This document shows, in pieces, positions 1-64,000 of a DNA stretch of 64,000 bases. The number at the start of each line of letters is the position of its first letter. The first letter of the stretch is position 1. The stretch lies in the NCBI GenBank assembly GCA_963667175.2, contig CAXXXF010000015.1, positions 512,001-576,000 of the forward strand. The letters run 5' to 3'. The position numbers were made by a program, and so were the translations under genes. Origin of the DNA: Candidatus Latescibacterota bacterium. GTDB lineage: Bacteria; Latescibacterota; UBA2968; GCA-2709665. The notes beneath the pieces are model-generated. The model saw only the letters and a list, made by a program, of their open reading frames with translations. It was not told the origin of the DNA and searched no databases.

Positions 1-933
1 CCGGGTCGTCTCCCACGGGTCGGCGCGCTGGCGCAGCGCCACGCTGGCGTCGCCGCGCAACTCACTCTGTTCAGCGTCGATCTGGATGAAACGCCGCTGT
101 TCGGAAAAGAAAGGCGGCTGACCAAAGCGCAGTGAAAAATCCAGTTTCTTTCCCAGAAGGAGCACGACGTCGGCGCCTGCCAGACACGTGGCCGCCCGGC
201 GCAGGGCCGGATCGTTCACGCCGCGCGGGCTATCCATGGGCAGCGCGGGAATTCCCGTTATTTCCACCAGTTCCTGCACGGCCGACCAGCGTTGCGCCCG
301 CGCCATCGCGGGCCCTGCCAGGATCAGCGGCCGCTCCGCATGCCCCAGCATATCCAGCACGGCGTCCGGATCGGCGTCCGCCGCGCCCTTCGTCCGTTCC
401 GGTTGGGCAACGCTCTTGCTCTTACCTGGCGCCGATGCCTCCAGGACGTCGGACGGCAAACTCAGGTGCACCGGCCCCGGACGGCCGGATACGGCCAGCC
501 CCAGCGCCCTCGACAGGCCACTTTCAAGATTTTCACGTCTCTCCACCCGCCAGGATGCCTTGGCCACGGGATGCGCGGCCGCCGCCTGGTCCACCTCCTG
601 AAACGCTCCCCTCCCGATCTGCGCCTCGGGGCAATGTCCGCTCAGCATCACCACGGGAGACTCCGCCATCAACGCCACGTAGAGCGCCGACAACCCGTTG
701 CAATGGCCGGGGCCCGCCGTCAGCAGCGCGATGCCGGGCTCGTCGGTCAACCTTCCCCAGCCGTCCGCCATATGTACTGCCGCTGCTTCATGCCGTGTGT
801 GGATCAGTTCGAGTTCCCGCCCGATGGTCGCGTCGTAAACCGAAAGGATCTGATTGCCCGACAGGGAAAACAGATGCCTTATCCCAGCCGCTATCAACCC
901 TTCGACCAGCACTTCCGCACCGGTCATTGACAT
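1..933 (-). CDS. Thiamine pyrophosphate-binding enzyme (acetolactate synthase large subunit-like / 2-hydroxyacyl-CoA lyase family), runs off the window start
   Basis: Missing from the ORF track because it has no stop in the window. Manual translation gives MSMTGAEVLVEGL...HLFSLSGNQ...HTRHEAAAVHMADGWGRLT...TAGPG...GAFQEVDQ...GRPGPVHLSLPSDVL, the classic TPP N-terminal motifs. RBS-like AGGAAGG upstream. Confidence 0.9.
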   Translation of the reverse strand, partial: MSMTGAEVLVEGLIAAGIRHLFSLSGNQILSVYDATIGRELELIHTRHEAAAVHMADGWGRLTDEPGIALLTAGPGHCNGLSALYVALMAESPVVMLSGHCPEAQIGRGAFQEVDQAAAAHPVAKASWRVERRENLESGLSRALGLAVSGRPGPVHLSLPSDVLEASAPGKSKSVAQPERTKGAADADPDAVLDMLGHAERPLILAGPAMARAQRWSAVQELVEITGIPALPMDSPRGVNDPALRRAATCLAGADVVLLLGKKLDFSLRFGQPPFFSEQRRFIQIDAEQSELRGDASVALRQRADPWETTR

Positions 934-1003
934 GGAATGCGCCCTTCCTGTAACGCCAACGTCCGCGCACTGATGGAACGATCTGTCTTTACCGAACCGG
1001 GAA

Positions 1004-2206
1004 TTACCGGTCGAACATGCCTCTCACCAGCGCGTTCATCTCGCGCGCCCGGTGGAACGTCTCCGCGACTTCCTCTTTCAGGTCTTCCGGCCAGTAGACC
1101 GTACCCTCGCGAACCGTCAGCACCGGCTGAATCATGCGTGCGCCCATCTCCAGGTTGTCGCCCACGTCCCGGAACTCGAACGCGCCTTCCCGCACCTCGA
1201 ACGCTGCCAGGTCCGCTACGGTCCCAACCTTCAACGTTCCCAGTTCGTCCTCCCGGCCGATCGCCGCGGCCGGCGCCGCCGTTGTCTGGTAGACGACCTC
1301 GGGCAGTTCCATTCCGAAGTTCAGCATCTTGGACGCGGTCTCGGGCAGGCTGTAAACCGGATCGTTCAGACAATGCACGTGCAAATCGGTACTGATCACG
1401 TCCGAGGGAAAGCCCTGTGCAAGAGCCTTTTTGGCGACTTCAAACAGGAAACTGCCGCCGCCGTGGCCGAGGTCGAACAGGACCCCTCGCTCGCGTGCCG
1501 CCCACACCTCCGGAATCACCCTTTCCTCGGTACCGAGGATGGTATCGCCGCCGCCATGATAGCAGTGGGTGACAATATCGCCTTCTCGAACCTCTGCCAG
1601 CACGTCCGGAAGCGGAACGCCGGCGCTTGCGTGTACCATCACCTTCGAATTCGAAAGCTCGGCGGCCTTCACCGCCAGTTTCAGGGGGGCCACCCCGTTG
1701 TCCCCCACCTGCTGCCGGCCTTCGCGCACCTTCACGCCCACACAGAGCTCCGGCCATCGACCGATGATGTACGCCGTCCGTTCCGGGTCCGCATACCTCA
1801 GATCCTGCATCTCGCCCACGGGCCCATAGGTCAATCCTATGCCGCTGATATGCACAAATGTCAAGACCTGCGTCCGCGCCGGCGCCGCCACGTAGTCCCG
1901 AAAGCCCATGAAATTCGCCCATCCCGGGCTGCCCGCATCCACGACTGTCGTTACGCCCGTCGCCAGGCATAGCGCATCGGCCTTGATGCCCCAGGTGGTG
2001 GCGCCCGCATAGATGTGGGTGTGGATATCGATCCAGCCCGGCGTCAGAATCTTTCCGCCCAGATCCACCGTTTCTCTCGCGGGCTCCGCGATCTCCTTCT
2101 CCACGGCGGCGATCGTTTCACCGCGGACCGCGACGTCATACACCCCGTTCAATCCCTGGGCGCCGTCGATCACGGCGCCGCCTTTCAGCACCAGGTCGTA
2201 GATCAT
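1004..2206 (-). CDS. Amidohydrolase/deacetylase family metallohydrolase (dihydroorotase-like)
   Basis: PGWIDIHTH metal motif, GVTTVVDAGS, DLGHG, ISTDLH, GTLKVGTVADL. Start moved to MIYDLVLKGG, which has an AAGGA RBS. Confidence 0.88.
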   Translation of the reverse strand: MIYDLVLKGGAVIDGAQGLNGVYDVAVRGETIAAVEKEIAEPARETVDLGGKILTPGWIDIHTHIYAGATTWGIKADALCLATGVTTVVDAGSPGWANFMGFRDYVAAPARTQVLTFVHISGIGLTYGPVGEMQDLRYADPERTAYIIGRWPELCVGVKVREGRQQVGDNGVAPLKLAVKAAELSNSKVMVHASAGVPLPDVLAEVREGDIVTHCYHGGGDTILGTEERVIPEVWAARERGVLFDLGHGGGSFLFEVAKKALAQGFPSDVISTDLHVHCLNDPVYSLPETASKMLNFGMELPEVVYQTTAAPAAAIGREDELGTLKVGTVADLAAFEVREGAFEFRDVGDNLEMGARMIQPVLTVREGTVYWPEDLKEEVAETFHRAREMNALVRGMFDR

Positions 2207-2265
2207 ACTCTTGATTCCTTGCTCGAGACGCCGGTACTCCCACGTCTCTTCGGGATCCGGTTGTT

Positions 2266-3000
2266 TCACCGGCGCATGACGATATGGAACCGCTTGAGCA
2301 GCAGAGCCAGGGCCAGTCCGTTTGCCGCAAGTCCTCCCAATCCGTACCAGGCGTATCCTTCTCCAGACACAACCAGCCAGAACATCTTCATCGGCCAGTA
2401 GGTAGGGACCAGACCGGCGAGAAACTGCCAGTCGGACACCACAAAAAATGCGATCACGGGAATTATGGCGATCGCGTTCAGGATCTTTACGAAAGCGAAC
2501 CCGGTTACCTTGTTCTCCGCGAAACCCGCCAGCGCGAGCGCGGTAATCGGGGCATTGAACGAAGCCAACAGCGACACCGCCGCCAGATCGGACAACGAGA
2601 CCGGCATCAGACCGATCAGGCGATAACCGGCAATGGTAATGACAAAGCCGGACATCAGTGGAATCGTGATCCTGTAGGCCAGATACCCGGCCGCCGACGC
2701 GGGTGTGACCATCAGCGCCGTAAGCATCCGGTCATCCCGCTCGTCCAGCAGAAGAAAGCCGATTACCGTGCCGACCATCCCCGGCGCCGTCATTACGTAA
2801 GTGCTCATCAGCAGGGGGTAATACGGCCTCAGATCAAATGCATGGACGTCGAGCAGCCAGTCGGCCAGCGGCGGCAGGCCGAATCGATACAGGGCGGCGA
2901 TCAGCCACGGCATGGCGGCCATCCAGGCCAACAGCCTGTCGCGCTTCACGTTCCTGAAATCAACCCAGCCGAGGGATCGATAGGCAGCCAGCATCTGCAA
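2266..3000 (-). CDS. ABC-2 type exporter permease (Rv2686c-like)
   Basis: About 6 hydrophobic segments; LLDERDDRMLTALMVTP and ENKVTGFA motifs; operon with the ATPase. Confidence 0.8.
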   Translation of the reverse strand: MQMLAAYRSLGWVDFRNVKRDRLLAWMAAMPWLIAALYRFGLPPLADWLLDVHAFDLRPYYPLLMSTYVMTAPGMVGTVIGFLLLDERDDRMLTALMVTPASAAGYLAYRITIPLMSGFVITIAGYRLIGLMPVSLSDLAAVSLLASFNAPITALALAGFAENKVTGFAFVKILNAIAIIPVIAFFVVSDWQFLAGLVPTYWPMKMFWLVVSGEGYAWYGLGGLAANGLALALLLKRFHIVMRR

Positions 3001-3015
3001 GGATCGGTACTCCCG

Positions 3016-3726
3016 CTATACGCCCGCCTCGCGGACGACGAATCGGGTAAACCGCCGCCGCGCAACGACAAAGCCGACACCGGTCCATGCAATCGCCGCC
3101 GCGATCGCGAAGGCCATCTCCCCAATGCCGGTCGGGCGAAAGGCCGCCCTCATCAATTCCATGGCCGGCTCCATCGGATGAAGAATGAATATCGACCGGT
3201 CCGCCAGCCCGAAATGAGGCAGCAGAGGCAGCAGCAGCGCGGTCACGTAGAGAACGGAAGGAATCAGAAACGCGTTGATCGAACCATACCTTACAACCAC
3301 GATAAACCCCGCCAACGAGTAAATCGCGCCGAGCGCGAATGCGCCCGACAACAGCAACGCCCAGTTTCCGCGGATTCCCATGACGACCACGACGATCAAC
3401 AGGCTCTCGGCAATCGCCAGCAGCGTCAGCGAAACGACCTTTGAGAATAGATATTCAACGTCTCGAAGCGGCGTAGCCACGAGCGAGGTCAGAATGCCCT
3501 CGCTCTTCTCAATCAGAACCAGACCGCTGATGAAGTAAAACGTCGTCACATAGAGGTTGACTGCGAAAAATGCCGGCACGACGGCGCCGGCATCCGCTCG
3601 CCCGATTCCAGGAATCAGGCTGAACAGCGCTCCCCAGAACAACACCATGCCGACGCCAACCGCATAGAACTTATACCTGTACTGCAACATCGCATCCCAG
3701 CGGAGAACCGAAAACAGGCGCTTCAT
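3016..3726 (-). CDS. ABC-2 type exporter permease (Rv2687c-like)
   Basis: Multi-TM protein with LIEKSEGILTSLVATPL motif; overlaps the ATPase stop. Confidence 0.8.
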   Translation of the reverse strand: MKRLFSVLRWDAMLQYRYKFYAVGVGMVLFWGALFSLIPGIGRADAGAVVPAFFAVNLYVTTFYFISGLVLIEKSEGILTSLVATPLRDVEYLFSKVVSLTLLAIAESLLIVVVVMGIRGNWALLLSGAFALGAIYSLAGFIVVVRYGSINAFLIPSVLYVTALLLPLLPHFGLADRSIFILHPMEPAMELMRAAFRPTGIGEMAFAIAAAIAWTGVGFVVARRRFTRFVVREAGV

Positions 3727-4577
3727 GTCAACGTTCTCCCGGTCACCTTAACGAAGATATCTTCCAGCGTGGTCTCCTGGGTATGCATCGTCTGAATGGA
3801 CGCGGCGCGCAGGATTTCCATAAACCCCGGATGATCCGCCAACCCTTCCAGAGGGAATTCCGCCCGCTGCAGGCCGCCGTCCGCAAGGGTTTCCACGCAC
3901 AGCGTTCGCCGGCCGTATCGCAGCTTCAACGCCCGCGGCGCGTCGACCAGCCGGACGTCGCCGTCCACGATAAACGCCACGCGATCGCAGAGTTCATCCG
4001 CCACGGCCATATCGTGGGTTGTCAGGAATACCGTGGCGCCGGTGTCACGCTGCTCCCGGATCAGGTCCCGGATCCGGCGGCTGCTCACCGGGTCCAGGCC
4101 CGCCGTGGGCTCATCCAGAAAGAGGAGTTCCGGTCTGTTCAACAGCGCTCGCGCGAAGTTCAGCCTCCCGCGCATGCCCCTGGAAAACTGCCCGACGCGT
4201 TTGTCGCCGTCTTCCTCGAGTCCGACCAGACCCAGAAGGCGCCGCGGAGTTTCCGTTTGCCCTGTGTAGAGGGTGCGGAAATAGCGGAGATTCTCCAGGG
4301 CCGTTAATTTCAAATAGTGGTTGGGGACCTCGAACGAGACCCCGATCCGCTCGTAATAGCTGTTGTCCCACGATCCGAGATCCCGCTCGAAGACCAGAAC
4401 CCGGCCGGTGTATTCCCGAAGAAGCCCGATCAGCACTTTTTGAGCTGTACTCTTGCCCGCCCCGTTGGGGCCGAGGAAGCCGAAGATCTCCCCCTTCTCA
4501 ACCTTGAAGTCGACCGAACGCACCGCCGGCGCCGCCGCGCCCGGATAGACGTAGGTCAATCCCTCGGCTTCAATCAT
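3723..4577 (-). CDS. ABC transporter ATP-binding protein (Rv2688c-like)
   Basis: Walker A GPNGAGKS, signature FSRGM, Walker B LFLDEP, H-loop TTH. Confidence 0.93.
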   Translation of the reverse strand: MIEAEGLTYVYPGAAAPAVRSVDFKVEKGEIFGFLGPNGAGKSTAQKVLIGLLREYTGRVLVFERDLGSWDNSYYERIGVSFEVPNHYLKLTALENLRYFRTLYTGQTETPRRLLGLVGLEEDGDKRVGQFSRGMRGRLNFARALLNRPELLFLDEPTAGLDPVSSRRIRDLIREQRDTGATVFLTTHDMAVADELCDRVAFIVDGDVRLVDAPRALKLRYGRRTLCVETLADGGLQRAEFPLEGLADHPGFMEILRAASIQTMHTQETTLEDIFVKVTGRTLT

Positions 4578-5143
4578 GAAACGCTCGCACCGCGGACTTC
4601 CGGTTCAACCTGAATACGTTCTCTCTCCGCGCCCGCTTTCGTCAGATATTTCTGAAAGAACTCCCGTGTCGAGAGGCCGGACTCCCTGTATATCCGATGG
4701 ATGTCCACCCGGTCCACGTCGTCTCCCCACGGCCAGATCCGGTCCTGTAGACAGACCACGCCGCCAACCCCGTCGAAGGCGTCCTGAATCCACCGGCGAT
4801 GCCACCAGACGAAGGGTTCCGGCAGGTGTTGAGGCGAATAAAAGCCCGCTTCGATAACCTCCTCCGGTTGCGGTGTCAAACCCTGGCTTCGAGGAACGCC
4901 GGCGAAGACTATCGAATGATTGCCTCCTTCACGCCACCTGGGGCTGGAATAGATCCCCACCAGCCGCGTCAGCTCGATTTCGATCCCGGTTTCTTCCCTG
5001 ACCTCCCGGATTGCCGTTTCGGCAATGGTTTCTCCCGGCTCGCCATTCCCGCCCGGCAGCGCCCACGCTTCGCAGTCCCGTCTCTTGATCAACAGCACGT
5101 TGCCTGAAGTACTGACAACCGCGCTCGCTCCAATGGTCGGCAT
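4574..5143 (-). CDS. NUDIX hydrolase
   Basis: Nudix box GGNGEPGETIAETAIREVREETG. Start moved to MPTIGAS. Confidence 0.9.
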   Translation of the reverse strand: MPTIGASAVVSTSGNVLLIKRRDCEAWALPGGNGEPGETIAETAIREVREETGIEIELTRLVGIYSSPRWREGGNHSIVFAGVPRSQGLTPQPEEVIEAGFYSPQHLPEPFVWWHRRWIQDAFDGVGGVVCLQDRIWPWGDDVDRVDIHRIYRESGLSTREFFQKYLTKAGAERERIQVEPEVRGASVS

Positions 5144-5187
5144 ACAGTCTCCCTGCTTCGCTGTGCTCAGCCGCAACCGAAACGGCG

Positions 5188-5973
5188 CTACCGGAAGTGC
5201 GGATGTTCCATCACCGCCCGTTCCGCTTCCGTCATGTCCAGAATGTAGTCAGGATACGTCACCTCATGCGCGCCCACCCCGTAGGCCTGAAATCCCGGGC
5301 TGAACTTGTACAGCAGCGCCCGCCGCTGATGGTCGGCCGTCCACGGCAGCGTCCCGTGGGTCAGCGTCTCCGTAAAAATCACCACGTCTCCCGCGCGCCC
5401 ATTGACCTCCACCACGTGTTCCTGGTATTTCTCACCCCGGATCATCTCCCTCGGGCACGCCAGATTCGCCTTGTGGCTGCCCGGCAACACCACCACACCC
5501 CCGTCGCCCGGTCCTTCGTCCGCCAGCAGATATTCCACCACGGTCAGCCCGCAGTAGATGCGTCCGCTCTTGAAAAAATACGCCTCTGACAGATCCGGAC
5601 GTTCCACGCCGCCGCCGTGCAGCGTGCCCCCTTCGCAGCCCTTGTCCATGGCAATCAGTCCGGGCCCGTGGTCCAGCCGGTATCCCTTGCCCAGAATCAC
5701 GTGCAGATAGGGCATCACACGGGGATGCACGAGCATCTCCCTGAAAGGTTCGCACCAGGGCCGCTCCCATGCCAGCATTCCGCTCAGATCCTTCCTGTTC
5801 GACGTACCCCCAAGCGCCGGCGCGCCGATCGTGAGCGACCCCTCCCTTTCCCTGAGCTGATCGGCGTGGCGAGCGATCGCCTCGTTGCAGCGGTCGACTT
5901 CCTCCGATGTCAGGACGTCTTTGAGCACCAGGTACCCGTTCAGATCGAATAGATATTTCTCATCGTCGGTCAT
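5188..5973 (-). CDS. Phytanoyl-CoA dioxygenase (PhyH) family Fe(II)/2OG enzyme, HxG variant
   Basis: FDLNGYLVL start, PGSHK, GDVVIF..LTHG, RR motif; first metal motif is LHGG. Confidence 0.88.
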   Translation of the reverse strand: MTDDEKYLFDLNGYLVLKDVLTSEEVDRCNEAIARHADQLREREGSLTIGAPALGGTSNRKDLSGMLAWERPWCEPFREMLVHPRVMPYLHVILGKGYRLDHGPGLIAMDKGCEGGTLHGGGVERPDLSEAYFFKSGRIYCGLTVVEYLLADEGPGDGGVVVLPGSHKANLACPREMIRGEKYQEHVVEVNGRAGDVVIFTETLTHGTLPWTADHQRRALLYKFSPGFQAYGVGAHEVTYPDYILDMTEAERAVMEHPHFR

Positions 5974-6080
5974 GTCATCCCTCCTCGGGTTCCTTCAGTG
6001 AGACTTCAGCGCAGAGTACGCGCCTGTCAATTCACGCTGCGTGCGTGCGGCCAGGGGTTGAAATCCCCCGGCGTTCACGA

Positions 6081-6545
6081 TCATTTGTACATCTGAATCG
6101 AGAACATCCCATAGCCATGCCGCTCATAGAATCGAACCGTGCGCATCCAATCCACGTTATTCGAACCCACCATCGAGCGGTTGATTCCTTCCGACTCCGA
6201 TCTCGCCAGCAACGCCGCGACGAGCCGGTCTCCAACTCCCTTTTCGCGGTGGTCATCATGGACAAAGACCTCGTGAACGTCCAGGTATCGCTCGCACTCG
6301 GGTTTGAATATCGAATGTTTCCCGACTTTCACGACTCCCGCGGCGTACGCGATGACGACACCTTCATGCTCACCGACCAGAAAATAGCCGCCGTCAAGCC
6401 AGGACTGAAGATGCTTGTCGCCTTCCACCAACGCGACATAGCCGATTGTACAACCTTCCTCGGCCCAAAGTTTCGACAAACCTACAACAGCGGGCACATC
6501 GTCAGTCCTTGCCTGCCTGATTTGATATCCCAAAGCGTCCGTCAC
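6081..6545 (-). CDS. GNAT family N-acetyltransferase
   Basis: FVHDDHREKGVGDRL acetyl-CoA motif and RFYERHGY. Likely GTG start behind GGAGAAGAAG; the ORF extends to 6623. Confidence 0.85.
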   Translation of the reverse strand: MTDALGYQIRQARTDDVPAVVGLSKLWAEEGCTIGYVALVEGDKHLQSWLDGGYFLVGEHEGVVIAYAAGVVKVGKHSIFKPECERYLDVHEVFVHDDHREKGVGDRLVAALLARSESEGINRSMVGSNNVDWMRTVRFYERHGYGMFSIQMYK

Positions 6546-6628
6546 CTTCTTCTCCGGATCTGGAAATCCCCCTTCGACGCGACCTTCCCCTCCAGCACCT
6601 TCGCCCCGATCGCCATTTGACATTCGCC

Positions 6629-7678
6629 CTATCGACTGACGACGTTCTGGCGATAATCGCCATGGGAAATGAGTTCGGGCGCATAGGCGAACAGCGCGGG
6701 GTTCCCCCCGGTATGCACGTAGACGACCGTGGATCCGGACGGTATCTCCCCCGAGCGGATCCGGTCGATCACCCCGGACATGGCCTTGCTGGTATAAACA
6801 GGATCCAGAAGGATCCCCTCAGTCCGCGCCATCAGGTGCAATGCGTCCAGGCCCGCCTCGGTTACAATCCCGTAGTTCTCGCCCACGTACGCGTCCGTGT
6901 TCTCCATTTCATCGGCCGTCATTCGAATGTCCAGCTCCATCAGCGCCGCCGTTTCGTTGGCCACTTCGGCAAGCTGCGCCCGGCGTTGCGCCTCGTTTCC
7001 CCGGCTCGGCGAGAATCCCTGCGCGCGGACCGGCAATCCCAGCGCTTTCACACCCAACGCCAGCCCCGCGTGCGTGCCGTGACCGGACGCCGTACAGATA
7101 AAGTCCGTCTGCGCGTTCATGGCTTCCAGTTGCGCCACAATCTCCAGCGCGCATCCGACGTAAGCGACCGTGCCCAGCACCACCGCCCGCCGCCCGATGA
7201 GATACGGCTTCTCTCCCTGCGCCCGCAGTTCGTCCATGACCTCTTTCTTCACGTCCTCCTGGCTCACGCCCTCGGCAACCAGCCGGACGTCCGCACCGAG
7301 GATATTGTCCAGCAGTTGATTGCCCTGGATGCCCATCAGGCTCCGATGATCGTGACGGTTCACCAGCACGCATTTCATTCCAAGTTTCGAGGCTGCAGCC
7401 GCCGCCTGCCGCGCGTGATTCGACTGCGAGGCCGCACCCGTCACCAGGGCCGTGGCCCCGTTCGCAACCGCGTCGCCAAGAGCGAGACTGAACTTCCGCG
7501 TCTTGTTCCCGCCGAACGCGAGACCGGTCAGATCGTCCCGCTTCACGAGCACCCGTACTTTCCCGCCCAGCGCCTCCGAGAACCTGGGGCAATCGTGCAG
7601 CGGCGTGGGAAGTTCGGCCAGGGCCGTTTTCGGAAAACGATCGATAACAGCCTGCAATTCCTTAGCGCTAACGGCCAT
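6629..7678 (-). CDS. D-cysteine desulfhydrase / ACC deaminase family PLP enzyme
   Basis: KRDD..GGNKTRK PLP lysine, QSNHAR, EGILLDPVYTSK, HTGG. Confidence 0.92.
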   Translation of the reverse strand: MAVSAKELQAVIDRFPKTALAELPTPLHDCPRFSEALGGKVRVLVKRDDLTGLAFGGNKTRKFSLALGDAVANGATALVTGAASQSNHARQAAAAASKLGMKCVLVNRHDHRSLMGIQGNQLLDNILGADVRLVAEGVSQEDVKKEVMDELRAQGEKPYLIGRRAVVLGTVAYVGCALEIVAQLEAMNAQTDFICTASGHGTHAGLALGVKALGLPVRAQGFSPSRGNEAQRRAQLAEVANETAALMELDIRMTADEMENTDAYVGENYGIVTEAGLDALHLMARTEGILLDPVYTSKAMSGVIDRIRSGEIPSGSTVVYVHTGGNPALFAYAPELISHGDYRQNVVSR

Positions 7679-7900
7679 GGATTCCTCCATCCGCAATGTG
7701 AAACGGGGAGCCGCGGACCGACCCCGTTTCCCGCAATCGATGCGTGACGTTTCCGCCGCAGCCGGCAATGATGGCAAAATGGCACAGTTTCACCGGGAAG
7801 TCAAAGAAAAAGGGTGTTGTGCGCCTGCCTTCAATTCCATTGTGTCGGCCCCGGTCGATTTCTATATTCGGGAAACCGCAGCACAATCAGGGAGGTACGA

Positions 7901-8725
7901 ATGACCACATCCGCCGAGAGCGTTATCGCGAAAAACGCGCAGGCTCTGGACGACGAGACCACGCGGAAGATCGTGGAGCAGTTCAACCGCGACGGGTTTT
8001 ATTTCATGGAGAATGTGCTCGATCCCGAGGAGGTGGACGCACTGAGGGAGGGCATGGAGCGCAAATGGGACGATCCCCGGATCCAGGCGGACGAGGCCGG
8101 CGATCACATCCGCGGCATCAGCATGATGCGCATGTACGAGTACGACCGCAATTTCCGGGACCTGATCGAACGCGAGCCGATCGCCAGTCTCGCGGAAGCC
8201 ATCCTGGGTGACGACTGCCACATGATGTCCCAGAATGCTCTGCGATACGAACCCGGCCAGGGCGGCGGATGGCACCTCGACGATAGAATCCACTTCCCGC
8301 TTCCCGACGGCGTTCCGCGCCACAATCCGGATGTCCCCGTCCCCTGCTTCGTGATGAACGTGATGATTCCGCTCAGCAGGGCCGACGCCGCGGAATACGG
8401 CGTCACCCAGGTCATCCCCGGCAGCCACTACGCCGGCAGACACCCGAACGACCGCGAGAATCCGACCTTCGAAGGCCGGAAACCGGTGTCCCTTTTCGCC
8501 AAAAAAGGCGACATATATTGGTTCCACAACCAGGTCTGGCATCGCGGGTCGCGGAACGATTCCGACCAGGTGCGTTACGTTGGCTCAATCGTCTACAGCC
8601 AGCGGATGATCGCCCAGCGCCTCTACCCGTTCATCGATTACCGCATGCCCGACCACGTCTGGGAAGGCGCCGGTCCCCGCCTGCAGCGGCTCCTGGGCCG
8701 GCACGAAAAAGGAGCGTATGGATGA
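7901..8725 (+). CDS. PhyH family dioxygenase (canonical HxD)
   Basis: WHLD, PGSH, NQVWHRG; GGAGG RBS before ATG 7901. Confidence 0.9.
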   Translation: MTTSAESVIAKNAQALDDETTRKIVEQFNRDGFYFMENVLDPEEVDALREGMERKWDDPRIQADEAGDHIRGISMMRMYEYDRNFRDLIEREPIASLAEAILGDDCHMMSQNALRYEPGQGGGWHLDDRIHFPLPDGVPRHNPDVPVPCFVMNVMIPLSRADAAEYGVTQVIPGSHYAGRHPNDRENPTFEGRKPVSLFAKKGDIYWFHNQVWHRGSRNDSDQVRYVGSIVYSQRMIAQRLYPFIDYRMPDHVWEGAGPRLQRLLGRHEKGAYG

Positions 8726-8732
8726 GGAAAAG

Positions 8733-8764
8733 CAGCTATCAGCCATCAGCTATCAGCAGTCAGC
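8733..8764. repeat. Heptamer short tandem repeat CAGC(T/C/A)(A/G)T (STRR-like); other copies at about 9018, 29465, 29619, 34596-34750, 47779, 56950, 57086, 63361
   Basis: cagctat cagccat cagctat cagcagt cagc read directly; the same motif recurs on either strand at gene ends. Confidence 0.85.
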
Positions 8765-8926
8765 TTGTAGCAAAAACCAACCCGTCGACATCATCGTCGT
8801 CACGTGTCAGGAACGAACGGAACGCAGACCTCTCCCCCCGGCCTGCCGGCAGCAATCATCCGTTAGCCAAAACCGGTTACCAATTCGACGGTTGTGAGAT
8901 ATCTATTCACGTATACGTGGTATCTT

Positions 8927-9000
8927 GTAGGGGCGGTTCGCGAACCGCCCGATTGGAATGGTGACGGGGAAAGGAGGGCAACCACAAGGGTTGCCCCTAC
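8927..9000. repeat. Pair of inverted GTAG-type REP elements (REPIN-like)
   Basis: GTAG-GGGCGGTTCGCGAACCGCCC (8927-8950) and GGGCAACCACAAGGGTTGCCC-CTAC (8976-9000). The second also occurs at 29535 and 56995. Confidence 0.8.
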
Positions 9001-9086
9001 ATTCCAGAGTTCAACAATCAGCTTTCAGTTGTCAGCCAGAAGTAAAAGCCCACCCAATTGACGTCAGCGCAAAGAGGGGGCGTAGC

Positions 9087-9449
9087 GTGCCAAACGTTCA
9101 GGGAATCGGCGGGTTCTTCTTTCGGGCAAAGGACCCGGAAGGCCTTACGAAATGGTATCACGATCACCTTGGCATCAATCCTGCTCCCACGAATATGGAG
9201 ATGGCGCCCTGGGTGACCGGGTCCGGGGCCACGGTTTTCTCACCCTTCGATGCCGACACGGACTATTTCGCGGCGGACAAGTCTTTCATGCTGAACTTCC
9301 GCGTGGCCGATCTGGACGCGATGATCGCGCAGTTGAAGTCCGCGGATATCGAGGTCAGCCACGAAAGCGAGATGGAGGGCATCGGCCGCTTCGCCCGCAT
9401 CCACGATCCCGAAGGAAACGCGATCGAGCTTTGGGAACCCGCGTCGTGA
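9087..9449 (+). CDS. VOC/glyoxalase family protein
   Basis: GIGGFFFRAKDP...MLNFRVADLD...DPEGNAIELWEP; GTG start after GAGGGGG. Confidence 0.9.
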   Translation: MPNVQGIGGFFFRAKDPEGLTKWYHDHLGINPAPTNMEMAPWVTGSGATVFSPFDADTDYFAADKSFMLNFRVADLDAMIAQLKSADIEVSHESEMEGIGRFARIHDPEGNAIELWEPAS

Positions 9450-9705
9450 GATTCGCACATGTGCTGGTGGACGCGACGGCGCGCGACCCACTCGGAACCC
9501 TCTGCGCCTCAGTTTGTGAAACCGCAATCCCTCGTAAACGAACGAGGATTCGAGAGAGCGAAGGATCACAACGGCTTCAATCTCCGGCTGACTGCCTGAT
9601 CCGAAAAATATCCGCCTGATATTGGCAATTGGAGTTGATTTTTCGGAAGTCAATGCACTCATTCAAGGGGCTGCATATTCCGGCAATCTGAATTCGCCTT
9701 CGCCC

Positions 9706-9734
9706 TTGCCACAGTTTTCCATTGTATGTATAAT
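9706..9734 (+). promoter_or_regulatory. Sigma70-like promoter upstream of the DUF2188 operon
   Basis: TTGCCA-17 nt-TATAAT. Confidence 0.6.
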
Positions 9735-9854
9735 TTCATTCGCCACCCGGAATGAGCTTAGTTTTGGGATAATCAACTCAGTGTGTGCACACACTCTGTG
9801 TTATATTCGTAATCGACTCAAAGAAGCACGCACGAGGGTGAGAAGGGACCTGCC

Positions 9855-10070
9855 ATGGCACGAAAATCACAAACATCCAATTGCAAGAGAGTTCATGTCA
9901 TCTCAAGAAAAGATCGTTGGGCAGTCATGAAGGAAGGGAACTCCAGAGCGTCAAAAATCTACGGCACCAAATCTGCTGCCGAAGAAGGCGCCAGCGAAAT
10001 ATCGAATGGCAGTGATGTTGTCATCCATAGACGAGATGGAACTGTACAAAAATGGATAAAGGCTAAGTGA
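9855..10070 (+). CDS. DUF2188-like small protein
   Basis: VHVI..WAV.KEG..RAS...TK..A...A......VVIHRRDG pattern. Confidence 0.8.
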   Translation: MARKSQTSNCKRVHVISRKDRWAVMKEGNSRASKIYGTKSAAEEGASEISNGSDVVIHRRDGTVQKWIKAK

Positions 10071-10684
10071 ACAGCCGCGGGGACTTCCATTCCAGCGTTT
10101 TCATCAACTGTCCCTTTGATGATGATTACACGCGGCTATTGAGACCTCTTCTGTTCAGTGCAGTTCGTGCAGGCCTGACGGTGAGAATTGCATCGGAGAC
10201 TTTCGATTCAGGGGTGGCAAGGATCAGTCGGATTTGCGAATTGATACGCGAGTCGAAATACAGTGTGCACGATCTGTCAAGGATGCGGGCGTCATACGAG
10301 GGCGATATCCACAGTATGAATATGCCCTTCGAGCTGGGTCTCGACATCGGCTGCCGCGTCTTTTCTCGAGGTATTCAGAGTCAGAAGCGATGTTTGATTC
10401 TGGAGACTGAACAATACGTATACCAACAGGCTCTTTCCGATCTGTCGAACTCCGACATCAAGCGTCACCTGAATCAGCCTGAGGAGGTCGTCCGTCAAGT
10501 AAGGAACTGGTTCGTTGAGGTCGAGGTTGGGAAGCTTCCCAGTGCGACCGTGTTGTGGAAGGAATTTAACGAGTTTATGGCGGACTTCTATCAGGAGAGG
10601 AGTGCCGAGGGCTTTGGAGGCAGAGATCTGGATATGATGCCTGTTCCTGAGTATGTGGGATTCATAAAAGACTGGATAGGGTGA
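10067..10684 (+). CDS. Nucleoside 2-deoxyribosyltransferase/TIR-like fold hypothetical protein
   Basis: VFINCPFD first strand and HDLS...NMPFELG, which resembles the D..S..N...E.G NDT/TIR-like motif; GTGA start-stop overlap with DUF2188. Confidence 0.6.
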   Translation: MNSRGDFHSSVFINCPFDDDYTRLLRPLLFSAVRAGLTVRIASETFDSGVARISRICELIRESKYSVHDLSRMRASYEGDIHSMNMPFELGLDIGCRVFSRGIQSQKRCLILETEQYVYQQALSDLSNSDIKRHLNQPEEVVRQVRNWFVEVEVGKLPSATVLWKEFNEFMADFYQERSAEGFGGRDLDMMPVPEYVGFIKDWIG

Positions 10685-10747
10685 CTTAGGAGTAAAACCA
10701 GGAGTTAATGGGTCCAACCTCATGTGAATTTCGCACGAGGTTTTCGT

Positions 10748-10858
10748 TTATTCAGGAAGAAAGGCGGCACCAGTTACTCCAGGCGTCCGTCCTGCTCGTA
10801 CCAATTCCACGATCCGCTGCCGAAACTCCAGCGACTGGGAAGAACATTCCTGTGTCAC
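10748..10858 (-). pseudogene. IS3-family orfA (transposase HTH) relic
   Basis: Translates ...LEFRQRIVELVRAGRTPG joined directly to AAFLPE*. These resemble the N- and C-terminal ends of IS3 OrfA with the middle deleted. Confidence 0.5.
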
Positions 10859-10918
10859 GGTGCGCCGTCTTTCCTCTTATGTGAATTCTGGAAATTCGCT
10901 CTCCTCAGGAGGTCTACT

Positions 10919-11092
10919 TTGAAGACGAACCCTGAGAGTAACGCTGTGCAATTGATGAGGACCCTCCGTGATCAGATGAGTGAGGAAATGAGAGGAATGA
11001 CTCCTCAACAGCAGATTGCGTACATTGAAGAACGATCGGGCTTGAAACGGGACGATCATAAGGAACCGTCAAGAGACACGAGCACGGGCTGA
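10919..11092 (+). CDS. Small hypothetical protein (antitoxin-like, AVQLMRTLRDQMSEEMRGMTPQQQIAYI)
   Basis: AGGAGG RBS before TTG 10919; resembles short helical proteins often found beside PIN toxins. Confidence 0.5.
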   Translation: MKTNPESNAVQLMRTLRDQMSEEMRGMTPQQQIAYIEERSGLKRDDHKEPSRDTSTG

Positions 11093-11498
11093 TCGTCCAC
11101 TTCCCATCACACTTAGCCTCGATTCGTCATTTTTCGGAAACGTAAATTCGAATATACGCAAGAAAATAAAGGCGATTTGACGTCGGATTTCCAGGAACCT
11201 TCAGGTCACTGGACGTGAACGGAGAAAACATCACTTTGGACGACTTCTACGCCCCGTTTGGCGCCGGTGCCTTTTGTGCTTTTTGTGGCTGATTTTACGG
11301 TTATCTTTTTTCGAATTGAGGTTAGTGAAAAGAGATTGGCGCTAGCAAAACGGTTTTACTTGTTGAATTTTTCCGGATGGTGCGGGTCTCGTCAATTCCC
11401 TCCGGGGATTCGACTTGAAATATCCGTCAACGAGAAACACGACGAATTCTGCCGTCTGTCTTCGTGCATTGACGCCATAACCAGCGAAAGGAATCACC

Positions 11499-12569
11499 AT
11501 GACGAAATCCGATCCGTATGAAAAAGGCCTCGCGGCCGGTGAGGCGGCCGCTTCAGCCGCCGGGGATACATCACAGTCATCGCCGAACGGCGGGCGCATG
11601 TACGTGCGCACCCAGAGTTTCGGGTCCACCGATGCGGAATTGCGCTTTCTGCAGCGCTGCGGCGTGCGCCACAAGGCCGTCGTCTTTCCCTTCCACGAAG
11701 ACCGTGGCTGGGACCTCGACGAGCTGGCCCAGGTAAGGGAGCGCCATGAGGCGTTCGGGATCACGCTGGATATGAGCTCGCTGCCCATCTACGAGCGTTT
11801 TCCCAACATCATCTATTATGGCAAGAGCCCGGAGCGCGACCGGGAGATCGACGTCGTATGCGAGATGATCCGGACCGCTTCGCGCGCGGGCATCGACTCG
11901 CTGCGATACAACACCTGCGTCCTGCCCATCGACCGAACCGAACCGGAAGAAGGCCGCGGCGGGTTCTACCATACCGCGTTCCGCCTGGAGAAAATCCCGG
12001 CGGAAGACAAGGCCAGGCTGACCGAGGCCGGGCGCGTCACGGCCGACATGTACTGGGAAAGAATCGAGTATCTGCTGGAACGCATGATTCCGGTGGCGGA
12101 AGAATTCAAGGTTCGAATGGGCAATTCCCAGGAGGACCCCGCCACACCCCCCGGCTACCGGGGCGTTGACAAGGTCCTCAATGACTTCGAGGGCATGAAG
12201 CGTTTCATCGAGATAAAGCGCGGTCCGTATCACGGCTGGAACTTCTGCGTGGGCTCCGTTGCCGAAGGGCTCAAAGACCCGGCCAGTGAAATCTACCCCA
12301 TCATCGAGTACTTCGGCAGCCGGAATACGATCTTCCTGGTCCACTACCGCAACATCATCGGGGGCCAGTACAGCTTCCGCGAGTCTCTGCCCGATGAAGG
12401 CGACATGGACTTCCACCTCGTCTTGAAGGCGCTGAAGGACACGGGCTACCGTTACGGCATCGATCCCGACCACGTCCCGTGGACGGACGACGATCCGAAC
12501 CGCTCCTACCAGTCCTACGCCTACTGCTTCGGCTACATCAACGCCATGATTCAAGCGGTGTATGGGTAG
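11499..12569 (+). CDS. Mannonate dehydratase (UxuA) family protein
   Basis: WERIEYLLERMIPVAEE, NFCVGS, VHYRN, E..PDEGDMD, PDHVP, YCFGYI. Confidence 0.85.
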   Translation: MTKSDPYEKGLAAGEAAASAAGDTSQSSPNGGRMYVRTQSFGSTDAELRFLQRCGVRHKAVVFPFHEDRGWDLDELAQVRERHEAFGITLDMSSLPIYERFPNIIYYGKSPERDREIDVVCEMIRTASRAGIDSLRYNTCVLPIDRTEPEEGRGGFYHTAFRLEKIPAEDKARLTEAGRVTADMYWERIEYLLERMIPVAEEFKVRMGNSQEDPATPPGYRGVDKVLNDFEGMKRFIEIKRGPYHGWNFCVGSVAEGLKDPASEIYPIIEYFGSRNTIFLVHYRNIIGGQYSFRESLPDEGDMDFHLVLKALKDTGYRYGIDPDHVPWTDDDPNRSYQSYAYCFGYINAMIQAVYG

Positions 12570-12668
12570 CACAGATGTATGTGGACCCTCCACCTTGCCA
12601 CGGAACTGCTCCCCGCCATTCCTTCCGGTCCGGACAACCGAACCGGCGCGCGGGCAAAGGACAACAAC

Positions 12669-13514
12669 ATGGAACCAGCTGAAATCGCGCACCATATCAG
12701 GGAAAACGGCTACTGCATCGTTCAGGACGTCATCCCCTCAGGGGAAGTGGGCAGGATCCGCGAGCGCGTTGTGCGGGCGCAGGCCGCCCAGGACGCCGCC
12801 CACCAGGCCAGGGAGAAGGCGACTCGAGCCAGGGGCCACCGGGTTGGAGCCCGCGGCGTGGGCGTGCTCAAGCAGGCGCTCAATGAAGACCAGTCTTTCG
12901 CACCGTACCTGGCCGACCGGCGGATCATCGGGACCCTCGAAATCTTTTTCGGACCCTGGCTGCGGGTCTCCTGCACCGACGCCGTGGTGAACCACTCGGG
13001 GAACGAGCGCGGCTACTGGCACGCGGACTGGCCGTTCAACCAGACGAACGCCTCCAATGTCCCGGCGCCCTACCCGGATGTGATGATGCACGCGTCGTCG
13101 CTGTGGATGCTGACCGATTTCTCCCATGCCAACGGCGGGACGCTGCTGTTGCCGGGCACGCACCGGAAGAACCGCAATCCGGCGACGGGAGACCTGCCCG
13201 GCTTCGACAATGAGGCGCCGCAGCCGGACGAGATCAACGCCCAGGGAAGGGCGGGATGCGTGCTGCTTTACGACAGCCGGCAATGGCACGCGGTTGCGCC
13301 CAACCGGAGCGGCAGCCCCCGGGTGGCCCTGATCGTGCGCTACGCTCCCTGGTGGCTGAACCTGAATCCCACGCACGTAGGCACGCCGGAGCACGAGATG
13401 ATGGTGGTGGAGACCGGCGGGAAGAACTACGAGATGGAGCCCCTTCGCCGCGACGTATACGACGGGCTTCCGGAGGACGTGAAGCCGCTCTTCCGGCACT
13501 TCGTGGGCAAATAA
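12669..13514 (+). CDS. PhyH family dioxygenase (canonical HxD)
   Basis: ENGYCIV, WHAD, NGGT..LPGTH, DSRQWH, PN.S...R. Confidence 0.9.
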   Translation: MEPAEIAHHIRENGYCIVQDVIPSGEVGRIRERVVRAQAAQDAAHQAREKATRARGHRVGARGVGVLKQALNEDQSFAPYLADRRIIGTLEIFFGPWLRVSCTDAVVNHSGNERGYWHADWPFNQTNASNVPAPYPDVMMHASSLWMLTDFSHANGGTLLLPGTHRKNRNPATGDLPGFDNEAPQPDEINAQGRAGCVLLYDSRQWHAVAPNRSGSPRVALIVRYAPWWLNLNPTHVGTPEHEMMVVETGGKNYEMEPLRRDVYDGLPEDVKPLFRHFVGK

Positions 13515-13650
13515 GCGAGCGGTTGAGGGGTGCGGGGGAGTTTGAAGACCTACATAACGATTTTTTTTAAGTCTCACGAACGCAATCTACGGGGCATCTG
13601 TCCAGCATTAATTGGAAATCTCTCGACAAGCCGGCAAGGGAATCTCGAAA

Positions 13651-14604
13651 ATGGACATCCTAGCGGAGTTGAATAGCAAACATGAGGCGCTGCATCGGGA
13701 CGCCGCGTACTCTGGATTAGGTGCTGTCATCGGACACATCGAGATGGGAGAAAGACACCTCGCTTCTTCCAGAAAGGAGCGAGACGAACGACTGTGCAAC
13801 GACGTCATTTATCGCACGAATCAAGCGTTTGAAGGAGCGCTTAAAGAGGCTTACTCACGTTTAACAGGAAAATCCCCCGAAAAATTGACACCTCATCAAA
13901 TCGAACGATATTTTGAGAAAAATAACGTACTACACAAGCGTGTTCTTGATTTGTTTACCAATTATCGGTTGAATTGGCGGAATCCATCTACCCATGACCA
14001 CATCCTCGCGTTCAGTGACTCGGAAGCCTTCCTCGCGATAATCAACATATCAGCATTCGCGGCCGTTCTGATGGACCAGATAATCGAAGCGGCTGCGACA
14101 GAAGAAGAACGAAATGCAGTTGACAAGCGACGCTCGGAAATTGAACAAACGCTTGGTGACGTACAGTCCCAGAGCATTTACGACCGTCTTCTGTCGTACT
14201 TAAAAGTCTTTAACGACGAACTCCGAACTCAGAATCTTGATAATGTACTTACCGAGACCCAAGTTCTTGGTCGACTAAACGGCTTCATTATGGAATTAAA
14301 TAAAGACCTTACTATTGAGCGAGAAGCTGGAGCCCCACACGGTAGTCACTATAGGGCGGATCTACTTGTAGAGTCAGAACAAGAACGAGTACTCGTTGAA
14401 CTAAAGCGCCCTAACCTGAATCGACGCGGGTTTGCTGAAGCAAAGCATCAATTAGCTAGTTACTTGGAGAAATCAGATGTTAGCGCCGCTATCCTTTTTG
14501 TACCGTCTACTACCGGCGAGGTACGGGCGTTAGAGACAGAGTGGCCAAAGGGTAAAGGAACTCTTTCGGTGGGTCTGGTAATCCCCGAGGAATGGGTCGA
14601 ATAG
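13651..14604 (+). CDS. HEPN-like domain fused to a PD-(D/E)XK nuclease-like domain; putative defence protein
   Basis: QAFEGALK and RNPSTH (Rx4H) HEPN motifs; C-terminal RADLLV...VLVELK. Lower GC than its neighbours. Confidence 0.65.
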   Translation: MDILAELNSKHEALHRDAAYSGLGAVIGHIEMGERHLASSRKERDERLCNDVIYRTNQAFEGALKEAYSRLTGKSPEKLTPHQIERYFEKNNVLHKRVLDLFTNYRLNWRNPSTHDHILAFSDSEAFLAIINISAFAAVLMDQIIEAAATEEERNAVDKRRSEIEQTLGDVQSQSIYDRLLSYLKVFNDELRTQNLDNVLTETQVLGRLNGFIMELNKDLTIEREAGAPHGSHYRADLLVESEQERVLVELKRPNLNRRGFAEAKHQLASYLEKSDVSAAILFVPSTTGEVRALETEWPKGKGTLSVGLVIPEEWVE

Positions 14605-15143
14605 ATGGAGGCAGACTTATAGTCTATGGTGACGTGATGTGCGCGTAGATCTAGTCCCGATATACTGGGAATTTGCAGCCTTGTACCGCTGCGAAAAATG
14701 CGGAATTTACACCTTCAGTCGCACAGTTTCTCTGTATATACAGTAAACTAACGAATGGCCAAACACGAATGACAGGTCCGGCTAGCCTGTTTGTTCGGTG
14801 AAATTTGTAGTACTTGAGTCAGGTCTCCTGATGGGAACGCTCAATTGGGGCATGTTTTTATCGACACAATCACGCTCTTACAACAACACGCCTTGGCGGT
14901 CTGAGGCGAAGCCTCGTTAGATCACGCGGTTTCCAAAGTGTACATCGGCGCCGCCGTGATCGGCGGAAGTTTGGATTTAGAGGAAGGCGCCTTTTATCTT
15001 TTTGCGGGGCGAGGAGGCGGCCGGTTTTGTTATATACAGGTATGAATTGGAATGTCGGCTGTTTCGCGAGAACCAACGGAAATATCTCTAAACATGTTAG
15101 AGTCTTACAGTAAGACTTCAACGCAAGATGCGTAGAAGTTTGT

Positions 15144-16679
15144 TCATGCTGCTTGGATAGCGTTCCGGTTTGTGTGGTTGTCGTATAGTGTCAGTGAAGT
15201 CGCGAGGGTGACGTGTCCGGCCTGTGTGACGCGCCATCTTCTGGACCGAGGTATTTTAGCGATCAGGCCTCGGACGTGTAGACGTTTGAGGAGTCGGCTG
15301 ACGGCGTTGGCTTGTCGTCGTCGCTGGTCGAGGGTTCTGGGTTGTTTGAAGAGGTGTTTTCGGATGTCCCGATTGCGGAAGCCCATCAGGGCGTGTTCGC
15401 CTTTCAGGACGGCGGTGAAGAGGTCGAGGTCGCGGGTGTCGGCGGGATTGAAGCCCCGATAGGTCCGCCCCTTGTGCCTGCGTGGTCGGGCAAGTGCGGC
15501 GAGGCTGTGACGGCTCTTCCCGGTGTCTGGTGCTGCTGCCAGCGCCTGAAGATAGTGTTGGTTGGCCTTCAATGAGATCTCCCGATAGCGGTAGAGGTTG
15601 GCCACCCCTTTGGCCATGGGATACCAGCCCATCACGCGTTGTCCTTGCCGTATGCCCTGGCGGCGGACCTTGAACTGCCTTGGATGGTTGATCACTGTCT
15701 CTATGCGTAGTACGCGCCCGTGTTTGTCGTACATTTTTATCCAGTTCTCACACATCCGGTGTTTGACCCGTGCGCCGGGTTGGCGTTTGTTTTTGAAGTC
15801 CGTGAGGACTTCGCCCTGAAAGTTGCCGTGGAGTTTGCGTCCCAGGAAGGTCAGGATGTCCTGGGGAGAGAAGCACAGCACCGTATGTCTGAGCAGATTT
15901 TCATACAGCACCTTCAGGGCGTGGGGGCTTGTGAACATCACGTCGGTGGCGAACTCAGCCTGGTCAACGACCCAGTAATAGTCCATTCCCGAAAGCAGGT
16001 CTTTGAGCAGGGGGTTGACCCTGCGGGCAAGCCCGGAGAGAATGCGCGGCCAATTTTTCTCGACAAAACGATCGGCAAACCGTTGCGCCCGGGCCACGTC
16101 GTCGATCCATAGAAACGCGTTGTCTGCTTTGCGATAGGCAATGCCGTTTTTATCGAGCTTGCGCGCCAGGTATTCGTGGCCATTGAGACAGACCTGCACC
16201 ACCAGGGGGAACCACGACTGGATGCGGATATGCAGCAACCCGAACTCACGGTCGATATAGTAGAAATAGTAGCACAGGCACTTCCGCCGGGCGTTGCGCA
16301 GGCGAGGCCTTCCTTTCCCTGGAACCAGCTTGAAACTCTGACAGCCCTCCACGGCGCGGTACACACAGACCAGGCCGCGGGTGATCCCATCTCGTTGGGC
16401 GATGCGTCGCGCTTCCTCCTCTTTCCTGACGGTGTTGCGGTCGAGATAGAGGAACGGGCGCTTGTGCCTGCTCGCCATCGCCTCCGCGTGGGCTTTGATC
16501 GTTTTGGAATGCATCGTCACAAAACGCTTGAAGTCCTTCAACAAAAAACCCTGATTACCCATGAAACGCTCCATCGCATCGCCAAATCCCAACGGCAGGT
16601 ACCCCTTGAACAGAACCCGATCAAAACACGATACCACGCCACTGATTTTTTCATTATATTGGTCCACGAAGTCGTTCAC
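15144..16679 (-). CDS. Putative transposase/replication-initiator-like protein with C-terminal winged helix (full copy)
   Basis: GVVSCFDRVLFKG, QAEFATDVMF, IKMYDK..VLRIET, C-terminal SRLLKRLHVRGLIAKIPRSRRWRVT. GTG start after AAGGAGG. Confidence 0.7.
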   Translation of the reverse strand: MNDFVDQYNEKISGVVSCFDRVLFKGYLPLGFGDAMERFMGNQGFLLKDFKRFVTMHSKTIKAHAEAMASRHKRPFLYLDRNTVRKEEEARRIAQRDGITRGLVCVYRAVEGCQSFKLVPGKGRPRLRNARRKCLCYYFYYIDREFGLLHIRIQSWFPLVVQVCLNGHEYLARKLDKNGIAYRKADNAFLWIDDVARAQRFADRFVEKNWPRILSGLARRVNPLLKDLLSGMDYYWVVDQAEFATDVMFTSPHALKVLYENLLRHTVLCFSPQDILTFLGRKLHGNFQGEVLTDFKNKRQPGARVKHRMCENWIKMYDKHGRVLRIETVINHPRQFKVRRQGIRQGQRVMGWYPMAKGVANLYRYREISLKANQHYLQALAAAPDTGKSRHSLAALARPRRHKGRTYRGFNPADTRDLDLFTAVLKGEHALMGFRNRDIRKHLFKQPRTLDQRRRQANAVSRLLKRLHVRGLIAKIPRSRRWRVTQAGHVTLATSLTLYDNHTNRNAIQAA

Positions 16680-16740
16680 GGCGTTCCTCCTTGGATTGAT
16701 GGCGGTCGGGACCACCATCATAACGGACGAACGCCGCTTT

Positions 16741-18054
16741 TCATACCACAAAACAACCTGCCGCTTCAATACCACACTTCAGGACGGCGGTGAAGAGGTC
16801 GAGGTCGCGGGTGTCGGCGGGATTGAAGCCCCGATAGGTCCGCCCCTTGTGCCTGCGTGGTCGGGCAAGTGCGGCGAGGCTGTGACGGCTCTTCCCGGTG
16901 TCTGGTGCTGCTGCCAGCGCCTGAAGATAGTGTTGGTTGGCCTTCAATGAGATCTCCCGATAGCGGTAGAGGTTGGCCACCCCTTTGGCCATGGGATACC
17001 AGCCCATCACGCGTTGTCCTTGCCGTATGCCCTGGCGGCGGACCTTGAACTGCCTTGGATGGTTGATCACTGTCTCTATGCGTAGTACGCGCCCGTGTTT
17101 GTCGTACATTTTTATCCAGTTCTCACACATCCGGTGTTTGACCCGTGCGCCGGGTTGGCGTTTGTTTTTGAAGTCCGTGAGGACTTCGCCCTGAAAGTTG
17201 CCGTGGAGTTTGCGTCCCAGGAAGGTCAGGATGTCCTGGGGAGAGAAGCACAGCACCGTATGTCTGAGCAGATTTTCATACAGCACCTTCAGGGCGTGGG
17301 GGCTTGTGAACATCACGTCGGTGGCGAACTCAGCCTGGTCAACGACCCAGTAATAGTCCATTCCCGAAAGCAGGTCTTTGAGCAGGGGGTTGACCCTGCG
17401 GGCAAGCCCGGAGAGAATGCGCGGCCAATTTTTCTCGACAAAACGATCGGCAAACCGTTGCGCCCGGGCCACGTCGTCGATCCATAGAAACGCGTTGTCT
17501 GCTTTGCGATAGGCAATGCCGTTTTTATCGAGCTTGCGCGCCAGGTATTCGTGGCCATTGAGACAGACCTGCACCACCAGGGGGAACCACGACTGGATGC
17601 GGATATGCAGCAACCCGAACTCACGGTCGATATAGTAGAAATAGTAGCACAGGCACTTCCGCCGGGCGTTGCGCAGGCGAGGCCTTCCTTTCCCTGGAAC
17701 CAGCTTGAAACTCTGACAGCCCTCCACGGCGCGGTACACACAGACCAGGCCGCGGGTGATCCCATCTCGTTGGGCGATGCGTCGCGCTTCCTCCTCTTTC
17801 CTGACGGTGTTGCGGTCGAGATAGAGGAACGGGCGCTTGTGCCTGCTCGCCATCGCCTCCGCGTGGGCTTTGATCGTTTTGGAATGCATCGTCACAAAAC
17901 GCTTGAAGTCCTTCAACAAAAAACCCTGATTACCCATGAAACGCTCCATCGCATCGCCAAATCCCAACGGCAGGTACCCCTTGAACAGAACCCGATCAAA
18001 ACACGATACCACGCCACTGATTTTTTCATTATATTGGTCCACGAAGTCGTTCAC
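16741..18054 (-). pseudogene. 3'-truncated duplicate of the same gene (lacks the wHTH)
   Basis: Same protein up to DLFTAVLK, then reads out of frame into the next copy (CGIEAAGCFVV*). Confidence 0.8.
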
Positions 18055-18317
18055 GGCGTTCCTCCTTGGATTGATGGCGGTCGGGACCACCATCATAACG
18101 GACGAACGCCGCTTTTCATACCACAAAACAACCTGCCGCTTCAATACCACACTTTTTGGTTGCGGCTGAGCAAAGCGAAGCCGCCTTAGGAGTTCAAGCA
18201 ACAAGAGCCGCTGTTCCTAGCCGCTCAAGGTATTATTCGGACCCGGCACGAATTGCCGTATCTGTTCGATATTACAACGGTTAGGTAACATCTCAAATCA
18301 GTTAGAAATGGACGCGC

Positions 18318-19376
18318 TTGGACATATTTAAGGAAGTTAAACCGGTTGAGCTTAGGCGTCTTCCTGATCGACACGACCTAGCACACGCTGTCGCGTTCTT
18401 CTTCCACGACGAACTCGCGCGCCTTGTAGTGGAACTAGAGAGGGCAGACTCATTGTCCGTTTCGTTCCAACTGAGAGAGGGGGAATTGGAAGAACTCGAT
18501 GGCCTTGTTGGGGACGAATTGTTCCAATGGCTCGTCAGCACAAATAGGGCGGATGTCGCCGATGAATTGACGTATCGTGAACTCACTGTCGCCGTATTGT
18601 CTGATGCTTGCCATTTTTTGTGTGAGTCCCTACTTGCAAGTGGCAAAGGGAAGCTCGCCGTAGCCTATGCTCTCCTTCGCAAGCCGTTCAAAGAGAGCCT
18701 CCTTCTGCTCGAGTGGCTCTGCGGTTCACAGGAGGAATTCCTGCTGAGGTTCAGCGGAAAATCCGTTGACACCTACGTACTCAACCGTCTGCCAAAGGAA
18801 GAGCGGCTGGAGATCATTCGGGCCGCCGCTAGAAATGTGGATCTTCCTGGTATCGACGAGAAATTGTTGTGGTTGGTTCGATATTCCAAGGAGTACCACA
18901 ACAGCCTTGAGACTTTGTGGACCAAGGCTACACATTTGGTCACATCGGTAAAAGCGTCGGCTACCGAACCCAGCAATCTAAACTTTGTATTCTCCCGGGA
19001 ATCTGCCATTGATGATCAGTGGGATCACTACTACTCGATCGTCCCTCTTATCCTTCGGTACTTCGTTGGGGTAGCTGAACACGTCGCTTCTCGATTCGTC
19101 GCGTGGGATGACAAACATCGTTCCACTCAGCTTTTTCTTCGAGACTTGGCTTTCATGCGTTTTGCCACCCGGCCGGGTGGTTCAGAAAACCTCAATGTGG
19201 ACTCTGATTCCCTCTTCACAGATCTGGCGACGATGGGCTTTCAGTGTACGGAATGCCTCGACACCGTGAACATCGGTGGTGATGGAGTCGACCGGCTGTG
19301 GTTGCGATCAGAAGTGAAGTGCCGTAATTGTGGTCATGAATACAGCGCCTGGGACTTCATGGGTGGTGCCAACTAG
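18318..19376 (+). CDS. Hypothetical protein, helical (possibly HEPN-like) with C-terminal Zn ribbon
   Basis: AYALLRKPFKE motif; CTEC...CRNC; lower-GC accessory gene. Confidence 0.65.
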   Translation: MDIFKEVKPVELRRLPDRHDLAHAVAFFFHDELARLVVELERADSLSVSFQLREGELEELDGLVGDELFQWLVSTNRADVADELTYRELTVAVLSDACHFLCESLLASGKGKLAVAYALLRKPFKESLLLLEWLCGSQEEFLLRFSGKSVDTYVLNRLPKEERLEIIRAAARNVDLPGIDEKLLWLVRYSKEYHNSLETLWTKATHLVTSVKASATEPSNLNFVFSRESAIDDQWDHYYSIVPLILRYFVGVAEHVASRFVAWDDKHRSTQLFLRDLAFMRFATRPGGSENLNVDSDSLFTDLATMGFQCTECLDTVNIGGDGVDRLWLRSEVKCRNCGHEYSAWDFMGGAN

Positions 19377-19723
19377 GAGACTAGCACCTAGGTTGCGTGC
19401 ACGGCGTACCCTCGAATATAGTCTTACTGCTGCTTCCGAAGGCAGCGTCCTCCGACCCAACCGACCGAATAAAGACCAGCATCTGAGCGTAAATTGTAAT
19501 CGCGAAGAGTGGGTAACTTGGGGTGGGGTGGATAGAGGAGGTGTCTACCCTGAGAGCCTTCGCCGACCCTTCTTCAGTTCTTCGTGAAGCACAGGTATAG
19601 TGTCTCGATGCAGATTGGCTTACCAGAAGTCGGTTTGGAGATTTCTCGTGTTTCGAGCAGCCTATATTTCTCGTAGTTCAGAAAGTGTTCGATTAGAGGG
19701 CGAATGGATAAACCCAAGGAGGG

Positions 19724-19924
19724 ATGATGAGGTATAAAATCGCGCTTCACAAATCCGAAGAAGGCTATAGTGTCTCCGTACCCGGCCTGCCTGGTTGCTG
19801 GTCGCAGGGAGCCACAGAAGTTGACGCGATTGCAAACATCGAGGCGGCCATACGCGAGTATCTTGAAGTTGTTGACAAATTGCTGGACAATGTAGAAGTA
19901 CGAGAAATCGAGCTGACGGTATAG
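19724..19924 (+). CDS. hicB: HicB-like antitoxin (UPF0150)
   Basis: EEGYSVSVPGLPGCWSQGAT..DAIANIEAAI. Confidence 0.88.
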   Translation: MMRYKIALHKSEEGYSVSVPGLPGCWSQGATEVDAIANIEAAIREYLEVVDKLLDNVEVREIELTV

Positions 19925-19925
19925 C

Positions 19926-20138
19926 ATGCCGAGACTGCCAGGAGTAAACCATTTGGATGCAGTCCGTGCATTAGAGAAAGCAGGATTTTACCTGGCACGC
20001 CAAAGCAAGCACGTAGTTATGACAGATGGCGTGCGCATTCTGACAATCCCGCGAAACAACCCTGTGAATGCCTTTACGATGGGAGGAATCGTCAGGGACG
20101 CGGGATTATCTATTGAGGAATTTCGCAAGCTCTTGTGA
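19926..20138 (+). CDS. hicA: HicA toxin
   Basis: VRALEKAGF...RQSKHVVM...TIPR....AFTMGGIVRDAGL. Confidence 0.88.
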   Translation: MPRLPGVNHLDAVRALEKAGFYLARQSKHVVMTDGVRILTIPRNNPVNAFTMGGIVRDAGLSIEEFRKLL

Positions 20139-20353
20139 TGGCCAAACTTCGGTACTGAAAATTCCCTGCCATCGGCGGATCTTGCGGTCCACATTCGGCT
20201 GTAGACGTGGCCGACCGATCTCAATCTGACGATGCCGGGTTTTTCGCAGGGACGACTGGAAGGTCGGCATTACCCAAACGTAGAGGCGTTCGTTCAAGAC
20301 ACAACTTTGAAACAGGCGAAACGCTGATCTGACCGGATCAGGAGGCAACGCCC

Positions 20354-21109
20354 TTGGAATGGTATGAAGACGAGTCGTTCTGGAAAGCGACGTATCCGTT
20401 TCTTTTTTCCGAGGCGAGGTTTGACGCCGCCGAGCAGCACCTTGACAACATCCTGGATCTGGTCGGCATCGAATCCGGGTCAGTACTGGACCTGTGTTGC
20501 GGCCCGGGCCGCAGCGCGATCCCCCTGGCGCAGCGCGGGTTTCAAGTCACCGCGGTAGACAGGAGCCCGTTTCTTCTGGGCAAAGCGAAGGCGAGGGCGG
20601 CGCACGAGAATCTGAACATTGAATGGATCGAGAGCGATATGCGGGAGTTCGAGCGGCCGGATGCCTTCGATCTGGTCCTCAATCTCAATACCTCGTTTGG
20701 CTACTTCGATGACAAGGACGAGGACATTGGGGTATTGAGCAGGATTCTTGCCAACCTGAAGCCCGGCGGACGTCTCGTCATGGATCTCATGGGCAAGGAG
20801 AAGCTGGCACGAATCTTCCAGCCGACGACGTCCGAAAAGCTTGAAGACGGCACCCTGCTGGTGCAGCGGCACGAGATCTTCGACGAGTGGACACGCGTCA
20901 GGAATGAATGGATTATCATCAAGGGTTCGGAGGTCCGCACCTTCGAGTTTCACCACACGATATATTCAGGGCAGGACCTGAAGGACAGGTTGATTGCCGT
21001 TGGATTTGGCGACGTGAAACTCTACGGGAGTTTCGACGGGGAGGAATACGGCACGGAATCCAACCGGTTTGTGGCGGTCGCCAGGAAACCCTCCCTGACA
21101 GCTGCCTGA
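20354..21109 (+). CDS. Class I SAM-dependent methyltransferase
   Basis: VLDLCCGPGR, DMREF, TSFGYF, LKPGG. Confidence 0.9.
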   Translation: MEWYEDESFWKATYPFLFSEARFDAAEQHLDNILDLVGIESGSVLDLCCGPGRSAIPLAQRGFQVTAVDRSPFLLGKAKARAAHENLNIEWIESDMREFERPDAFDLVLNLNTSFGYFDDKDEDIGVLSRILANLKPGGRLVMDLMGKEKLARIFQPTTSEKLEDGTLLVQRHEIFDEWTRVRNEWIIIKGSEVRTFEFHHTIYSGQDLKDRLIAVGFGDVKLYGSFDGEEYGTESNRFVAVARKPSLTAA

Positions 21110-21173
21110 TCATACGGAAGGAAGAGCTCCATCCCGGCGAAGAGGTCAGGCCCCATTTGGAGCGACAGAACTC

Positions 21174-21599
21174 ATGGACACCGTCGACATAACTTCGATC
21201 AGATACCAGAATACGCTTGAGGGGATCGGGTCCGACAATCTCGGCGGTCACTTCATGGGTTGGCCCAATCCGCCCTCGCCGGATGCGCATCTGAGGATTC
21301 TTCAGGGCAGCGATTACCTCGTTCTGGCTGTTTCCACGCAAGGAACGGTCGTCGGCTGGATTTCAGCCATCTCGGACGGCGTGTCCTGCGCATATATTCC
21401 ACATCTAAGCGTACTGCCGGCATACCAGGGCAAGGGCATTGGCGCCGAGCTTGTCAGGCGGATGCGCGAACAGGTTGGACACCTTTACATGATCGACCTT
21501 GTGTGCGACCGGGACGTGGCTGATTTCTACGTCAAGCAGGGTTTCTCGGAATGCGTGGGCATGGTCGTTCGCAATTTCGAGCGACAGAACTGCGAATAG
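21174..21599 (+). CDS. GNAT family N-acetyltransferase
   Basis: VLPAYQGKGIG, FYVKQGF. Confidence 0.9.
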   Translation: MDTVDITSIRYQNTLEGIGSDNLGGHFMGWPNPPSPDAHLRILQGSDYLVLAVSTQGTVVGWISAISDGVSCAYIPHLSVLPAYQGKGIGAELVRRMREQVGHLYMIDLVCDRDVADFYVKQGFSECVGMVVRNFERQNCE

Positions 21600-21606
21600 G
21601 GTTTCG

Positions 21607-22395
21607 ATGACGCCTCATTCCAGCGATGTGATTTCCGAAGAAACGGCTCGGTACTACGCCGCGCGTGCTCCGGAATACGACCGTAGCGCGGGGTATCTGA
21701 CGCTCGACGCACATCCTTACCGCGCTGCGAAGAAGAAGCGATACCAGCAGCTGTTTCATGGCCACGACGTACTCGAGATTGCGTGCGGGACGGGATACTG
21801 GACGAACGCCCTTGCGGAAACCGCGACGTCGATTGTCGGCATTGACGTCAACCCGGAAATGATCTCACGTGCGCGCTCCAGGTGCGAACAGCTCCCGCAC
21901 GTGAACTTCCGTCTGGCTGACGCGTATTCCCTGGATCCCGCGGTCGGTACATTCACGGCGGCGTTCGCTGTGTGGTGGTGGTCCCACGTCCCCAGGTCCC
22001 GCCTGCGGCAGTTTCTGCAATCGCTTCACCGCAGGCTGATTCCCGGAGCGTTTGTGCTGTTTTCGGACCAGCTTGAATATGAAATTCCCAAGGTTGATGG
22101 AATGGCCACACAAAGGCATGAGAATGCGAACGGCGATACCATCGAGCGGCGGGTTCTATCGGATGGGCGAGAGTACGATATCGTAAAGAATTTCCCGACG
22201 GAGCGGGAACTTGTTTCATCCGTGAGTGGCTTCGGATCGGACATTCAGTACCGGGAGTGGCCGGGAGAAAAGCATTGGGAACTGACGTACAAGTCTGGCA
22301 AAACGCAAGATAGGGCAAAACCCCGAATAGCATCAACCAACTCCTCGAGTATTACGAGATCGCATTCTCTTTCCGCGATATTCCGCGGGAGGTAG
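21607..22395 (+). CDS. Class I SAM-dependent methyltransferase
   Basis: VLEIACGTGYWT, WWSHVP, IVKNFP. Confidence 0.88.
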   Translation: MTPHSSDVISEETARYYAARAPEYDRSAGYLTLDAHPYRAAKKKRYQQLFHGHDVLEIACGTGYWTNALAETATSIVGIDVNPEMISRARSRCEQLPHVNFRLADAYSLDPAVGTFTAAFAVWWWSHVPRSRLRQFLQSLHRRLIPGAFVLFSDQLEYEIPKVDGMATQRHENANGDTIERRVLSDGREYDIVKNFPTERELVSSVSGFGSDIQYREWPGEKHWELTYKSGKTQDRAKPRIASTNSSSITRSHSLSAIFRGR

Positions 22396-22615
22396 ACGTT
22401 CTGGAGGAGGCCGCCCGTCGCTTTGCAGAGATCCCTGTCAAGACCTTTCTCGAGATCGGATGCGGCAACAGCCCCCTCATGGAAGAGCTGGCAGGCAGAG
22501 GCTACGATTTCATAGGAATCGACACAAGTGACGAAATGCTCACGTACTCGAAGGAGAAAGCCAGGAAACGGGGAGTTCACGCGCGGTTTGTGAAGGCGAT
22601 CATGGAAGACCGTTC
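22345..22615 (+). pseudogene. Truncated class I methyltransferase fragment
   Basis: FPREVDVLEE..KTFLEIGCGNSP..GYDFIGIDTSDEML; homology ends at a CTCTGCG-type repeat at about 22612-22640. Confidence 0.6.
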
Positions 22616-22662
22616 TCTGCGTTCTCCGCGGGCTCTGCGGGTAAGAAGAGACGGTACAGATT

Positions 22663-24936
22663 TTGGAGGTCATCGCTATAATCAAGCCAGGTCACGAGTG
22701 GGTACGGCGGGCGCGCACCTTTCAGATAGAGCAATATCACCCGCCCTTCTGGCCCGACATCGACTTTGACGCGAAGCAGCTCGTCGATGTCGTGCGGAAA
22801 TACCACGCCAACGCTATCCGGTTCGGCAGCGCGGGTAAATGGGCGGTCTTCCCCAATGAGTTCTTTCCCCCGCACCCTCAATTAGGTGAGCGCGACCTGC
22901 TCGCCGAGACTATCGCCGAGGCCCATGCGCGGGAGGTGCGCGTCATCGGGTACATTCCCGTGGGGCACATTATTCCCGAAGATAACATGCTGATCCATCA
23001 TCCGGAGTGGATGTACCGCCCCAGCCCCGAAGGCGACGCTCCTGTCCTGAGGCACCACGGCGGCGGATTTCACCGGCACCTCTGCTTCAACACACCGTAC
23101 CGAGAGGCCATCTGCGCTTTCATCGCACAAGTGGTGGACCACGACGTCGACGCGATCTACACCGATTCCGCCTGTCCTTACCATTCGCACCACACCCCGC
23201 AGTCGCCCTTGTGCTACTGCGACTATTGCCTCGAGAAGTTCGAGAGGCAATTGGGCTGCCCAATGCCGTATGCACCCGATCCGCACAGCCTGCCTCGGGA
23301 AGACCGGGAGATGCTGGAAGCGTGGAGCCTGCAGTACGGCAGGATCGTCGGCGAGGTCTTTCTCGAATTCGCCGCCGCGACGCGAAAGAAGAAGGACATC
23401 CCGGTGCTGACGCACGGCCTGGGTGTGGGCAACTGGCCCGAACGCAGGATCGTGGAGGCGCACGATGGATTCCTCTACGAGGCCGGGGGCGACTTCCTTC
23501 ATCGGCTCGAGGCGGCCAGTCTGGCCGAGTCGTCGGGATGGGCCATGTGGCAATACGTCGGCGCCTTGACGGGCTGGTCGCGGGCGCAGTGCTTCGGCAT
23601 GGAACTCGTCGAGGAGGCCGCAGCCAGCTTTGCTTCCGGAGGGGGCGTCCTGGTGGCGTGCGGCGTGAACCTTTGGCTGTCGCCTCCCCATAAGGCCAAT
23701 CGTGAGCTGGCGGCGCTCCTTGAGATCCTGGAGAGGAACGAATCACTCTTCGAAGATCTCCACCCGTCACCGTTTGTTGCGATTCCGTTTGTTTTGCCGG
23801 TGCGGGTGTATGAGATGCTCGAGCGGTTGCGGTTCCGCGCCGAGCCCCTGGTGATGCGCGATCGTCCGCGCGATGTCATCGGCCAGTCCAGGCAGGACCT
23901 CGCCGACCGTCCGGGGGAGCTCGAGGCCCCGCTCTCCGAGGCGGGCTATCTTGTGCGCACGCCCCCGCAGCAATCCTGCCGTCGCGGGGCCTTCTCGGCC
24001 ATGCTGGCCAACCATTTGCCGACGTCGGTGATCGAGGAGCGGGTTCTCTCCGATGCAGCGGCGTTGGCAAAGTATCCCGTTCTGCTTCTGCCCAACGTCG
24101 GCCATCTCACGCGGGAGGAAGTCGAAGGCATCACGGAATACGTGAAGGCGGGCGGGCGGCTCCTGGCGACGTACCGGACGAGCCTGTACGGCGCCAAGCC
24201 CGATGAGATGCGAGACAACTTCGCCCTGGCGGACCTTCTGGGCGTGGACCGCGTGGACCCGAACCCCGACCAATTCGCTGATTACGAACAACACCTCTGG
24301 GCCGCCGGGACGTTCGACACGTACGGCTGCTGCGTTCCGGGTCAATGGCTGGCCGAGGGGTGCTCGCATGAGCTGTGGCCGCTCAATCGGTTCGAGTTCG
24401 TCCAGGCGCGGCCGGGAACCGACGTGGTGGCGAACATCGTCTTCGGCGGGCGCGAGGACGACGCTCTGTGTCCCGCCGTCACCTGCCGGACGGTTGGCAA
24501 GGGCCGCGTCGTCTATCTGGCCGCGCCGGTGGAGGAGCTTCATTTCGAATATCGCCTGCTGGTGGTCCGCGATCTTCTGGGCGCCGTGGTGGATTGGCTC
24601 TACCCGGAGGGCCGGCCTCTGATGACCGATGGCCCGAACCAACTCGTGATGATTCCGAATGAGAAACCGGGAAGCCAGGTGTTGTTTCTGATCAATCACA
24701 CCGGCGAGCGCGTCGAGCATCTGCCGGGGATCTGGCCGCGCTTCAGCCCACAGTTTGACTATGTGACCACGATACCCGAAGTGAACCTGTGCTGGCAGCT
24801 CACGGAGCGGGGCACTCCTCGTCGCGTGTGGGACGTTTGCACGGGAGATGACCTGGAGGTCACGTTCGACGGAAACCACCTGGAAACCATATTAACGAAC
24901 ATCGGACAGTACGCGATGATTGCCGCTGAGTTCTGA
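22663..24936 (+). CDS. Hypothetical glycosyl hydrolase (GHL6/GH42-like TIM barrel plus beta-galactosidase trimerisation domain)
   Basis: DFDA....HPEW, LCFNTPYR, DAIYTD, CYCDYC..KF, YPVLLLPN, YVKAGGRLLAT, GKGRVVY. Confidence 0.8.
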   Translation: MEVIAIIKPGHEWVRRARTFQIEQYHPPFWPDIDFDAKQLVDVVRKYHANAIRFGSAGKWAVFPNEFFPPHPQLGERDLLAETIAEAHAREVRVIGYIPVGHIIPEDNMLIHHPEWMYRPSPEGDAPVLRHHGGGFHRHLCFNTPYREAICAFIAQVVDHDVDAIYTDSACPYHSHHTPQSPLCYCDYCLEKFERQLGCPMPYAPDPHSLPREDREMLEAWSLQYGRIVGEVFLEFAAATRKKKDIPVLTHGLGVGNWPERRIVEAHDGFLYEAGGDFLHRLEAASLAESSGWAMWQYVGALTGWSRAQCFGMELVEEAAASFASGGGVLVACGVNLWLSPPHKANRELAALLEILERNESLFEDLHPSPFVAIPFVLPVRVYEMLERLRFRAEPLVMRDRPRDVIGQSRQDLADRPGELEAPLSEAGYLVRTPPQQSCRRGAFSAMLANHLPTSVIEERVLSDAAALAKYPVLLLPNVGHLTREEVEGITEYVKAGGRLLATYRTSLYGAKPDEMRDNFALADLLGVDRVDPNPDQFADYEQHLWAAGTFDTYGCCVPGQWLAEGCSHELWPLNRFEFVQARPGTDVVANIVFGGREDDALCPAVTCRTVGKGRVVYLAAPVEELHFEYRLLVVRDLLGAVVDWLYPEGRPLMTDGPNQLVMIPNEKPGSQVLFLINHTGERVEHLPGIWPRFSPQFDYVTTIPEVNLCWQLTERGTPRRVWDVCTGDDLEVTFDGNHLETILTNIGQYAMIAAEF

Positions 24937-25044
24937 TTCAGCGACAAAGCGGGCTTACCGAACCATTTCGTTCCGATGATTGTCACATCCCACTAACAAA
25001 CTCAAATCGCAAATGCGACGATCTGTGAGAGAAAGGGTTGCCTC

Positions 25045-26625
25045 ATGACCGAAACGGAAAAAACCCTCTTCGATGTTCCACGGAGCGGGTCCAGGGCGCC
25101 GATGACCGAGGAGCAGAGGTGGGCCTTCGAGCTCGACGGCTATATCCTCCTCCCGAGCCTGCTCGGCGCGCCGGCAGCGGCGCACGCCACACCCGCCGCT
25201 CTGGCTGAGCATCCGGACTTGCTGGCTGCGATTGATCAGCTGGCTGGCGGGGAGTTACCGCTGTGGCACCGCGCTGCGTACGACGGTACTGAAGGGAAGG
25301 AACAGGAGTTCCACACGATCAAGTTTGAGCTGGACCGGCCGTCGCGCCGCCTGACCAAAGAGGGGCAGTGGGCCAATGATCTGACGGTGGATGAGCAGCG
25401 CCGGCTGGGCTACGACACGACCAGCCGGCCCGACCGGGTGTGCGTCTGGGGGCTGCGCGCGCTGTGGGCCGTGGGCGACAGCTGCGTGGTGGTGTGCCCT
25501 GCGTCGCACAAAGCCAACGTCCAGCCGCCCCCGAGCATGGCGCGCGCCGAGGAGCTCGGGGCGACGGAGCGCGTGCAGCTCCGCGCTGGCGACTGTCTGC
25601 TCGCGGTTGCCACCACGCTGGTCGGCGCCGCCCCAGGCTCCTCGCTGCAGGAGTGCATCTTTTGCGACGACTCCCGCTACCCTGGGGGGGCCTTCGGCCA
25701 CGGCGCGACGGGTGTGGACAGCTGGCTGGATGAGCTCACGCCGGCGCGCCGAGCGCTGGTGGCCGGCCCACCACGCGGCCTCGGCCACGACGGCCAGCCC
25801 CTCAGCAACGAGCAGCAGCTGGCGCCGTCGCTGCTGGACGTCAACACGCGGCCTGATGCTCCGAACCACGAGGAGGTCTGGTTCTGGGACCTGAGAGGCT
25901 ACCTGGTGCTGCCTGGCGTGATGGACCGCGAGTGGTTAGCGCAGTGCAATGCAGCGCTCGACTCGCCCTTCGCCGAAGCCAACCGTCGGCCGGTGGCCTT
26001 TTCGAGCAGTGTCGTGGGCGAGTACCCGGACTACGAGGGCTGTTCGCAGACTATTGCCCCGGCCCCGGGCACGCGCTGCACCGAAGAGCGCGTCTCGCAG
26101 ACCTGGACCCATCCCCCACCCTTCAGCGACGGCTTTCGACGCATGATCGACAATCCGCTCGTGAACGCGCGGCTGAAGTGGATGATCGACCCGGGCTTCG
26201 TCATGACGACTTGCTACACCATCGTCAGCCGCGACGGGGCGGCCGGCCAGCCCCTGCATGGCGGCTGGTTTTACGGCGCCGGCCATACCTATCATTTCCG
26301 GGACGGACAGCCTCGTACGGAGCAGGTGAACATCGGCTGGCTGCTCCAAGACGTCGAGACGGCGACGGGCGACGGCGGACTGATGTTAGTCCCCGGAAGC
26401 CACAAAGCGCGGCTACCGCTGCCGCGCCCGAAGCAAACCAGCTGCGATCTGCCGCAGGTCAAGCATATGCAGGGGGTTGCCGGCACGGTGATCATGTACA
26501 CGGGCACGACGACGCACGGCGTGCGCAGTTGGCGCAACCCCAATCGCGAGCGGCGCTTCGTCAACACCAAAGCGGGACCCAATATACGGCGGCCGGAGCG
26601 CGAGGCGGCGCAACCGAGCCCCTGA
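25045..26625 (+). CDS. Tandem two-domain PhyH-like protein
   Basis: Two F/W-(E/D)-L.GY starts, PASHK and PGSHK; the C-domain has LHGG and TTHG. Confidence 0.8.
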   Translation: MTETEKTLFDVPRSGSRAPMTEEQRWAFELDGYILLPSLLGAPAAAHATPAALAEHPDLLAAIDQLAGGELPLWHRAAYDGTEGKEQEFHTIKFELDRPSRRLTKEGQWANDLTVDEQRRLGYDTTSRPDRVCVWGLRALWAVGDSCVVVCPASHKANVQPPPSMARAEELGATERVQLRAGDCLLAVATTLVGAAPGSSLQECIFCDDSRYPGGAFGHGATGVDSWLDELTPARRALVAGPPRGLGHDGQPLSNEQQLAPSLLDVNTRPDAPNHEEVWFWDLRGYLVLPGVMDREWLAQCNAALDSPFAEANRRPVAFSSSVVGEYPDYEGCSQTIAPAPGTRCTEERVSQTWTHPPPFSDGFRRMIDNPLVNARLKWMIDPGFVMTTCYTIVSRDGAAGQPLHGGWFYGAGHTYHFRDGQPRTEQVNIGWLLQDVETATGDGGLMLVPGSHKARLPLPRPKQTSCDLPQVKHMQGVAGTVIMYTGTTTHGVRSWRNPNRERRFVNTKAGPNIRRPEREAAQPSP

Positions 26626-26671
26626 TGACCTCTGGCATTTTTTCGTGGATCCTGCCGAAGGCAAATGAAAA

Positions 26672-27523
26672 GTGATACAAGTACTGCCCACCGAAACGCG
26701 ATTCGTTGAAATTCATCACCTGGACTGGGACCTGAAGTGGTCCATCCAGTTTCCGGAAGTCATCACGTCGATGAATGGTGTGACGATGATGTGGCAGGAG
26801 ATTTGCCCTCAATGGACCCGGACGGGAGACAATGCATGGGAATACGAATGGCAGACAACGCCTGAGTACATCAAAGAGCAGTTGGCATACCGTCAAAACG
26901 ATCCCTCAGGGAATGTCATTCGTCACAACTTCATCACAGGTCTTTCTCTCAGAGCAGCCTTGTCCGGACTCGAGGACAGCGTGAAATTGACGTTGACCCT
27001 CACGAATCAGTCATCCGCGAAGTTTTATGACGTCGCTTCCGATGGTGGATGTCTCCAGGCAAAGTCATCTGATTTCCTGGATCAAAATGAAGTCAAACGG
27101 TCCTACATCATGGTGAACGGCAAGCCGGAGAGCATGGGCAATCTTCACAGAACCCTGGATATTCGGACCGCGTATCATGCAGAACTTGCGGACTACGAAA
27201 AAGAATGGGTCAACAGGTCAGCGTGGTTCTGGGGAAGAAGCAACACGGCCATAGACCGGCCGGCCATCCTGGGCGCCGTTTCTCATGACAGGTCCAGGGC
27301 AATCGCGTTGGGATATGAGTGCGCAACGTCGGCGCTTCAGAACGCTGACGGTCACCATTGCCTGCATAGCAGACCTCATTTTGGTGATCTTGCACCGGGG
27401 CAGTCGGTGACTCGGAAAGGCTGCATCCTGTTCGGCAGCGCGTTCTCTACGCTGGCAATGCGACTCCGAAAACAACTCAACAGACCGGACACGTCTGGCC
27501 TGGATGATTCCAAAATAAGTTAG
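26672..27523 (+). CDS. Hypothetical protein
   Basis: 283-aa ORF; HCLHSRP.FGDLAPGQS motif; function unclear. Confidence 0.65.
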   Translation: MIQVLPTETRFVEIHHLDWDLKWSIQFPEVITSMNGVTMMWQEICPQWTRTGDNAWEYEWQTTPEYIKEQLAYRQNDPSGNVIRHNFITGLSLRAALSGLEDSVKLTLTLTNQSSAKFYDVASDGGCLQAKSSDFLDQNEVKRSYIMVNGKPESMGNLHRTLDIRTAYHAELADYEKEWVNRSAWFWGRSNTAIDRPAILGAVSHDRSRAIALGYECATSALQNADGHHCLHSRPHFGDLAPGQSVTRKGCILFGSAFSTLAMRLRKQLNRPDTSGLDDSKIS

Positions 27524-27601
27524 ATTCCGTACCCAAGTCATAAAGCTAACCTATTCCGACGCATTTTAAGCGGCAAAGCTCGGATATGGATTTCTGGAGA
27601 G

Positions 27602-27823
27602 TTGAAAATGAGAAATGAATTCACGGCAGTGATCGAACACGACGACGAGTGGATAATTGCCTATTGCCCTGAGATCACGGGCGCCAACGGACAGGGTAAG
27701 ACCAGGGATGAAGCCCTTGCAAGCTTGAGGGATGCGATATCGCTTATCCTCAAGGATCGCCGGGAGGATGGACTTCGCGCGGTTCCTGCAGAAGCGGAAC
27801 GTGAAATTGTCGTGGTCGAATGA
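27602..27823 (+). CDS. hicB: HicB-like antitoxin
   Basis: FTAVIE..WIIAYCPEITGANGQGKT.DEA..SLRDAI. Confidence 0.88.
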   Translation: MKMRNEFTAVIEHDDEWIIAYCPEITGANGQGKTRDEALASLRDAISLILKDRREDGLRAVPAEAEREIVVVE

Positions 27824-28008
27824 AACGCCATGCGTTGTTAAAGCACTTACGTCTTCACGGTTGCCATCTCAAGCGCGAAGGGCGCTCTCACTCACTTTGG
27901 ATAAATCCTGCCTCGGGAGCGGTTGAGACGGTGCCGCGGCATGTCGAGATTCCAAACCGTCTTGCACGTAAGATCTGCAAAGAGCTTGGGGTAGCAGATA
28001 TCGTCTGA
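27820..28008 (+). CDS. hicA: HicA toxin
   Basis: LKREGRSHSLW...VPRHVEI...LARKICKELG; ATGA overlap with hicB. Confidence 0.88.
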   Translation: MKRHALLKHLRLHGCHLKREGRSHSLWINPASGAVETVPRHVEIPNRLARKICKELGVADIV

Positions 28009-28313
28009 ATAATTCATAGAAAAGGCAGTTTCCTTACCCAAACCATTGTATTATATTATGGTTACGCGAATAACCTGATAACAATGAACGGGGAGGAAAC
28101 TACCGTAGCAGGTCAAGACAAACAATATACGATGTCTATTGCAAGTGTTTCCGGCAAACGGGTAGAAGCCGCCAACGCACTTTCCACGGCCTTCCTTTGT
28201 AGGTATAATTGCGAGTGCCAACGGTTCTACTAATCTCAGGATGGCGAGTGTTCTTTGGCTGCGGTTTAGTAAACCGCTGAAATTCTCATTCGTGGTGAGG
28301 AAGCCGCCACCAG

Positions 28314-28587
28314 ATGGATTTTGAATGGGATCCGGAAAAAGCAGAAGCCAACGAACTGAAACATGATCTCAGTTTTCCGGAGGGGGCCAGTGTCTTCGGC
28401 GACCCTCTGGCGATAACTTTCCCGGACCCGGATCATTCAGTGGATGAAGGACGGCACCTTACTTTTGGTCTCTCGAGACTGGGTCGATACGTAGTTATCT
28501 CGCCTACACAATAGGAATGGAAAGACGAGAATAATAAGTGCGCGTTTAACGACGCGTCGGGAAAGGAGAATCTATGAAGAGGGCTGA
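28314..28587 (+). pseudogene. brnT: BrnT-family toxin, frameshifted
   Basis: FEWDPEKAEANELKH...DPDHS.DE; the C-terminal RIISARLTTRRERRIYEEG* lies in another frame after about 28500. Confidence 0.8.
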
Positions 28588-28801
28588 ACCGGACGAACTG
28601 CGACCGGAATATCGCCGTGGAGATCTCGGTCCTGGCGTCCGGGGCAAATATCTTGAGTCTTTTCGATGCGGAACAAATCTCGTCTTACTCGAGCCGGACA
28701 TTGCCAGGGCATTTCCCACCGAGGAGGCCGTAAATAACGCACTTCGGTCATTTTTGGAAGAGGCCAGAGAACCGACAGACTCAAGGAAGGGCGCCAGTTG
28801 A
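28574..28801 (+). CDS. BrnA-like antitoxin
   Basis: DELRPEY...GVRGKY...VLLEPDIARAFP.EEAVNNALR; overlaps the brnT end. Confidence 0.8.
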   Translation: MKRAEPDELRPEYRRGDLGPGVRGKYLESFRCGTNLVLLEPDIARAFPTEEAVNNALRSFLEEAREPTDSRKGAS

Positions 28802-28863
28802 ATAGTGCAATACAATATTCTTGATGTTATCGCAGTAACGGTTGGGCTAGTGTCCATTCCAGC

Positions 28864-28974
28864 GAGGTATCACCGTCCGGATACGGCGTTCACTGGCCGT
28901 TGATCGATGAAGACCTGTCTATCGACGGATTGCTTGGAATAACTCACGGAAAGAAAATGGCCAAATTCGTCTAA
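28864..28974 (+). pseudogene. DUF2442-family C-terminal remnant
   Basis: EVSPSGYGVHWPLIDEDLSIDGLLG*; no start found. Confidence 0.65.
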
Positions 28975-29194
28975 CGGATGCGGCACATGACTGGCGATGG
29001 ATTGTTTTAAAGTAAAGAAGGGAGGAAACGCTTCAAAACAAAGTTCTTGATGAAATGGAATCCGCGTCGTATATTTCGAATGCATAGACAACGGGTCGTC
29101 AACGTCCCGTCGACGCAAATTTCGCAAAAACGGCCATTCAATGGAGGGCTTTCGAAAACCAGGTAATCCGACATTGCCATAGTAATTCCGGATT

Positions 29195-29338
29195 CAGGTT
29201 ACAAAACAGGGAAAACGGTGAAAATCCGTTGCGGTCCCGCCGCTGTAACTGGGGATGTTTCTCGCAACGACGCCACTGGTTAAAACCGGGAAGGCGCGGG
29301 AAACAGGTGATCCAGGAGCCAGAAGACCTGCCTGAGTC
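29195..29338 (+). ncRNA. Cobalamin riboswitch
   Basis: AGGGAA..CGGTG..AATCCG..GCGG.CCCGCCGCTGT, GCCACTG...CCGGGAAGGC, GAGCCAGAAGACCTGCC; upstream of B12 genes. Confidence 0.95.
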
Positions 29339-29425
29339 TCAGACCTTAGAAGCTGTTCTAAAATTCCTCGTGGATTCGGGAAAAGGTGACATACACGTGT
29401 GCTTCGGCCGCGTGGTTGGTTATGA

Positions 29426-29460
29426 CCCTGATTTCCGCAAGGAAGTCGGGGATTTTTTTT
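29426..29460 (+). terminator. Rho-independent terminator (likely riboswitch expression platform)
   Basis: CCCTGATTTCC-GCAA-GGAAGTCGGGG followed by a T-run. Confidence 0.8.
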
Positions 29461-29534
29461 ACAAAGCTATCAGCAGTCAGCAGTCAGCTTGAATCAGAAA
29501 CCAAACCACTGACGTCGGTGCCGCGTTTGGATTT

Positions 29535-29559
29535 GTAGGGGCAACCCTTGTGGTTGCCC
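29535..29559. repeat. GTAG-type REP
   Basis: GTAGGGGCAACCCTTGTGGTTGCCC, identical to the copies at 8976-9000 and 56995. Confidence 0.8.
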
Positions 29560-29671
29560 GCGTCGCGGCGCGTATATCACGAATTGACGTCGCGGTTCCG
29601 TATCGCGAACGGATTCTGGCTGATCGCTGACAGCCGATTGCTGTTGTTTCCGATCGTTGGAGGCTGATTTG

Positions 29672-30796
29672 ATGTTGGATTCTAAGTTCTGGACACGATT
29701 GCTCTTCTGCATCGGTATGTGCGGGACGGCGATACCCGTCTCCTCGGAAGTGTCGCTGCAATATGCCAGGGGGTTTCGCGTTGACTATTTCGAAGGGTAC
29801 AAGGTCGCGACCGTCGTCGCGCCGGGTACTGGCGCAAGGGATACGCTTCGGTACGTCCTGGTATCACGCGACGGGAAATCGCCGGATGGCTATGAAGGGG
29901 CACCGAGGATACGGATTCCCGTGCGGTCGCTGGTCACCACCTCCACGACGCACCTGCCGCATATCGAGAAGCTGGATGAGATTCAAAGCCTCGTTGCGGT
30001 GGACAACGTCAAATTCGTCAACTCGGAGGCCGTCAGACAGCGGTTCGCGGCAGGGAAAATAGCGGAAGTCGGCAGGGGAAGGTCGATCGATTTGGAGCGG
30101 GTTCTCGTGCTCCGCCCCGACGTTGTCATCATCGACGCTCCGTCGCAGGACAACGCAACCCATTCGCTGCAGCAGGCCGGCGTGGCCGCCGTGGTGAATG
30201 CCGCCTATGCCGAGCCGACGCTGCTCGGGCGAGTGGAGTGGCTCAAATTCATGGGCGCCTTTTTCAATAAGGAAGTGATGGCCGCCGCGCAATTCGACAG
30301 TATCGCGGCCAGGTACGAGGCGCTCAGATCGTTGACCGGGAATGTGCCGCGCGAAGAGAAACCGACCGTTTTCGTGGGATCCCTGTGGCGAGGGACGTGG
30401 TTTATGTCTGGCGGCAAGTCCTATCCCGCACAATTGCTCGAGGACGCCGGAGCGGATTACCTGTGGGGAGACAGTGAATCGCGACGGAGTTTGTCACTGG
30501 ACTTCGAAACGGTTTACGAAGTGGCGCACAATGCCGATTTCTGGATCACCATGAGAAACGAGTGGCAATCCATAGACAACGTCGTCGCGGAAGATGAACG
30601 ATACGGGCAATTCAAGGCGGTCAGAACGGGGAACGTCTTCAACGCCAACGCGAGGCTCAACGCAAATGGCGGCAATGATTATTGGGAAACCGGCCTGATC
30701 GAGCCGGACGTTCTTCTGGCCGACATCATTAAGATCCTGCATCCCGACCTGCTGCCCGATCACCAGCTCAAATATTATCGAAAGCTCGATCCGTAG
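29672..30796 (+). CDS. Cobalamin/iron-complex ABC substrate-binding protein (BtuF-like)
   Basis: YARGF.V, LGRVEWLKF, NDYWE.G...PD..L.D; riboswitch context. Confidence 0.88.
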   Translation: MLDSKFWTRLLFCIGMCGTAIPVSSEVSLQYARGFRVDYFEGYKVATVVAPGTGARDTLRYVLVSRDGKSPDGYEGAPRIRIPVRSLVTTSTTHLPHIEKLDEIQSLVAVDNVKFVNSEAVRQRFAAGKIAEVGRGRSIDLERVLVLRPDVVIIDAPSQDNATHSLQQAGVAAVVNAAYAEPTLLGRVEWLKFMGAFFNKEVMAAAQFDSIAARYEALRSLTGNVPREEKPTVFVGSLWRGTWFMSGGKSYPAQLLEDAGADYLWGDSESRRSLSLDFETVYEVAHNADFWITMRNEWQSIDNVVAEDERYGQFKAVRTGNVFNANARLNANGGNDYWETGLIEPDVLLADIIKILHPDLLPDHQLKYYRKLDP

Positions 30797-30799
30797 CCA

Positions 30800-32995
30800 A
30801 TGCGAACGATACGAAGCCTGATATTCCTGACTCTATGCGCAAGTACGCCGCTTCAGGCGGCGGAGATTGCGGGCCGCGTCATCGATGCGGACACGCAAAA
30901 GCCCGTCGCCGATGCGCGCGTTCGCGTTCTCAACACCGACCTGGCGACAGTTACGGATGACCGCGGTCACTTTCTCATTCGCGATCTCACGGCCGGCGTC
31001 TATACGCTCGCCATCACGCACATCGCGTATCGGTCCGCGCAACGCACGGTCCACGTGAGTGAAGAGACTCACGTTGCCATCGAGCTTTCGTCCCGGGCGT
31101 TTCCCCTCCATGAGTTCCCGGTGATCGCCGATCCGATGGGACCCGGCGACATACACAGAAGTCCGGCCTATGCCACCGTGATCACGCGCGAGAGTTTCGA
31201 GGGCAGAGAGACGACCCTTCCCGACGTCCTGGCCGAGGCCACGGGTGTGCACGTCAAGCGCCTGGGCGGGTTGGGCGCATTCAGCACGTTGTCTTTGCGG
31301 GGTTCATCGGCCGACCAGGTCGAAGTGTATCTCGACGGCATCCTGCTGAACGCGGCCTTCGGCGGGGGCGTGGACCTGGGCAACCTGCCGCTCGCGCACG
31401 TCGGGCAGATCGAAGTGTATCGAGGCGCGGGCGCCCGCGGAAACGGCCTGGGCGGGGCGGTGCACGTGCGCACGCGCCCCACACAGGCACGGTGGCGACA
31501 CGGCGTTCGCGGATCGTGGGGGGCTTTCGACACGCGGTTGATGAGTGGCATGATCGCGGGCGGGCTGGGGCGGTCGGAGTTTCTTGCCGTGGCCGACTAT
31601 GCGCAAAGCGACAACGATTTCGAATTTCTGGACGACAATGGAACCGAATACAATGCCGACGACGACGTCTGGGCCAGGCGTCGGAACAACCACCACCGGT
31701 CCCTCAATCTGCTGGGCAAATGGCGACGCGCGCTCGGGGAGAACAGCGAAGTGTCCCTCCACGAGACGATGTACTGGAAGGACCAGGGCATGCCGGGCAT
31801 CAGTAACAATCAATCGCGGAATGCACAATTGGGCGCCTTCAGAACGATGACTGAAATCACATACGAGAATCGGGCGCTGGCGCAAGGCATGAGTACGCGC
31901 CAGTCGTTTTACGTCACACACACCAGGGAGCGATTCCGCGATCCCGACGGCGAAGTGGGAATTGGCAGGCAGGACAACGACTATCGCACCCGCACCTACG
32001 GGTGGAGGGGCCGCATCAGAACCGTTCTGCTTTCCCGATGCGATGTCTCGGCTGCGACCGGCGTCCGCAGAGAGACCTACTTCCCGACAACGCGCATCCG
32101 CAGCATCGCGAATTTCTTCGACAGCCGGCGATGGGTCTCTTCCGCGCGTGCAGGGGTTGATATCTCCCTGCCGGGGAAATCCGGAGTGTGGTCCCTGAGC
32201 GCCGAACATCGGCACATCCGCAGTTCGTTTACGGGCGCCAATCCATTCGATTTTTCGCCCCTTGCGCCCGATTCGGCGAATACCCGCAATCTCACGAGCG
32301 TGCGTACGGGTGTGCGACTGGATCTGACGTCCCGCCTTGCGTTCAAGGCCAATGCGGGGCGCGTATTCCGGATTCCCTCGTTCTTCGAGCTCTTCGGCGA
32401 CCGCGGCGGTGTGGTGGGCAACGTCAATCTCCGGCCGGAACGCGGACTTGCGTTTGACGGGGGCCTGCGCTGGTCGGGCGGGACGACCTCGTTGGAGTTC
32501 GCGGTTTTCGATCACCGCTATGAAGACCTGATCCAGTTTGTCCACACGTCGCAAGCCACCTCTCGGCCCGTCAACGTTGGCAGCGCCCGGGTGTACGGGA
32601 TCGAAATATCCGCGCAAAGACGCCTCGGTCGCTACGTCAACCTCTCCGGAAATTACACGTGCCAGAATGCCAGAGACCAATCGGAAATTCCGTATCTGAA
32701 GGGCAACGTACTGCCCAATCGTCCGCCCCACGCGCTGTTTGCCCGCGCGACGGCGCAACTGGGACGCTTTACCGCGACATATGACTACAGCCTGGAGGAC
32801 GGGAGCTTTCTCGATCAGGCGAACCGGCGCCCTCTTTCGTCGCGCCACATTCACAACGCCGGCGTGAAGTTGAATACCGGGCGGCGGTTCCAAATCGGTC
32901 TGGAGGCCAAGAACATATTCGGCGCCCAAATCGCCGATACATGGGGCTATCCGTTACCCGGGCGCGCGTTTTTCGTGAGCGTGAATACGGAATAG
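30800..32995 (+). CDS. TonB-dependent receptor (BtuB-like) with N-terminal carboxypeptidase-regulatory-like domain
   Basis: Plug SLRGSS.DQV.VYLDG, IEVYRG, NLRPE, C-terminal GYPLPGR. Confidence 0.9.
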   Translation: MRTIRSLIFLTLCASTPLQAAEIAGRVIDADTQKPVADARVRVLNTDLATVTDDRGHFLIRDLTAGVYTLAITHIAYRSAQRTVHVSEETHVAIELSSRAFPLHEFPVIADPMGPGDIHRSPAYATVITRESFEGRETTLPDVLAEATGVHVKRLGGLGAFSTLSLRGSSADQVEVYLDGILLNAAFGGGVDLGNLPLAHVGQIEVYRGAGARGNGLGGAVHVRTRPTQARWRHGVRGSWGAFDTRLMSGMIAGGLGRSEFLAVADYAQSDNDFEFLDDNGTEYNADDDVWARRRNNHHRSLNLLGKWRRALGENSEVSLHETMYWKDQGMPGISNNQSRNAQLGAFRTMTEITYENRALAQGMSTRQSFYVTHTRERFRDPDGEVGIGRQDNDYRTRTYGWRGRIRTVLLSRCDVSAATGVRRETYFPTTRIRSIANFFDSRRWVSSARAGVDISLPGKSGVWSLSAEHRHIRSSFTGANPFDFSPLAPDSANTRNLTSVRTGVRLDLTSRLAFKANAGRVFRIPSFFELFGDRGGVVGNVNLRPERGLAFDGGLRWSGGTTSLEFAVFDHRYEDLIQFVHTSQATSRPVNVGSARVYGIEISAQRRLGRYVNLSGNYTCQNARDQSEIPYLKGNVLPNRPPHALFARATAQLGRFTATYDYSLEDGSFLDQANRRPLSSRHIHNAGVKLNTGRRFQIGLEAKNIFGAQIADTWGYPLPGRAFFVSVNTE

Positions 32996-33115
32996 GGATC
33001 CGGCGAGCGCAGGACCGGAAGGCGCATCCCCCACTATTCGTCCGAAGCGCTCTTGATTCGTGAAAGATGAGGCCAAGGTAGCAGTTCTTTACACATTTCC
33101 CGACGGGAGGTTTGA

Positions 33116-34357
33116 ATGAGGTGGTTTCTGCTGATTCTGTTTCTGGCAACCGATGCACTGGCAAACCAGGCGGTGATGACGACGACGGATTACGCCACGG
33201 GTGGACTTTCGAGCCTGGATCTCGGTACAAATACGGCTGTAAACGACCATCTGACGATTCATTCGGACGCGGTGGTTCGCACGTATCGAGACAAGGTGTA
33301 TATACTCAACCGCCTTGGGCAGGATAACGTCATTGTTCTGGATGGAGACGATCTGCAGACGCCACAGACGCAGTATTCCACGGGAAACGGCACGAATCCC
33401 CACGACATCGCCTTTGTCAGCGAGGAGAAGGCGTATATTTCCCGATATGGCCGAACCCATCTCCTCGTCGTCAATCCCGTCACGGGCGATTCGCTGGGTA
33501 CGGTCGATCTTTCGACGTTCGCGGATGCCGACGGCCTGCCCGAAACTTCCCAACTCGCCGTACACGGGGGCCATCTGTTCGCGGCCTGTCATCGGCTGGA
33601 CCGGGAGAACGGATGGGCGCCGACGGAATTTTCGGCGATTGCCGTTGTCGACGTGACGACTGATGAATTGGTGGATGCGGACCCGGACACAGAAGGTACG
33701 CAAGGAATTGTCATGACCGGCAGCAATCCCTCAGGGGCCGCGCTGCGAGGCGGCAAGTGGTACTTGAGCGCCGTCAATTCGTACACCGATTTGACCGACG
33801 GCGGCATCGAGGTGATCGATCTGGCAAATTTACGGAGCGAAGGAATCATGCTCGATGAGACGACCGCGGGCGGCAATCCGGGTTCCCTGGTGATGACTTC
33901 CGATCGCGACGGCTATGCCGTCATTACCGACGAGTATTTCGTAAATACCGTCAAACGCCTGGATCTGGCGACGCAGTCGGTGTCCCCGGGCCTGGAGGGC
34001 CTCTCTGGCGGATCTGTGCCCGGTCTTGGCCTGTTCGGCACGCGGCTATTTGTTCTGGATCAGGGGAGTTTCGGCGATCCGGCCTCCGCCGGCGTGAAAA
34101 TCTATGACGTGAATTCGGACGACCTTCTGGCCGGTCCGATCGGCACGGGTTTGCCGCCGTCGAGCATTGCGTTCCTGGGCAGAGTGGCGGATTTCAATGG
34201 CGACTACGTGGTGGACTTCAACGATTTTGTGGCATTCGCCTCCATGTTCGGCAGGACAGCCGGCGACGATGATTTCGAAACCAGGTTCGACCTGAATGGA
34301 AACGGTGAGATCGATTTTCAGGACTTCCTCATCTTCGCATCGGAATTCGGGCGTTGA
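33116..34357 (+). CDS. Secreted beta-propeller (YncE/BtuG-like) with C-terminal dockerin/EF-hand-like domain
   Basis: Signal peptide; NPHDIAFVSEEKAYISRY; C-terminal DFNGD..VDFNDF...DLNGNGEIDFQDF. Confidence 0.75.
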   Translation: MRWFLLILFLATDALANQAVMTTTDYATGGLSSLDLGTNTAVNDHLTIHSDAVVRTYRDKVYILNRLGQDNVIVLDGDDLQTPQTQYSTGNGTNPHDIAFVSEEKAYISRYGRTHLLVVNPVTGDSLGTVDLSTFADADGLPETSQLAVHGGHLFAACHRLDRENGWAPTEFSAIAVVDVTTDELVDADPDTEGTQGIVMTGSNPSGAALRGGKWYLSAVNSYTDLTDGGIEVIDLANLRSEGIMLDETTAGGNPGSLVMTSDRDGYAVITDEYFVNTVKRLDLATQSVSPGLEGLSGGSVPGLGLFGTRLFVLDQGSFGDPASAGVKIYDVNSDDLLAGPIGTGLPPSSIAFLGRVADFNGDYVVDFNDFVAFASMFGRTAGDDDFETRFDLNGNGEIDFQDFLIFASEFGR

Positions 34358-34392
34358 GCAAGTCACCTACCCCCAATTCCCCGTCCCCGCGG

Positions 34393-34505
34393 GGAGACGT
34401 AAGACGTGAGACGGGAGATGACATCCTTGCCCGATTAATGCCTCCGGCACGAAACGAAACCGAACGGGGCGGACAATCTCTCACGTCTCACGTCTACCCT
34501 CTCAC
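34393..34505. repeat. Inverted pair of GAGACGT heptamer repeats
   Basis: gagacgtaagacgtgagacg ... tctcacgtctcacgtct; the motif recurs at about 62160. Confidence 0.6.
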
Positions 34506-34752
34506 CGCTTTTGAGGGGCCGGGGGGAGAGGTCTGCGCCCGTTACGGCGCTGACGTCAATGGGTTTGCCTCTTGCTGTTTGGTTTTTGATTCAAGCTGAC
34601 TACTGATTGCTGTTTGTTTTTCGCTGTTGCCTCAAGCTGATTGCTGATCACTGAAGGCTGAAAGCCCTTCTTTCCCTTTGTGTCTTTGTGTCTCCGTGTG
34701 AGCAGATTTTGATTCAAGCTGAACGCCGAGCGCTGATAGCTAACGACTGCCT

Positions 34753-35877
34753 ATGGATGAATATCTCGATCGCCATGAACACTACGATCTGACGCGCGAC
34801 GGCCGTTTTCTGATCGCCGAGCTGCGTACGCCCCACAGGGTGCTGAGTACGTCGGCGCATCGCGGCGGCATGTGCACGGGCATCCGATATCTCGTGAATC
34901 ACCAGAGTTGCGAGGGTACGGGCCACGATGCGCGATTCGCGTTGATCAGGAAACTCGGCCAGGCGGGCTATCACCGCCACGTCTGCGCGGAACGCGGCCT
35001 GCCCCCCAATGAGGTCGCGGTGATGGGTACGGCTGCGAACATGAACTGCGCGGCGCACGTCGTGAAGACCCATGCCGAATTGCGCGTGTGCGCGGTGGTG
35101 ACCGCGGGCGTGGAGGGCAACGCGGGATGTGCGGGCGATCCGGCAACCTGGCATGAAGAGGATGAAAAATGGATCGAAACGCATCCGCACGCGGGTACGA
35201 TCAACACCATGGTTCTCATCAACTGGCCGCTCACACGGGGCGCGATGGCCCGGGCGGCAGTCACGATGACCGAGGGCAAGTCTGCCGCGCTGCGCGATCT
35301 CGCCGTGTCGAGTCGGTATTCTCGCGATCTCGCGACGGGAACCGGTACCGATCAGTATTGTATTGCCGCGCCATTGGACGAAGCGAAAAAGCCGAAGGCC
35401 AACGCCGGCCATCACGCGAAGTTGGGCGAGTTGATCGGAGCGGCGGTCCGAAAAACCACACGCGAAGCGCTGCGATGGCAGAACGGTCTCGAGCCATCCC
35501 AAACGAGATGCCTTTTCCATGTGCTGAAGCGGTTCGGGTTTCGTCGCGACCGGTTCCTTGCGGCGATGGATATCCGACTGACGGATGCCGATTGCGCCCT
35601 GCTGGAGAAAAACCTCAAGTCCGTTGTGTATGAACCGCGCGTCTCGGCGGCGGCCTATGCGTTTGCGGCGGTCTGGGACCGCGTCCGATGCGGCGCGATT
35701 CCTTATTCGCTGGCCGAACCGGTATTCCGGCAGCAGGCAGCGACTTTGGCGTCCTCGCTCTCGGCGAGACCGGGGGAGTGGCCGGCCTGCTACGAGCAGC
35801 TCAGGACCAACGAAGACAATCTCCTGGAACTCGTCTATGATGCGCTTGCGCTGGGTTGGCGTCTGAAATGGACCTGA
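34753..35877 (+). CDS. cbiZ: Adenosylcobinamide amidohydrolase
   Basis: MGTAANM, VTAGVEGNA, GTINT, TMTEGKS, ATGTGTDQ, GHHAKLGELIG. Confidence 0.9.
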   Translation: MDEYLDRHEHYDLTRDGRFLIAELRTPHRVLSTSAHRGGMCTGIRYLVNHQSCEGTGHDARFALIRKLGQAGYHRHVCAERGLPPNEVAVMGTAANMNCAAHVVKTHAELRVCAVVTAGVEGNAGCAGDPATWHEEDEKWIETHPHAGTINTMVLINWPLTRGAMARAAVTMTEGKSAALRDLAVSSRYSRDLATGTGTDQYCIAAPLDEAKKPKANAGHHAKLGELIGAAVRKTTREALRWQNGLEPSQTRCLFHVLKRFGFRRDRFLAAMDIRLTDADCALLEKNLKSVVYEPRVSAAAYAFAAVWDRVRCGAIPYSLAEPVFRQQAATLASSLSARPGEWPACYEQLRTNEDNLLELVYDALALGWRLKWT

Positions 35878-36848
35878 CCCTGCTGGACCCGGACCCGATC
35901 CTGCTCATCGGCGCTGTCCTTCTGGATGGCCTGTTCGGCGATCCGGTCTATGCCTGTCACCCGATTCGCCTGATCGGCGGCACGCTATCCGTATTCGAAC
36001 GGTTTCTGCGCCGTCTACGCCTGGACGGTTACGCCGGCGGGTGTCTTCTGATGCTGGCGCTTTCCGCGTTCTGGATGGGCGCCGTCTGCGGATTGGCAAT
36101 CGTGTTGAATCACGTTCATTCCTCGGTCGGCTGGGTTTTCCAGTTATATATTATATATAGTATGATCGCTCTCAAGGACCTGTGCAAGCACGGGTTGGCC
36201 ATCGATCGCGCCGCCAATCCGGACGACGGCCGGAGGGCTGTCTCCCAACTCGTTGGGCGCGATACCGATACAATGGACGCTACGGCCTGCCGGCGAGCCG
36301 GCATGGAGAGTTTGAGCGAGAACGCCGTAGACGGGTTCATTTCGCCCCTGTTCTGGTATACTGTATTTGGTATTCCCGGGATTGTGTTCTTCAAGGTGAT
36401 CAGCACCATGGACTCCATGGTGGGTTTCAAAACCCCGCGATACCGCGCTTTTGGGTGGTGCGGCGCCCGGCTGGACGACGTGCTCAATTACCTGCCTGCG
36501 AGATTGACTTATCTCTGGATGGTGCTGGTCGCGTTATTCCTGCCCGGGTGTTCCGCCCGCAAGGCGATGCTTTTCGGCTGGCGGCAGCACGGGCTTGTTC
36601 CGGGACCCAATGCCGGATGGAGTGAAGCGACGGCCGCGGGTGCGTTGCAGCGCCGGCTGGTTGGCCCCGTCCGGCAGGATGGAACACTGATTACAGAGCT
36701 GTGGCTGGGCGCTGAATCCGATCCCGAAGGCGGCCAACCCGGGGATATGCGCCGCGCGTGCGCATTTGTCATTGGCGCCTGTGTGCTCGCAACGTGTCTG
36801 GCGGGCGCTTATCTCTTCGTTTTGCGCCCGCACGTATTGACTTTCTGA
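35868..36848 (+). CDS. cbiB: Adenosylcobinamide-phosphate synthase CbiB/CobD
   Basis: GDP..HPI, VGRDT, ESLSEN.VDG..SPLF, TMDSMVG, PNAGW.E. Confidence 0.92.
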   Translation: MDLTLLDPDPILLIGAVLLDGLFGDPVYACHPIRLIGGTLSVFERFLRRLRLDGYAGGCLLMLALSAFWMGAVCGLAIVLNHVHSSVGWVFQLYIIYSMIALKDLCKHGLAIDRAANPDDGRRAVSQLVGRDTDTMDATACRRAGMESLSENAVDGFISPLFWYTVFGIPGIVFFKVISTMDSMVGFKTPRYRAFGWCGARLDDVLNYLPARLTYLWMVLVALFLPGCSARKAMLFGWRQHGLVPGPNAGWSEATAAGALQRRLVGPVRQDGTLITELWLGAESDPEGGQPGDMRRACAFVIGACVLATCLAGAYLFVLRPHVLTF

Positions 36849-36914
36849 TATCCCGCCGTTATCTTCATCTGCCACACTCAACCGATCTAATCAGCATGTT
36901 ACCAGGAGCGGGCG

Positions 36915-38504
36915 ATGATGAAATCTCTACTTGCCGGCTTGACTCTGGCGGCGACCTGCATGTGTCTGAATCCTGCCTTTGCACAGGACAACAGGACGAC
37001 GGCAGGTGACGTGGTGGACCGTGAGACCCTGATGGCCTTTGTGGAAGGAGCAAAGGACTCCCTCGATGGCGCCGCCGACTTCGCCGCGGTCGGGCGATTG
37101 ATAGAGGCGTTCAGGACCGAAGGCGACTGGAAGGCCGGGCGGGTCTATCTCGTCATTCTGACCGGCGAGGGACTCGTGCAGTTTCACGCGGCGGACGTTA
37201 CGTTCGAAGACAAGAACGTACTTGATCTCGAAGATGACAGGGGCAATGGGATCGTCCGGGACATGCTCGCCGCTGCCGCTGAAGACGGCGGGTTTGTCGA
37301 GTACTATTGGGACGACCCGACCGTGGAGGACGACGATTTACCCACGCTGACCTACTCGGTTCCTGTTACCATACGCGGGCAGGAATTCGTCCTTGTCGGC
37401 GGTTTTCACATGGACCTGTCGGACGTCGATGCCGAGCCGAACATCTTTGAACTGCTGGAGGTAACCGCCCGGGACGTAAAGGACAGGGCATCCCTCAGGG
37501 CGTTTGTGGAGGGCCTGCGGGTACTCGTTCCCGTCATCGAAGAAAAGGGATATCCCTACCTGGCAACCGTGCAGTCCGCCATCAGGACCGAGGGGGAGGA
37601 TTTCAAACACGGTTCGATATACATCTTTGTGATCAACACGTCGGGCATACTGATCTTTCACGGCACGGCGGACCCCAGTTCTTTCGGCGAGAACATGATC
37701 GACGTGGAGGACGTTAACGGAGTCAAAATCGTCCGCGAAATTATCGCGACGGCCGAAGCCGGCGGCGGGTTTGTGAAATACTACTGGGACAATCCGGCGG
37801 TCATCGGAGACGAGGACACCAAGTCGCCCAAGCTCAGCTACGTGATCCCGATTCACGTTTTCGGTCAGACGTTTGTCGTAGGCGCGGGCATCTATCTGGA
37901 GAGCGATATCGCCTTCGAAGAGGTCGCGCAGGTGGATGTACAGGTCGTCGGCGATGGCGACCCGGGCGGTCTTACAGTGGAAGTTTCGCGATCGATTTCC
38001 GGACGCGCGCCCGTCTATGCGTGGCGCAAGACGACCGATGAGACGGGGCGCGCCGTGGTGAGAGTCACGCCGGACGAACAGCGCCGCGTCAACGGCATGT
38101 ACCGGGCGCGGGTGCGCACGTCCGATGGCGCGACCGTCGCAAGCTGGAGCAGCATTCCCCTGATGCCCGGAAGGCGCGTGACCTATGAGGTCAATCTGAA
38201 TGGCGACGTACGTGCCGTCAGGACGATCGCGGCATCATTGGGACCGAACCGGCCGAATCCGTTCAACCCTTCGACCTCCATTCGCTATTCGCTTGACGAA
38301 ACGGTGGACGTGAAACTGGCGATCTACAACCTGCTGGGCCAGGAGGTCCGCCTGCTGGTTCGACAGTTCCAGCCGGCGGGAAGCTATATGGTCTCGTGGG
38401 ACGGTCGGGACGCCGTCGGAAGGCAGGTGAGTACAGGTCTGTACCTGTATCGGCTTCAGGCCGGGGCGGACGTTGTCACGCGCAAGATGGTGCTGGCGAA
38501 ATAG
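36915..38504 (+). CDS. Secreted protein with two single-Cache-like domains and a C-terminal FlgD-Ig/T9SS-like sorting domain
   Basis: Signal peptide; two D..G..IVR.......GGFV.YYWD.P repeats; PNPFNPST.I.Y...IYNLLGQ.V...WDG.D..G..VSTG.YLY. Confidence 0.8.
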   Translation: MMKSLLAGLTLAATCMCLNPAFAQDNRTTAGDVVDRETLMAFVEGAKDSLDGAADFAAVGRLIEAFRTEGDWKAGRVYLVILTGEGLVQFHAADVTFEDKNVLDLEDDRGNGIVRDMLAAAAEDGGFVEYYWDDPTVEDDDLPTLTYSVPVTIRGQEFVLVGGFHMDLSDVDAEPNIFELLEVTARDVKDRASLRAFVEGLRVLVPVIEEKGYPYLATVQSAIRTEGEDFKHGSIYIFVINTSGILIFHGTADPSSFGENMIDVEDVNGVKIVREIIATAEAGGGFVKYYWDNPAVIGDEDTKSPKLSYVIPIHVFGQTFVVGAGIYLESDIAFEEVAQVDVQVVGDGDPGGLTVEVSRSISGRAPVYAWRKTTDETGRAVVRVTPDEQRRVNGMYRARVRTSDGATVASWSSIPLMPGRRVTYEVNLNGDVRAVRTIAASLGPNRPNPFNPSTSIRYSLDETVDVKLAIYNLLGQEVRLLVRQFQPAGSYMVSWDGRDAVGRQVSTGLYLYRLQAGADVVTRKMVLAK

Positions 38505-38649
38505 CTGCCACGCGCGAATTTGCGAGATATTGACTTTCCAGAGTCGGTCCGCTTCTGAGGAGGGGCAGGAGGAAGCGAGGGAAGACATAATAAGAATGCC
38601 CGCCAATCTGATTTACTGGCAGGCCTTTGACAATGTTAAGCGCAGCGGA

Positions 38650-38892
38650 CTATTGCTTTGCGTTGTTGATCCTTTCTTCGTTTTTGGCGATGCGTTCTCC
38701 GAACGAATCCAGACGTTCGTCGATACGCTTGATGTCTTGCCTTAGTTCTCGAATATCGGCTTTTAATTCTGTTCGTAAATCTTGAATGTTGGCTATGAGA
38801 CTGAACATCGTGAGAAGAATAGCCGCAAGCGCAACAAGATTGGGCGTATTTACCTTGAGTATATCACCCCATGAGATGGTTTTCCCGTTCAT
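38650..38892 (-). CDS. Small TM plus coiled-coil protein
   Basis: One hydrophobic helix, then heptad repeats; GGAGG RBS. Confidence 0.6.
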   Translation of the reverse strand: MNGKTISWGDILKVNTPNLVALAAILLTMFSLIANIQDLRTELKADIRELRQDIKRIDERLDSFGERIAKNEERINNAKQ

Positions 38893-39079
38893 TGTGTACC
38901 TCCAATCTGTTCGAAAGAAAAGTACGTCAATCAGTTACATTTTGTCAAGCGGAAATATTGAAATACAGACGCTGTCGCACCGAGGGGATTACTACGGGAG
39001 AGAACGAATTGGAAGAGCGGAAGAAAGTGTCGGCGGTAGAGGTTGTGGAAATTGCGGACAACCTGCCCAAATATAACTC

Positions 39080-39289
39080 TTGCCTACAATTCCCTTAAAT
39101 CAAGACGGGTTTCGCGAATACGGAAGGAAAGGCGCGACCCGTTTTTTTGTGCACGCGGATGGGAGAATGACAACCGTCCACCTCCACGGCATGAATCAGA
39201 CCTTTGCGGTGGGTACCCTGAAGTCAATCGTCGAGCGTCAGGCTCTGTGGGAAGAGATCGATCTTGAGCGTCTTGGGCTATTGAAGTAA
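39080..39289 (+). pseudogene. HicA-like toxin remnant
   Basis: DGF....KG..RFF.HADGR.TTV..H...TF..GTLKS; N-terminus degraded. Confidence 0.55.
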
Positions 39290-39316
39290 GGTTCTTGATT
39301 CTTGCGGAGAAACAAT

Positions 39317-40363
39317 GTGATTGAGGTGATTCTGACGGCGCGAGACCTCTCCATCGGTTACAAACGCGGTCGAGGGACCCCTCGCGTTGTGGCTCGCAAT
39401 TTCGACGTTTCGCTCGATGCCGGCGATTTTGTGTGTCTGCTTGGCCCCAATGGCGCGGGGAAATCCACGCTCCTGCGCACGCTGGCCGGGATGCAGCCGC
39501 CGCTGAACGGGCACGTACATATCGCAGGAAGAGATATCGCGGAGATGTCCGCGACGGAAGTCGCCCAGGTGCTCAGCGTGGTGCTCACGGACCGCGTCAG
39601 CGTCGGTACTATGACGGTGCGCGACCTGGTGGGCCTGGGACGGCATCCGCATACCGATTGGATCGGACGCTTTGCTACCGAAGATGAACAGGCTGTATCC
39701 TGGGCGATCCGGGCGGCGCGGGCTGAAGACCTGGAACACCGCAACGTGGCCGAACTGAGCGATGGCGAGCGCCAGAGGGTGATGATTGCGCGGGCGCTGG
39801 CGCAGCAGCCCGACCTGATGATTCTGGACGAACCCACGGCCTTTCTCGATCTGCCCCGGCGAATTGAAATCATGGCGCTGTTGCGGGGCCTCGCTCATAC
39901 GACCCGGAAAGCGATCCTCCTCTCCACGCACGATCTGGACCTGGCGCTGCGGTGTGCAGACCGGATCTATCTCCTGCCGTCAGAAGGCGCATTGCAGACC
40001 GGCGCGCCCGAGGACCTGGTCCTGAATGGGGCCTTTGAAGGCGCGTTCGGCAGCGACGGCGTGCGCTTCAACGCCGACACGGGCGCGTTCAGGATGACGC
40101 CGGAGACCGGCCGCGCCACGGTCGCCTTGACGGGACGGGGACGGCGGGCGTATTGGACAAAGCGGGCGCTGGAACGCGCCGGGTTCCGGGTGGATGACGT
40201 GGAATCCGTGTGCCGCGTCGACGTCGTCGACGGAACAAACGGCTCGTGGCGTTTCGAACGTGGCGAATCAACCCGGATCTTCCATTCCATTTACGACTTG
40301 ATTTCAGCACTTAAAGTCGAAATTGGAATAGATACCGCAGCGCAATCGGGAATTACGGGATGA
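39317..40363 (+). CDS. Cobalamin/iron ABC transporter ATP-binding protein (BtuD/FecE-like)
   Basis: GPNGAGKST, LSDGERQR, LDEPT, STHD. Confidence 0.92.
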   Translation: MIEVILTARDLSIGYKRGRGTPRVVARNFDVSLDAGDFVCLLGPNGAGKSTLLRTLAGMQPPLNGHVHIAGRDIAEMSATEVAQVLSVVLTDRVSVGTMTVRDLVGLGRHPHTDWIGRFATEDEQAVSWAIRAARAEDLEHRNVAELSDGERQRVMIARALAQQPDLMILDEPTAFLDLPRRIEIMALLRGLAHTTRKAILLSTHDLDLALRCADRIYLLPSEGALQTGAPEDLVLNGAFEGAFGSDGVRFNADTGAFRMTPETGRATVALTGRGRRAYWTKRALERAGFRVDDVESVCRVDVVDGTNGSWRFERGESTRIFHSIYDLISALKVEIGIDTAAQSGITG

Positions 40364-41427
40364 AATCGGCTTCTGAAGTTGAAGCGCGGGGCGGACCGCG
40401 GCGCGCGATGATCTTACCGGGACTGTTTCTGCTGCTTCTGGTCGCGTTCGGCCTGAGCCTCTCGCTCGGGTCGGTCCGCATTCCTCTGTCCGGACTGTTC
40501 GACATACTGATGGGCGGCGAGCCCGCCTCTCCGGCATGGTCGATCATCATTCACACCATTCGATTGCCGAAGGCGATCACCGGCGTGCTGGCCGGCGCCG
40601 CCCTGGCGGTCAGCGGACTGCAGATGCAGACGTTGTTTCGCAATCCGCTGGCCGATCCGTTTGTGCTTGGCATCAGCGCGGGCGCCAGTCTGGGCGTGGC
40701 CATCGTGGTGTTGGCGGCGGGCGCCGTTGGCAGCGCGCTGATCGCCGGCCTGGGCTTCCTGGGCGACCTCGGCCTGGCTGTTGCTGCGATTCTGGGCGCC
40801 GCCGCGGTGCTGGGGGGTGTGCTGCTGGTTTCCCGCAGCGTGAGCAGTGTGATGACGCTGCTCATCCTGGGCCTGATGTTCGGATACGCGACCGCCGCGT
40901 TCGTCAGCATTCTGATCTACTTCAGCGTGCCCGAACAGATCCAGTCGTACATCCTTTGGACGTTCGGCAGTTTCGGCGGCGTGACGTGGCGCCAGGTCCC
41001 CGTGCTCGCCGGCGCCATACTGCTCGGGCTCTTGCTGGCGTTGCTGTGCATCAAGCCTCTCAATGCGTTGTTGCTGGGCGAAAACTACGCCCGAAGTATG
41101 GGCCTGAACGTGAAACGCGCGCGCCTGTGGATCCTTGTGAGTGCGTCGGTTCTCGCGGGCGCCACCACCGCCTTTTGCGGCCCCATCGCCTTCCTGGGCC
41201 TGGCGGTGCCGCACCTATGCCGAAGCCTGCTGCACACGTCGGACCACCGCGTGCTCATGCCCGCCGTCATCTGCCTTGGCGCAACCCTCGCGCTGCTGTC
41301 CGATCTTTTCGCGCACCTGCCGGGCAGTCAATACGTGCTGCCGCTCAATGCGGTGACCTCCCTCATCGGGGCGCCCGTCGTCATCTGGTTCATCCTGCAC
41401 CGGAAGAACCTTAACCGGACGTTTTGA
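40360..41427 (+). CDS. FecCD/BtuC-family permease
   Basis: IRLPK, MQTLFRNPLA.P, GENYA.SMG, GPIAFLG. Confidence 0.92.
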   Translation: MKSASEVEARGGPRRAMILPGLFLLLLVAFGLSLSLGSVRIPLSGLFDILMGGEPASPAWSIIIHTIRLPKAITGVLAGAALAVSGLQMQTLFRNPLADPFVLGISAGASLGVAIVVLAAGAVGSALIAGLGFLGDLGLAVAAILGAAAVLGGVLLVSRSVSSVMTLLILGLMFGYATAAFVSILIYFSVPEQIQSYILWTFGSFGGVTWRQVPVLAGAILLGLLLALLCIKPLNALLLGENYARSMGLNVKRARLWILVSASVLAGATTAFCGPIAFLGLAVPHLCRSLLHTSDHRVLMPAVICLGATLALLSDLFAHLPGSQYVLPLNAVTSLIGAPVVIWFILHRKNLNRTF

Positions 41428-41642
41428 AATCAACAGGCGGGAAGAAACATGGATGGACCTGCCTGCTGAAGCAGGCGAGGCAGGCAGGATGGGCAGGATA
41501 AAGACGAAAAGGCGCGACAAAGGCACGAGAAAACGAGGAAAAACGAATCGCGCGACAAAGGCACGAGAAAACGAACATCAGAAACTACGAAACACGCGAA
41601 AGAAACGAAAAATCCGAGGCTGAAGTCAGTTGCCACAAGAGG

Positions 41643-41675
41643 CCTGCCCGCAGCACAGGGCACTGCGCAGGCAGG
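41643..41675. repeat. 33-bp CCTGCC...GGCAGG palindromic micro-element (also 44162-44194 and 63469-63501; shorter copy at 41458)
   Basis: Shared CCTGCC(T/C)GC / GCAGGCAGG termini around a variable loop. Confidence 0.8.
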
Positions 41676-41739
41676 CGCATAACCACAGTGTTGCACGTCA
41701 GCCTGACACACCAACACGACGACGGCCGACTCGACATTG

Positions 41740-41831
41740 GACGGATCAGGGTTTTCGTTAAATTCTCCACTCATGTTATTGAAAATCAACCGATTATACG
41801 AAAAAGTCACCGGTTTTCGTGAGTAATCCAG
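41740..41831 (-). mobile_element. Possible isolated IS end (IS1380-like terminal sequence)
   Basis: The minus strand begins CTGGATTACTCAC..., recalling IS1380-type left ends from memory; no transposase present. Confidence 0.25.
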
Positions 41832-41942
41832 AATACGCTGTGCAATGCGGTTTTTTGTGATTAGGCATTGTCTGGTGCGGCATGCGCGGAAGCGGTAGTA
41901 CCTTGACTTTTGATCTTGATTTTGGCATTATTGTGACGTCGT

Positions 41943-42359
41943 GTGGAGACTTCTGCCAATCGAATGGAGCGCGAAGTGTTGGATTCGGAAGATTGGACGA
42001 TATTTCCATCGGAATTGTATTTGAGGAAGCAAAAGTGGTTTGAGAAGAAGGATAAAGATGTGATCGTAGCCCTGATGACGAATTGGGCGAGAGTTTTTGG
42101 TGCTTTAAACGATGGTGTACCGTTGGGGGAGGTACGCAAGCGGGGCAAGGTTCGTGGTGGTGGAGATCGAGGCCTGCTCGAAATTGATCAGAGAGGTCGA
42201 GGAAATCTGCCGGAAGCTCGTCTTTATGTGTATCCAGATAATGAGACCCGAACCTTGTATTTCATAACGATGGGATATAAGGACGCACAAGATACGGATC
42301 TCAAGGATTGCAAAAGGTATATTGACAAACTTGAGGCCCAGAACCAGAAGAGGAAATGA
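41943..42359 (+). CDS. Hypothetical toxin-like protein (RelE/HigB-like)
   Basis: Basic; LLEI.....ARLYVY.....LYFIT.G.K..Q..D pattern; precedes an HTH gene. Confidence 0.55.
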   Translation: METSANRMEREVLDSEDWTIFPSELYLRKQKWFEKKDKDVIVALMTNWARVFGALNDGVPLGEVRKRGKVRGGGDRGLLEIDQRGRGNLPEARLYVYPDNETRTLYFITMGYKDAQDTDLKDCKRYIDKLEAQNQKRK

Positions 42360-42368
42360 GGAGGCGCC

Positions 42369-43028
42369 ATGTCCAAGCGGTACAGCTCAGTAATGGAAAT
42401 GGTGAGGGACACGACAGAAGATCGTGAGCTTTGCGACGAGTTAGAGAAGGAGATCAGGGATCACGGCTGTGCGTTTTTCTTGCATTCTGTCAGGTGCAAA
42501 GCAAAAATGTCGCAGCGGGCTCTGGCCAAGAAGCTTGGCACTTCTGAGGAGCATATTGATGCTTTGGAGTCCAGTCGAAATTCAGAGTTGACTCTTGAAG
42601 ATGTTGCACGGTATGCTTCCGGACTTGGTCTCAAGTGTGGGATCTCCTTCGAAAGCGAAGATGCTACTTCTGTTGATATGGTTAAGTTTCACACGCTTCA
42701 AGTTTTCCATTATTTGAACCATCTGGCAACTCTTGTAGAAGACGATCACGCTATCAAGCAAGGCGTGGAGAACTTTTTCGAAGAGTATATGTACAACGCG
42801 ATTCTTCTATTTTTGAAGAGTCACAGAGATGTTCAGGGCATTGCTCGCAGTGACGATGAATTGGAGCAGATAACCAGGACCGCTCAAAAAACTGTGATGA
42901 AATTGTCGAAAAACAAAAGAAAAAAGGCGCCGGAACTTGCGATGGTTCTCTATGGTGGAGGGCCGATGGTGAAAATCCCGGCGGCACTATCTTCTGCAAC
43001 CGAACCGGCGACGGCGGGGTCGGGGTAA
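42369..43028 (+). CDS. XRE/Cro HTH protein, putative antitoxin
   Basis: RCKAKMSQRALAKKLGTSEEHIDALES HTH; GAGGAGG RBS. Confidence 0.75.
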   Translation: MSKRYSSVMEMVRDTTEDRELCDELEKEIRDHGCAFFLHSVRCKAKMSQRALAKKLGTSEEHIDALESSRNSELTLEDVARYASGLGLKCGISFESEDATSVDMVKFHTLQVFHYLNHLATLVEDDHAIKQGVENFFEEYMYNAILLFLKSHRDVQGIARSDDELEQITRTAQKTVMKLSKNKRKKAPELAMVLYGGGPMVKIPAALSSATEPATAGSG

Positions 43029-43044
43029 AGGCGCGCCGTGAAGA

Positions 43045-43072
43045 AAGTCCAGGCGTGTTCCTGGGCTTTTTT
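43045..43072 (+). terminator. Rho-independent terminator
   Basis: AAGTCCAGG-cgtgtt-CCTGGGCTT followed by TTTT. Confidence 0.7.
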
Positions 43073-43228
43073 ATCAAGAACAGGCGTACCATGATACCCT
43101 CAAACGGTCTGTCAAGTTAAGTATATTAGCCCCAACCCAATCCTCACAAGACGTCATCAGGACACACCGCGACTCGCCGTCGTCTTCACCTTATGAAAAT
43201 GGTAGGCGTTTTCTACGGGTTCACCTGA

Positions 43229-43500
43229 AACCTCGACTTCTCAGAATAGGGCGACGCCTTCCCCAATCGACACCTCGGCGCCGAAACCCTCGACCGCCTC
43301 AGACACGGCGCCTATCGCGTCATCCTCGACGGCGACAGCTATCGCTCCCCAAAACCCTTACCACAATCACCCAAAAAACACCTTGGAAAGGAGACTCAAA
43401 AACACTAATTACATGCCCCTTCCGAAACCCCCAAAATCGTCACTTCCAGGTGGCTCCATTATGCCGATCATGGGTGGCCTCATTGGGGCGATCCGTGACA
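43229..43500 (+). mobile_element. istB: IS21-family remnant: istB C-terminus and right end
   Basis: NLDFSE*GDAFPNRHLGAETLDRLRHGAYRVILDGDSYR (TGG>TAG); ends in repeated GGTGGC..CATT..GC.GATC motifs and terminal TGACA. Confidence 0.8.
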
Positions 43501-43525
43501 GTTACTCCACCGAAAGGAGTTAAGA

Positions 43526-43699
43526 ATGGATCGAGAAATAATCACCTATACGATTGCGGGCGAGCCGGCGAAGGTTGAGTTTGTTGATGACCCTTCAAAG
43601 CCGGGCTGGGACGACATCCCAGCCCTTGAATGGGAAGGATACGAAAGTCCTGTGGTGGAAAAGCCAGGACAACAATCGACGAAAACAAACTCGTCATAA
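43526..43699 (+). CDS. Small acidic hypothetical protein (57 aa)
   Basis: AAGGAG RBS; MDREIITYTIAGEPAKVEFVDD...; below the ORF-track cutoff. Confidence 0.45.
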   Translation: MDREIITYTIAGEPAKVEFVDDPSKPGWDDIPALEWEGYESPVVEKPGQQSTKTNSS

Positions 43700-43886
43700 G
43701 CATTTTCATTCTCACTTACAGAAGTTCAGTAAATGCAACCACTTAGCGGCGACTGTTTTCCAATCACGTCAAAGGCCCCGGCTACCACGGGGTCTTGTTG
43801 TCTTGCGGGCGTCGTCCTTATATAGAACGTAATACGTACGACACCTCTACAATTGACAGGCAACAGCCGCTGTTTCAAGAAACGAG

Positions 43887-43921
43887 AAAAAAACCCGCGC
43901 CATGTCGGTAGCGGGTTTTTT
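43887..43921. terminator. Bidirectional terminator-like hairpin
   Basis: A-run-CCCGC...GCGGG-T-run. Confidence 0.65.
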
Positions 43922-44012
43922 GATTCACCAGGCGGCCAGTGAAAGCAAGTCCTGGCGACCTGTCTCAGGTGGTCGATACAATCAAGCGATTTCTCAAACG
44001 GACATTTGAAAG

Positions 44013-44201
44013 GGTGGAGCAGACATTCCTGTCTGCTCACATCAAACCCAAACCTCACAAGACGTAATCGGGGCACACCTCGACTCGCCTTCCTCTTCAC
44101 CATAGGAAAATGGAAGGCGTTTTGTACGGGTTCACCTGAACCGGGCAGACAAGAATGTCCGCCTGCCTGCCGCGCTCCGCTTGGCGCAGGCAGGCCCCAC
44201 C
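44013..44201. repeat. Inverted GTGG-type REP pair; the right REP is interrupted by the 33-bp palindrome
   Basis: GGTGGAGCAGACATTCCTGTCTGCTC and GGCAGACAAGAATGTCCG[33 bp]CCCCACC. Confidence 0.7.
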
Positions 44202-44202
44202 T

Positions 44203-45453
44203 TCAGACACGCTGATTCATATGCCGGATGATCTCTGTTACGCTACACTCGGGCGCAGTTACGTCAAACGGAACACAGGCCAGCGACAACGCTTTGTCAA
44301 ATTTGAATTCTTCGGTCTTGTCGAACTCCTTCGTCTTCGGATAGACCAGCGCGACCTTTTCGCATTCGTATTTCTTTCCATAAGCGAACATCTGATACAT
44401 ATCGGCCTGGTGAATGTCGTGTTTCAGGTCGCCGTCTTCCGCGTTGATGCGCTTCCATTTCGTGTCGAGGATTAACCGCACGCCGTCGTGACTCGTAAGG
44501 CAGATATCCGGCTTCATACAGAAGACCTTCCTGTCGTCAATATACGCTAAAGGTTCTGACGGTCCTTGCTGTCTCACCTTGAATTGGCGCTGGTGCCGCC
44601 GGAATGACGCCGCTACGAAGTCCTCAAATATCTCCCACATCGGAAAAAGCAACGTCTGGTTGACGTGTCTACCGGAGAACGTGGTCAGGCCGTGATTGAA
44701 GAGAAACAGGCCGACCCACTGCATCACCGCGTCGTAATGTTGAATCGTACGATCCAGACGATGCCGGTCCCAGTCGCTCTGGTGGTTCGTGGAGAGCGGA
44801 ATGTCGGAAAAGCTGACCCGTAACTGGTGGAGCAACTGCTGGTTTCTCGGTTGCCGTGCGTTCCCGGTCAGTTCTTTAATCGTGCTATGGATCAATCGAT
44901 TGGCGGGTCGGTTTGCGCTGAACACGTCATAGCCTGCGTAGAAACGTGCACGGTTAGCCATGTTCTCACGAATGTGTTGGGGAAACTGAATGCGCCCTCG
45001 AAGGCAGGGCAGGTTCTCCTCCACCGGTTGATATTGGCGGGCAAGACCGCGCTGCGTGAGCATCACGAGGTTGTTCAAGAACAGGTGGGCGAACACCTCC
45101 AGCATATTGAAGCGTCGCACGGCGTTGATCTGGCTCTCGTTGAACTGGGCAGCCGATTTGAAACCGCGCCAGGTGCGCAGCATATTGAAAAACACCCGTT
45201 TTGTTTCTTCGATCTCCGCGCCTTCGACGAAATCCACCTTAGGGAGGATTTCCAGTACCGTTCCCTTGCGGGTTTCGATAATCCCGACGTAGTTTCCGGC
45301 AAATAGCCTTCCGTTCCTCACTGTCAGTACCGGTCGGTAGTTGTTCAGCTCATCTGCTTGATTCTCAATGGCGAAATCCTTCAGGCCTTTCAGTTCTTCA
45401 TCGCTGAGACCGGTCAGTTCTTCGTGTTCTCTGACTATCTTGGTGTCGGGCAT
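44203..45453 (-). CDS. mcrC: McrC family restriction endonuclease subunit
   Basis: NYVGII, LEILPK, NRPANRLI, LFPM..IFEDFV, MKPD..ILDTKWK, DMYQMFAYG. Confidence 0.92.
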   Translation of the reverse strand: MPDTKIVREHEELTGLSDEELKGLKDFAIENQADELNNYRPVLTVRNGRLFAGNYVGIIETRKGTVLEILPKVDFVEGAEIEETKRVFFNMLRTWRGFKSAAQFNESQINAVRRFNMLEVFAHLFLNNLVMLTQRGLARQYQPVEENLPCLRGRIQFPQHIRENMANRARFYAGYDVFSANRPANRLIHSTIKELTGNARQPRNQQLLHQLRVSFSDIPLSTNHQSDWDRHRLDRTIQHYDAVMQWVGLFLFNHGLTTFSGRHVNQTLLFPMWEIFEDFVAASFRRHQRQFKVRQQGPSEPLAYIDDRKVFCMKPDICLTSHDGVRLILDTKWKRINAEDGDLKHDIHQADMYQMFAYGKKYECEKVALVYPKTKEFDKTEEFKFDKALSLACVPFDVTAPECSVTEIIRHMNQRV

Positions 45454-45455
45454 AT

Positions 45456-47651
45456 TTAAACGTCCTCTTTACTCTCGCCGACATCTGCTTGTACGCTATT
45501 CTTGTAGATCTTGAGATAACTTTCGGGGGCCTCCCACTTGCCGTTATTGAATGGCAATAACTCATAAATCTTTTTCTGTTCATCAACAAACTCGCTCAAG
45601 TCTTCTGGGCAATCCTTTTGTAACTCCCCTGAGATATCTTCAACAAAGGGGTTATGGTTTAGCACCATTTTGATTTTCTTCCAGTCGTCGTAGAAGTATT
45701 CCTGTAGTAACGGGACAATCTTGTTTTTAAAGGCTTTAGCAAGGTCGCCCATTTTCTCGACATTCATGAAGTACGTATGACCGATCTGATGGTCCCGATC
45801 GAGAAGGATACGGATGCGTTTGTTCATAACCTTAAGTAATTCCTGGCAATTCACACCTTCGATATCGTCAGAAACCAGCGTTGGATCGGGCATCATCTCG
45901 ACGAAGTTAAACCGTCGCCGCAATGCCGTATCCAATAGGGCGATGGACCGATCAGCGGTATTCATTGTGCCGATGATGTACAGGTTGTCCGGTACTCCGA
46001 ATTCCTCCTTAGAATACGGGAGCGTGACGGTCGCCGGATCATTGCCGCCAGTACGTTTGGAGTCTTCAATCAGGGTAATCAACTCGCCGAAAATCTTCGC
46101 GATATTGCCGCGGTTGATTTCATCGATGATCAGGACGTACTTCCGCTTACTGTCAGTCCTGGCACTTTCTGCGATTCTCCGGAAGACACCTAGCGATAGC
46201 ACATAGTCAAGATTCCCATCCTCATCAGCGTTTTTGCGAAGGACCGGCCTGATGCCCTCGATAAAGTCCTCGTAGTTATAGCTCTGATGAAACGTTACCA
46301 TCTCGAACTGGCCGCTCTCTTTCAACTCATTAAATCGGCGCATCTTGTCTTCACGCTCTTCCTTGCTTTCCGTTTCGAACTGGTCCACAGGCTTGTTGTC
46401 AATAATCGCCAGCGCATAGTCAACCGTGTTCCACGTCTTGCCCGTTCCGGGGGGTCCGTAAAGGATCTGATTCAAGGGAGGTAGGTGTTTCTTAGGCTCT
46501 GTTCCCGATTCCATGGCATCCTCATCGTCTCCGGACTCATCCTCTGTATGTTCTCCGTTCAATTTCCCCATTAATTCAATCGAAGGCTTGTACTCATCGG
46601 CCCGAACGAAAAGCGAAAGAATTCCCCTTTCGGTCGTCCTGCTAAAGCCAGGTTGTTGTTTCACGTTACCCTTGGGTAGTTTGCATTCCGACTTGTTTAT
46701 CCACAACACATGAATTCTGCCCTTCTCTGTCCATTTGCCATCCCCATGATAATCGTTCTTGTAGACGACACCAATCGCCCGCGCCATTTGTATTCCCGTT
46801 CTAACCAGGACAATGTTCCCCGGGGTGGGTTCAGTCAGATGAGGATACTGGCCCCAGCCCGTAAACACCCAGTTATTTTCCTTAAAACTATCATCACGTT
46901 CTTCCCAATAATCATCGCTGTCAGGATCATTTACGAAAGTGCTGATTTGATAGAATCTATCGCTCACTTTAATTTTCTCGGATCTGTGCAGATACAAGAA
47001 CATATTGATTTCATAGGGCTTGCACCCAGGAAAACCACTGTTCAGCTTCTGAATAAAAGTGTTGTATTCCTTAAAGCCGCCGGGTCCATTGATCTCACGC
47101 TGCAATTCTGAGGGCCGTCTCAGATCCAGTGCCTCCGACAGCTCATCGGTTAAACTGTCCACGGGTTGGAAGTATTCAGGGTTTATCAAAAACAATGTCT
47201 GGGTCAATCTCGTTACTCCAACTCCGCTCAACTTTAACGCGTTTTCGAAATCAGTTGGATCGATCGTCGGTTCATCCTTTACGGCGTCACTAAACAACCG
47301 CCAAAGTAATTCATGACCTGAGTCACTCCTTTCATAAAAGATGTTAAACCGGGACTGGGGAGTGGGAAAGATGTAGTAATCGTAAACTTCCGTATCTGGA
47401 AGCGGCCTTTCTATTCCAAATTCACGGCTTACACTCTCGTACACGGTTTTCAGTTGGCTCGTACCAGCCTTCGAAGCCAAGAAATAAAAGAACGAAAAAG
47501 GATCGATGCCCTGATCTCCGTACCTTAACAGAGGCGGGTTTTCGCCCCACTCGATCTTCTTGGCTCTGTCGATCAGATACCCCTTACCGCCTTCCGAGAT
47601 GTTTTCTGCCAACTCTCGAAACCACAGTACCCAGTCGTAAATCTCTTTCAT
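45456..47651 (-). CDS. mcrB: McrB family AAA+ GTPase with divergent N-terminal specificity domains
   Basis: [58 protein letters not shown]. Confidence 0.93.
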
Positions 47652-47809
47652 CTTGGTATGTCCTTCCCCTCGGAGGATTGGAACGGATAAACGATTAAGA
47701 CAGGATGCCGGCGTTACTCTATCCGCGGGCTACTTGCCAGTGGACCGAGAAGACAACCCTTCTAAGTGATCTGTAAGGTGCTGATCGCCGACGGCTGAGT
47801 GCTGAGAGC

Positions 47810-48430
47810 TTATATCAACCCCTTTCCCGTCGCGATGGCGACGGCTTCGGTGCGGTTCCCGGCGTCGAGTCTGGCCAGAATCTCGCTGACGTGGAACTTG
47901 ACGGTGCGTTCGGAGACGTAGAGTTGATCGGCGATTTCTTTGTTCAAAAGACCCGTTGCAACCAGTTTCAGCACTTCCTTCTGACGCGGCGTCAACGCAT
48001 CGGGGTTGTTGACGCTCTCCAGCAATTTGGAAGCAACCAGGGGTTCGAGCAGCGACCCGCCTTCGTGTACCACACGAACGGCGCGAAACAGCTCCTCTCT
48101 GGGCGAGCCCTTCAGCAGATAGCCTCTTGCGCCGGCCTTCATCGCGGAAACAATGCGCTCGTCCGTGTCAAAGACCGTAAATACAATCGTCCGTGCCCGG
48201 ACCTTGCATTCCTTCAATCGTCGAAGGGTCTCGATTCCATCCACGCCGGGCATCTCCAGGTCAAGCAACAGCACGTCCGGGTCACATCCGGCAATCTTCC
48301 GCATCGCCTCTTCCCCGTCGCCGGCTTCTCCGACGACCTCGAAATCGCTCTGCGTACCCAGCATCGCCGCCAGGCCGTCGCGCACAACCGGATGATCGTC
48401 GACAATCAGAATGCGAATCGGGGCGGTCAT
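47810..48430 (-). CDS. NarL/LuxR family response regulator
   Basis: IVDDH, DLEMP, GYLLK, LTPRQ.EVL, NKEIA, TVKFH. Confidence 0.95.
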   Translation of the reverse strand: MTAPIRILIVDDHPVVRDGLAAMLGTQSDFEVVGEAGDGEEAMRKIAGCDPDVLLLDLEMPGVDGIETLRRLKECKVRARTIVFTVFDTDERIVSAMKAGARGYLLKGSPREELFRAVRVVHEGGSLLEPLVASKLLESVNNPDALTPRQKEVLKLVATGLLNKEIADQLYVSERTVKFHVSEILARLDAGNRTEAVAIATGKGLI

Positions 48431-49587
48431 TTCTTGCTCCGCGAAGGAATGCGAATTCTCAATCGCGTACCCTTTCCCTGCGAACTCTCGATTTCCAGTG
48501 AGCCCCCCAGCAAACGCGCCCGCTCGCGCATCCCGACCAGCCCATGTCGACCAGGGGGCACGTTTGAAGGGTCGAATCCGCAGCCGTCGTCCTCGACGAT
48601 CAGGGAAACGTAATCGGGCGTTGACGTCAGTTCGACAGACACGACACTTGCGTTCGCATGCGCCGTGACGTTGTTCATCGCTTCCTGTGCGATGCGATAC
48701 AGGCCGGTTTCAACGCTCGCGGACAGAGGATATCCGCCGACGCAATTTACCCGGACGTCCAGACCTGCCCCGGATCCGATCTCCGTCACCAGGGCTTCCA
48801 GCGCTCCGGTCAGCGAGCGTTCCTCGAGCGGGGCGGCGCGGAGATCCTGAACGGCGCGGCGCGCATCCTCGAGATTGCCGCGAGCCATCGCGATTGCGTC
48901 GCGCACGATATCCGACAGCTTTTCTCGGCCCGTATCGTCCTCAAGCAGCGCATCCAGCGTCTCCAGCCGCATGAGAATCGCCGCGAGATTCTGGCCGAGC
49001 GTGTCGTGTATCTCTCGCGCAAGCCGGATTCGCTCATCCACCGCGCCGGTTTCCACGCTCTGTTCGTAGAAACGCGCCCGTTCAATCGCGATGCTCGTCA
49101 GATCGCCGATGGTATTGAGCAGTCGCAGGTCTTCGGCCGAGAGTTCTCGCCACGCGGCGCTGGCCACGTTCAACACGCCTACCTTCTTTCGTTTCGCGTA
49201 CAGCGGTATGCTCGCGTGATACTTCAAGCCCTCCGAGCCTTCGACAAGCCCTTTCAGCCTGCTGCATGCCACGACGTTCACGTTCGCGGCGCCCTTCAAA
49301 TCACCTTTCCGATAGGTGTCCAGGCAATAGCACCATCCGCCCATCTTGACCGGGTTGTCGCGCAACGCGGGCGGAAGGTTTTGCGCAGCGGCCAGATACG
49401 GCTCACCGGTCTCTTCGCTGAGGAGCCATATCCAGCTTGTCCTCAGGTCGAGCAATGCGGCTACTTTTCGAAGTGCCGCTTCTAGCGCCTGATCGAGACC
49501 CACGGACTGGTTCAATTCGTGGGCAATCTCGTTCAGAACCGTGAGTTCGCGATTGCGTCGTTTGAGTTGGTCGTTTGGCGTCGGCAT
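48427..49587 (-). CDS. Cytoplasmic GAF-domain sensor histidine kinase (HisKA_3)
   Basis: GAF; ERIRLAREIHD; QEAMNN..HA; DDG.GF; GLVGMRER. Confidence 0.93.
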   Translation of the reverse strand: MPTPNDQLKRRNRELTVLNEIAHELNQSVGLDQALEAALRKVAALLDLRTSWIWLLSEETGEPYLAAAQNLPPALRDNPVKMGGWCYCLDTYRKGDLKGAANVNVVACSRLKGLVEGSEGLKYHASIPLYAKRKKVGVLNVASAAWRELSAEDLRLLNTIGDLTSIAIERARFYEQSVETGAVDERIRLAREIHDTLGQNLAAILMRLETLDALLEDDTGREKLSDIVRDAIAMARGNLEDARRAVQDLRAAPLEERSLTGALEALVTEIGSGAGLDVRVNCVGGYPLSASVETGLYRIAQEAMNNVTAHANASVVSVELTSTPDYVSLIVEDDGCGFDPSNVPPGRHGLVGMRERARLLGGSLEIESSQGKGTRLRIRIPSRSKK

Positions 49588-49648
49588 GGCGTTCGTCGCT
49601 GGTATCCTGTTGTTTTCGCATCTTACGACCTGCCAATATATCTCCGGT

Positions 49649-50755
49649 TCAAGGCAAAATCAAATGCAGATCGCCAAACTCGTGCCACAGATACCCTTCA
49701 TTGAGCGCCGCTTCATACGTCAATTGAAGATGCTTCAACCCCGCCAATGCCTGCAGCATGGCGAGATGTGATGCCCGGGGCTCATGGAATCCGGTCAACA
49801 GTCCGTCTACAATCCGCATGGGTCGTTGCGGAGAGATGACAAGCGACGTCCACCCTTCGCCGTGCGAAACCTTTCCGGCGCGGTCGGCGACGGTCTCCAG
49901 CGCGCGGACCACCGTGGTGCCGACGGCGATGATCCGTCCGTCATTTTCGCGCGCGAGGTTGATTGCCCGCGCCGATTCGCCCGGAACGCGGTAATACTCC
50001 TCGAAAGGCGGTTCGTCGGCTTCCAGACTTGCCACGCCGGTGTGCAGGATCAGCGGCGCGACCTGAATGCCCTTTGCGACCAGCTTTGTGATGACCTCGG
50101 GCGTGAACGCGCGGCCTGCCGATGGCATCTCAGCGCTTCCTGCTTCGGTTGCATAGACGTTCTGGTAAACCTCAATGGGCCAGTTCTCTCGAACGTATCC
50201 ATACCGGATTGGCGCGCCGTAGACGTCCATGTACGTATCCACGTCGTAGGGCAACGCCAGCGTAGCTATCCATAGACGAACATCGGCGCCCGGACCGTCC
50301 CGCAACTCAGGCCTGTAGGGCGCGTGCAGATGCGCCGATCCGCCACCGGGCAACGCGAAGACCTCACCGGGTCGTGCGTGAAGGAACGGACGTGTCCCAT
50401 CCGATGAGCGCATTTCAACCATCCACATTTCGGCCGGCAGACGCGTTGACAGATGCAGCCTCAGTTCAGAACCATCGGCCCGGATGGCCGGCAGTGACGC
50501 TTTCCGGGTTCCACTTGTATTGATCGCCAAAATGTCTCCGGGGCGAAGCACGTCGGGAAGATCGCGAAATCCGACGTGTTCAATCGAATCGTCACTTATT
50601 CGCGACACCATCAGCCGGACCTCGTCCCGACCGAGGCCGCGCGCTTCCGGCGGTTCTCCTGCCTCGAGGCTCGATGGCAGATCAAAGGAAAGAGTATCAA
50701 GGTTTGTGTCAGGATTCGTGACAGGCGATACCAGATCCGGCATCGAATTGGACAT
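49649..50755 (-). CDS. QueA-like protein (SAM:tRNA ribosyltransferase-isomerase family, divergent subgroup)
   Basis: PPEARG..RD.VRL, GSAEMPSAGRAF, HTGV.S, AVGTT, TGFHEP, YLWHEFGD. Confidence 0.88.
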   Translation of the reverse strand: MSNSMPDLVSPVTNPDTNLDTLSFDLPSSLEAGEPPEARGLGRDEVRLMVSRISDDSIEHVGFRDLPDVLRPGDILAINTSGTRKASLPAIRADGSELRLHLSTRLPAEMWMVEMRSSDGTRPFLHARPGEVFALPGGGSAHLHAPYRPELRDGPGADVRLWIATLALPYDVDTYMDVYGAPIRYGYVRENWPIEVYQNVYATEAGSAEMPSAGRAFTPEVITKLVAKGIQVAPLILHTGVASLEADEPPFEEYYRVPGESARAINLARENDGRIIAVGTTVVRALETVADRAGKVSHGEGWTSLVISPQRPMRIVDGLLTGFHEPRASHLAMLQALAGLKHLQLTYEAALNEGYLWHEFGDLHLILP

Positions 50756-50774
50756 AATCCACCCCCTGCGAAAA

Positions 50775-51479
50775 TCAGCTATCGGTCACGCTGAAAGATT
50801 CACGTGCGGCGTAACGACCGCTGTCATAATCGCCTTCCAGCAATTCAAGAAAACCAGGGACACTGGCCTCCGGCAATGGCCTGTCTTCGATGTCTTCACC
50901 AGGAAACGCGTCCTGGTGCATCTGCGTCCGCATATCGCCCGGATCCACCCAGTAGACCCGCCAGTCCGGACGTTCCGCGGCCAACACGTTCGAAAGCTGT
51001 TCGACCGCCGCCTTGGATGAACCGTACCCGCCCCAGCCCTCATACGCCTCCCTCGCGGCGTCGCTGGTCACGTTGATCACACGTGCGCCGAGCTTCAATG
51101 CCACCTGTACCGCCTGCAGAACCCCGAGCGGCGCCACAACATTAGCGCGATACACGTCTTCCAGGATATCGAGCGGATAATCCAGCAATCCCGTCTGGGG
51201 ACTCGGACCCAGCATGCCGGCGTTGTTGATCACCGCATCCAACCCTCCCGCCTCAATTGCGGCTTGTGCCAGCTTCAAGCGGTCTTCGGCGCGTGTCACG
51301 TCTCCGGGAACAGCGATGACGTCCGTCCGCTTTGCCAATCCCTCACGCGCGGCTTCCAGCGCCACCGCGTCTCTGCCGTTGATGACCAGGCCCCATCCTC
51401 TCCGTGCGAGTGCTCGCGAGAGAGCAAGGCCCAGACCCCGGGATGCGCCTGTTATAAGTGCAGTTCGTATTGACATCAT
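50775..51479 (-). CDS. Short-chain dehydrogenase/reductase
   Basis: TGASRGLG, NNAG, YGSSK, DPGDMRT. Confidence 0.92.
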   Translation of the reverse strand: MMSIRTALITGASRGLGLALSRALARRGWGLVINGRDAVALEAAREGLAKRTDVIAVPGDVTRAEDRLKLAQAAIEAGGLDAVINNAGMLGPSPQTGLLDYPLDILEDVYRANVVAPLGVLQAVQVALKLGARVINVTSDAAREAYEGWGGYGSSKAAVEQLSNVLAAERPDWRVYWVDPGDMRTQMHQDAFPGEDIEDRPLPEASVPGFLELLEGDYDSGRYAARESFSVTDS

Positions 51480-51548
51480 CAGCCTCCTCTCGAATTATTA
51501 CCAAGAGCAGTAAATAGTGGACAGTGGCCAGTGGTCAGGAAGAGCAGT

Positions 51549-52309
<761 letters not shown>

Positions 52310-52468
52310 TATCAGCTTTCATTTATTTTCAGGAGCAGCAAATAGTCGACATCCGGATCCAACCAAAGAAGAGTGGGAGGATGTAAACAATACGGTGCTC
52401 CCCGTAATAGACCGCCGAATGTGATGAAACACCGCTGTCTTGTCGTGGTAGAAATGTATTTAAATAAA

Positions 52469-52493
52469 AAGCCCTCCGCATCGAACGGAGGGC
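52469..52493. terminator. Terminator-like hairpin downstream of the heparinase gene
   Basis: GCCCTCCG-catcgaa-CGGAGGGC with an A-run on the + strand (T-run on the - strand). Confidence 0.6.
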
Positions 52494-52656
52494 CTGTTTG
52501 AATCCTGTACTTTCGTGCAGGGAAAACCTGCCTACATGATCAGGGTATCGCGCATAACCAGGGCTACCCGGTGTTGTTCGTCAGCAAACGTGAACCGTTT
52601 GAGAAGTGTGCTGGTGAGGGTGTGCATCGCCCTGTTGTCGCGATGTGTTTCGCACC

Positions 52657-55374
52657 TCAAAACCCCGAAAACTTCGCATTGCCGATTGAGGTGAGCGAGC
52701 GGTCGGCCGTGTTCAGGAAGGCCGAGGTTCGCAGGCGAAAGCGTACCGTTCCGGGAATCTCGCGGTGCGGGAAGAACAGGTGGCGCATGCCTTCTCCTTC
52801 GACCGCAAATCCGGGGTCGGCTTCCAGCAACACGTGGGTTTCGCTTCCTTCGCACGCGACCCCTCGCACCCGGCATCCGCGGGTCGATCCGTCGCCGAAC
52901 GTGACGATTGACGTTGCGCCGTCCAGCAGGTCGCCCTCGGGCAACTCGCCGGTGACGACGAGCGCGTTGTACGGCGCGCCGGCATCCGCCCTCATCGTAC
53001 CCGTCACTTCCCCCTCATACGCACCCGTGCCTTCGAGTTGGACCTGATTCCACTTCAGCAGCGTGCCGCCCCAGAGTCCCATCAATTCGGGCTGCCCGTC
53101 GCGCACCCTCACGAATCCCACCTCGCCCGCGAGCGACAGAACTCCCCATTCGACGGCCTGCCCTCCCGAATCGCCCGAATACACGATGTGGTCGACAACG
53201 CCGTGGTGCGATATGTTGAGGCCCACCGCGCCCCATTCCAACCTCTCAACACGGACCTCTTCGACAAACGGAGACTCTTCGTACGGCTCGTGTACCGCGG
53301 CGAACAGACTCGAAAAGGGCGCGAGTCCCTTCCTGCGCACCAGAAGGATGGGCATTCGAAACCGGTCCAGGAGCGCGTCGTTCTCCTCCGCCCTGCGAAA
53401 CGATATGGCATCCCCCGCAAACACCTCCGCGCCCGCCTGTTCGGGCAGATGGGTCCGCACGGCGGCTGGCGAGCCGTCCACCGCAAAGGTGATTCTCAGA
53501 CTGTCAGAAGCCTCGCCGCGAGAGACGTTCTGGAAGTACGCGTAGGCGATATTTCGACCTTCGGCGTCGCCCCGGTCCGACTCGCCGGCGGGAAACCGGA
53601 TGTCCACGCCGGGCAGCATGTTTTCGCCGTAGGCCGCGAGGGGAACGCTCACCCTCGCATCCCCGTCCGCATCCGCGCTTCCATGAAGCGCCCAGTCGTG
53701 CTGTGAACCCCCTGTTACGCGAAAAAGGTCCACCGCGTAACCATCCGATTCCCCGGCGCCCACCAGAAGCAGCGCGCGACGGTAGACCTGCGCCACACCG
53801 GGGTACGCCCCCTCCCCGCTCGCTTCCACCCACTTCACCGCATCGAAACCCGGTTCGAAGGCCAGCAGCCGTCCGTCCGAGGGCCCTCGTCTGCCACCTG
53901 AATACTGCCGCTGCTCATCGATAACCACCGTATTGTGACAAAGCGTGCTCGTGCTCCAGACCCGGTGCCGCGTGTGGGTGTACCCGACGTCCGGAAACAG
54001 TTCGCGGCCTTTGGCGAACAGAACCATGTTCAGATTGTCCGCGTGCTGGTGCCCGTAGCCGCCGGAAAAGTGAAGATGAAGCTGCACCTGTTCGTCGCCC
54101 ATGCCACGCCCCAGCCACGCGTGCCCGACTCCCGCCAGCAATGTTGAAACCGAGCGATCGGGTACCTTGAGGTTTCTGAAGTGCGCCCAGTTGTCGTGCA
54201 TGGTCATCTGCCGCCCGTCGGGATACCGGCAGATTTCCAGGATTCGCTCCGCCGAGGCGATCACAGGGATATCCCGTGAGAGTTCCAGGTTGTCCAGGCG
54301 GGTCCCGTTCTCCGGATGGACATAGCCCGGCGGGTCGCTATATCCCCGAACTGCACGGAATACCCTGTTCATTCCACCCATCGTCATCTGATGATAACCT
54401 ACACTGCCCTCCATCCAGAACCCGTCTTCGTAGAACGTCCGTCTGAACAGTTCCCGACTTCGCCTTACGCCTTCATGCACCAGCCCGGGATCCACCAGGA
54501 CCCGGCCGATCACAATGTATCCTTCGTATATTCGCGGCCCCGCATTGCCATAAACGGGCTCGTGAAACCGGTCCTGTCGAATGGCGCCGCGGAAGAAATC
54601 GTCCTCGATACGCGCTTTAACGTCGTCGTCTGTTTCTTCCGAGAGCCGCTCGAGTTCGCCGCTCTCGTAGATCGAATCGTACGCGTAGACCAGGGGCGTG
54701 GGCATCTCGTCATGGCGCCATCGTCCCCACTTTCCGCCGCCGTTGGGATACGGCGGTTCCAGCACGAACCCTTTGGGACGGTGCGGCCAGTCCCTGCTCA
54801 CGAGGAAGCCGGGATAATACCGCGCGAATGCGTCCAGAATCAGCACCGCGCGGCGCGCGTACGCCTGATCGCCCGTCATCTGGTACAGGTCGCCGAGCCG
54901 ATGGGCGACCGTCGAAAAGTACGAACGCGCCTCCCGCCATGCCCTGGCCGAAAAGAGATATCTGTATCCGGTCGCGTCTTCCCAGTAGGGGTATTCCACC
55001 TCCACGCCCACGGGATTGACGACCTTCATCACCCTGTCCTCAGGGTACTGTTCGTTCGGAAACACCATCTCGCAGAACCGGCACTGAACGCGGTGCGGGT
55101 CGGAGATCGTCCATCGCAATTGTCCCTCCTGCGTCCCCTCGTCGCAGTTCGGGCACCCCATGAACCGGAAGCCGGTTTTGTCCGGGACCAGCGCCACCAT
55201 CCCGGCTTCGGACATCGCCATCACTCTGGATACCGATCGCTTCAACGCGTTCACGCGTTTCGCCGACGCCTCAACCGGATAGACCGGGCGGGTCGTTTCC
55301 GCCAGGACCGATCTCGACCAGCCCAGAACAAACATGCAGAACACCGCCAACACCAAAAGGCCCATCCATTCCAT
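52657..55374 (-). CDS. Heparinase II/III-like protein, secreted
   Basis: Signal peptide; DGFWMEGS.GYH, GHQHADNLN, PDVGY, HNTVVID. Confidence 0.85.
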   Translation of the reverse strand: MEWMGLLVLAVFCMFVLGWSRSVLAETTRPVYPVEASAKRVNALKRSVSRVMAMSEAGMVALVPDKTGFRFMGCPNCDEGTQEGQLRWTISDPHRVQCRFCEMVFPNEQYPEDRVMKVVNPVGVEVEYPYWEDATGYRYLFSARAWREARSYFSTVAHRLGDLYQMTGDQAYARRAVLILDAFARYYPGFLVSRDWPHRPKGFVLEPPYPNGGGKWGRWRHDEMPTPLVYAYDSIYESGELERLSEETDDDVKARIEDDFFRGAIRQDRFHEPVYGNAGPRIYEGYIVIGRVLVDPGLVHEGVRRSRELFRRTFYEDGFWMEGSVGYHQMTMGGMNRVFRAVRGYSDPPGYVHPENGTRLDNLELSRDIPVIASAERILEICRYPDGRQMTMHDNWAHFRNLKVPDRSVSTLLAGVGHAWLGRGMGDEQVQLHLHFSGGYGHQHADNLNMVLFAKGRELFPDVGYTHTRHRVWSTSTLCHNTVVIDEQRQYSGGRRGPSDGRLLAFEPGFDAVKWVEASGEGAYPGVAQVYRRALLLVGAGESDGYAVDLFRVTGGSQHDWALHGSADADGDARVSVPLAAYGENMLPGVDIRFPAGESDRGDAEGRNIAYAYFQNVSRGEASDSLRITFAVDGSPAAVRTHLPEQAGAEVFAGDAISFRRAEENDALLDRFRMPILLVRRKGLAPFSSLFAAVHEPYEESPFVEEVRVERLEWGAVGLNISHHGVVDHIVYSGDSGGQAVEWGVLSLAGEVGFVRVRDGQPELMGLWGGTLLKWNQVQLEGTGAYEGEVTGTMRADAGAPYNALVVTGELPEGDLLDGATSIVTFGDGSTRGCRVRGVACEGSETHVLLEADPGFAVEGEGMRHLFFPHREIPGTVRFRLRTSAFLNTADRSLTSIGNAKFSGF

Positions 55375-55476
55375 TCCAGGCCGTCCTTTCTTTTCAACGT
55401 ACTGTCTGTGCCGACAGTACGGATAACAGGTGTTCGGGTACATGGGTAACACTCTCTGAAGTGGAAGCACTCTCCA

Positions 55477-56457
55477 CTATTGTGCGTCGTCCCTGCGAAC
55501 CAGCTTCCAGACGTCCGGAAACATGTTGTTGCCCGCGACCATCCAGAGCGCGTCGCTGTAGACGAACACACTGGCTGCATGGCGTGGGGCCCACGGCGTA
55601 TCCGGCAGTTCGGACCAGTCCACACCATCAGAGCTGTACCACACGTCGTTCCGGTTCCAGCTTCCCGTCGCTTCGTCCATCGAACGATGGGCCGCCTCGT
55701 GAAAACACCCCTCCATCACCCACAGCTTTTCGTCCCAAACGCCAACGTCGTGATACTGGCGAGGGACCCACGGCGCCGTCCGGGTATGCAGTTCCCAATT
55801 GACGCCGTCGCAGGTACTCCAGACGTCGCCGAACGTCTTCCGGCTGTTGATCCGCGGCGTATCGTACGTGCCGCCGCCCAGAATCCAGATCCGGTCCTGA
55901 AAAACGGCGCTGCCGCCAATCATCCCCCTCGGCTCCCACGGCGCGTTTTCCAACACCCGGTTCCAGGTCCGCCCGTCGGCCGAATGCCATACGTCGTTGA
56001 AGAAGACCTCGTCTTCGTCCGCGAACTGCGGGATGGTCTGCCCGCCCATCACCCAGAGGCCGCCGTCGTGAACCGCCGTATAGTGCAATACCCTCGGTCC
56101 CCAGGGTACGGGGTCGCACACCAGTTCCCAGTCCACGCCGTCGGAACTTCGCCACACGTCGTTCTGATAGTGTCCCTGGTTGCAGTCTCCGCCCACGATC
56201 CACATGTGACCGTCGTGGACCGCGTATCCCGCGGTGTGGCGGCCCTCCCAGGGCGCCTCCTCGTTCACCTCGATCCAGGTTAACCCATCGACGGAACTCC
56301 ATACCTCGCTGTTGCAGATGATTGGGAAATTGACCTTGTCACGCGGATTCCAGCCGCCCAGCAGCCACATTTTGTCCTGAAACACCAGCGCGCCCGCGCC
56401 ATCCCGGCCCGCGAACGCGGCATCTTCCGTTACGCATACCCATTCATATTCGGACAT
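55477..56457 (-). CDS. Kelch-like beta-propeller protein
   Basis: Repeats PW..R.....V....MW..GG......NDVW.S.DG..W. Confidence 0.85.
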   Translation of the reverse strand: MSEYEWVCVTEDAAFAGRDGAGALVFQDKMWLLGGWNPRDKVNFPIICNSEVWSSVDGLTWIEVNEEAPWEGRHTAGYAVHDGHMWIVGGDCNQGHYQNDVWRSSDGVDWELVCDPVPWGPRVLHYTAVHDGGLWVMGGQTIPQFADEDEVFFNDVWHSADGRTWNRVLENAPWEPRGMIGGSAVFQDRIWILGGGTYDTPRINSRKTFGDVWSTCDGVNWELHTRTAPWVPRQYHDVGVWDEKLWVMEGCFHEAAHRSMDEATGSWNRNDVWYSSDGVDWSELPDTPWAPRHAASVFVYSDALWMVAGNNMFPDVWKLVRRDDAQ

Positions 56458-56689
56458 AAAACCCTCCCGGTTTCACGATTCAAGATCGCTACCAATACGT
56501 CTCGTACTTTTCCCTGCAAAGAAAAAAGCCTCGCCACGGAGCATGCCTCGGGCGGGACGTTTATTACGCTGAGTAATTCGAGATTTCTATTTCCGGTCAG
56601 ATCGCATAACGGCGAATAAACACACTTTGGAATTAACCTCTTGGAAAACAAAGGCTTTAGATCTCCCACCAACTCTCATTTTCTCTTCG

Positions 56690-57120
56690 TCCTTTTTCTT
56701 GTACGCCCAAGAAAAAGGACCAAAAAGAACGGCGCCGCTCGGCGCGGGGCCGGTTTTTCCGTGAACCTGCTCAGTGGCGGAAATTGAAATTGGTTGCCCT
56801 TTCACCTGAACCTCCCGCCCGAGCGATGTTGCCGGACGGAATAGCACGGAAAAACCCCACACACACCACCGCGCGGAAGGAACGTCGTCCGGAGAGTTCA
56901 TCCTTGTGGATTTGCGTGGGTCCGCCGTTGGTCTTTTGTCTTTGCTTCAAGCTGATGGCTGATAACTGACAGCTTTTCGCTGCCTTTTGGCTTCGTAGGG
57001 GCAACCCTTGTGGTTGCCCGCTTTTTGATTGCTTCCCTTTGTGTCTTTGTGTCTCCGTGTGAGCTGTTTTTCGCTTTTGACTCAAGCTGACTGCTGATAG
57101 CTGATAGCTGACCGCTGCTT
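56690..57120. repeat. Composite intergenic repeat region
   Basis: TCCTTTTTCTTG..CAAGAAAAAGGA hairpin, GGTTTTTCCGTG/CACGGAAAAACC inverted pair, GTAG REP (56995), a CTTTGTGTCTTTGTGTCTCCGTGTGAGC block shared with 34676, and heptamer array. Confidence 0.65.
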
Positions 57121-57122
57121 TT

Positions 57123-58178
57123 CTACCACCCCTGCCGTCCCACGTAAAGTCCCCGATTCTTCATGGGCAACCGGACGCGGACGCCGCCCAGTCGATGGGA
57201 CTCGATAAAGCCCATGATCATCTCCTGGCTGCGCCGGGCCAACTGGATCGGCCCACTGGTCTCGCGGTTGTCATCCAGCGCCTCGGCGATATCCCTGAGT
57301 CCGTTCACCGTACCACTTTCCCTCGGTGCCTCGGGAAACGGCCGCTCTTTCAGCGCACGCGGCGCGCCGGAGGCCTGCCGGAACTGACAGGTCATCCCGT
57401 TGTCGAACGTCCTCAGCTTTCCGCCGGAGCCGCAAAGCTCGAATTCCGCTCCGCTGCCGGCCGCTACATAACCCAGGACGCCGTTGTGAAACCGCACGAA
57501 CCCGGCCGCCACGCCCGGGTCCACGTTCAGCCGGTTGTCGTCCCAGTCCCCATCCTCACACACAATGGTTCCCTGAACGAAATCGATCTCCGGATCGCCC
57601 GCGAGATACAACATCATATCCGATCCGTGGGTGAGCCCCCACAACGCGGCGGTCACCCCCTGCTGCACGATCACGGCCTGGATCGTCCCCAATTCGCCCG
57701 CGTCGGCCAGTTCCCGCATTTTCTGATAGATCGGAATATACCGGCGCTGGGCGCCGTAATTGAACTTCGTTCCATTCCGCTCTACCGCCGCCACCATCGC
57801 GTCGGCTTCCTCCATCGAGCAGCAAAGCGGCTTTTCGCAATAGATCCCCTCTACGCCATGGTCAGCCGCGAACACGGTCATCTCCGAGTGGGTTGCGGGG
57901 CGCGTGGCGATACACACGATATCCGGATTCTCTTTGTCGATCATCTCCCGGTAGTCGGTGTAGCAGACCGGAACGTTGTACCGTTCCCGAATCGACTCCG
58001 CCTTCCCGGCCACCACGTCCGAGACCGCAATCAGTTCCGTCCGCTCGCAGGCCACGGCGGCCGCGGCGTGCGAGTACGGAATCCAGAGGTTGCTGTCGGG
58101 ATGGTCGCGCACTTCATCGTCGATGGTCGCCCCCATCCGTCCGCATCCGATCAGCGCCGTACGATAACGATCCGCCAT
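57123..58178 (-). CDS. Gfo/Idh/MocA family oxidoreductase
   Basis: IGCGRMG, DIVCIAT, CEKP. Confidence 0.9.
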   Translation of the reverse strand: MADRYRTALIGCGRMGATIDDEVRDHPDSNLWIPYSHAAAAVACERTELIAVSDVVAGKAESIRERYNVPVCYTDYREMIDKENPDIVCIATRPATHSEMTVFAADHGVEGIYCEKPLCCSMEEADAMVAAVERNGTKFNYGAQRRYIPIYQKMRELADAGELGTIQAVIVQQGVTAALWGLTHGSDMMLYLAGDPEIDFVQGTIVCEDGDWDDNRLNVDPGVAAGFVRFHNGVLGYVAAGSGAEFELCGSGGKLRTFDNGMTCQFRQASGAPRALKERPFPEAPRESGTVNGLRDIAEALDDNRETSGPIQLARRSQEMIMGFIESHRLGGVRVRLPMKNRGLYVGRQGW

Positions 58179-58203
58179 TTTCCTGTCCTCGTGTTGATGG
58201 GTG

Positions 58204-59769
58204 TCACTCCACCGCGTTTGACCGCATCTCCGCCCGCAGGGGGCCGAACATCCCGTGGCCCCATTGGACATCCGCGTCTATTGCCGCCTCCGCCCGCCCG
58301 GCGGGGACCGGCGCCGTGCCCAGCAGCCGCCCGTCCTGAGCGATGCCGATCCTCTCCTCTCCGATGGTGAATTCAAGCGTCGTGGGCTTTCCCGTCCAGG
58401 CAACCGGCACGGACACGCTGCCCGGTTTCCTCACCCGGTAGACCATGCGGTACTGGTTCCACACCTCGTCATCGTGCAGGAACGAATGCCGCATGTCACG
58501 CACGGGACAGCCCTTGGCGCTAACCGACAGAAACATGGCGTCCCCATTCGGCGCCAGCCCGGTCACGCGTTGTCCCCAGTCGTTGATTACCAGGTCGGTA
58601 CCATGTTTTTCGTTGTACGCGACCACACGGTCTTCGTAGGGATGATTCATCGTGTCCGTAATCGGAGGGTTCCGGAACATCCGTTTCACGAAATGCCACG
58701 CATTTCCGTGCGCGTCGTACCGCCACAATTCCGACCAGGGCCATACCCCCACGTAGAGGTCCCCTCCGTAAATCGCGGTTGTCTGCGCCTCCCGCACACT
58801 GCCGGATACGCCCGGCATCACCGGCGGCGAGTTCTCCAGGTGGCGAAGTTCCATGCCGTCGTACTTGAACAGGTTTCCCGTGGGGTACTGTGCGATCAGC
58901 ATCTCGTCGTACCAGTTCAACATCGAATACAGCTGAAAACTCACGCCCGCAAGCGACGCGCGGACGATCTTCCACCCGGATCCGTCGAAAACGTAAACGC
59001 CGCCCATATTGGACGAATTCACGATCTCATCTCCGAGTTGTCCGATGGAAAACGGCGTCTCCTGCGGATACTTCAGCTCGAGCGTCACCGCCTGATCCAG
59101 GTCGACCGGTCCATCTCCCGGCTTCCAGGGGACCGCGTACAGCGTGGTATACGGCTGGTCCGAATCGTGGTCCTTGTGGAAAAACGCAAGATGGCCCAGG
59201 GCGTAATAGAAGTGGTGATAGCGTCCAGACGCGGGCTTTTCCACGACCTGCTCTCCGTCGTACCAGGCCTCGCCTTCCTTGAACTGGAATATCTTTCCGG
59301 CAACCCGCATTTTTCCGTCGCCCGCCACGGTTTCGCCCACGCCGAAGCTCTCGTCCACCTGCCAGCGGCCTGCCTCGTCGTCCCACCATCGCGCGGTCCT
59401 GTCCTGGTGATAGCTGCACGAATACACCCGGCCATCCAGATCGAAAAGGTAGCTGCCGCCGTCCTCCGTGGAGGGCGGCAGGGCCTCGAATGTCTCCTCT
59501 GGCTCGTCGTCGCGGAGGAAAAACTGGAGCGTGAACCGATCCATCCTGAACGCGGTGTTGTAGACGCCCACAAAGCCCGCCCCCATCACCACACGGCCCT
59601 CCGAGTCGCGGGCTTCGAAGAGGGAACCCCAATTTTGCCCGACGTCCTGACCGAAATCAATCGTTGTTGTAATCTGCATCAGCGGTCTCTCCTCGGCATG
59701 CCCCGGCTTCGGCCAGAGCAGCAGTGTAAAAAGGATCCAGTTCGTCGTCCGACGGTTTAAAACGGCCAT
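58204..59769 (-). CDS. Secreted hypothetical protein (probable beta-propeller)
   Basis: Start moved to MAVLNRR (signal-peptide-like); beta-rich GGVYVFDG / GNLFKYDG / ELWRYD repeats. Confidence 0.7.
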   Translation of the reverse strand: MAVLNRRTTNWILFTLLLWPKPGHAEERPLMQITTTIDFGQDVGQNWGSLFEARDSEGRVVMGAGFVGVYNTAFRMDRFTLQFFLRDDEPEETFEALPPSTEDGGSYLFDLDGRVYSCSYHQDRTARWWDDEAGRWQVDESFGVGETVAGDGKMRVAGKIFQFKEGEAWYDGEQVVEKPASGRYHHFYYALGHLAFFHKDHDSDQPYTTLYAVPWKPGDGPVDLDQAVTLELKYPQETPFSIGQLGDEIVNSSNMGGVYVFDGSGWKIVRASLAGVSFQLYSMLNWYDEMLIAQYPTGNLFKYDGMELRHLENSPPVMPGVSGSVREAQTTAIYGGDLYVGVWPWSELWRYDAHGNAWHFVKRMFRNPPITDTMNHPYEDRVVAYNEKHGTDLVINDWGQRVTGLAPNGDAMFLSVSAKGCPVRDMRHSFLHDDEVWNQYRMVYRVRKPGSVSVPVAWTGKPTTLEFTIGEERIGIAQDGRLLGTAPVPAGRAEAAIDADVQWGHGMFGPLRAEMRSNAVE

Positions 59770-59771
59770 GG

Positions 59772-60734
59772 TCAGAAAGCCAGCACAACCTTTACCGCGC
59801 CGTCCGTCTCCGGATGCTCGAACGCCAGTTCGAATGCTTCCTGAATCCTTTCGAACGGCATCAGGTGCGTCAGAATCGGCCGCACGTCCAGCCGGCCCTG
59901 TGTGATCCAGTCCAGCGCAAGCGTATAGTCCAGGCCCGGATTCGGACCGACCGACGTCACGATCTGCAGTTCCTTCCTGAACATATTCATAAACGAGAGC
60001 GTCATCCGTCCTTCGGCATTCTCCTTGTTCGGCACCCCGAAGTATACCAGCGTGCCGTCCTGGCGAAGCAGGTCGCCGCACAGGTTGAACGTGGATTCCC
60101 TGCCCACGGCCTCCACCGCAAGGTCCACCATCTCTCCGTCGGTAATCACCGCGACAGCGTCCTCAAGATCGCACGTCTCAGGATCGATGGTATGGGTCGC
60201 CCCCATCTTCGAGGACACCGCAAGCCGGTGGGGGAGCGGATCCACGCCGATAATGGTCCTTGCGCCCAGGTTGCGCAACGTGGCATTGAACAGTTGTCCG
60301 ACCGGTCCCTGCCCCATCACCAGCGCCTTCCTGTTGATCACGTTTCCCAGCTTGTAAAAGCAATGGATGACCGTCCCCAGCAACTGGCTCATCAGCGCCA
60401 CTTCCGGGTCGACGTCCTTTGGAAGCATCACGCACGCGGTCGGATCGGCCAGCACGTATTCCTGGAACAGGCCCCGGTCGAAGCCCCATAGCAGCACACG
60501 GTCCCCGGCATTGAAGGCCTCCGTCGGACACGCCTCGACGATCCCAAGGCCTTCGTGCCCCGTTTGCCCAACCGCCATGGGATAGGACGTATCCACACCA
60601 CAAAAGGCCGGCTTGTCCGTTCCGCATATCCCCACCCGCTCCAGGCGGACAAGCATCAACTCCCCTTTTGCCTCGGGTCTCTCCACCTCGGCAAGCTCCC
60701 ACTGACGGGGCGCAACCAATCTAGCCGCTCTCAT
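59772..60734 (-). CDS. Zinc-binding (MDR) alcohol dehydrogenase
   Basis: GICGTD, GHEG.G, GQGPVG. Confidence 0.9.
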   Translation of the reverse strand: MRAARLVAPRQWELAEVERPEAKGELMLVRLERVGICGTDKPAFCGVDTSYPMAVGQTGHEGLGIVEACPTEAFNAGDRVLLWGFDRGLFQEYVLADPTACVMLPKDVDPEVALMSQLLGTVIHCFYKLGNVINRKALVMGQGPVGQLFNATLRNLGARTIIGVDPLPHRLAVSSKMGATHTIDPETCDLEDAVAVITDGEMVDLAVEAVGRESTFNLCGDLLRQDGTLVYFGVPNKENAEGRMTLSFMNMFRKELQIVTSVGPNPGLDYTLALDWITQGRLDVRPILTHLMPFERIQEAFELAFEHPETDGAVKVVLAF

Positions 60735-60795
60735 CCATCCCGACCTTTCTGTTCGTATCAGAACCCATCCTGACGTCCCTTTACTGTCTTGACAT

Positions 60796-62052
60796 CTACT
60801 CCCATACGGGCCAGTCCTGCGCCTGAAGCCGCTTCCACAACCGGTCGAACGCCTCGCTTCCGTCGTCCTCCCACTCGTCCAGGCGCACGCCGGTCGCAAA
60901 GGACTCGTCCACGCCCTCTTTCATCAACCGCTCCGCCTGCTGCAGATTCCGATAATAGTGCTTGACGCCGCCGGGGAACGTCACCACGGACAGATGCCTG
61001 GACCAATCCGCCGCGGGCGTCTGCCGGTATTTCGCGACGGCATCCTCGTCCAGCGTGACGCCCAGCCCGGGCGCCTCCGGGACTTTCATGAAGCCGCGCT
61101 GGACGACATGCGGGGTCGCAATCAGGTCGTCCTCGTACGAGTGGCCGGCCGTCACCCCCGGCAACGTCGCCGTCGGCATGACAGCGCCCAGTTGAAGCGC
61201 GAACGCCGTTGTGATTCCCGTTCCCACGTATTGCAGCAGGATCGGCGTATTCGCCGCGGCGAACGTCCAGCCCGCGGCCAGCGCGTCCCGCACGCACTCG
61301 TGGCTGCATAACGCGCCTTCGAAGTCGCCGGCGCGAAGCCCCGTCCACGGGCCGGACGGCTGCCGGGACGCGGCCTCGGAAAGCACGCGCACGCCGTGCA
61401 GATAGAAGGGGATTCGGATCTCCCGGTGCAGCCTGCGCCATCCGTCGATGTCGTACGCGAAGATCGGCTCCTCGACGCCTTTGACAACGGGGATTCTTTC
61501 CAGCGCCCTCAGCACAGGCAGCGCCTTCTCGACGCATATCAACGCGCCGTTGAAATCGAACTCCACGCGGAAATCCGGCGGCGCCGCCTCCTGAATCGCC
61601 TGCGCGCATTCCACCACGTCGTAAAACGCGCGGGCTTTGCATTTCAGCCCGCGGTACCCGCGATCCGCCGCCGCCCTGACTTCCGCCGCCGTATCCTCAG
61701 GCGACATGCAGGGCATCCACCACCCCATCGCCACCCATTGACGCGCCTGCTGTCCCATCACCTTCCACGCGGGCAGCCCCAGGTGCTTCCCCATGAGATC
61801 GTAACACGCCATATCCAGATTGAACCGCCCACGACCCATCACGTGGTCGAAGGGATCCGTCCCGATATAGGCGTCCAGCGCCTCACGCTCCAGCGGCGGT
61901 CCGGGATTCTCGCCCAACCCGTCGAGCCCGGTGTCCGTATGAAACCGGTATACCGTGACTTCCTCCGTCATCGCGAAGTGATGGTACGCCTTCCGGATTC
62001 GGGCTACATAGGGAACCCGAAGGGGAATCACCTCGACGTCCGTAATTCTCAT
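60796..62052 (-). CDS. Mandelate racemase/muconate lactonising enzyme (enolase superfamily)
   Basis: DMACYDL.GK, KCK, EFDFN, EEP, PGLGV.LD. Confidence 0.88.
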   Translation of the reverse strand: MRITDVEVIPLRVPYVARIRKAYHHFAMTEEVTVYRFHTDTGLDGLGENPGPPLEREALDAYIGTDPFDHVMGRGRFNLDMACYDLMGKHLGLPAWKVMGQQARQWVAMGWWMPCMSPEDTAAEVRAAADRGYRGLKCKARAFYDVVECAQAIQEAAPPDFRVEFDFNGALICVEKALPVLRALERIPVVKGVEEPIFAYDIDGWRRLHREIRIPFYLHGVRVLSEAASRQPSGPWTGLRAGDFEGALCSHECVRDALAAGWTFAAANTPILLQYVGTGITTAFALQLGAVMPTATLPGVTAGHSYEDDLIATPHVVQRGFMKVPEAPGLGVTLDEDAVAKYRQTPAADWSRHLSVVTFPGGVKHYYRNLQQAERLMKEGVDESFATGVRLDEWEDDGSEAFDRLWKRLQAQDWPVWE

Positions 62053-62202
62053 CGGTATCGTCCTTGCCAAAGCGATCGGGAGGCACGCGCAAGGCCCGCC
62101 GTCCTGCTACAATGCTTGAATTTCGCGAGGTGCGGTGGTATATATAATGCGGGGAGAGGTAAGACGTGAGACGTAAGAGGACCTCTCCAGCCCCGGTGCC
62201 TG

Positions 62203-62340
62203 GTGTACTTCAACGGCAGCTATGTTTCCGAACGGGACGCGCGGATCTCCATTTTCGACTCGGATCTCATGTTCGGTGACATGGTATTTGAAATGACCCG
62301 TTCATTCAAGCAAAAACCCTACTGCTTGCGCAATCACCAC
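62203..62340 (+). pseudogene. Branched-chain aminotransferase (class IV) 5' fragment
   Basis: YFNG.YV....ARISIFD....FGD.VFE..RSF...P..L..H, then homology is lost at a C-rich tract. Confidence 0.7.
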
Positions 62341-62380
62341 AACCCCCATACCCCCAACCCCGTTAATTGGAGCGACGTCG

Positions 62381-63397
62381 ATGTCCACCTACCGAGCGGC
62401 CCTCATCGGTTGCGGCAACGTCTCCGGCCGCCACGCGCGAGCCTACCTCGAACAGGGCAACGTCGAGCTTGTTGCCGCCTGCGACATCAACCCGGAGAAT
62501 CTCAACAGAACCTGCGACGATCTGAACATTCCCGGTCGCTACGCTTCTCACCAGGATCTCTTCGAGCGCGAGTCCGACGTGGATCTGGTCAGCGTATGCA
62601 CGTACCCGAAGGTCCACGCCGAACAGTCCATCGCCGCCGCAAACGCCGGCGCAAAAGGCGTACTGTGTGAAAAACCCATGTGTCTGAGTCTGGACGAAGC
62701 CGACGCCATGATCCGCGCCTGCCGGCAGAGCAATACGCGGCTGGTCATTGCCCACCGCCACCGCCAGAGCCCCAACTTCAACAAGGCGCGAGCCCTGATC
62801 GCCGAAGGCGCCATTGGAGAACCCCGCCTGGTCTGGAGTTATCTCACCAGTTGCCTGGTGGACAACGGCACCCATATTGTGGACATGATGCGCTACCTTC
62901 TGGGCGATCCGGAGGCGGACTGGGTAATGGGACAGGCTTCCCGCAAACGCGACACCCTGTATCAGGGCTCGCCCGCCGAAGAATCCAGCATGGGGCTTGT
63001 CGCCTTCAAGACCGGGACCCGCGCCTTCCTCGAGATGGGCGAAAAGACGCCGGAAAACGGGTTCCGCTTTCGCGTTCTGGGAAGCGAAGGGACATTGGAG
63101 GCCGCCCTCGACGAGGTGATCCTCGCGGACAAGAATGGCATCTCACGCTTTCGCGAGGAACCCAGACCCGGCTTCGTCGAACAGACCCGGGAGATGATCG
63201 CGTGGCTGGAAGGCGGACCCGAGCACCGGAGTTCAGCCGAACAAGGCCGGGCCGCAACCGAACTCCTGATGGCGATGCACGAATCCGCCCGGATCGGCGA
63301 ACTGATCGAGCTGCCACTCAAGATTGGTTACGATCCGATGAGGAAGAGGGCGGATGAAAGGCAGCCATCAGCAGTCAGCGGTCAGCCATCAGCTTGA
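62381..63397 (+). CDS. Gfo/Idh/MocA family oxidoreductase
   Basis: IGCG, CEKPM, DNGTH.VD; the C-terminal tail is encoded by the heptamer repeat. Confidence 0.9.
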   Translation: MSTYRAALIGCGNVSGRHARAYLEQGNVELVAACDINPENLNRTCDDLNIPGRYASHQDLFERESDVDLVSVCTYPKVHAEQSIAAANAGAKGVLCEKPMCLSLDEADAMIRACRQSNTRLVIAHRHRQSPNFNKARALIAEGAIGEPRLVWSYLTSCLVDNGTHIVDMMRYLLGDPEADWVMGQASRKRDTLYQGSPAEESSMGLVAFKTGTRAFLEMGEKTPENGFRFRVLGSEGTLEAALDEVILADKNGISRFREEPRPGFVEQTREMIAWLEGGPEHRSSAEQGRAATELLMAMHESARIGELIELPLKIGYDPMRKRADERQPSAVSGQPSA

Positions 63398-63541
63398 ATC
63401 AAAAGCCAAATCAGGCGAAGTCTGCGCCGGGATGTAGCATATTGAGATGGGGCGCGTCGAGGGCAGGACCTGCCTGCAGCGCAGTACGCTGCGCAGGCAG
63501 GTGCCCTCGCTCCCAGGGGTCCTCTCCTCCGCCCCAGGGTC

Positions 63542-64000
63542 TTACCGCTTGGAAGGTGCGCCCTTTGGCGTCGCACCGGTGTATAGCCCACCCTGACTCC
63601 GGTCGTAAATGACCGTGATGTTTCCGTTCTCCGAAACCAGCCGCGGCACGTTGCTGCTCTTCTCGTCGCGGTCGGGCCCCCGCATCACCGCCAGCTGCGC
63701 CTCACCCATCCCCTCCAGCAGATCGCCCCATCGCTCCTCGGGGGTCGCCATGGCCGCTCCGCCGTTGAAGTGCCGCGAAGAGTACCGCGTGAGGATGACG
63801 CGGCGCGGCACGTCGCTCTTCCACGCCAGTGCCCCGTGCGCCTGCGGGCCGTCCATGAAGAAGATGACGTCGCCGGCCTTTGCCAACGGATGCGTCACCA
63901 GCCCCATGTCGTCGTCGCAGGTCCAGACACCCCTGGGAATACCGTACTGCGCCTTGTGGCTTCCCGGCACGCAGGCAAATCCCCCGTCGTTTTCGGTCAC
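63542..64000 (-). CDS. PhyH family dioxygenase, C-terminal part (5' end outside the window)
   Basis: GGFACVPGSHK, AGDVIFF, AHGALAW, RR. Confidence 0.8.
   Translation of the reverse strand: MTENDGGFACVPGSHKAQYGIPRGVWTCDDDMGLVTHPLAKAGDVIFFMDGPQAHGALAWKSDVPRRVILTRYSSRHFNGGAAMATPEERWGDLLEGMGEAQLAVMRGPDRDEKSSNVPRLVSENGNITVIYDRSQGGLYTGATPKGAPSKR

Follow-up and report, generated by a model that had tools for sequence, protein, structure and literature searches.

Only a few catalytic classes account for the bacterial transposases known so far, and within the HUH lineage plasmid Rep proteins led to IS91, IS200, and the Helitrons. A different set of nickases, the Rep_trans/MOBT proteins, comprises pT181 RepC and RepD, RepSTK1, the filamentous-phage initiators, and the ICE relaxases; the Rep_trans core has been described as a TBP-like double β-sheet (Carr 2016, PMC4797284). 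The carriers of Rep_trans proteins listed in the accessible part of a 2026 account (PMC13107129) are plasmids, filamentous phages, and conjugative transposons, and no insertion sequence is named there. The same part presents the Rep-Arvir proteins (DUF7845), in which a winged helix follows a TBP-like catalytic domain, as replicon proteins of archaeal viruses and plasmids. No Rep_trans-type or TBP-fold transposase is described in the literature covered here, a coverage that leaves subscription journals mostly outside and does not include ISfinder.

Within the window (the whole 64,000-nt stretch of DNA that was analyzed), a minus-strand segment of 3.1 kb probably represents a single copy of an insertion sequence not classified before, a copy that has undergone a secondary internal tandem duplication (Table 1). 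The element looks widespread and so far unannotated, and its sole protein resembles a plasmid rolling-circle nickase rather than a known transposase. A hairpin upstream of the gene and two overlapping hairpins after its stop lie where the first-pass annotation had placed them. The upstream hairpin, with arms at 18179–18184 and 18162–18167, has a folding energy of −9.0 kcal/mol (z −1.9) and begins 1 nt past the inferred cleavage site; the value for the two downstream hairpins (15101–15117 and 15115–15139) is −8.8 kcal/mol (z −2.4). The start of the repeat unit, which had been taken as the end of the element, is not its boundary: the true left end is at 18185, 35 nt further out, next to the target pentanucleotide. 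That the element lacks TIRs and TSDs stands as far as TIRs are concerned, none having been found, but the statement on TSDs needs qualification, as each copy is bordered by CTAA on either side, as the target on one side and as the terminus of the element itself on the other. The A/C-rich box beside the left hairpin may have a role, for example in winged-helix binding.

Table 1. Features of the element, in window coordinates, and conserved residues of its protein with their RepC counterparts (ATG numbering)
Feature	Position	Strand	Basis or remark
Whole composite element	15097..18185	-	3089 bp = canonical 1714 bp + 1375-bp internal duplication
Target pentanucleotide CCTAA, host DNA outside the element, flanking the left end	18186..18190	-	Empty sites
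Left-end hairpin, 6-bp stem and 11-nt loop	18162..18185	-	Common to 11 loci and short derivatives
A/C-rich box immediately past left hairpin	18155..18161	-	Conserved in most of 30 left ends, other phyla
Upstream copy of duplicated segment, with truncated gene copy	16778..18154	-	Exact repeat, tblastn
Junction of internal tandem duplication, 2-nt microhomology	16778..16779	.	Repeat comparison
Intact gene for 511-aa putative transposase, Rep_trans-like/TBP-like core and C-terminal winged helix	15144..16679	-	
Right-end hairpin 1, G+C-rich stem lengthened by flanking pairs	15115..15139	-	Folding
Right-end hairpin 2, overlapping hairpin 1	15101..15117	-	Folding; subfamily-specific
Terminal hexamer CTCTAA, last bases of the element	15097..15102	-	Every copy stops here
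Residue D34			Conserved 93/93; RepC D46
Residue E256			Conserved 92/93; RepC D142
Residue A258			Conserved 75/93; RepC A144
Residue D260			Conserved 91/93; RepC D146
Residue K329			Conserved 91/93; RepC R189
Residue Y331			Conserved 92/93; RepC Y191
Residue K333			Conserved 88/93; RepC K193
Residue R339			Conserved 93/93; RepC R212
Residue E341			Conserved 93/93; RepC E214

The genome, assembled in 18 contigs, carries 11 loci of this element at 91 to 100% identity, eight with intact ORFs and three broken, and both ends are present at every locus except one that is cut by a contig end. At one of the loci examined (L003), the flank is itself repetitive. More than 20 short derivatives with element ends are also present: eight of them, 220 to 294 bp long, keep both ends, and approximately 15 further, more diverged short repeats open with the left hairpin. 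The element is thus multi-copy and mobile, and its short non-autonomous derivatives keep only the ends. Distribution among relatives is patchy. Eight of 41 related genomes match, with full-length copies only in G000, G007 (11 copies), and G009 (one copy); the other matching related genomes hold relics or distant relatives only. Contig C4 has a paralogous empty site in which CCTAA occurs once, the filled site reading target, element, CTAA; at an orthologous empty site in genome G012, the target again occurs once, as CCTAG. Both sites therefore contain a single CTAA or CTAG, insertion having taken place directly 3′ of CCTAR, and at neither does a duplication extend beyond the boundary motif. For the window's own copy no empty site was found, the flank at 18191–19400 having no counterpart in five congeners. 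These loci, derivatives, relatives, and empty sites bear out the proposal of the first-pass annotation that the element is mobile and belongs to a family not yet classified.

Collecting homologous loci, aligning their ends, and looking for empty sites, as had been suggested, yielded ends that are shared across phyla in addition to the two empty sites. A layout of target pentanucleotide, left hairpin, gene, right hairpin, and terminal CTAA recurs in multi-copy sets outside the phylum; eight sets from Planctomycetota, Gemmatimonadales, and a congener have it, with proteins 46 to 49% identical (84% for the congener). Terminal CTAA is found in eight of nine multi-copy sets of different lineages, and in the exception, a CATA-type set from Gemmatimonadales, flank and right end change together. 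The position of right-end hairpin 1 is occupied by a hairpin with another stem sequence in the sets from other phyla, and right-end hairpin 2 has no conserved counterpart in the sets of other lineages that were compared. Related loci were gathered with a 17-sequence alignment, the 93-sequence alignment being too diverse, and one pair of loci (L070/L073), whose flanks are shared too, was excluded when the ends were compared. From 36 loci, four without a left end by pattern and two spurious ones were set aside. In the remaining 30, the pentanucleotide preceding the left end is CCTAA (9), CCTAG (9), or a close variant (12); by eye, its fourth position is A in all 30 and its third is T in 29, and its last base is A or G even among near-identical copies in G007. 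The left stem, also compared by eye, has compensatory changes in 5 of the 30 sequences at each of two pairs, and no pair is broken.

The gene lies in an ORF at 16775..15144 (minus strand) and is likely to start at GTG 16679–16677, 6 nt past a Shine–Dalgarno-type site (16686–16692); at least 90% of 93 homologues have Met in this alignment column. Counted from this GTG, the protein has 511 residues, in agreement with the earlier estimate. A family search returned 7502 cluster representatives at E ≤ 1e-3. Among the matches listed, none of 120 homologues carries a Pfam domain, and Pfam, NCBIfam, and PHROGs gave nothing for the catalytic core. NCBIfam had 0 families at E ≤ 10, hence no curated DDE, serine, or tyrosine-recombinase transposase model, and neither Pfam nor NCBIfam matched an HUH Y1 (Y1_Tnp) or HUH Y2 transposase. 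A family profile run against all PDB sequences found the winged helix only, and the haloarchaeal winged-helix model PF25213 matches 39 of the 93 members. The nearest ESM Atlas clusters are unnamed hypothetical proteins, and in annotated plasmids homologues go under the names hypothetical protein or ArsR family regulator.

An AlphaFold (AF2) model of the core (pLDDT 96.1, pTM 0.93) is a TBP-like double sheet of ~390 residues with long helical insertions, in contrast to approximately 200 to 270 residues in Rep_trans/MOBT proteins, and is followed by the C-terminal winged helix. In Foldseek, both halves of this fold were matched only by TBPs and by two solved Rep_trans initiators (top probabilities 0.89–0.94, 4cij), TBPs scoring as high as Rep_trans. 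The residues in Table 1, numbered from ATG 16721 (subtract 14 for numbers from the GTG start), appear to match the Rep_trans ligands, tyrosine strand, and R-x-E in order and spacing, three-dimensional equivalence being judged from strand positions: K329, Y331, K333, R339, and E341 fall on adjacent predicted strands, and D34, E256, and E341 on three separate ones, the Rep_trans ligands being D46, D142, and E214 of RepDE. An N-terminal Asp, acidic-x-A-x-D, basic-x-Y-x-K, and R-x-E are common to the protein and Rep_trans/MOBT, as are the double-sheet core, a separate DNA-binding domain past it, and hairpin-bearing DNA sites. The acidic strand differs in having Q rather than R at its first position and E rather than D as ligand, and an additional invariant Y-x-Y pair lies in the N-terminal half. 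The setting also differs, a multi-copy chromosomal insertion sequence as opposed to plasmids, phages, and conjugative elements. With Rep-Arvir the protein has in common its domain order and, as far as the accessible part of PMC13107129 goes, the character of a deep Rep_trans-like superfamily branch recognizable by structure alone; the Rep-Arvir proteins, however, are those of archaeal viral and plasmid replicons, and DUF7845 was not matched by the family among the best 25 profile families.

Sequence homology to Rep_trans/MOBT was not detectable. At E ≤ 10, PF02486 matched neither the protein nor any of 93 family members (0/93), and a six-frame search of the genome found none. Aligned by hhalign with a small, shallow set of seven Rep_trans sequences taken from plasmid records (a RepC search had given only staphylococcal homologues at ≥86% identity), the 93-sequence family reached a nonsignificant probability of 1.5 to 2.6%; sub-ranges gave 3.5 to 4.9% at E of about 0.01, and pT181 RepC alone gave 0.3. 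Although below significance, the top local alignments set the N-terminal Asp, the tyrosine, and the R-x-E motifs opposite their RepC counterparts. The description of the protein as Rep_trans-like is supported by its predicted fold, all catalytic motifs, and the C-terminal winged helix, but it does not extend to membership of PF02486 by sequence.

In its organization, the element resembles IS200/IS605 (IS608, ISDra2). Both lack inverted repeats and target duplication, carry subterminal hairpins that differ between left and right, insert 3′ of a short specific sequence left outside the element, give rise to short hairpin-bearing non-autonomous derivatives, and have both cleavage sites (predicted ones for the present element) on one strand. 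However, the IS200/IS605 enzyme is an HUH Y1 protein, whereas the putative transposase here is a 511-aa TBP-like protein without an HUH motif or a Y1_Tnp match; tnpB is absent; and target and right-end cleavage sequences are nearly the same, unlike in IS200/IS605. IS608 shows strand bias, and in IS200/IS605 such orientation bias is linked to the lagging-strand template; in G007, a complete genome and the sole one examined, the 11 copies are interleaved as four plus and seven minus (hand count, origin not located), with no clean replichore bias of the IS608 kind. IS91/ISCR elements (HUH Y2) likewise have a single ~1.5-kb gene, no target duplication, one end adjoining a specific tetranucleotide, and a presumed replicative single-strand mechanism. 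Their enzyme fold is unrelated, and neither the short imperfect inverted repeats nor the one-ended products with flanking DNA of IS91 were seen for this element.

We read the protein as a new class of transposase that would work like IS608 or IS91. It would be a metal-dependent tyrosine nickase acting on one strand, the sense strand of its gene, which it would cut at the left end after the flanking CCTAR and at the right end after CTAA, forming 5′-phosphotyrosine links. The right 3′-OH would be joined to the left 5′ end, releasing a single-stranded circle either by excision (as for IS608) or by strand-displacement copy-out (as for rolling-circle plasmids and IS91). Insertion would be the reverse reaction at a new CCTAR site, and the hairpins and winged helix would position the enzyme. 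The co-varying target and right-end motif and the second Y-x-Y hint at a one-protein, two-tyrosine cut-and-join reaction, convergent with that of IS91 and phiX174-type enzymes.

We put the probability at roughly 0.55 that the element is the first representative of a mechanistically new class of prokaryotic transposase, a minimal hairpin-ended insertion sequence moved as a single-stranded circle to CCTAR sites by a TBP-fold, Rep_trans-like tyrosine nickase. On this reading, the class would be unrelated to DDE, DEDD, HUH, serine, and tyrosine-recombinase enzymes, and the family would be very large, with thousands of 50%-identity clusters in many bacterial phyla, overlooked because no profile recognizes it. 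If so, a second, non-HUH nickase lineage would also have yielded transposons, in parallel to HUH; thousands of genes now called 'hypothetical', and many short metagenome contigs left unassembled, would be explained; annotation pipelines could mask a common repeat family; and a compact, single-protein system for sequence-directed insertion of single-stranded DNA would be available for study.

Two other accounts of the protein carry much less weight. The element might not be a transposon in the strict sense but the integrated form of a small episome, akin to a plasmid or satellite, that replicates by rolling circle and whose Rep performs site-specific integration: a Rep_trans-like protein with a winged helix is built as plasmid and viral initiators are, archaeal Rep-Arvir as described in the accessible part of PMC13107129 among them, and many homologues lie on contigs of 1.7 to 2 kb. 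Such a replicon is nonetheless improbable, since a contig of 1719 bp in run X1 begins and stops exactly at the element boundaries and is not circularly permuted, and a 28-mer spanning the junction that a circle would have between its right and left ends has 0 matches in the genome and the 80 related loci fetched. The many chromosomal copies in unique flanks, the short derivatives, and the lack of a second gene or a recognizable double-strand origin also speak against it. We give still less credence to a non-catalytic TBP-like/winged-helix DNA binder, a regulator or accessory protein with the mover enzyme encoded elsewhere. TBPs do equal Rep_trans in fold-search score, and some homologues are named ArsR family or 'predicted transcriptional regulator', but the winged helix alone explains those names; this is the sole gene of a 1.7-kb element conserved across phyla, and at the Rep_trans catalytic positions its product has a tyrosine, three carboxylates, and adjacent basic residues that vary little or not at all.

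The tandem duplication calls for an explanation separate from that of the nickase-driven insertion sequence. Positions 15403–16779 and 16778–18154 are identical over 1377 nt at an offset of 1375, so that the copies overlap by 2 nt; exactness over 1.4 kb rules out chance, and both the identical direct repeat and the 2-bp microhomology reported in the first-pass annotation are confirmed. Its further interpretation, a head-to-tail, one-ended rolling-circle product of the IS91 type with the junction as nick or origin site, is not. The protein is Rep_trans-like, and rolling-circle systems can give tandem products; moreover, both junction partners follow runs ending in AA and precede G, and by eye the internal partner resembles the left-end boundary, with the same nine bases apart from two 1-nt indels. 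Yet the junction connects a site 33 nt inside the left end with an internal site lying 306 nt short of the right end, rather than right end with left end, and cleavage is instead placed after CCTAA (18186–18190) and CTCTAA (15097–15102) by the empty sites and by the ends that all copies and short derivatives have in common. Read-through would have taken flanking DNA instead of doubling the 5′ part of the element, and no partial tandem occurs at the other 10 loci of the genome or at 80 related loci. We therefore regard a one-ended origin as the least probable of the alternatives and the duplication as a one-off rearrangement of a single copy, distinct from a normal transposition product; it may have arisen by template switching, by aberrant cleavage at look-alike sites within the element, or through assembly error. 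The last of these, with a canonical 1714-bp copy altered by misassembly or by a chimeric read, is unlikely but merits more weight than the other alternatives. The two repeat copies match each other, as well as two further loci, at 100% identity, the structure is found at the window locus only, and in four public runs with the element every contig reaching 16778/16779 runs on into canonical sequence, none bridging the junction. These runs are among five that were identified, each containing at most 0.36 of the sampled words; none of the four (0.18–0.36) is the assembly source, and since such fractions are about what the element alone would give, we take them not to contain this locus and hence to be silent on the junction. 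Real duplications, too, typically show 2-nt microhomology, and the resolution of 11 near-identical 1.7-kb copies in unique flanks suggests reads long enough for the 3.1-kb structure. The upstream gene copy created by the duplication runs from GTG 18054 to a stop at 16741 and would encode ~426 native and 11 junction-derived residues; its winged helix is mostly missing, and tblastn recovers residues 1 to 440 at 100%.

Self-comparison of the window confirmed the identical direct repeat reported in the first-pass annotation: the two copies, offset by 1375 nt, match exactly along 1377 nt, with a 2-nt microhomology at the junction. Upstream of the repeat unit, a further 35 nt, which include the upstream hairpin, are common to all copies of this sequence. 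Because all copies share it, we define the canonical form as one element of 1714 bp. The copy in the window is likewise one element, lengthened to 3089 bp by the tandem doubling of a 1375-bp internal block. The doubled block begins 33 nt inside the left end (the gene-upstream side) and finishes 306 nt before the right end (past the gene stop). The hairpins described upstream of the gene and after its stop were found in place, each folding ~2 SD better than shuffled sequences, and inverted repeats are absent from the element, as had been noted. The element gene lies on the minus strand, and its start codon is likely a GTG, which is preceded by a Shine–Dalgarno-type site and whose alignment column is Met in at least 90% of 93 homologs. 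With this start, the ORF has the ~511-aa length originally proposed. Residues are numbered here from an upstream ATG; subtracting 14 gives the GTG-start number. In the upstream repeat copy the gene is cut short and codes for a truncated ~437-aa protein without most of the winged helix, its last 11 residues being junction-derived; if made, this protein might interfere with the full-length one.

Coordinates of the element, its parts, and associated repeats (window positions unless a genome, contig, or locus is named)
Feature	Position	Strand	Remark
Element, window copy	15097-18185	minus	3089 bp
Left-flank target	18186-18190		pentanucleotide
Right terminus	15097-15102		CTCTAA
Upstream hairpin	18162-18184
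Hairpins after stop	15101-15139		two, overlapping
Repeat copies	15403-16779; 16778-18154		direct
Start codon (GTG)	16679	minus	likely
Upstream ATG	16721	minus	numbering origin
Shine–Dalgarno-type site	16686-16692	minus
Y-x-Y pair	16218-16226	minus	Y152, Y154
Truncated frame	16741-18054	minus	~437 aa
HicB-like and HicA-like genes	19724-20138
Short elements with both ends, examples	G000 C11:43188-43455; C12:11947-12166; C3:244075-244293; C5:14009-14245		window's own genome
Distant paralogs	G000:C2:20514-21797; C4:390071-391249		frames 512 and 542 aa
~1.26-kb repeat	L003:3419-4683 (G000 C18); G000:C14:274547-275808		near right end
~135-bp repeat	L002:1357-1492		adjoins one copy

Alignment of ends and a search for empty sites, both suggested in that annotation, defined shared ends and yielded two empty sites. 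Every copy is preceded by CTAA, mostly as CCTAA, and terminates in CTCTAA. On contig C4 of the window's own genome (G000), the sequence flanking the C18 copy recurs as a paralogous duplicate with a single CTAA between the left and right flanks, and in the congener G012 the site orthologous to that of the C4 copy has a single CCTAG. Insertion therefore lengthens the site by the element alone; the absence of a target-site duplication holds, the other CTAA of a filled site being the element's own. From these comparisons, we take the left CTAA as the target and the right CTAA as the element's end, because the left pentanucleotide varies in its last base while the right end stays constant. In one subfamily of the related genome G007, this last base is A or G, and CTCTAA ends 6/6 compared copies. 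Short derivatives in G000 also vary at this base.

A search of G000 (18 contigs, 5.5 Mb) with the element recovered 11 loci of 91 to 100% identity, eight with an intact ORF and three broken (two by frame breaks, one by a contig end). Matches occurred in 8 of 41 related genomes, G000 included; among the 41, full-length copies were confined to G000, G007 (11 copies), and G009 (one copy). This patchy distribution is typical of an insertion sequence. G000 also contains eight short elements of 220 to 294 bp with both element ends, and ~15 further diverged short repeats that start with the left hairpin. These are probably nonautonomous derivatives, and their existence points to ends working in cis and a protein working in trans. 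Two distant single-copy paralogs of the protein in G000 are 28 to 31% identical to it. A ~1.26-kb repeat, probably another insertion sequence, lies near two copies, 10 to 240 bp from their right ends, and is multicopy in G000, G007, and G002. A ~135-bp repeat adjoins one element copy, with matching places in G009 and G012 and dozens of copies in congeners.

Copies compared within eight other genomes gave elements of 1680 to 2085 bp with the same layout as here. The flank ends in a CCTAA-like sequence and is followed by one base, a 5 to 6 bp G+C stem with a 3 to 11 nt loop, an A/C-rich box, the gene, a G+C hairpin, and ~20 nt finishing in CTAA. The right end is CTAA in 8/9 sets, counting that of G000. 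In the exception, a Gemmatimonadales MAG (loci L101 and L102), a CATA-type motif occupies both the left flank and the right end; target and end sequence thus change together. Repeats of 240 to 370 bp surround the element in L101. In a 2085-bp subfamily from a Planctomycetaceae MAG (L090–L094), ~520 nt separate the left hairpin from the gene, leaving room for a small extra gene or RNA. Among 30 distinct left ends, counted by eye after dropping two spurious and four unmatched loci, position 4 of the left pentanucleotide is always A (30/30) and position 3 is T in 29; position 5 is A in 15 and G in 12. In the left stem, T-A replaces C-G at the second pair in 5/30 and G-C replaces C-G at the fifth pair in 5/30, and no stem is broken (0/30). 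These are not 10 independent events, since the loci are related; the T-A second pair was seen in three different loop/stem contexts.

The first 400 residues of the protein have no match in Pfam, NCBIfam, or PHROGs, and the C-terminal 120 form a MarR/HxlR-type winged helix. AlphaFold2, run on a 93-sequence alignment, gave a pLDDT of 93.5 for the whole protein and 96.1 (pTM 0.93) for residues 14 to 400. In a fold search with this core, the seven top matches (TBPs and the two solved Rep_trans initiators) all cover both halves, and lower ones cover one half each. Carr et al. 2016 (PMC4797284) name TBP as the sole structural neighbor of Rep_trans, the PF02486 rolling-circle initiators. They assign metal binding to D46, D142, and E214, which lie on three separate strands, and nucleophilic attack to Y191, with R189 and K193 needed for religation; R140, A144, D146, and R212 are also conserved. 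These residues are present at those positions in the sequence of RepC, the pT181 initiator. Across the 93 sequences, the family residues match this set in order and spacing, except that the family has Q254 where RepC has R140; Q254 and all tabulated residues lie on predicted β strands.

Conserved residues of the element protein family and their RepC counterparts
Family residue	Conservation	RepC residue
D34	93/93	D46
E256	92/93	D142
A258	75/93 (S in 17)	A144
D260	91/93	D146
K329	91/93	R189
Y331	92/93	Y191
K333	88/93	K193
R339	93/93	R212
E341	93/93	E214

The PF02486 profile matched neither the element protein, nor the 93 family members, nor the six-frame G000 genome, and hhalign against a seven-member Rep_trans alignment built from plasmid records gave a probability of at most 4.9%. 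The best local hhalign alignments pair the tyrosine, R-x-E, and N-terminal Asp strands with their RepC counterparts. The earlier description of the protein as Rep_trans-like is supported by its predicted fold and its catalytic motifs, but not by profile scores. We conclude that the protein is a putative nickase working like those of Rep_trans, with which it probably shares ancestry; it is outside Pfam Rep_trans as defined. In their N-terminal core half, 93/93 homologs have a Y-x-Y pair (Y152, Y154) for which we know of no Rep_trans counterpart. The pair has no equivalent among the Rep_trans catalytic residues given by Carr et al. 2016 (PMC4797284). That it supplies a second nucleophile is speculation.

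The two putative cleavage motifs share one orientation and occur on the sense strand of the gene, which fits a single-strand mechanism. In the scheme we propose, the enzyme would cut after the flanking CCTAR (CCTAA or CCTAG) and after the terminal CTAA, becoming attached to the 5′ sides. The 3′ end of the element would be joined to its own 5′ end to form a circle, the donor would be resealed or recopied, and the reaction would run in reverse at another CCTAR. IS608 follows this logic; with strand-displacement synthesis it would be that of IS91, and the data fit both alike. Rep_trans proteins couple to strand-displacement synthesis with PcrA. No circle junction (right end to left end) was found in the genome or the related loci, and a hand count of copies in G007 gave no clear orientation bias.

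The family is large. In a 90%-clustered collection, 4555 of 8000 scored candidates are relatives, and a 50%-clustered library has 7502 representatives within E ≤ 1e-3, of which 787 also pass E ≤ 1e-30. Of 572 candidate stretches from GTDB species genomes, 504 code for a relative. Those kept, 80 loci in all, represent Latescibacterota (the window's genus), Planctomycetota, Acidobacteriota, Gammaproteobacteria, Gemmatimonadota, Chloroflexota, Armatimonadota, Verrucomicrobiota, Myxococcota, Mycobacterium, and others. The 120 homologs listed are free of Pfam domains and mostly named hypothetical; those in annotated plasmid records are named hypothetical or ArsR-family proteins. In the literature searched, mostly outside subscription journals and exclusive of ISfinder, no transposase of the Rep_trans type or with a TBP fold is described. 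A 2026 study of TBP-fold initiators from archaea (PMC13107129) gives plasmids, filamentous phages, and conjugative transposons as Rep_trans carriers.

No similar duplication occurs in the other 10 G000 loci or in 80 related loci from other genomes. Four public runs with the element show only the canonical form, one contig being exactly 1719 bp, the element end to end; we take these runs to lack the window locus, because at most 0.36 of sampled words of a 5.8-kb stretch are present. One could imagine aberrant cleavage at look-alike sites, freeing a 1375-nt subcircle that re-inserted at the same site, which would yield exactly the observed structure. By eye, the internal breakpoint resembles the left boundary (the same nine bases, with two 1-nt indels), and the other breakpoint comes after an A run following CC; the likeness to the left boundary is post hoc and carries little weight. 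Template switching during replication would produce the duplication as well, as would an assembly error.

The element is flanked by a gene with a weak PD-(D/E)XK match on one side and a gene without assigned function on the other, with a HicB/HicA pair and a methyltransferase further along. Because five congeners lack a counterpart of the flank, this is an accessory region. The HicB-like antitoxin gene matched at E = 7e-10 and the HicA-like toxin gene at 5e-6, the latter just under the curated cut-off.
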